Source of the DNA: Candidatus Levyibacteriota bacterium
GTDB taxonomy: Bacteria; Patescibacteriota; Microgenomatia; Levybacterales; GWA1-39-11
Length of the DNA stretch: 31,732 bases
NCBI GenBank assembly: GCA_041910135.1
Contig: JAYRRJ010000107.1
Coordinates: 1-31,732 of the forward strand
Direction of reading: 5' to 3'
Below the pieces are notes generated by a model. The model saw nothing but the letters and a program-made list of their open reading frames with translations, had not been told where the DNA came from and ran no database searches. Each line of letters starts with the position of its first letter. Positions within the stretch are counted from its first letter, which is position 1. The translations under genes were made by a program, and so were the position numbers. Below, piece after piece: positions 1 to 31,732 of this stretch.

Positions 1-2
1 AC

Positions 3-215
3 AAAATCTTGAAAGAAATAGGAGATGCTGACCCGGAGATGCTTATTTCCGTAGTCAGAAATATGATGGTAAACGGTTTTAATGATGGTAAAAATGTCAC
101 ACGCCTGTATATGTCATGCAAAAAAATGCTCGCCCTTTTACCGTTGGTCAGTAAAAATAACGTAAGTGTCAGGACTTTTGTCGAAAAAGCGTTTGTTCCC
201 GACTCTCTTTCATAA
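3..215 (+). CDS. 3' end of a hypothetical protein, truncated by the window start
   Basis: Frame is open from the window edge to TAA at 213-215 and ends just upstream of the pilin promoter. No recognisable motif. Confidence 0.5.
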   Translation, partial: KILKEIGDADPEMLISVVRNMMVNGFNDGKNVTRLYMSCKKMLALLPLVSKNNVSVRTFVEKAFVPDSLS

Positions 216-270
216 CCGGTATTGTAAATTTCAGGCAAAATATCCTTCAATCCAAGACTTAAATTGGGGC

Positions 271-300
271 TTGACAAAGATTTTTGGATATGATTATGAT
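271..300 (+). promoter_or_regulatory. sigma70-type promoter of the first pilin
   Basis: TTGACA (271-276), 18 bp spacer, TATGAT (295-300), ATG at 310. Confidence 0.75.
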
Positions 301-309
301 GGATTTAAC

Positions 310-894
310 ATGAAATTATTCCCTGCCCGGAAATTGCAGAAAGGCTTCAGCTTCGGTAGAAGCCAAACTGGCTTTACCCTCATCGAACTTCTTGTTGTTA
401 TTGGTATACTCGGAATTCTTGCAGCTGCACTTGTCGCGACAATTGACCCGTTCGAACAATTGAAAAAAGCTGATGATGCAAAGATTAAAAATATTGCAGT
501 TGAATATCAGACTGCTCTAGTCAGGTACTACACAACCCATGGCGCCTTTCCATGGAGTGATGCGAATAATAGTGACGCCAACTGTACGGGGATTGGTGGA
601 GCCGATATAGCAAACACGTTAAGCACAGCCGGTTTGGCTTCATGTACTACGAACGGTCTTATAGGTGAAGGAGAATTGAAGAGTGCATTCACTTCAAATC
701 AGACAGATATGGGTAAAGTAAAAGTCTATTGGAGAACTGCAGCTCAAACGGACGTCCAGATTTGCTTCAGCCCAACTTCCAAGTCACAGAAAGCATCACC
801 AGAGACCGTTTATGATAACACAGGCGCTACTCCTGCCGCCGGTTGTCCAAGCGCAACAGCAGCCGATGGTGCATGTTGGTGGTGCACTAAGTAA
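310..894 (+). CDS. Type IV pilin (major-pilin-like, class III signal peptide)
   Basis: QTG|FTLIELLVVIGILGILAAALV prepilin motif and six Cys in the globular domain. Start moved from the ORF-track 166 to ATG 310, which follows the promoter. Confidence 0.9.
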   Translation: MKLFPARKLQKGFSFGRSQTGFTLIELLVVIGILGILAAALVATIDPFEQLKKADDAKIKNIAVEYQTALVRYYTTHGAFPWSDANNSDANCTGIGGADIANTLSTAGLASCTTNGLIGEGELKSAFTSNQTDMGKVKVYWRTAAQTDVQICFSPTSKSQKASPETVYDNTGATPAAGCPSATAADGACWWCTK

Positions 895-941
895 TCGTAT
901 TTCCTCTATTAAATTTTCCTAATTTTGCTTATCATAAATAC

Positions 942-1703
942 ATGGTGTCAATACTGCTATTTGTTATTGGAGCAACTTTGGGAAGCTTTCTTAATGTGCT
1001 TATCGACAGGTTGTCGACGGGAAGAAATTTTACAACAGGGCGTTCTTATTGTGAGCACTGTAAAAAAACCCTTAAAACCGCCGATCTTGTTCCAATCTTT
1101 TCCTATCTCTTGTTGTTAGGTAAGTGTCGGTATTGCAAAAAAAGCATTCCTTTTAGAATTTTTTTTGTTGAACTTTTTTGCTCCCTGCTATTTCCTTTTA
1201 CATATAGCTACATTCTTCAGAGCGGATACAGTCTTTCGGTAGCGCCCTTCCTTTTTCTTGTATTATGGTCTTATATCGGGATATTTTTTGCGGACTTTGA
1301 GTATGGAATCATCCCCGACCTATTAGTGGGTATCTCCATCTTAGCTGCAATGCCATTCTTGTTCATTACAGTGATGCCGTTTATGAATCACCTTGTCTCT
1401 GCGCTTGGTGCATTTCTATTCTTCCTCATTCTCCATCTTGCGACAAAAGGGAAAGGTATGGGCTTGGGAGACGTAAAACTGGCGTTCTCCTTCGGCTTGC
1501 TTTTGGGTTTTCCACTTGTTGTCGTGGGCTTGTACGTGGCTTTCTTGACAGGTGCAGCTGTTGCAATCATACTGGTTATATGGAGAAAATTGCGCTTTTT
1601 CGGCGGTACGGTTCCCTTCGGGCCATTTCTTATTCTTGCCGCATACTTCGCTCTTTTTTTTGGGGACCAAGTAACAGTTTTTATAACAAGAAGTTTCTTT
1701 TAA
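942..1703 (+). CDS. pilD: Prepilin peptidase / N-methyltransferase (A24 family)
   Basis: GSFLNV, RSYCEHC and GKCRYC zinc-binding Cys pairs, D...GIIPD and GMGLGDVKL aspartate motifs, VPFGPFL, multiple TM helices. Confidence 0.95.
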   Translation: MVSILLFVIGATLGSFLNVLIDRLSTGRNFTTGRSYCEHCKKTLKTADLVPIFSYLLLLGKCRYCKKSIPFRIFFVELFCSLLFPFTYSYILQSGYSLSVAPFLFLVLWSYIGIFFADFEYGIIPDLLVGISILAAMPFLFITVMPFMNHLVSALGAFLFFLILHLATKGKGMGLGDVKLAFSFGLLLGFPLVVVGLYVAFLTGAAVAIILVIWRKLRFFGGTVPFGPFLILAAYFALFFGDQVTVFITRSFF

Positions 1704-2209
1704 GACAGATAAGCCAAGCGGGCTTTACTCTTGTCGAACTTATCACCGCCATAGGAGTACTAGCGATACTCGTGTCGACCGTTATTGCCGTTATTAACCC
1801 TCTTGAGCAATTCAATAAGGCGCAGGATACTAAAAGAAAGGCCGATTTGGCGCAGATACAGCGTGCTCTTGAAGTTTACTACCAGGATTATCATAGATAT
1901 CCTTACTCGATACAAAGTAAGATCTCAACTGACAATACTCCGGGCGGTGTTATTCAGTGGGGAACCACCTGGAGTCCTTATATGGATGTATTGCCTGTCG
2001 ACCCTTCAGGCTCAAAGCGATACGTATATTGGGCAGATAGCACAGGACAATCATATGCTCTCTATATGGCCCTTGATAGAGGTAGTAAGGACCCACAGGC
2101 GTGCAATGGCGGAAATGCATGTGATAACGCGGCAGCTAACGGACTCATCTGTGGGGGAACAAGCGTACCTTGCACTTATGGCGTAACGAGTCCAAATATT
2201 TCGCCGTAA
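1580..2209 (+). CDS. Type IV pilin / GspG-like pseudopilin (start uncertain)
   Basis: QAG|FTLVELITAIGVLAIL, AQDTKRKADLAQIQRALEVY, Cys-rich C-terminus. The only canonical in-frame start is ATG 1580, inside pilD. An in-frame ATA lies at 1709. Confidence 0.8.
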   Translation: MEKIALFRRYGSLRAISYSCRILRSFFWGPSNSFYNKKFLLRQISQAGFTLVELITAIGVLAILVSTVIAVINPLEQFNKAQDTKRKADLAQIQRALEVYYQDYHRYPYSIQSKISTDNTPGGVIQWGTTWSPYMDVLPVDPSGSKRYVYWADSTGQSYALYMALDRGSKDPQACNGGNACDNAAANGLICGGTSVPCTYGVTSPNISP

Positions 2210-2247
2210 GAGTGCCTTCCATCAAATTTTTTAGTATGATTAAAGTA

Positions 2248-2718
2248 ATGAAAAAAAAGCAAACCGGATTTACCCTGAGCAAGACGAATGGGCAAACTGG
2301 ATTTACTTTAATTGAGCTTCTTGTTTCGATATCGATAATTGCAATCCTCACTGCACTTTTAACCGTTAATTTTATTGGAGCAAGGCAGCGCGGACGAGAC
2401 GGGCAAAGGAAAGCAAATTTGTACCAGATCCAATCTGCTCTTGAGTTGTACCGCGCTGACAACGGGGATTATCCCCTATCTGCCGCTTTGGCTGCATGCG
2501 GTAATGGCATCGCTTCGGCAGGCGGTACTATCTACATGACAAAAGTCCCGTGCGATCCTCTATCCGGGTCAGCATATCAATATACGTCCGTTGACGGCCA
2601 GACGTATACGTTATTTGCATGTCTTGAGAATCAGGAAGATTCTGATAAAGACACCGATCCGGCAGATGCAAGCGCGTGTGCCTCCCCTTATGTGCCGTTC
2701 AAGTTAACAAACCCGTAG
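2248..2718 (+). CDS. Type IV pilin / GspG-like pseudopilin
   Basis: QTG|FTLIELLVSISIIAIL, RQRGRDGQRKANLYQIQSALELY, VPCDP. Start ATG 2248 lies 7 nt after TATGAT (2235-2240). ATG 2236 is an alternative. Confidence 0.9.
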   Translation: MKKKQTGFTLSKTNGQTGFTLIELLVSISIIAILTALLTVNFIGARQRGRDGQRKANLYQIQSALELYRADNGDYPLSAALAACGNGIASAGGTIYMTKVPCDPLSGSAYQYTSVDGQTYTLFACLENQEDSDKDTDPADASACASPYVPFKLTNP

Positions 2719-2734
2719 GTGGTTTTTTGTATGT

Positions 2735-3247
2735 ATGGCTTTAAAATTTTTCAAACAACACAACGAAGGTTTCACGCTCATTGAGATTCTTGTCGTTTTT
2801 AGTATTGTAGCTGTTTTGTCAGGGATAGGCATCGCTTCATTTGCATCTTACAGCATAACTCAGCAGCTGAACCAAACCGCAAACAAAATCAAGCAGCTTG
2901 TGAACGAAGCAATGTTCAATGCCCTCTCTGCTGTTAAAACCAACAAAGATCAGAATGGGAGCACTGTCACGTGCGGAAATGAATCCTTTGAAGGCTATAG
3001 TATAACCGTTATTGGCAATGATCAGGTAAGACTTTCTTTGCAGTGCGACAACATTGGTTCACTGACAACAAAGAATTTGACTATGCCAAAGGGGTATGCG
3101 ATAGGAAATGGCACAACCTGCGTAGAGATGCACTTTGACTCACTATCATCAACAGGAAGCGGTATCCCCTGTCAAATAGTTCTCACCGGATACAATTTGG
3201 AAAAAACCATATCGGTGGATGCGGCAGGAAATACGTCTGTTCAATAA
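2735..3247 (+). CDS. Minor pilin (FimT/GspH-like)
   Basis: EG|FTLIEILVVFSIVAVLSGI motif and C-terminal ISVDAAGN beta-strand ending typical of GspH/FimT. Subtype assigned partly by position. Confidence 0.8.
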   Translation: MALKFFKQHNEGFTLIEILVVFSIVAVLSGIGIASFASYSITQQLNQTANKIKQLVNEAMFNALSAVKTNKDQNGSTVTCGNESFEGYSITVIGNDQVRLSLQCDNIGSLTTKNLTMPKGYAIGNGTTCVEMHFDSLSSTGSGIPCQIVLTGYNLEKTISVDAAGNTSVQ

Positions 3248-3248
3248 C

Positions 3249-3743
3249 ATGAAGAATTCGCAAAGCGGGCAAACAATAATCGAGGCGATGGTTGCTCTGG
3301 TTACAATTTTACTGATAATAACAGCAATATCTGTCGTCATTGTGAATGGACTATATAACTCGAGATTTATTAAAAACCAGAATGAAGCAAACAAATATGC
3401 CCAACAAGGAATGGAATTCGTCAGAAATATCCAAAAAAATGATCTCGCAACGTTTTCGCAGTACAGCCAAGCCGGACAGACATATTGCATCGATTCTGTC
3501 AACAACATACTTACAACTATCGATTGTAGTGAGACGGGCGTGAACACCGGCACTTCATATAACAGAACCGTCACTTTTGCGCCTGCAGGAGGGGAATGCC
3601 TTGATACTCCCAACAACAAGGAGACTAAAGCGACCGTCACGGTTAAATGGTCTTCTACAAAGTGCCCGGCGACAAATACATTTTGTCACAAATCGGTCCT
3701 GACGGCTTGTTTGACATATATCTATCCAGAAAGCAGTCCATGA
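3249..3743 (+). CDS. Minor pilin (PilV-like)
   Basis: SG|QTIIEAMVALVTILL degenerate prepilin motif with Glu5 retained. ATG 3249 lies 1 nt after the upstream stop. Confidence 0.8.
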   Translation: MKNSQSGQTIIEAMVALVTILLIITAISVVIVNGLYNSRFIKNQNEANKYAQQGMEFVRNIQKNDLATFSQYSQAGQTYCIDSVNNILTTIDCSETGVNTGTSYNRTVTFAPAGGECLDTPNNKETKATVTVKWSSTKCPATNTFCHKSVLTACLTYIYPESSP

Positions 3744-4300
3744 AAAAACACATGCAACAAAGAGGATATACATTGGTGGAGTTGCTTGCAGCAACTGCAA
3801 TCATTGTTATAGTATCGGGACTCATTATCGGAGTTCTCTACTCTACTTTAAGAGGAGGAAACAAAACAAGGATAATAAATGAGGTTGCACAAAACGGAAA
3901 TTATGCTCTTTCGGTTATTTCCAACACCGCTCTTCTTGCCAGCTCTGTCACAAAAGTTGGAGGGGTTGATGTGACTGACTGCTCAACTCCCAAAAATGGT
4001 ACGTCAATTGAATTTAAGAATGCTGACGGCTCTTTGGTGAGCTTTTCTTGCGATATTGCAACGTCGAGCATCGCTTCCTCGAGCGCCAACACAACAACCT
4101 ATCTTATCGACAACAATTCGGTAAAAATTGACCCGGCAACGTGTGATTTTACCTGTAAGCAAACAAATAATAATCCATACGCAAACCCAATAATCAGTGC
4201 ATCATTTACGGTTTCACAAAGAAATGCATCTTCACCTTTTGAAAATGCCGCGTCAAGTACATTTAACACATCAGTAACAATCCGCAACTACAATCCGTAG
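3740..4300 (+). CDS. Minor pilin (PilW-like)
   Basis: RG|YTLVELLAATAII motif. ATGA overlap (3740-3743) with the upstream gene. Confidence 0.85.
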   Translation: MKKHMQQRGYTLVELLAATAIIVIVSGLIIGVLYSTLRGGNKTRIINEVAQNGNYALSVISNTALLASSVTKVGGVDVTDCSTPKNGTSIEFKNADGSLVSFSCDIATSSIASSSANTTTYLIDNNSVKIDPATCDFTCKQTNNNPYANPIISASFTVSQRNASSPFENAASSTFNTSVTIRNYNP

Positions 4301-4350
4301 GATTGCGCTTTAATCCGTCGGATTGCGCTTTAATCCGTCGGATTTTTTTT
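4292..4350 (+). repeat. 20-bp palindromic tandem repeat (~2.6 copies) with T8 tail, probable intrinsic terminator
   Basis: aatccgtaggattgcgcttt / aatccgtcggattgcgcttt / aatccgtcggatt followed by a T run to 4350. Each unit contains the inverted repeat aatcc...ggatt. Confidence 0.85.
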
Positions 4351-4380
4351 CAATCCCTCTCAATCATCACTTCCACCAGC

Positions 4381-4410
4381 TTGACAGAAGCTCTTCTTTG
4401 ACCGTATTAT
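4381..4410 (+). promoter_or_regulatory. sigma70-type promoter of the pilX-pilM-pilN-pilO-like unit
   Basis: TTGACA (4381-4386), 18 bp spacer, TATTAT (4405-4410), ATG at 4421. Confidence 0.75.
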
Positions 4411-4420
4411 GAATAAGTAT

Positions 4421-5311
4421 ATGGCTTTTCGAAGAAGTTCTATTGCTAGTGGTCAAGACGGGCAAATACTCCTCATTGTTGTACTTACCATGATTGTTGC
4501 CCTTACCGTAGGGCTTTCAATTGCCGCGCGAATTGTTACGGAATTAAAATTGTCTAAACAAAACGAGGAGTCTCAGCGGGCTTTTCAGGCTGCAGAATCG
4601 GGAATACAGCAGACGCTTATCCGCCAGAATTCTATAAATGTTCCCATTAACCTTGGCAACAATGCCTCATTCTCGACTACCTATACAGCCGATAAGGGTA
4701 AAGAAATTGTCATGAATAATGGACAAGCGGTCGACCAGGTAACCGGAGGAGACGTATGGCTTTCCGATTATTCTTCTGACCCAGCACTCATTTTCAAAAA
4801 TCCTATGGGTAGCGGGAACGTTGTGTCAATTATGATGTATTGGGGTTCTGTCAATCAAAATTCATGTGCATCAAGTAGCGGTGATTCTGTTTCTCCCGCA
4901 ATTGAGGTAGTGCTGCTTTCAGGTACAGCCGCCAATCCCGTAGTTCAGAAAAGTATATTCGAGTCTAACGGATGTACAAGAATTGCAAACGCGGTAGCCG
5001 GGACAACTGCGGGAGGTCCATTTACGGTTGGTGGAGTAAAATTCCTCAACTCCGCACCCCTTACTTTTAACAGCAACCCGATGTCGAACGGACTTATTAT
5101 GAAGATAATTCCTATTTTCAATTCGAGTACTGTAGGGTTTCAATCACAAGATACGGCCCCCGATCCTGCCGACCCTTACGCATTTCCCGCGCAAGGATCG
5201 GTAGTAACCTCTACCGGCACGTCGGGTGATACTGTCAGAAAAGTCGTATATTACCAATCTTATCCTCAACTGCCATTGGAAATCTTTCCCTATTCTCTTT
5301 TGTCGCAATGA
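4421..5311 (+). CDS. Minor pilin (PilX/GspK-like)
   Basis: DG|QILLIVVLTMIVALTVGLSIA lacking Glu5, as is typical of PilX/GspK, and RAFQAAESGI motif. ATG 4409 overlaps the -10 box, so ATG 4421 is preferred. Confidence 0.8.
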   Translation: MAFRRSSIASGQDGQILLIVVLTMIVALTVGLSIAARIVTELKLSKQNEESQRAFQAAESGIQQTLIRQNSINVPINLGNNASFSTTYTADKGKEIVMNNGQAVDQVTGGDVWLSDYSSDPALIFKNPMGSGNVVSIMMYWGSVNQNSCASSSGDSVSPAIEVVLLSGTAANPVVQKSIFESNGCTRIANAVAGTTAGGPFTVGGVKFLNSAPLTFNSNPMSNGLIMKIIPIFNSSTVGFQSQDTAPDPADPYAFPAQGSVVTSTGTSGDTVRKVVYYQSYPQLPLEIFPYSLLSQ

Positions 5312-6333
5312 GTGCAACATTCGGTCTTGATATTGGAACCACATCTATAAAGGCGCTCTCTATTAAGAAGAGTGGTAACATCTTGTCAATTGAATCCTTA
5401 GGTATTGGTCCGACACCTACCAAAGGCATAATGTCCGAGTCGCCTGAGGATTTGGCAAAATTTACCGATGCTATTAAGCAGGTAATAAACAGCGCCGGTA
5501 TTAAGCAGAAAGAAGTGAATATAGCGCTTCCCGAAAGTCAGGTCTATACCAAAATTATTGAAATGCCGTCGCTTTCCGAGAAAGAGTTGGCAGCGGCATT
5601 AAAATATGAGATGGAACAATATATTCCGCTTCCGCTTGACCAGGTAAAAACCGATTGGCAAATATTGGGCCCCACGAGTAATCAGTCTAAAACCACACGG
5701 GTTTTATTGGTCGCCGCCTCACTATCTCTTATAAAAAAATACGAGCAGATAGCCGAGCAGCTTGGTTTTGTACCGGCAACAATTGAGACCGAAATGTTGT
5801 CGGTTCACCGTTCGGTTTTTCCCCTCGTTAACACTCAAAGTTCAAACATTATTGTACATATGGGTGCGGCAACAACCAATATTGCGGTTGTAGAAAACGG
5901 CGAAATAGTAATGGTCTTTACCGTTGATAAAGGTGGTATTGCGATAACCAGAGCGATTTCGCTCGATTTGGGAATAGATATTTCGCAAGCAGATTCATAT
6001 AAAAAAGCATATGGACTGAGTAAAGATGCATTTGAAGGAAAAATTGGGAAATCCCTATTTCCAATTCTCGAATCAATACTTGGTGACATCAGAAAGACAA
6101 TGCTGCTTTACAAAGAAAAGAATCCCAATCAACAGATAACTCAACTTATCCTTTCGGGGGGTTCTGCGCAATTGCCGGGCGTCGATATTTTTTTCACGAA
6201 TCAACTAAATCTACAAGTCGTTTTGGGAAGTGCATTTCAAATATATGATATTAAAAACATTCCTCAAGAACTCGTTTCCGACGCGCTAAGTTTTAATGTG
6301 GTTGTTGGGCTTGCTCTCAAAGACGTTTTGTAA
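5308..6333 (+). CDS. pilM: Type IV pilus assembly protein PilM (actin-like ATPase fold)
   Basis: FGLDIGTTSIK, EMEQYIPLPLDQVKTDW, VHMGAATT, ILSGGSAQLPG, VVVGLALK. ATGA overlap with the upstream gene. Confidence 0.95.
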   Translation: MSATFGLDIGTTSIKALSIKKSGNILSIESLGIGPTPTKGIMSESPEDLAKFTDAIKQVINSAGIKQKEVNIALPESQVYTKIIEMPSLSEKELAAALKYEMEQYIPLPLDQVKTDWQILGPTSNQSKTTRVLLVAASLSLIKKYEQIAEQLGFVPATIETEMLSVHRSVFPLVNTQSSNIIVHMGAATTNIAVVENGEIVMVFTVDKGGIAITRAISLDLGIDISQADSYKKAYGLSKDAFEGKIGKSLFPILESILGDIRKTMLLYKEKNPNQQITQLILSGGSAQLPGVDIFFTNQLNLQVVLGSAFQIYDIKNIPQELVSDALSFNVVVGLALKDVL

Positions 6334-6366
6334 AATTTTTTTTGGGTTTCTCATTGAAAAATCCGT

Positions 6367-6903
6367 ATGAAAAAAGGGATAAACCTCACGTTAGGAAAAA
6401 AAAGCGTCGACAACGCATTGAGGAAAGTTTTTTTTGCGTCGGTTGCATTGTTTTGTTTTACTATTCTTATTTCTTTCTCGCTCATTGCATATCGTCTCAT
6501 CCTTAAAAATTCCTTCGATGAGTTGGATAAAAAGGAACAAAAGTTAAATCAGCAAATTCTTGGAATGGAGGACAAAAGAGATAAACTGATTGATATGAAG
6601 GGAAGGCTGGATGACATTAGAAAAATTGTATCGAGAAGATTACCGATGAATTCAAGAATCACCTCCCTCTCTGAAGTAATTCCTGAGGACGTAACGGTTA
6701 ATAATATTAGCGGCACCGATGTTACCATCCAAATCTCACTTGAGTCCGAAAACCTTTCGACTTTAAACGACTTGGTCGAACAAAAAATCGTAGCGTTAGC
6801 GCAGGACAAAAAGAAGAAAATAAAAAAGATACAGATGCAAACATTTGGTCTTAACCCGAAGACATTAAAATATTCGATAACTTTTTCCATAATATTCGGT
6901 TAG
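6367..6903 (+). CDS. PilN-like pilus alignment protein
   Basis: Follows pilM. N-terminal INL motif, single TM helix, coiled coil, then a ferredoxin-like alpha/beta pattern. Confidence 0.7.
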   Translation: MKKGINLTLGKKSVDNALRKVFFASVALFCFTILISFSLIAYRLILKNSFDELDKKEQKLNQQILGMEDKRDKLIDMKGRLDDIRKIVSRRLPMNSRITSLSEVIPEDVTVNNISGTDVTIQISLESENLSTLNDLVEQKIVALAQDKKKKIKKIQMQTFGLNPKTLKYSITFSIIFG

Positions 6904-6905
6904 GT

Positions 6906-7565
6906 ATGAAAGAGCTCGATTTTATTTACAGGAAACATAAAAAAAAGATTTTGCCTCTCATTTTTGGGTTTGTTTCTGTATTTGTCTTTTTTAGAATAAT
7001 TATTCCTCAATGGTCGGACATCACTGATGTTCAGTCATTATTAACAACAAAAAATAAGGTTGTAGAAGCAAAGGGTGCTACGGTTGATTTACTTAATTCA
7101 CTATCCCAGGAGAATGTTGATAGTGATTATGCCCTCGCAACAACTGCGCTACCTAATCAAAAGGATATCGTTCTCATTTTTTCCGAATTGAGCGATGCAG
7201 CAAGCAAGTCAAATGTCAAACTGGGAGGGTTTAGTTTGAAAGTTGGAGGAATTTACACAACGACCAAAAATGCCAAATCGGCAGACAAATCGATAAATGG
7301 AATACCTTATCTGAATATTTTGGTCAATGTAAGTGGTAAAAATGATAATCTAAGGAAATTTGCCGACGTTATATACAAAAGCATGCCTGTTGTAGAAATA
7401 AAAAGTATTGATATAACGAAAAGTGACGCTCGATATGATGTGAATTTCTATTTTAAACCGGTTGCACTTAAAGCGCCCAATGCCGATTCGACGGCGCTCA
7501 CAAGCCTTACTCCGCTTCAAGCCTCCCAGTTGAAGGAATTGAAGTCTTGGAAGCAAGGGAATTAG
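6906..7565 (+). CDS. PilO-like pilus alignment protein
   Basis: Follows the pilN-like gene. TM helix, coiled coil, ALP...D and ELSDAASKSNVKL pattern, VVEIKSI. Confidence 0.7.
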   Translation: MKELDFIYRKHKKKILPLIFGFVSVFVFFRIIIPQWSDITDVQSLLTTKNKVVEAKGATVDLLNSLSQENVDSDYALATTALPNQKDIVLIFSELSDAASKSNVKLGGFSLKVGGIYTTTKNAKSADKSINGIPYLNILVNVSGKNDNLRKFADVIYKSMPVVEIKSIDITKSDARYDVNFYFKPVALKAPNADSTALTSLTPLQASQLKELKSWKQGN

Positions 7566-8263
7566 TCGTTATCCCTCACCTCTTTTAGAAGTTCCGGCCT
7601 CCTCCTTTTTGTCATAATTTGTGATTGCTCCTTTTTAAACTTTTGAATTTTTACCGGGTCACCAGAGATAAGAGCTATTGGAACTGTTGTGCCATTGTAC
7701 GTTTCCGGCCGCGTGTATGTCGGTCCTTCGAGAAGCCGCTTACCCTCAACTAATGAATGCGATTCGGTTTTTGTTGCGGTTTCATCTTTGAGAACGCCAG
7801 GAATGAGGCGAGTTACACTATCAATTACTGCCATGGCGGGAATTTCTCCTCCGGTCAAAACATAATCTCCGACCGATAGCTCCATATCGACAAGACTTCG
7901 TATTCTTTCGTCAAATCCTTCATAATGCCCACAAACTAGGATAAGGTGTGATAGAGTTGAGAATTCTTCAGCCACTTCTTGTTTATAAACTTTTCCTTGC
8001 GGGTCAAGAAGTACTACTTTTTCACCCTTAATTCCTGTACGGGTTGACTTTATAGCCTCATCCATAACATCAACGCGAAGAACCATTCCTGCCCCTCCTC
8101 CGTACGGTTTGTCGTCTACTATTTTGTGTTTTCCTATCCCAAAATCACGGTGATTAACGATGTTAAATTCAACTTTGCATTTCAATTGGGCACGTTTTAG
8201 TATAGAGCTATTGAGAATTGGCTCAAAAACCTCAGGAAATAATGTGATTACGGAAATCTTCAT
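7562..8263 (-). CDS. trmD: tRNA (guanine37-N1)-methyltransferase
   Basis: ITLFPE, VDDKPYGGGAGMVL, LVCGHYEGFDER, SVGDYVLTGGEIPA. Confidence 0.98.
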   Translation of the reverse strand: MKISVITLFPEVFEPILNSSILKRAQLKCKVEFNIVNHRDFGIGKHKIVDDKPYGGGAGMVLRVDVMDEAIKSTRTGIKGEKVVLLDPQGKVYKQEVAEEFSTLSHLILVCGHYEGFDERIRSLVDMELSVGDYVLTGGEIPAMAVIDSVTRLIPGVLKDETATKTESHSLVEGKRLLEGPTYTRPETYNGTTVPIALISGDPVKIQKFKKEQSQIMTKRRRPELLKEVRDND

Positions 8264-8317
8264 ACTTTTAGTGTAGCGTACTTACGAAATAAGTCGAGTG
8301 AGGTGTGGAGTGCTTAA

Positions 8318-8551
8318 TTATTTTTCTTCGACGTTAATTTCTACTCTTTTGTTTTCTTTAATTGCCTGAATTTTTACGAGCTGCTTCATGGCGTTGATAA
8401 CTTTGCCGCCTTTACCGATAATTTTGCCGATTTCTTCCTGTGGAGCTTGTATGGTGAGAACTACATCACCCTCTTCGCTTTCACTTTCGCTGACCGTTAT
8501 CTCAGGATTCGAAAAAGTCTGATTTAGGATATATTCCAGAAGCTCGCGCAT
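8318..8551 (-). CDS. khpA: KH-domain RNA-binding protein (KhpA/YlqC family)
   Basis: IGKIIGKGGKVINAM GxxG KH motif, located between rpsP and trmD. Confidence 0.9.
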   Translation of the reverse strand: MRELLEYILNQTFSNPEITVSESESEEGDVVLTIQAPQEEIGKIIGKGGKVINAMKQLVKIQAIKENKRVEINVEEK

Positions 8552-8552
8552 A

Positions 8553-8819
8553 TTAGTTGGTTTTTGGTTGTTTCACTTTTTTGGGTCTAGTTACTCCTTC
8601 AATAGCGTCTTTTACCGCAGGCGTCATTTGAGCTCCCTTTGAAACCCAATACTTTATCTTGTCATTATCAAATTCCTTCGTAATGTTACTTGTCGTTTTT
8701 TCGTAAAAACCAAGAAGATCAACCGGTTTTCCGTCCCGTCTTGACCTTTTTTCTTTAACAACAAGCCTAAATTTGCGCTCTCCGCGTTTTCCAGTTCTTG
8801 TAAACCGTATAATAAGCAT
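8553..8819 (-). CDS. rpsP: 30S ribosomal protein S16
   Basis: MLIIRFTRTGKR, FRLVVKEKRSRRDGK, LGFY, WVSKGAQMT. Start ATG 8819 rather than the ORF-track TTG at 8855, which is the -35 box. Confidence 0.97.
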   Translation of the reverse strand: MLIIRFTRTGKRGERKFRLVVKEKRSRRDGKPVDLLGFYEKTTSNITKEFDNDKIKYWVSKGAQMTPAVKDAIEGVTRPKKVKQPKTN

Positions 8820-8826
8820 AGGGAAT

Positions 8827-8855
8827 ATTTTACCAAATATAGGCTCAACAGTCAA
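8827..8855 (-). promoter_or_regulatory. sigma70-type promoter of rpsP-khpA
   Basis: Minus strand TTGACT (8855-8850), 17 bp spacer, TG-n-TAAAAT (8832-8827), then 7 nt to the ATG. Confidence 0.8.
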
Positions 8856-8873
8856 CGGAGGTCTTGGATGAAA

Positions 8874-9419
8874 TTATTTGCCGATTTCGTCAAATGCCCT
8901 TTCCAGTTCATCGCCTGCAGAGATGATAGTTTCCGGTGAGCCGGCCGCTTCACTGCCTTCCAGCCCTTTTAGGACATATAGGATGTTCGAAGGATCGAGA
9001 AACGCCAATTTTGCTGCACCACCGGTCTCAACCATTAGAGCGTCAAGTATATCTGCACCTTTTTTAAGGGGTTTAACCTTTCCAAGCTCATTTGTTGTTG
9101 CCCCCATAATTCTCACGCAAGCGCCTTTCCCTTCTCCTTCGCGAGCTGCGATAAGCGGAAGAACAGCTTTTCTGAACGGATAATCAATGGCGGCAAGAGT
9201 TCCATGTTCCATCTCAAGGACCTGTTTGTACGGTTGCTTCAAATTTGTTGCCTTTTCGTATCCTTCTGTTGCCGTAACAACAATCCTATTCTGGGTTCCC
9301 GGAACAGCAATTGTCATTCCCACTAAGGCCTCAGCCAAGTCAGGGAACTGTTGGTCAAAAAATTGTTGTGTTCTTACTTCAGGGCTTAACAGTCCTGAGT
9401 TTCTTTCGTCGTTAGACAT
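8874..9419 (-). CDS. Divergent 3-methyladenine/methylpurine DNA glycosylase (MPG/AAG)-like protein
   Basis: FFDQQFPDLAEALVG resembles FF.R....VA..LLG. RIVVTATEGY resembles RIVETEAY, with catalytic Glu and Tyr kept. GEGKGACVRIMG resembles G..AVLIRA. Aligned by eye only. Confidence 0.6.
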   Translation of the reverse strand: MSNDERNSGLLSPEVRTQQFFDQQFPDLAEALVGMTIAVPGTQNRIVVTATEGYEKATNLKQPYKQVLEMEHGTLAAIDYPFRKAVLPLIAAREGEGKGACVRIMGATTNELGKVKPLKKGADILDALMVETGGAAKLAFLDPSNILYVLKGLEGSEAAGSPETIISAGDELERAFDEIGK

Positions 9420-9426
9420 AGCTTAT

Positions 9427-9454
9427 AGTATAGCACAACTTAGGTGGAAATCAA
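9427..9454 (-). promoter_or_regulatory. Extended -10 promoter of the MPG-like gene
   Basis: Minus strand TTGATT (9454-9449), 16 bp spacer, TGc-TATACT (9432-9427), then 7 nt to ATG 9419. Confidence 0.7.
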
Positions 9455-12400
9455 CTATTTCGCGTATCCATTGCCATTCAGCTGTGCTATCATCCGTGCA
9501 AGACGCGGAAAATTCTGTGTCTGCCAAGCAGACGATTCTGATGTAAGGTTGTTGTTGTCAACCACTTTTCGAAGTATTTCGCGTGCAGCCTCCGCGTCTC
9601 CGCCGGTGTACTGTTCAGATACTCTATCTATTATTGCCCTAAATCTTCGTGGGCTTGCTATCTCAACAAGTGCAAGGGCAGATTCAGTCCCCTCCGGATG
9701 GTACGGGCGATTACCATTGGCTTGATATTGTTGAGCATCTGTAGAAGGATTATCCTCGTTGGATGGGGATACATCGGTGCGAGGGTTGGTAAGGGTTATT
9801 TTCTCGGTGTCAGCTGTACTGACGTCCATAGTGATGGGATTGTATATTTCAAATTTTTTTGGCGAGAACACAGGGTAGTCAATTGCAATCTCCTGCTTCG
9901 TTCTTCTCTTGTCTTTGAATTTACTTATTCTTACGTTGTTGTCCGAAAGCAAAAGAAGAGAATTTGGGTCGGCAAGTTGTGGATTTGGTTGACCAACCTT
10001 GCGAAGAGTTATGACCCACCCTATTCTTCTTGGTGGTACCATATCGGTTGCAAAAGTCCTGCCTGACAACTCCTGAGTTACTTCAAACCCAAAGTGCTCT
10101 TCTAGCGCCTTGCAAAATATCCTGAATTCTTCGTATGGTTGTTGTCCGTTGGATTCGACCGTATTATCTTCAAACGCTCCCCTATGGAATGACAACGCGG
10201 CAGTTCCGTCCATCCGAAGTGCTCTATTTATCTCGGAAAGGACCCTAACACGCTCTGCCGGCTCCCCCGTTTCCTTATCTTGAATTGGTGAGGTGAGGTC
10301 GAGCATAAAAGAACAGTCTATTGAGTCGTAAGTTTCATCCAAAATGTTCACCTGGGAACCATCTAAGTCGGATAGGTTAGACAAGTCGGCTGCGCTTCCG
10401 ACCAGAGTTTGGCCTGGGAGGTTGAATGTGTCTTTTGCAAAATGCATAAGAGAACCAAGGATATCAACGTTATCAACAACCGTACCTGTACCTGCCTCCT
10501 GGAATTTCCTCGCAACAAGGCATGTCCCGGCACCAAGAGACAAAAGGCGCTGAGGGTTATTTTGGGACAAAATGTTTTTGGTAAGTTCTGCGTTGTGTCC
10601 AACCTGACGGAATTGATCTTTACCCTCATCATAATATGTTTGGACCCATTCCCCTTCCTGCCCAATGAGAGAATTAGCAAAATGAGAAGACCCTTTCCCT
10701 TGGGAATTAGAGAGTGCATTTCTGATGAATGTCTGCCCGGATACGCCTTCACGGAAAAGTATATTAATCGCGCTATTTGTTTCGTCAAAAAAGTTTTGGT
10801 CCTCGGCTGTCAATTCAATTCCGGCAAGAGCCATTTGCGTCAATAAAAATTTTCGGTACACTAAATCCTCAAAACCCTTATCGATGGTTCCCTCGGTCTC
10901 AAGAATCATATAGTCTGCCCGCTTTGCCTGTCCGGGCCGAACGAATCTACCGCACATTTGTTTGAAGTCGTCCCAGCCCCACGGCCAACCCAAAAATACA
11001 ATTGTTGCATGGTCGATGTTTTTATTCCGCTCAGTATCCTGAATTGCAAAATTCATACTTTCATATACGGATTTGAGTGTTGCAACAACAATGGCTGCTC
11101 TGCCACCTTCCTCTCTCCACTCGCGTGCAGCTTCGTCTCGTTTTGAAAACTTCTTCCTACCGTCAATATTAACAGTCATTTCGGGCGGGAGACCCTCAAA
11201 CCATTCGGTTCTTATGTATTCGTAAAGACTAAATGCGTTGTCTGCAAGGTCAGAATCCTTAATATGGTCATCCTCGAGCCATCGTGTAAATCCTTTCTTA
11301 AGAAATGGAGAAACAATAAACACCTTTTCGCTCGGGATTATTTGACCTTCCGAATTCTTTGCAAATTTTTCTTGCAGCATTGTCCGAAGGTAATCGTATT
11401 TTGCTGAAACACTGGTTTGTTTAACCCAGTCTTGTGCAATATAAGACTTTGACTCGGCCAATGTGTCAATGCCACTGACAAGATTTTTATCAAAGAAGCA
11501 TTGAACGACAAAGTCTTCATGTCCATGTTTGGCAAGCCAGTCGGCAGAAAACGGCTCTCTCAATTGGTCTTCTGTTCTGTCCCACCATGTCAAATATTCA
11601 TCATACACCTCGTCCAATAATTGCACTTGCTGTTCACGTGGCATAGCTTCCGGCGCGAGTTCGTATTTATAAAAATGTTCTTTTATCAGTTCGGGGTTGA
11701 GAAGAACACTACTTAAAAGCTGGATTTTTGTCATTGCTTCGGCTTTCGAATTATCTTTTACCCATTCATAAATAGCTCGTTGGGATGGTGAAAGTTTGAG
11801 GCCTACAATCTCCGGATCAATTTCCTGAACATCCTTAAACATGTCCTTTTGCGTCCACTGAAGCATCAGTTGTTCTCCAAAAAGTATCGAGTATGCAATT
11901 CGTGGATTGTTAAGAACGGTTTTGCTGAAAGATGTTCTTCCATTCTGTGGCTCATCGGGAAAAGAGAATTTCTCAGGATACAGTATGCCCATCGTCGTAT
12001 CAAGATCAGCAAGAGACGTTGCTATTGGAGTTGCAGTTAAAGCTACTATTGGAATTTTATTTCCTCGAGCCTGTTCGCTCCCATCGCGTACTCTTCTCAC
12101 AATTTCAAGAAGTGTTTTACTTCTGCTTGCTCCTTTATTTCGGAATTCATCCGATTCATCGAGAATGATGCCATCAGTGCCTCTTGTAGTAACGAGTGTA
12201 TCAACGAGTTTTTCCATGAGTTCCGGCCGTTTCCATGCAGTTGAAAGTAATTGCCCGCTTACATAGACATAATCGGCTTGAGCAATTTCCTCGCTATCCA
12301 ATTGACTTGCCGAGCTTACTGTGTATACTTTGACGTTTTCCTCAGGCTTGAATCGTAGTTTTGCCTCATTTGGCCAAGTGTTTCTAGCCATTGCCGGTCC

Positions 12401-13420
12401 GAAGACTGTTGTTTTTTTGGCACCCTCCGCCTCCATTGCAAGATAAGCGCATGATGTTTTTGTCGCTCCAGTGTCTCCATTCAGAAGTTTACGTTTTGTC
12501 TTTAAGAATTCGTGGAGTGTTACTTTTTGCCTGAAATTTGGAAACGGCTGTGGTTCGCCATTGCCTCCGAGAACTTCGTTCCCATCCGCATCCGTTATGG
12601 TTGTACGAAATCTTTCAGGAACTGTAATCGATGAGATTTCTCTAAATTCTTTTAGGATATCTTCAAAAAGTTGCCTTCTTACCCCCGGTTCTTGTTCAAA
12701 AATACTTTCTTCCAATTTCTTGAATCCTTCGGCCTCATCACCAATGAAAAATCTCATCGCTTCGTTAACGATGTAATTCCGAACAATCCCGTATGTTGCA
12801 GAATTTGGGTCGTCAAAAATCTGTTCGGGCAACATTTGCAAAACCTTTCCGACTTCAGCACCCTGTCCCTGAGGCCGTCTATATCTGATGTCTCCGAGGT
12901 ACGGTCGAAGTAAAGATTTTGTGGTGTACTTCCGAAGCTCTTCAAGTTTTTCTTTATCTCCCACCGATTCAAACATGAACGCGCTAGTAATAGCTCCCAT
13001 AACATGAATAGGAAGCATTCCCTGCAGCTCATGTAAGACATCGTGTTGTTCAATGAACGTGTTTACACCCTCCTGTAATGCTTGTGCGTCTTTTGAGCGT
13101 GTATCGAGGGTTGAGCCACTTCGTATCAACGCAAGAGACTTTAATTCTTGTTCCATGTCGGTCAATTCCGGAGTCAGCTGAATTCCTTTAGGAAGAAAAT
13201 CGGTAACGAGCCGTACCGGATTTGAATATTGTCCGCTGTTGATTAGCGCACGAGCTATTTGGCTTTTTTTACCATAATTTACTCGATGATCTCTGTAGGC
13301 CTGCTCAAAGGTAATTCCTCTGTGATCCTCAGGCTTCCATGCCAAAAATGTACTTGCAATCGCCTGTTCGGTCACATTGGTTGCTTGATTTTCTACAGGT
13401 CTGTCAATAATTTCTGTCAT
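9455..13420 (-). CDS. SNF2/SWI2-type SF2 ATPase fused to a C-terminal class I SAM-dependent methyltransferase (1321 aa)
   Basis: Helicase motifs I LLNGDTGATKT, Ia VFGPAMARNTW, II IILDESDEFRN, III LTATPI, IV KVFIVSPF, IDG...KR, V VATLKSVYESMNF, VI WDDFKQMCGRFVRPGQ. Methyltransferase motifs LLSLGAGT, VDNVDI, GSAADL, ETYDSIDCSFMLD, LSEINRALRMDG. Confidence 0.85.
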   Translation of the reverse strand: MTEIIDRPVENQATNVTEQAIASTFLAWKPEDHRGITFEQAYRDHRVNYGKKSQIARALINSGQYSNPVRLVTDFLPKGIQLTPELTDMEQELKSLALIRSGSTLDTRSKDAQALQEGVNTFIEQHDVLHELQGMLPIHVMGAITSAFMFESVGDKEKLEELRKYTTKSLLRPYLGDIRYRRPQGQGAEVGKVLQMLPEQIFDDPNSATYGIVRNYIVNEAMRFFIGDEAEGFKKLEESIFEQEPGVRRQLFEDILKEFREISSITVPERFRTTITDADGNEVLGGNGEPQPFPNFRQKVTLHEFLKTKRKLLNGDTGATKTSCAYLAMEAEGAKKTTVFGPAMARNTWPNEAKLRFKPEENVKVYTVSSASQLDSEEIAQADYVYVSGQLLSTAWKRPELMEKLVDTLVTTRGTDGIILDESDEFRNKGASRSKTLLEIVRRVRDGSEQARGNKIPIVALTATPIATSLADLDTTMGILYPEKFSFPDEPQNGRTSFSKTVLNNPRIAYSILFGEQLMLQWTQKDMFKDVQEIDPEIVGLKLSPSQRAIYEWVKDNSKAEAMTKIQLLSSVLLNPELIKEHFYKYELAPEAMPREQQVQLLDEVYDEYLTWWDRTEDQLREPFSADWLAKHGHEDFVVQCFFDKNLVSGIDTLAESKSYIAQDWVKQTSVSAKYDYLRTMLQEKFAKNSEGQIIPSEKVFIVSPFLKKGFTRWLEDDHIKDSDLADNAFSLYEYIRTEWFEGLPPEMTVNIDGRKKFSKRDEAAREWREEGGRAAIVVATLKSVYESMNFAIQDTERNKNIDHATIVFLGWPWGWDDFKQMCGRFVRPGQAKRADYMILETEGTIDKGFEDLVYRKFLLTQMALAGIELTAEDQNFFDETNSAINILFREGVSGQTFIRNALSNSQGKGSSHFANSLIGQEGEWVQTYYDEGKDQFRQVGHNAELTKNILSQNNPQRLLSLGAGTCLVARKFQEAGTGTVVDNVDILGSLMHFAKDTFNLPGQTLVGSAADLSNLSDLDGSQVNILDETYDSIDCSFMLDLTSPIQDKETGEPAERVRVLSEINRALRMDGTAALSFHRGAFEDNTVESNGQQPYEEFRIFCKALEEHFGFEVTQELSGRTFATDMVPPRRIGWVITLRKVGQPNPQLADPNSLLLLSDNNVRISKFKDKRRTKQEIAIDYPVFSPKKFEIYNPITMDVSTADTEKITLTNPRTDVSPSNEDNPSTDAQQYQANGNRPYHPEGTESALALVEIASPRRFRAIIDRVSEQYTGGDAEAAREILRKVVDNNNLTSESSAWQTQNFPRLARMIAQLNGNGYAK

Positions 13421-16400
13421 AGTTCTATTGTATTGGATTTTGCAAGCTCTTGTAATAGCAGGTCAAATACCAGTTCCAACTCCTTTCCGGCTTCCCCGGG
13501 TTTAAACCTTTTCCTTGGAGTGCGCTCAGTTGTTTGTGCTGTTTTTTGCTCCGCTATCGGGTTGTCGGCAAGATTTGCAAGACAGTTAAAAAACGACTCT
13601 TCCCTCAATTGCTTATATTCTTCCCAATATCTGCCAAAAGCGGCAGCGTCAACTACCTTTCGAGGTTCAAGAGCACCGAGGTACCACTGAATGAGATTAA
13701 GATTTAAAAAATTAAGACCATCTCTGAATTTTTCCCGGTCAAGTCCGGGAATTTCAATTGTGCCGTCGGAATTGATAAATCCTTCGATGGTAGGATTGGG
13801 ATTGTTAAGTGAGAAATACAGTCTATTGTCTGAAAGATAGGGAGAATGTCGGACCCACAACTGCGTATCCTTGAAAGGGTCATTTTCCATTCCGGTTGAA
13901 AGATTGAAGCTAAGAATTGACCCTTTTGTAATACCCGATGAAGTGCGGAAAGCGGGAGGAACAAATGACCACGCTTTTTGCCTGTGAGTCGCAACGAATT
14001 GCTCGTAGTCCATTCTTTTTTCAGGAATCGTTCTTATGTCTTTCAGAGCAATAAATTCTCCTGTGTCTTGCCGGTAGAGAAGTTTTGGATTTTGACGAGC
14101 CAATGTCCCTTCTTCACTTATCAGCTTTGCTGCTGCTTTTTCATCTTCATATTTGTTTATCAAAGGTTGGTTTCTTACTGTAAGAGAAGTTATAGAGCGT
14201 TTAAGTGTGTCCGGTTCTGCCATGAGATGATTGCTTGCAAGCATCCTCCAGTAGGCAGAAACCACAAATTCTTCATCCAATGCCGTAGCATTAGGAAATA
14301 AGTCCCTGTCGATATCTTTATATTCAATTCTTCCCTCCGTTGTTAATGTTGCTTGTGGTTCTTCTCCTCTGTCGGGGTCTTTTCTAACAAAAAGTATTTG
14401 GTCGTCGTCAAACTTTTTGAAAAAAGTGAAAGAAATTTTTTCATTTTCTATATCCGGTAAGAATTCCGTATTTTGAGCGTAATCAAACGAGTATTCTTTG
14501 CCCTCCTCCATCCATCGTCCCCTTCGGAGCCGTGGGGGTATTTCGGTCCATACGCGTCTTCTAAGGATGCTCATATAGTCATCGACAAAATGTTTTAGGG
14601 TTTCTTCCGATGCACTTGCCTCTACTTCTTTGAGCCTGGTAATGAGCACTTTCCTTTTTTCTTCCTCCGAAATATTTTCATTCTTAACCTCGGGTAATGT
14701 TACGGTTTTTTCTAAAAGCAAATCCAGCTCACGCCTTTTTTCTTGAAGTTGTTCCGGAAGAATTGAACTGTCGAATCTCCTTCTTGCTATCATTACGTCA
14801 ACAAATAGAGAAAATCCTTGATACTTTGCAACTTTACTTCCGGGAGTATCAAATAGCCCCTTTCCAAATTCCACTTCTCCATTTGGGTTCTGCCAAAAGA
14901 CAACATTGTCTAACAAATCAGCTCCTTTACTAAATCCGAAGAAAAATCCGCGAGTATTTTGACTGTCGTGCGAAAGGGCAAACGAGTCGTAAGGAGCAAT
15001 AAAAGTACTAAGCGCAGGTTTTGTGACAGGAACAACAAGGACGTTATCCAGGTCTGAGATGTCGGGGTTGTCTTTTACCTCCTGAGGTATAATGTTCCAT
15101 AGCTCGGTTCTCACCTCATCGGAAAGGTTGGCAATTCTTGCTTTGTCTTCAGGACTCAGTCTATCTATAAAAGAGTCGAACCTCTCATTTACCTCTTTTA
15201 GATTCTGTTCATAAGCGTCGGGTGTATCGGTAGTAAATCCTGATTCGAATTCCTCTATCTCTTTATCAAGCTCGGGAATAGGCTGCAGGCGTTTCGAGTC
15301 AACGAGCGTTTTGTAATAAGCTTGATATATTGCCCTTTTAAAGATTGCCTCCTCTTTCGTATTGTTAATTTCAACAGAGGGATAAATGATACTTCCATCC
15401 GGCCTAAGCATAAAAAGACTATTTCCATCAAAATGCCCGTTCTTAAATACAATGGTTGCAGTGAGTGCGTCGGAAATATTGTTAAGATCGAAATTCTGAA
15501 GGTGATAGAAAGACACGCCCCTCATGTCGATATTTTGAGATACCGAAGTATTGCTAAAAGAAGATTCATAAGATCTCTTTTCCCCCTGTATCCAATTCGG
15601 CATTTTCAGATGGGAGGGAATATTTTGCCAAAGCTTTTCCGAAAGCTCTGCGCTTTTTGCAACAAAGTCAGGATAGTTTGCCCCCAGCTTGTTTTCCATG
15701 AATTGAGAATATGCTTTAAGTTCCTCAAGTCCCTCTTCACCTTTTTCTCCAAGCGACACAGCTTCTTCTAGGGTTCTATATTCTGTCGGTTTACTTCCTT
15801 GTTCGGAAATTGGCGATGTTGGTTTCTTTTGATTTAGTCTTGAAAGGACATTTGTGAGCTGATTCAGGCTTCTATTAAGAGAGTCATTATAAATGACAAA
15901 ATTATTTTCATTGAGCACCCTAAAGTACGATTCGATGACGCCGGACTGCAAAATCTCGATATCATCTCCAAATTTTGCAAGATCAACGCCGGGAATGTCA
16001 ATTGTATTGTCTTTGTTGATGTATAATTCCAGATTTCCATCTCCCAATTCGGTTCTTGCAAGAATTCTGTCCGAGTCGGGATCTTTTGAAAACGTCATAT
16101 TTCTTACATCCATGAGCCTTGCACCGGGATGAAGTTGTCCTTCTTCCCATTCTTTTGAGGCATAAGTAGCTCCTTCAGGCATCCATTTACCTGTCTTGTA
16201 TCGTTCCGGTGTATTTATCCAGAATCGTCTCCGGATTTTATTGAGTTCGGGAATGACCTGGCCAAATAGCTCTTCCCCCATATCCCCTTTCGTTCTTGCA
16301 ATAAGAGCAGTGATAATGTCTTCAGTATTCGTATTTTCATTGTGTTTCGTTTCGTCGGTTGGTTGTTCCGGCTCAACCTGTCTATTGGCCATAAGTTCTT

Positions 16401-19400
16401 TGTATTCTTTTTCAAAAACGTCCATTACATCAATGAGTTTTTTTGAAGGCCTTAAAATTTTTCTTTCTCGCAGAAGCGAGACATAACCAATAATAACCTG
16501 GGCATTGAGACCATCAAAGGTTCCAACGTATTTGGACGGATCAATATCGGGAATGAAAATCGAACCGTTTGAGCGAACCAAGCCTTCAATTTGAAGGGGT
16601 TCTCCTTGCAGGGTGGTTGATTTGAATGTAAAGGAAATGTCGTTTGAGTCACTTGGTTTCTTAAATTCAACTCGATTTTTAGTATCATTTATTCCTGTGC
16701 TATATATTCCAGACCCCCTTTCGGGAAGCCATCTTCCTGACTTTTGTGCTTGCGGAATGATATCCCAAAGTGCACGGTAATATTTTTTGTGAATGCGGGC
16801 GTATTCTTCACCAAATTCTTTTGAAAGACCTTCTCTTCCGTCTCCACCGCTCAAAAAGTAAATGGCGTTTTCCTGATTTGTTGTAAGTTGCGGCGTTGAA
16901 ACGGTTTCATTATTTGCAATATCCGATGACACCGCAAATTCCTGCGAACTTATTGTTTCACCCACACTTACTCCATCGTCCCTTGGATGCTCGTCTCCGT
17001 CTTGTGGCAAGCTCTCCAGATAACTGCGGAATGTATCATCGCTCCCACTTATCTCGTAGAACTTTTCGATTACATCATGGTAATCTCTTTTGAGCCTACC
17101 GAGGGTTTTAGCAGTGGAATCCGGCATTCTTGCAAGCCCTTGCTCTTCAAGCATCAGCTGGTAGGCCTCAATTGCGGAGGATTCTTCCAGAGTAAATGCA
17201 TGGGGGAATTTTTCCCTATCAAACCCTTCGGCAACTACAGTGCCATCAGCTTTTAGCCTAATTCTTGGTTCTGTTCCTTTATTGGCATCGGTTTTGACAT
17301 ATATTATGTCGTTTGTATCGGGATCTTTTATGAACATGTAGCTAAAATCAAGATTGCGTTCCTCTTTTAGGTGTGCGGTATATGAAGTTGAAGGATATAC
17401 TTTTCCCTCTTCCATCCATTTTCCCGACTTAAATCTCTGAGGTAAGTCTGACCACATGCGAGTCTTATAGCGGGAAGTATATTCTTTGAAGCGCTGCATC
17501 TGAGGGTCGGATAACACGAATTGTTCATATCCGAATCTCATTGCAAGTCTTTTGGTGTCCTCTCCTTCTTTAAGGTCTTCTCTTACCATCTCTTCAAAAT
17601 CATCAAAGGCGCCTTGTGGAACAACGTCTTTCTTTTCATTTTTTATTCTCAGTGGCTCGATAAGGTACCCTTCAGTAACGGGAGTATCTTTCGGAACGAT
17701 TTCGGTTTCTTGCAGTATTTGAACATATTTTTCAATGATAAATCCTTCGAAGAACTTTTTTAAAACAGGATACTTCTCCAAATCCAGATCAAAGTCCAGT
17801 AGGTCTCCATTTTTTGATATTTGGCCACCGATGTTAGCAGAAGACGGAATGTCTGTCGTGATACGAAACGATAAGTTGCCTGAATCCTGATCTTTGAGAA
17901 AAGAGATTTGATGTGCTCCGTCCAACTCTTCAAAAGAGGCGCTCACAAAAGGATTTTCATCAAAAAGTTTTGTTATCGCTTCATGACTATCAGGCACAAG
18001 ATCTCTTATCTCATCAATTCTTTGTGTAAATCCCACAAGTCCTTGAGAGTACTTTTGCCCGCCATCTTCAAATTCTGAAAAGCCGGTTTCAGATGTAAGT
18101 GCGTATATTGAAGGAAAGCTATTATTAAAAAGGCTGAATGCCAATTGTTCCTTGTTGTTTTTTATCCTGTATCCTTGGGTTTTTTGTATCTGATGTTGAG
18201 CCACTTCCGACCGTATATTTCTCTGCCCAATAAGGGTCGTGAGATATGCACCCAATACGTTATCTGCAACAAAATTATAGAGGAACGGATTATCGGACTC
18301 CGAAATATCAACTAATGACTGATCTTCCGGTTTTCCAACCGTTATTTTGCCGTTTTTAAAATTGTAAAGACCCCATAGTGGTATATTTTTGTCACCCATC
18401 CCAAGGATAAATGTACCGGCACCATTTGCGAGCATATCGGAACCCGGATATGAAACAACCCCGACTTCCTGAAGTCCTAATTGCCAATTGAGTGTGTTAA
18501 CATCCATCCTAACTGTATGCCCGGGGTCACCCTGCCATTTTGCATTCTGGAAATTAGTTGGAATAAGATTTGTATATGTTTTTCTAAAAGCACCTGCAGT
18601 TGCTAGTAGCCTTTTTCTTTCAACAGGAAGAATGCTTGCAATTTCTTCGAGTTTTTTATCAATTGAAAAGAGTTTTGCAATTGCCTCGTTTTCAGAATTT
18701 TCTTGCTTTTCTCTATCTATGGACCCAACGGTAGTTGCGGGTTCTGAGCTTATTGGATTTTTTGAGCTACTGTCTTTAATTTTATCCCGAGTACTCCTCT
18801 CAGGCCCTAAAAGTAAATTCATTATCTCTCTATTTTCAATGACTATTCTTCTAAACTTGTCTTGATGCGTAGCTATATTAGGATTACTTGCGATAAGACT
18901 TGCATAGGCAACGATAGCCTCTGCTTTGAGTAGTTTTGCAATTTCAGGATAAGTTTCGGTTGGAAAATCCGGAATTGATACGTCTCCCTCAGGGGAAATA
19001 TCAAATCGTACATAACTGGTTGGAGCGACAATATAAGCGCTAAAGACCTTGTTTTCGGGATTATCTGTGTCTCTTACAAATATGGATTTTTCCCCGCCGA
19101 AAAAATCAACGTGCCTGCCATAGACAACTACAGCCGGATTTTTCTCTAATGTTTGAAACCAATCAAGATTTCGGAGATTATTAGGAGTTGCTTGCCATAA
19201 TTTTCCTGCAAGCTGCTCGATTTCCTCCAATTTTTGGTATACATGTTCTTTTGTCCCATTTTCAACCAGGTGACTCTCGATAAAAGTTGCCAATGCATCG
19301 CCTGTTAAATATTCTTTTGAGGAGAGTTCATCTAATACTTCTCCAAGGAATGGATCTTTGTCTCCAACATCAACACCAACCGGTCTTTCGCCAGTATTAT

Positions 19401-24659: not shown

Positions 24660-27023
24660 ATGTATTACAGCAGGCTTAGAAGGACGTCTCAAAGACGACG
24701 GTCTTCATTCTTTTCCACCAAGGCAGCTTTTTTAGAAGCACGGCTTGCGAAATTCGCATTCTTCGGGCTTATTGGTATTATTGTCTTGGGGTTTTTATAT
24801 GTTCTGTGGGTGAGCCGTGATTTGCCGACACCCGGAAGGCTTGCTAACGGCAACATAAAGGATTCGACCCGTATTCTTGACAAGAACGGGAAGCTCCTTT
24901 ACTCTTTTTATAAGGATTACAACCGTATTTATGTTCCTCTGGATCAAATTCCCCAAAATTTAAGAAACGGCACTATTGCCACTGAGGATAAAGACTTTTA
25001 CCGCAATAAAGGTTTTTCGTTGACGGGAATGTTTCGAGGAGTAATTCTCGACCCGCTTTTTAGAAAGCGTGCTACGGGAGGCTCTACTATTACACAGCAG
25101 TTAGTAAAAATTGCACTTCTCACTTCTGAAAGAAGTATTACCCGTAAGTTGAAAGAATTGATACTTGCAGTCCAGGTCGATAGCAGGTATTCAAAAGATC
25201 AGATACTTGAGATGTATCTAAACAACATTCCTTACGGAGGAACCGCTGTTGGAATTGAAGCGGCGAGTAACTTGTACTTCAACAAGCACGCAAAAGATTT
25301 GACTCTTGCCGAAAGCGCATTTCTTGCAGGTCTTCCGCAGCTGCCGACGTATTATTCACCTTATTCTAATCCGGATAAGACATACATCGGCCGTTCTGAG
25401 GATGTCTTGAATAGGATGAAAAGCGAAGGATATATCTCTCAAAAACAAGTTGATGAAAGCCTTAAGACTATTAAAGAATTCACTTTCAAAGAGCGCCGCA
25501 CAGAAGCGATAAAAGCTCCCCATTTTGTGATGTACGTTAGGCAACAGGTAGCAGATATGTTCGGAGAAAATTACGTAAACAATGGGAATCTTACCATTAA
25601 GACTACCCTTGATTCGGACATCCAAAGCGATGCCGAGGATATCGTCAGCAAAGAATTTGAGAACTTCAAAAATTACAAAGTAAAAAATGCAGCCGTTATG
25701 GTTTTGAATGTTAAGACCGGAGGTATTCTGGCAATGATAGGAAGCCGAGATTATTTTAATGAAGACATTGATGGTCAATTCAACGCAGCCACCTCTCTTC
25801 GTCAACCGGGTTCGTCTCTCAAGCCCATTATGTATGCCACTGCCTTTGAAAAAGGTTACACTCCCGCTACACTTGTCATGGATGTAAAAACTGACTTTCC
25901 GGTCAATGACGGGACAGGGAACAATAATGTCTACACACCCGTAAACTACGATGGAAAATACCGGGGGCCTGTACAATTACGGTTTGCTTTAGGAAATTCG
26001 CTCAACGTTCCGGCTGTTAAAATGCTTGCCAGGGTAGGTGTTAAACCTGTCATGCAAAAAGCATATGACATGGGAATTTCAAATTGGGAGCCAACGAATG
26101 ATCACTTAAAGAATGTCGGACTGTCTCTGGTTCTTGGAGGACGAGAAGCTTCTTTGGTTCAGATAACCTCAGCATATTCGGTTTTTGCCAGGGCAGGACA
26201 AAAGAAAGAAACGTTCGGTATTGAGGAGGTAGACGATACACATGGGAAAGTATTATACAAACATCAAGACAAAGGTGAGCAGCAGATCCTCTCGAAGGAA
26301 GTTTCATTTTTAATTTCTCATATTTTGCTTGACAATAATGCAAGAGCGGACGCATTTGGCTCAAGTTCGTGGCTTGTTGTGCCGGGTAGAACCGTTGCGG
26401 TTAAGACAGGAACAACCGACCAAAAACGCGACAACTGGACTATCGGATATACTCCCTCGTATGCTGTGGGCGTATGGGTGGGAAACAATGATAACACTCC
26501 ACTCGACCCGAGGATTGCATCCGGTATTACGGGAGCGTCTCCTATATGGAATAAGGTTATGAGCAGGGTTTTGAAAGGAACCCCGAAAGAGGAATTTCAA
26601 AAACCTGACAATGTCATTGACAAACAAATCGATGCATTCTCCGGCGGACTTCCAATTGACGGTCAGTCAACTCGCGTTGAATATTTTGTAAAAGGAACCG
26701 AGCCTACAACCAAGTCGCCTGTCTATAAGACACTCAAGATGTCAAGGCATGATGGGGGGAAACTTGCTTCAGACGAAGAGATGTCAAGAAATGATTATGA
26801 CACTATGGATGTAATTAATTTCATTGAGGATGACCCTGTTTCAACAGATGGAAAAAATAGATGGCAGGAGGCAATTGACGCGTGGGTTGGAGAACACTAT
26901 AAAGACGATGGAAAATACAAAAGACCAACGGAAAAGTCTAATTATCATTACGACAATAACAATAATAATCCGACACCTACTCCCACTCCAACTGAAAGTC
27001 CGACACCTACTCCAACTCCTTGA
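24660..27023 (+). CDS. Class A (bifunctional) penicillin-binding protein, PBP1A family
   Basis: TM anchor, transglycosylase motifs ATEDKDFY, GGSTITQQLVK, RKLKE, LEMYLN, and transpeptidase motifs SSLK (SxxK), SLN (SxN), KTGT. Start ATG 24660 preferred over the ORF-track start inside the NUDIX gene. Confidence 0.95.
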   Translation: MYYSRLRRTSQRRRSSFFSTKAAFLEARLAKFAFFGLIGIIVLGFLYVLWVSRDLPTPGRLANGNIKDSTRILDKNGKLLYSFYKDYNRIYVPLDQIPQNLRNGTIATEDKDFYRNKGFSLTGMFRGVILDPLFRKRATGGSTITQQLVKIALLTSERSITRKLKELILAVQVDSRYSKDQILEMYLNNIPYGGTAVGIEAASNLYFNKHAKDLTLAESAFLAGLPQLPTYYSPYSNPDKTYIGRSEDVLNRMKSEGYISQKQVDESLKTIKEFTFKERRTEAIKAPHFVMYVRQQVADMFGENYVNNGNLTIKTTLDSDIQSDAEDIVSKEFENFKNYKVKNAAVMVLNVKTGGILAMIGSRDYFNEDIDGQFNAATSLRQPGSSLKPIMYATAFEKGYTPATLVMDVKTDFPVNDGTGNNNVYTPVNYDGKYRGPVQLRFALGNSLNVPAVKMLARVGVKPVMQKAYDMGISNWEPTNDHLKNVGLSLVLGGREASLVQITSAYSVFARAGQKKETFGIEEVDDTHGKVLYKHQDKGEQQILSKEVSFLISHILLDNNARADAFGSSSWLVVPGRTVAVKTGTTDQKRDNWTIGYTPSYAVGVWVGNNDNTPLDPRIASGITGASPIWNKVMSRVLKGTPKEEFQKPDNVIDKQIDAFSGGLPIDGQSTRVEYFVKGTEPTTKSPVYKTLKMSRHDGGKLASDEEMSRNDYDTMDVINFIEDDPVSTDGKNRWQEAIDAWVGEHYKDDGKYKRPTEKSNYHYDNNNNNPTPTPTPTESPTPTPTP
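26959..27020 (+). repeat. Low-complexity coding repeat (Asn run plus Pro-Thr tail)
   Basis: NNNNNPTPTPTPTESPTPTPTP, with ccgacacctactcc occurring twice in the DNA. Confidence 0.8.
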
Positions 27024-27055
27024 CAGATACACCCTCAATGGGGTTCACTTAAAGT

Positions 27056-28093
27056 ATGGGGATGTTTGATTTCTTGGGCATAAAACAGGAGAATCCTTCA
27101 GAGGAAAACACGGTAGAAGCCATTGATGTAGGGGGTAAAGTAAAAAGCGAAATATTCGTTCGCTTTGAAAAAAACCCTCTCATTTCGCCCGACCCGGATG
27201 TGTCATGGAAATCATTTGCAACATTTAATCCTGCCGCTATTTTTTTGGAAGGAAAGGTGCATCTCCTCTATCGTGCCCAAGGCGAAAATAAGGTTTCGAC
27301 TTTTGGCTATGCTTCAAGTGATGACGGATTTACGTTCTCCGACTTCTCAAGCGAGCCGGCATATATTCCCCGAGCACCATTTGAGATGATGACGACGCCC
27401 GGTTGGAATTCGGGATGCGAGGACGCACGAATAACAAAAATAAACGGGAGGCTTTACCTAACGTATACCGCTTATGACGGGTCAAATCCGCCCCGAGTTG
27501 CTCTTTCATCGATATCCGTTTCAGATTTTTTGGATAAAAAATGGAATTGGACAATGCCCAAATTAATCTCACCGCCCGGTGTAGATGACAAAGACTGCTG
27601 CATTATTGAAAAAGCAAAAGGTGCGGGTCTCGTAGCCTTTCACAGGCTCGGAAATGTTATTTGGCTTGATAGCCTGAGGGATTTAAATTTTCCACGAGAG
27701 AAATATTTGACCGGAGGGATTATGGCGCAGGCGAGGCCTGATTTTTGGGATAATGTAAAAATTGGCATTGCTTCTCCGCCTATCGAAACCCCCCGCGGTT
27801 GGCTTCTTTTCTATCATGCTGTTTCAAATCCGGGATTTGTTTACAAAATAGGGGCAATGCTTTTAGATTTTGATGACCCGAGAATTATTCTCATGCGAAG
27901 CACCCACCCATTGCTTGAGCCGCAAATGCAATACGAGAAAGAAGGCCAAGTAGCAAACATTGTATTTTCTTGCGGGGCAGTTGTTCTGAACAATACTGTT
28001 TTTCTGTACTATGGAGGAGGAGACAAAGTTGTTTGTCTTGCGACAATGGGTCTTACCTCTGTCCTTGATTCTCTTGAAAGATTCCGCGCCTAG
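27056..28093 (+). CDS. GH130 / DUF377-like glycosidase or glycoside phosphorylase (five-bladed beta-propeller)
   Basis: RFEKNPLI, FNPAA, LLYRA, GCEDARI, DDKD, PPIETPRGWLLFYH, YKIGAMLLD, IVFSCG, LYYGGGD. Confidence 0.85.
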   Translation: MGMFDFLGIKQENPSEENTVEAIDVGGKVKSEIFVRFEKNPLISPDPDVSWKSFATFNPAAIFLEGKVHLLYRAQGENKVSTFGYASSDDGFTFSDFSSEPAYIPRAPFEMMTTPGWNSGCEDARITKINGRLYLTYTAYDGSNPPRVALSSISVSDFLDKKWNWTMPKLISPPGVDDKDCCIIEKAKGAGLVAFHRLGNVIWLDSLRDLNFPREKYLTGGIMAQARPDFWDNVKIGIASPPIETPRGWLLFYHAVSNPGFVYKIGAMLLDFDDPRIILMRSTHPLLEPQMQYEKEGQVANIVFSCGAVVLNNTVFLYYGGGDKVVCLATMGLTSVLDSLERFRA

Positions 28094-28138
28094 TCTTTTT
28101 TGCTCGCTTCAAAACAGTTAATTTGCTATAGTAATAGT

Positions 28139-28936
28139 ATGTTACGAAAGGCTGTAGTCGTTCTATTTCTACTCTTATTTTTTCTTCCGTTACCTTCTCT
28201 TTATGCTCAGTCCCCAACTCCGCGTCAAGAAGTGGATGGCGCTGCGACTTTAGGTGTAGCCCATATGGTGGAAGTCGCCAAGAAGGACGTGCCGGATGGG
28301 AGCATCCTTTCTTCCGGTTCGAAAGGAGCGGTACAAACTGTTATTCCTTACGATTCACAGACGCTCGGTGTGGTGTCGCGAGACGCAGCAATAATTTTTA
28401 GTACCAAAAACGACGCAAATCAGGTTCCGGTTATTTCCACCGGCGCGGTTTATGTGCTCGTTTCTTCGAGAGATGGAAATATTAAGAAGGGAGATCTTCT
28501 TACATCCTCAACAATTCCCGGCGTTGCAGTGAAGGCCACCAAGGAAGGGTTTGTTTTGGGAAGCGCGATGGAAGATTACTCAAATACCGATAAGAAAAAA
28601 ATAGATAAGATTGCGGTCAACCTTGACCTGCATTACTTTAATTCAAAACCAACATTTCCAGGTACGCTTTCCGACGTTTTTAAGCTGGTTTTGCTGCCAA
28701 CAAAAGAAGGTCCGAATCCTGTTTTCAAATACATAATGGCGGGGCTCGTTGTGCTGGGTTCGATGATTCTTGCCTTCCTAAGCTTTGGACGGGCAGCAGC
28801 AAAAGGCGTGGAAGCGTTGGGACGCAATCCGGCAGCAAGCCGGATAATTCATTTGGGGATTATCTTCAACGTTACAATTGTTGTTGCTATAGCGGCAGCG
28901 GGCCTTGTTGTTGCTTTTTTAATACTTCGTTTGTAA
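28139..28936 (+). CDS. Exported beta-rich domain fused to an ATP-synthase c-subunit-like C-terminal hairpin
   Basis: Signal peptide (LYA-QS), soluble domain with GNIKKGDLLTSSTIPGVAVKA, then two TM helices around GVEALGRNP, resembling the c-subunit R(N/Q)P loop. ATG 28139 is 6 nt after TGc-TATAGT. Confidence 0.75.
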   Translation: MLRKAVVVLFLLLFFLPLPSLYAQSPTPRQEVDGAATLGVAHMVEVAKKDVPDGSILSSGSKGAVQTVIPYDSQTLGVVSRDAAIIFSTKNDANQVPVISTGAVYVLVSSRDGNIKKGDLLTSSTIPGVAVKATKEGFVLGSAMEDYSNTDKKKIDKIAVNLDLHYFNSKPTFPGTLSDVFKLVLLPTKEGPNPVFKYIMAGLVVLGSMILAFLSFGRAAAKGVEALGRNPAASRIIHLGIIFNVTIVVAIAAAGLVVAFLILRL

Positions 28937-29053
28937 TGGCAAATGTTATGGGATGAAAACTTTTTAAGAGCATGACTTACTACAGGCTTGTCAGCTTCAA
29001 ATTAGTTTCTTGCCCCTTCACATTTGCCAAAAATTCCCCTACTATATATGTAT

Positions 29054-29788
29054 ATGCCTGCCCTGCTCTTTCAGGTTATAACTGTAGTGTTTGACCTCTC
29101 GGTCATAGTTTTCGTTGCAGTGTACGTATTGGGTGTCAGGAAGAAGGAACGCGATGCTAATAGAAAAGAAGGAAAAATTGAACATGATTACCAAGCTGTT
29201 GTCGAACAAAGCAGAACAACAGAGCGGCAAATAATTGATAACGCCGTGTCTCAATCAAACCAAATGATGCAAGTTGCAACACATCAAGCAAATCAAATTC
29301 TCGCCGGTACTCAATTTATAACCCAGTCAACAAAAGCCACACTCGATGCGGCTTTGCAAAAAATGGTTGTTGAGGTGCAAAACACAGGCTCCAACTCAAA
29401 AATTGCACTTGAACAAAACCTCCAAAAAATTATTAACGATGTTCACAAGGAAGCATTCAACTCCGGAAACGAGGCGGCTTCCAATTATCAGGCATCATTG
29501 CGTCAAATAACTTCTGTTTCTTTAACCGGGTTTCAGAATGTTACAAACCAGCTTGAGTTGTCCCTCCAACAGCAAATAAAAGAGTTTAGAACCACCCTTC
29601 TTTCAAATTTGGAAAAAGAGATGGAAAGTTATAAATTGTCAAAAATTCATAGGATTGACCAGGCTGCAAGCATAATTGTGCAACGAGTAGCTCAGGAAGT
29701 TCTGAATAAATCCTTGAGCCTAGAAGATCATCAAAACCTCGTAATCCAATCTCTTGAAAAAGCAAAAAAGGAAGGAGTATTTGACTGA
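29054..29788 (+). CDS. ATP synthase b-subunit-like protein (elongated)
   Basis: N-terminal TM helix, long coiled coil, C-terminal VAQEVLNKSLSLEDHQNLVIQSL resembling a b C-terminus, upstream of delta- and alpha-like genes. Start chosen from TTCACA-17-TACTAT (29017-29045). Confidence 0.7.
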   Translation: MPALLFQVITVVFDLSVIVFVAVYVLGVRKKERDANRKEGKIEHDYQAVVEQSRTTERQIIDNAVSQSNQMMQVATHQANQILAGTQFITQSTKATLDAALQKMVVEVQNTGSNSKIALEQNLQKIINDVHKEAFNSGNEAASNYQASLRQITSVSLTGFQNVTNQLELSLQQQIKEFRTTLLSNLEKEMESYKLSKIHRIDQAASIIVQRVAQEVLNKSLSLEDHQNLVIQSLEKAKKEGVFD

Positions 29789-29815
29789 AATCCTTAAATT
29801 TGAGGATTATGGAAT

Positions 29816-30349
29816 ATGGAAACAATTGATTTGTCAGATCTATTTCACACCAAAGCTCAGGCGGATGATTTTTCCTTTAGGTTAGCTGAAATTGGAAAAA
29901 AGCTTTTTGAGACCAATTTTAATCCCGAGAGCGCTTTACTTGAACACTTTGGTATTAAGAAAAAAGATACATTCATGACACTTCTTCGTAATAATAACGT
30001 AAATCCCGAGTCCAGACTTGCAATTAAGGAGTTTATAGAAAAAATTCAGCAAAAAATATCCTCTCTGTCCGTTCTTTCAATCATTCTCGCTTTTGAACCG
30101 AATGAAGCAATTCTCCGGTCGTTATCCGCTTGGTTCGTGCTTAATACAAAAAAACAGGTTCTTTTTGATATTTCGGTTGATAAAGGGCTTATCGGGGGTG
30201 CTGCTATATACTCAAACGGAAAATATTTGGATTTTTCTATCCGTTCGGCTTTCTTTACCGCGGCAAACGAAATTTCGGTTATGAACGGCTTGGTTGGGTC
30301 CGGTGAACAAAACAAAACGGCGCTTTCCAAGGCAGTCAGCTCGTCATGA
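29816..30349 (+). CDS. ATP synthase delta (OSCP)-like protein
   Basis: C-terminal VDKGLIGGAAIYSNGKYLDFSIR matches the delta/OSCP motif (VDPSLIGG...D.S.R). The N-terminal half is divergent. Confidence 0.75.
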   Translation: METIDLSDLFHTKAQADDFSFRLAEIGKKLFETNFNPESALLEHFGIKKKDTFMTLLRNNNVNPESRLAIKEFIEKIQQKISSLSVLSIILAFEPNEAILRSLSAWFVLNTKKQVLFDISVDKGLIGGAAIYSNGKYLDFSIRSAFFTAANEISVMNGLVGSGEQNKTALSKAVSSS

Positions 30350-31732
30350 ATAATGAATTTCAGACACTTTTACAGAAAGCCGGTGAATACGGTATAGTCT
30401 ATCAGGTAAGTCATCCTATTGTTTTTATTGAAGGCTTGCCAAAAGTAAAAACTCACGAGGTTATACTATTTGAGACCGGACAAAAAGCAGAGGTGTTCAC
30501 CATTAACAGAGGCAAGATTGAGGCCAGGGTTTTTTCGCATGAACCCGTCAGGGTTGGCACCATGGTGACGCGTACCGGGCAAATTCTTGCGGTACCTGTC
30601 GGAAACGAGCTTTTGGGGCACACCATAAATCCCCTCGGGGAGCCTCTCGACCCTTCTGTTAAATACACCAAGCCTGCTGCATCCCGAGACATGGATGCAA
30701 AACCAATAGGAATCTCAGGAAGGCAAAAGATTACGAAACATTTGGTCACGGGCATTTCTCTCATCGATCTTCTCGTGCCTTTGGGCCGTGGTCAGCGGGA
30801 GCTTATTATCGGAGATAGAAAGACGGGGAAGACATCGGTTCTTATGACCACGATAAAGAGCCAAATTTTCGAAGGAAACGTTGTTATATATGGGGCAATT
30901 GCAAAAAAGAAAAGTGATATTAAAAGACTTCAGGAATTTTTCGAGGAGGAAAAAATCATGGATAAAATTATCATTGTTGCTACAAGCTCGTATGACTCGC
31001 CCACCCTTATTTATCAGACTCCCTATGCTGCGATGACAATTGCGGAATATTTTAGGGACCAGGGAATAAATACGATAGTTGTCCTCGACGACCTTTCAAA
31101 TCACGCAAAATTTTACCGCGAATTGTCTCTTCTGGCACGCCGATTCCCGGGGCGTGATTCGTATCCGGGAGATATTTTTTATGCCCATTCCAAATTGCTT
31201 GAGAGGGCCGGAAATTTCAAGCACCCAAAAACGGGAGAGGTCGCAATAACATGTCTTCCGGTTATTGAAATTATTGAAGGTGATTTTACCGGATATATCT
31301 CCACCAATGTTATGGGAATTACCGATGGACACATTTATCTTGACGCGAATATCTATTATCAAGGCATGCGCCCGGCCGTAAACATTCCACTTTCGGTTAC
31401 AAGGGTCGGAAGACAGACATTGGACAAGTTGTCTCGGGACATTAATAAAGACCTTACCGCGTTTCTTACCGAGTACAACAGGCTCCAAAATATCTCCCAT
31501 TTCGGGCAAGAGTTAACGGATGATGTAAAAAAGAACCTGCGTCTTGGGGAGTTGATAAATAAATTCTTCAGCCAACCGTATGAAGAAATAATTCCGCAGA
31601 AAGTACAGATTGTTATTATTTCTCTTATTCTTCAAAATGTTATTCAAACGAAAGAAGAACTTGAGGAAACGAAAAAATTTCTTATTGCCATATACTACGA
31701 CCGGGCGAGACAAAAAATACTGTATGATATTA
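30346..31732 (+). CDS. atpA: F1 ATPase alpha-subunit homolog, divergent, truncated by the window end (absent from the ORF track)
   Basis: Translated by hand from ATG 30346 (ATGA overlap): MNNEFQTLL..., VPVGNELLGHTINPLGEPLD, LVPLGRGQRELIIGDRKTGKT (Walker A), VVLDDLSNHAKFYRELSLLARRFPGRDSYPGDIFYAHSKLLERAG, STNVMGITDGHIYL, RPAVNIPLSVTRVG. No stop before 31732. Confidence 0.92.
   Translation, partial: MNNEFQTLLQKAGEYGIVYQVSHPIVFIEGLPKVKTHEVILFETGQKAEVFTINRGKIEARVFSHEPVRVGTMVTRTGQILAVPVGNELLGHTINPLGEPLDPSVKYTKPAASRDMDAKPIGISGRQKITKHLVTGISLIDLLVPLGRGQRELIIGDRKTGKTSVLMTTIKSQIFEGNVVIYGAIAKKKSDIKRLQEFFEEEKIMDKIIIVATSSYDSPTLIYQTPYAAMTIAEYFRDQGINTIVVLDDLSNHAKFYRELSLLARRFPGRDSYPGDIFYAHSKLLERAGNFKHPKTGEVAITCLPVIEIIEGDFTGYISTNVMGITDGHIYLDANIYYQGMRPAVNIPLSVTRVGRQTLDKLSRDINKDLTAFLTEYNRLQNISHFGQELTDDVKKNLRLGELINKFFSQPYEEIIPQKVQIVIISLILQNVIQTKEELEETKKFLIAIYYDRARQKILYDI

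Follow-up and report, generated by a model that had tools for sequence, protein, structure and literature searches.

A second, F1-like ATPase gene cluster of Patescibacteria is headed by a c-subunit-like protein without the ion-binding carboxylate

F-type ATPases are the textbook case of rotary catalysis coupled to ions. Exceptions that lack an ion path have so far been described only in mycoplasmas, whose F1-like X0 enzymes were called unique to these bacteria by their describers. In M. mobile, the Type 2 enzyme drives gliding in concert with giant surface proteins, and the MIB-MIP antibody-cleavage system depends on the Type 3 enzyme, MSC_0618-0624 / MMCAP2_0575-0581 (PMC3369863, PMC12994834, PMC8406192). 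The mycoplasma clusters consist of seven genes, include a 12-TM protein and lack delta, b and a recognisable c.

Here, we describe a gene cluster of CPR bacteria (Patescibacteria) that shares several traits with the mycoplasma enzymes. Both comprise a second alpha/beta/gamma/epsilon set beside a true F1Fo operon in a genome-reduced, host-dependent bacterium. Both lack an a subunit, and both are presumed to hydrolyse ATP for a function at the cell surface. The mycoplasma Type 3 'Protein 5' has the same layout as the c-like protein described below: its signal peptide is followed by a large domain and, at the C-terminus, by two TM helices with a short loop between them. In contrast to the mycoplasma clusters, the CPR cluster contains delta, a b-like stalk and a recognisable c hairpin, and it has no 12-TM partner. 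Compared with canonical F1Fo (atpIBEFHAGDC), the gene order is the same from c onward, the hairpin is homologous and carries the R-N/Q-P loop, and the F1 catalytic residues are all present. However, the a subunit, the carboxylate, the Gly packing motif of c and the C-terminal helices of epsilon are missing, whereas the c-like protein has gained a signal peptide and an outer domain of 130 amino acids. N-ATPases are likewise an extra, early-branching F-type operon beside the canonical one, but they keep a, a carboxylate-bearing c and AtpQ/R, have no separate delta and differ in gene order. We regard the CPR system as a second, independent and much wider repurposing of the F-type ATPase. No description of it was found in the literature searched, including a 2026 preprint that dealt with the evolution of rotary ATPases and had CPR beta subunits in its sampling.

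The cluster begins near the end of the window, by which we mean the whole stretch of 31,732 nucleotides of Candidatus Levyibacteriota DNA that was analysed. The rest of it, up to the start of a giant fibre gene, lies on contig C56 of the same genome (locus L007):

28139..28936, plus strand: c-like fusion gene, putative membrane subunit of the second F1-like ATPase (265 amino acids plus stop)
29024..29788, plus strand: b-like peripheral-stalk protein, 254 amino acids, assigned by its place in the conserved gene order and by an N-terminal TM helix followed by a long helical region
29816..30349, plus strand: delta (OSCP)-like subunit, 177 amino acids (PF00213, E 2.9e-6, above cut-off; TIGR01145, E 4.8e-6, below cut-off)
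30346..31731, plus strand: divergent F1 alpha subunit (PF00006, E 1e-66), interrupted by the contig end
C56 (L007), 116-1003: gamma
C56 (L007), 1016-2542: beta
C56 (L007), 2551-2847: short epsilon
C56 (L007), 3253 onward: giant fibre gene, following epsilon

An earlier note, made from the sequence of the window alone, had placed the c-like gene at the head of an ATPase cluster and had named homologues generally unlinked to F1 genes as a finding that would refute its reading. The first is confirmed, and the refuting condition does not hold. The b-like, delta-like and alpha genes lie directly downstream, and 64 of 66 loci of other species show the same succession of c-like, b-like, delta, alpha, gamma, beta and epsilon genes. 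A few c-like genes have no F1 genes nearby (L059, and that of G148 in L038), and in the G245 lineage the cluster lacks b and delta. The family is conserved across many CPR/Patescibacteria lineages, as judged from its homologues. The c-like system occurs in about one in ten of 401 sampled Patescibacteria genomes, and an exhaustive search of 50%-identity cluster representatives returned 140 protein clusters at E<=1e-30. Related loci were searched for with a subset of the alignment of diverse homologues.

The F1-like proteins were compared with their canonical counterparts. Against the atpA model, the F1-like alpha scores 385 bits (cut-off 484), and its truncation by about 40 amino acids cannot explain the deficit of 100 bits. 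The gamma subunit reaches 63 against atpG, below the cut-off of 194, and beta reaches 472 against atpD, barely above the cut-off of 463; alpha and gamma thus fall below the canonical equivalog cut-offs. The canonical alpha, gamma and beta of this genome, at 725, 217 and 785, all pass (NCBIfam). In the alpha/beta tree, which took in CPR and E. coli sequences only, the F1-like alpha subunits and the F1-like beta subunits each fall into one separate clade (SH-aLRT 96-97), with canonical CPR plus E. coli as its sister group. The same tree rejects the idea that the cluster arose by recent copying of the atp operon present in the genome.

Membership of the known deviant families was rejected as well. 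For mycoplasma Type 3, the F1-like beta scores 389 against MSC_0618 (cut-off 570) and alpha 270 against MSC_0619 (cut-off 520). For Type 2, the scores are 355 for MMOB1660 (cut-off 600) and 373 for MMOB1670 (cut-off 850). All four are lower than the atpA and atpD scores of the same F1-like alpha and beta. The N-ATPase models (TIGR03322/03324/03305) give 12.8 against a cut-off of 131 for c, 345 against 750 for alpha and 412 against 752 for beta.

The catalytic apparatus is nevertheless retained. Walker A and the catalytic Glu-Arg of beta and the Arg finger of alpha are kept in 12 of 12 cases, and the reading frames are intact in all members examined. The epsilon of the F1-like set, with about 89 amino acids, consists of the beta-sandwich only and lacks the inhibitory C-terminal helices.

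The c-like protein itself combines an exported domain with a membrane hairpin:

28139..28207, plus strand: signal peptide, residues 1-23 (MLRK, hydrophobic core, LYA-Q with the break after A23), read from the sequence
28250..28639, plus strand: exported beta domain, residues 38-167 (AF2 pLDDT above 90)
28718..28930, plus strand: c-subunit-like helical hairpin, residues 194-264, predicted from hhalign and structure matches to c subunits
28823..28831, plus strand: cytoplasmic loop Arg229-Asn230-Pro231, counterpart of the gamma/epsilon-contacting R-Q/N-P loop
28868..28870, plus strand: Asn244, within helix 2 the sole polar position that is conserved (Asn in 106, His in 10 and Ser in 2 of 118)
28883..28885, plus strand: Val249, at the position of the ion-binding carboxylate of canonical c (Arg+20), in gapless alignment to the Glu of solved c subunits

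Several lines of evidence, from sequence and modelled structure, show homology of the hairpin to F-type subunit c. Profile likeness to subunit c had been set beforehand as a test of the idea. It was passed by hhalign (95.1%, E 3e-8) against canonical c, and the hairpin also matches an NCBIfam subunit C model at E 5e-6. As a single sequence, the protein stays below the PF00137 cut-off (11.1 bits, cut-off 24) and scores at most 26.4 bits with the NCBIfam subunit C models, whose cut-offs of 85-131 are not reached. The AF2 helices (194-229 and 231-264) superpose on solved c subunits with a TM score of 0.76-0.87, an rmsd of 1.2-1.7 Å, a Z score of about 10 and 29-31% identity; the match to 9itt_I has a TM score of 0.87, an rmsd of 1.2 Å and 29% identity. 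Without exception, the 118 c-like homologues carry the R-N-P loop, and GRNP is also found in the canonical c of this genome and its relatives.

The earlier note's reading of the C-terminus agrees with these data. The C-terminus that it quoted is present and corresponds to the c hairpin, the residue 20 positions after the loop arginine (Arg229) is Val249, and the last helix has neither Asp nor Glu. The loss of the carboxylate is family-wide: residues 239-265 are free of Asp and Glu both here and in all 118 homologues (30-64% identity), and none occurs in helix 2 of 79 further hairpins from other genomes. Position 249 is always Ile, Val, Leu, Phe or Met across the family, and Thr or Ser is common at position 248. 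The Gly packing motif (Gly-x-Gly-x-Gly-x-Gly) is absent from helix 1, where the aligned columns are Leu, Ser, Phe and Gly; the note had reported a missing GxGxG motif, and here the aligned residues are Leu, Phe and Ser. F213 and F216 are conserved in helix 1. With bulky Phe and Leu in place of the glycines, a classical ring may not be what the hairpins form.

The second component of an ion path, subunit a, is also missing. No PF00119 match lies in the window, and the only a-subunit gene of this genome is that of a canonical atpB-E-F-H-A-G-D-C operon on contig C81; the separate canonical atpB/atpE whose existence the note had raised is therefore present, in an operon on another contig. Of the about 40 genomes with the c-like gene, 22 have no PF00119 match. 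In G352, G245, G198, G022 and G181, no a subunit was detected even at E<=10. Of these, G352, G245, G198 (single-contig) and G181 (near-complete, ten-contig) have no canonical c and a single alpha/beta pair, which is F1-like. Several complete CPR genomes have no F-type ATPase other than the F1-like set, so metabolic reconstructions of an 'ATP synthase' in these organisms are probably wrong. Among the recurrent non-F1 neighbour families of 80 loci, as obtained by similarity clustering and not by a PF00119 scan, there was no a-like family, and no recurrent multi-TM partner was seen in these loci. The b-like protein has no Pfam match above threshold. Its TM helix contains no conserved charged, Arg or polar residue, and we ruled it out as a stand-in for subunit a because it has no conserved charged or Arg residue.

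The outer face of the c-like protein points in the direction of phage fibres. The earlier note had expected a signal peptide followed by a single soluble domain of about 170 amino acids. The signal peptide is real, with A23 and Q24 conserved in close homologues, and a soluble domain is present, but it folds over only about 130 amino acids, the remainder being linkers. The note's guess of a domain from phage-tail or surface proteins proved apt. The closest structure is the C-terminal autochaperone of phi29 gp12 (3gqh_A; Z 14.3, rmsd 2.4 Å over 113 residues), with model residues 39-163 aligned to gp12 692-854. The fold is thus shared with this fragment (Pfam Peptidase_G2) and with trimeric phage fibre-base and capsid-cement proteins (Z 14.3, 12.3, 11.7), a set that includes the phi29 gp8.5 N-base (6qyy), HFTV1, Sf11, BB1, TW1 and XM1 gp53 and forms trimers at the fibre base. 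A BFVD search gave a top E of 3.5e-11. Sequence profiles are less telling: PF23982 matches at E 0.003 and 17.7 bits, below its cut-off of 27, and PF11962 does not match the c-like protein at E<=1, although one Atlas cluster of structural neighbours is 97% PF11962. Unlike in the phage proteins, a c-type hairpin tethers the CPR domain, and no description of such a combination was found in the literature searched.

The commonest neighbour of the cluster is a giant HTH-TM membrane-anchored fibre gene, observed in 50 of 80 loci; the next neighbour family occurs in only 20. The giants have an N-terminal signal anchor of their own. They also contain intramolecular-chaperone-type domains (Peptidase_S74, E 1e-13; Peptidase_G2 and Phage_cement_2, below threshold). 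In some relatives of the c-like protein, an HTH and TM anchor replaces the signal peptide, so that these variants carry the giants' HTH-TM module in fused form; such proteins of 390-538 amino acids were recovered in the exhaustive homologue search. No protein above 465 amino acids with this hairpin at its end was found, which is weak evidence only. The outer domain also occurs in some giants. It was not detected in the cluster-adjacent giants of 3119-6535 amino acids in G352, G181, G057 and G022, which belong to two other families (f57 and f35), and we dropped the idea that it is a universal trait of adjoining giants. Co-evolution of the c-like and giant copies within a genome was likewise rejected: the two form separate groups, and pairs from the same locus are not nearest to each other.

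On balance, we think it probable, though far from certain, that the locus encodes a second, non-canonical F1-like ATPase that burns ATP, has no ion path and acts on the cell surface. In such an enzyme, the signal peptide would export the c-like protein, leaving the hairpin in the membrane with its R-N-P loop facing the cytoplasm and the fibre-base or autochaperone-type domain on the outer face. An oligomer of hairpins, probably a ring, would replace the c-ring under gamma and epsilon, while delta and the membrane-anchored b-like stalk would hold alpha3beta3. With neither a hairpin carboxylate nor an a subunit there is no ion path, and the complex should be capable of neither gradient-driven ATP synthesis nor ion pumping. 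Hydrolysis of ATP is its most likely activity, with torque or force passed through the c-like oligomer to the outer domains, whose probable role would be to act on the giant membrane-anchored fibres encoded next to the cluster, or to hold them. The earlier note had envisaged a ring incapable of ion transport that is run by F1 hydrolysis. The absence of ion transport and the hydrolysis fit the data (no a, intact catalytic residues, an epsilon without helices), whereas ring formation and rotation, like contact with the fibres, are inferred only.

Several points weigh against this F1-like motor. Some variants have an additional N-terminal TM helix and, on every subunit, a cytoplasmic HTH, and it is less easy to see how these could turn freely past a stator. 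If subunit a is missing, it is not evident to what the stator would be fixed, and the TM helix of the b-like protein is devoid of conserved polar residues. The bulky helix 1, the patchy occurrence of the shared domain among the giants, the lack of same-genome co-evolution and the few c-like genes without F1 genes or with an incomplete cluster count against it as well. Finally, there are no expression or biochemical data behind this reading. As the whole rotor-stator set is kept together with a recognisable c hairpin, the system offers the cleanest natural test of an ion-uncoupled F-type rotor. The linkage to giant phage-fibre-like proteins suggests an energised apparatus at the cell surface; how these organisms attach to their hosts is largely unknown.

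By analogy with FliH/FliI/FliJ and type III secretion, the cluster could instead be an assembly or export platform, in which the F1-like ATPase helps the giant fibres to fold, trimerise, insert or be released, and the membrane-tethered, autochaperone-like domain acts as a template in trans. We keep this as a tentative, less likely alternative. The kinship of the outer domain to the gp12 autochaperone, the chaperone-type domains of the giants themselves and the tight linkage of their genes to the cluster would all fit a platform, and the bulky helix 1 speaks against a classical open ring. Yet a platform does not account for the retention of a full rotor-stator set with gamma, epsilon, delta and a b-like stalk. 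The giants, with their own signal anchors, would be expected to use Sec, and many adjoining giants lack the shared domain.

A bolder form of the preferred ATP-hydrolysing surface enzyme is a true rotary machine that applies torque to an extracellular structure. Here, F1 would spin a ring or 3n-mer of ion-blind hairpins, and trimer-forming outer domains would hold or drive the giants. We consider this rather unlikely on present evidence. If true, it would be the first F-type rotor to serve as a transmembrane drive shaft and not as an ion turbine, and a new rotary surface organelle with which ultra-small episymbionts could attach, move or manipulate the surface of their host.

It is very improbable that the enzyme is a cryptic ion-translocating ATPase or synthase, moving H+ or Na+ via Asn/His244 and Thr/Ser248 with an unrecognised channel partner. 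Such a path could draw on the near-invariant Asn244 (or His), one turn from the carboxylate position, and on the frequent Thr/Ser at 248. However, none of the about 200 hairpins examined has a carboxylate, and to our knowledge every characterised c or K ring uses one. Moreover, PF00119 is missing at E<=10 where the F1-like set is the sole F-type set, no multi-TM neighbour recurs, and the b-like TM helix offers no conserved Arg or acidic residue. That the hairpin merely anchors a surface protein, its c likeness and gene position being coincidental, or that the cluster is a decaying atp duplicate, is strongly disfavoured and hardly credible: the single sequence does fall below the PF00137 cut-off and helical hairpins give middling structural Z scores with many unrelated proteins, but the hhalign match (95%, E 3e-8), the invariant RNP, the synteny in 64/66 loci over species 30-60% identical, intact reading frames and catalytic residues in all members examined, separate, well-supported alpha/beta clades and the status of sole F-type set in complete genomes speak against such readings.

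Two genes upstream of the cluster, encoding a GH130 protein and PBP1A, were considered as functional partners and rejected. Neither has a homologue in the 80 loci, GH130 stands before the c-like gene in 0 of 72, and their adjacency is merely local. The c-like gene also has an alternative TTG start at 28100, which would add 13 amino acids. A consensus promoter scan did not flag the following element, which we infer from the sequence:

28124..28132, plus strand: extended -10 promoter-like element, TGcTATAGT, 6 nt upstream of the c-like ATG

An extended -10 so close to the ATG favours this codon as the start and implies a leaderless mRNA.

The gene discussed here encodes an exported protein that ends in a helical hairpin resembling subunit c of F-type ATPases (the c-like protein), and it heads a second, non-canonical set of F-type ATPase genes (the F1-like set). 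The set is split between the window and a second contig of the source genome, C56. Its features are as follows.

28124-28132, + strand: extended -10 element TGcTATAGT, ending 6 nt before the ATG of the c-like ORF
28139-28936, + strand: c-like ORF, intact, 265 aa
29024-29788, + strand: b-like protein, one N-terminal transmembrane (TM) helix and a long helical region after it
29816-30349, + strand: delta/OSCP-like protein (PF00213, E 3e-6)
30346-31731, + strand: divergent alpha, cut by the contig end
C56, start of contig: gamma (PF00231, E 2e-23)
C56, after gamma: beta (PF00006, E 6e-63)
C56, after beta: epsilon, 98 aa, beta-sandwich domain only

The c-like transcript is probably leaderless with the ATG as its start, an inference that rests on the -10 element ending so close upstream. 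A terminator-like hairpin of 11 pairs followed by TTTTTAAT lies at 28891-28925, in the final 45 nt of the c-like CDS, and a promoter-like site (29017-29045) stands ahead of the b-like gene. Together, these could raise c-like output above that of the genes that follow, which a ring subunit present in many copies would require. The protein opens with a classical signal peptide (residues 1-23: MLRK, a hydrophobic core, and LYA before the Gln), and A23 and Q24 are kept among close homologues. The AlphaFold2 model, for which 118 homologues were used, reaches a confident mean pLDDT of 89. In it, a beta-rich outer domain (residues 38-167) is connected through a loosely ordered linker, which contains one short helix (177-184), to the hairpin (194-229 and 231-264).

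Homology of this hairpin to subunit c is well supported, since several lines of comparison agree. NCBIfam subunit C models match the protein (best E 5.4e-6), and a profile of the 118 homologues run against all PDB sequences matches only c subunits, with alignments free of gaps from helix 1 through the end of helix 2. With hhalign, a profile of 22 hairpins matched five canonical c subunits (the source genome's own, three CPR relatives and E. coli) at a probability of 95.1% and E 3e-8. Foldseek superimposes the hairpin on solved c subunits with TM 0.76-0.87, rmsd 1.2-1.7 Å and 29-31% identity, and a structure search independent of Foldseek gives Z of about 10 against many c subunits. Membership of the subunit c family in the curated sense is not supported; the single sequence scores 11 bits against Pfam PF00137, below the threshold of 24.

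In the gapless alignment, Val249, 20 residues after Arg229, takes the place of the c-subunit Glu. Across the 118 homologues (30-64% identity) this position is Ile, Val, Leu, Phe or Met, and no Asp or Glu occurs anywhere in residues 239-265. The loop Arg229-Asn230-Pro231 is invariant in the same set, Gly255 is kept in 116 of 118, and the sole conserved polar residue of helix 2 is Asn244 (Asn in 106, His in 10, Ser in 2). Helix 1 carries Leu, Phe and Ser at the canonical Gly-motif positions. Because the pattern is uniform here and in 79 hairpins from genomes of other species, the sequences indicate that the carboxylate loss is ancient and kept by selection, and is not decay. Two apparent exceptions among the 79 proved to be regex artefacts located in the outer domain.

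The earlier note had left open whether the source genome (1.08 Mb, 168 contigs, about 90% complete) has a separate canonical atpB and atpE. Both are present, in an ordinary operon on contig C81 (atpB, atpE, atpF, atpH, atpA, atpG, atpD, atpC); atpB is cut short by the contig end, the 80-aa product of atpE has its Glu, and that of atpC measures 145 aa. No a subunit lies upstream of the c-like gene in the window. The upstream neighbours are a GH130 phosphorylase and a PBP1A, a pair not conserved upstream of the cluster in other genomes. The PBP1A-type protein (24528-27023) terminates in a run of Asn and a (Pro-Thr)n tail, and its ORF, with a listed TTG start at 24528, overlaps the end of an upstream 167-aa ORF (24119-24622).

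The c-like protein is widespread. A 90% clustered database holds 570 near-length relatives, some named 'subunit c' by JGI. An exhaustive search of a 50% clustered library returned 4820 matches, 140 of them at E<=1e-30; the best 150 of the 4820 are almost all full-length proteins. Full-length copies occur in about 40 of 401 genomes sampled evenly from the phylum, and 232 species among GTDB species genomes encode a relative with the exact loop word EALGRNPLA. Credibly named carriers belong to Roizman-, Levy- and Shapirobacteria, WWE3, Microgenomates and Saccharimonadales; the 'Gammaproteobacteria' labels on many third-party assemblies are evidently placeholders and were not trusted. We fetched 80 loci, with a callable c-like gene in 78 and at least 3.5 kb downstream in 66. 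Alpha follows in 64 of these 66, the order being c-like, b, delta, alpha, gamma, beta, epsilon, and the median epsilon is 89 aa long (52 loci). Some loci depart from this order: in a WWE3 genome (L059) and in G148 (L038) no F1 genes adjoin the c-like gene. In G245 (L032, G245:C1 about 1050000-1058600) b-like and delta are missing and alpha lies directly 3' of the c-like gene; a same-strand 1501-aa fibre protein upstream carries a Peptidase_S74 chaperone domain and no helix-turn-helix (HTH).

The F1-like complex borrows no Fo parts from a resident ATP synthase, because genomes lacking both a and canonical c carry their sole alpha/beta pair next to the c-like gene. Among the roughly 40 sampled carriers, a PF00119 a subunit is found in 18 and not in 22 (one of the 207 genomes in this tally, G154, is unpublished, and nothing claimed here depends on it). 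Four genomes, three of them single-contig (G352, G245, G198) and the fourth being G181, yield no a subunit even at E<=10 and no c above the Pfam cut-off; each has a single alpha/beta pair, adjoining the c-like gene. In G022 the c-like F1 set is joined by a V/A-type ATPase (G022:C1 438000-443300) whose c/K subunit is duplicated, with two hairpins; no F-type a subunit is present.

Against NCBIfam models, the canonical and F1-like copies score 725 and 385 for alpha (cut-off 484), 785 and 472 for beta (463), and 217 and 63 for gamma (194). F1-like subunits also fall below the cut-offs for N-ATPase and for mycoplasma Type 2 and Type 3. Alpha and beta sequences of 12 genomes and E. coli were placed in a reciprocally rooted maximum-likelihood tree, where F1-like alpha and F1-like beta each form one clade (SH-aLRT 96 and 97), each sister to the canonical CPR plus E. 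coli clade (99 and 97). Because of this placement, which rules out a recent copy of canonical alpha/beta, the F1-like pair is inferred to be a lineage that either separated long ago or evolves fast. Its catalytic residues (beta GG[AS]GVGKT and GER.REG, alpha Arg finger SV[ST]RVG) are kept in 12 of 12.

When non-F1 neighbours at the 80 loci were clustered, one family dominated (50 loci; the next reaches only 20), namely genes for giant membrane-anchored fibre proteins. These giants open with a MerR/HTH_17-type domain in 34 of 53 ORFs, many of the rest being truncated, followed by a single TM helix near residue 150 and thousands of residues of fibre-like repeats. Given this arrangement, their topology should be N-in, C-out. 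In the source genome, a giant gene on C56 (MerR_1, E 6e-7) begins 400 bp downstream of epsilon, and a fragment on contig C19 is probably its C-terminal end. Giants carry phage-fibre chaperone/cement domains (Peptidase_S74, E 1e-13; Peptidase_G2 and Phage_cement_2 below threshold). Some c-like homologues (P0200, P0242, P0250, P0265, P0267) bear the giants' HTH and TM module instead of a signal peptide.

The outer domain also resembles phage proteins. Among the 48,161 chains covered by the search independent of Foldseek, the one that fits it best is the C-terminal fragment of phi29 gp12, the tail-spike autochaperone (3gqh_A; Z 14.3, rmsd 2.4 Å over 113 residues, model 39-163 against gp12 692-854). 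Next come capsid cement/fibre-base proteins of HFTV1, Sf11, BB1, TW1 and XM1, and phi29 gp8.5, whose base is a homotrimer with a fibre rising from it. Of the 401 sampled genomes, 189 carry the domain, for the most part within ORFs 1000-6900 aa long; the source genome has a copy on C19 (43% identity over 87 aa; HMM E 1e-36). No copy was found in the cluster-adjoining giants of G352, G181, G057 and G022, nor any same-genome co-evolution between the c-like outer domain and the giants' copy.

Taken together, the F1-like set has complete rotor-stator genes, a competent catalytic head and an epsilon without inhibitory helices. In its c-derived hairpin the coupling loop is invariant and the carboxylate is missing; no a subunit accompanies it. 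With both carboxylate and a subunit missing, it follows from the established F-type mechanism that the complex has no ion path and is able only to consume ATP. We infer that the hairpins would make a ring or other oligomer beneath gamma and epsilon, that ATP hydrolysis would turn or strain it, and that the outer trimer-type domains would hand this work to structures on the surface, with the giant fibres encoded nearby as the most plausible recipients. The same fibres figure in the main rival, a non-rotary platform for their assembly or export. A cryptic ion site at Asn244, conserved as that residue is, is unlikely; the b-like TM helix has no conserved charged residue, and no recurrent membrane partner other than the giants emerged among the non-F1 neighbours of the 80 loci.

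The nearest systems described to such an ATP-consuming complex are the mycoplasma F1-like X0 ATPases (PMC3369863, PMC12994834, PMC8406192), whose 'Protein 5' shares the outline of the c-like protein (signal peptide, large domain, two C-terminal TM helices). The likeness is one of logic: the mycoplasma enzymes belong to other sequence families and, unlike the CPR cluster, lack delta, b and c. Their describers report no equivalent in other bacteria, and we found no published description of the CPR system among papers and preprints.

Several loci add detail on the giants. They reach 3000-6500+ aa, with the cytoplasmic MerR/HTH_17-type start (two copies in G022), single TM and fibre seen at L042 3253-4032 (G000:C56), L031, L035-L038 and L150-L154; this cytoplasmic end, with its fold of DNA-binding type, may serve for docking. 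The F1-less c-like gene of G148 (G148:C4) still adjoins HTH-giant genes. At L043, a 1415-aa fragment of a convergent giant ORF adjoining the cluster (16442-20689, - strand) matches, over two stretches, the SAM-like N-terminal domain of phage integrases (PF02899, E 2e-17), and it also matches the Peptidase_G2-like domain; this pairing is odd for an extracellular fibre, or else two genes were read as one. At L040 (6221-11207, G000:C19), just upstream of the giant's C-terminal fragment, two tandem paralogues of about 820 aa have TM segments in their N-terminal parts and share almost the same C-terminal tail (...GGTTIQGGTTIQ).
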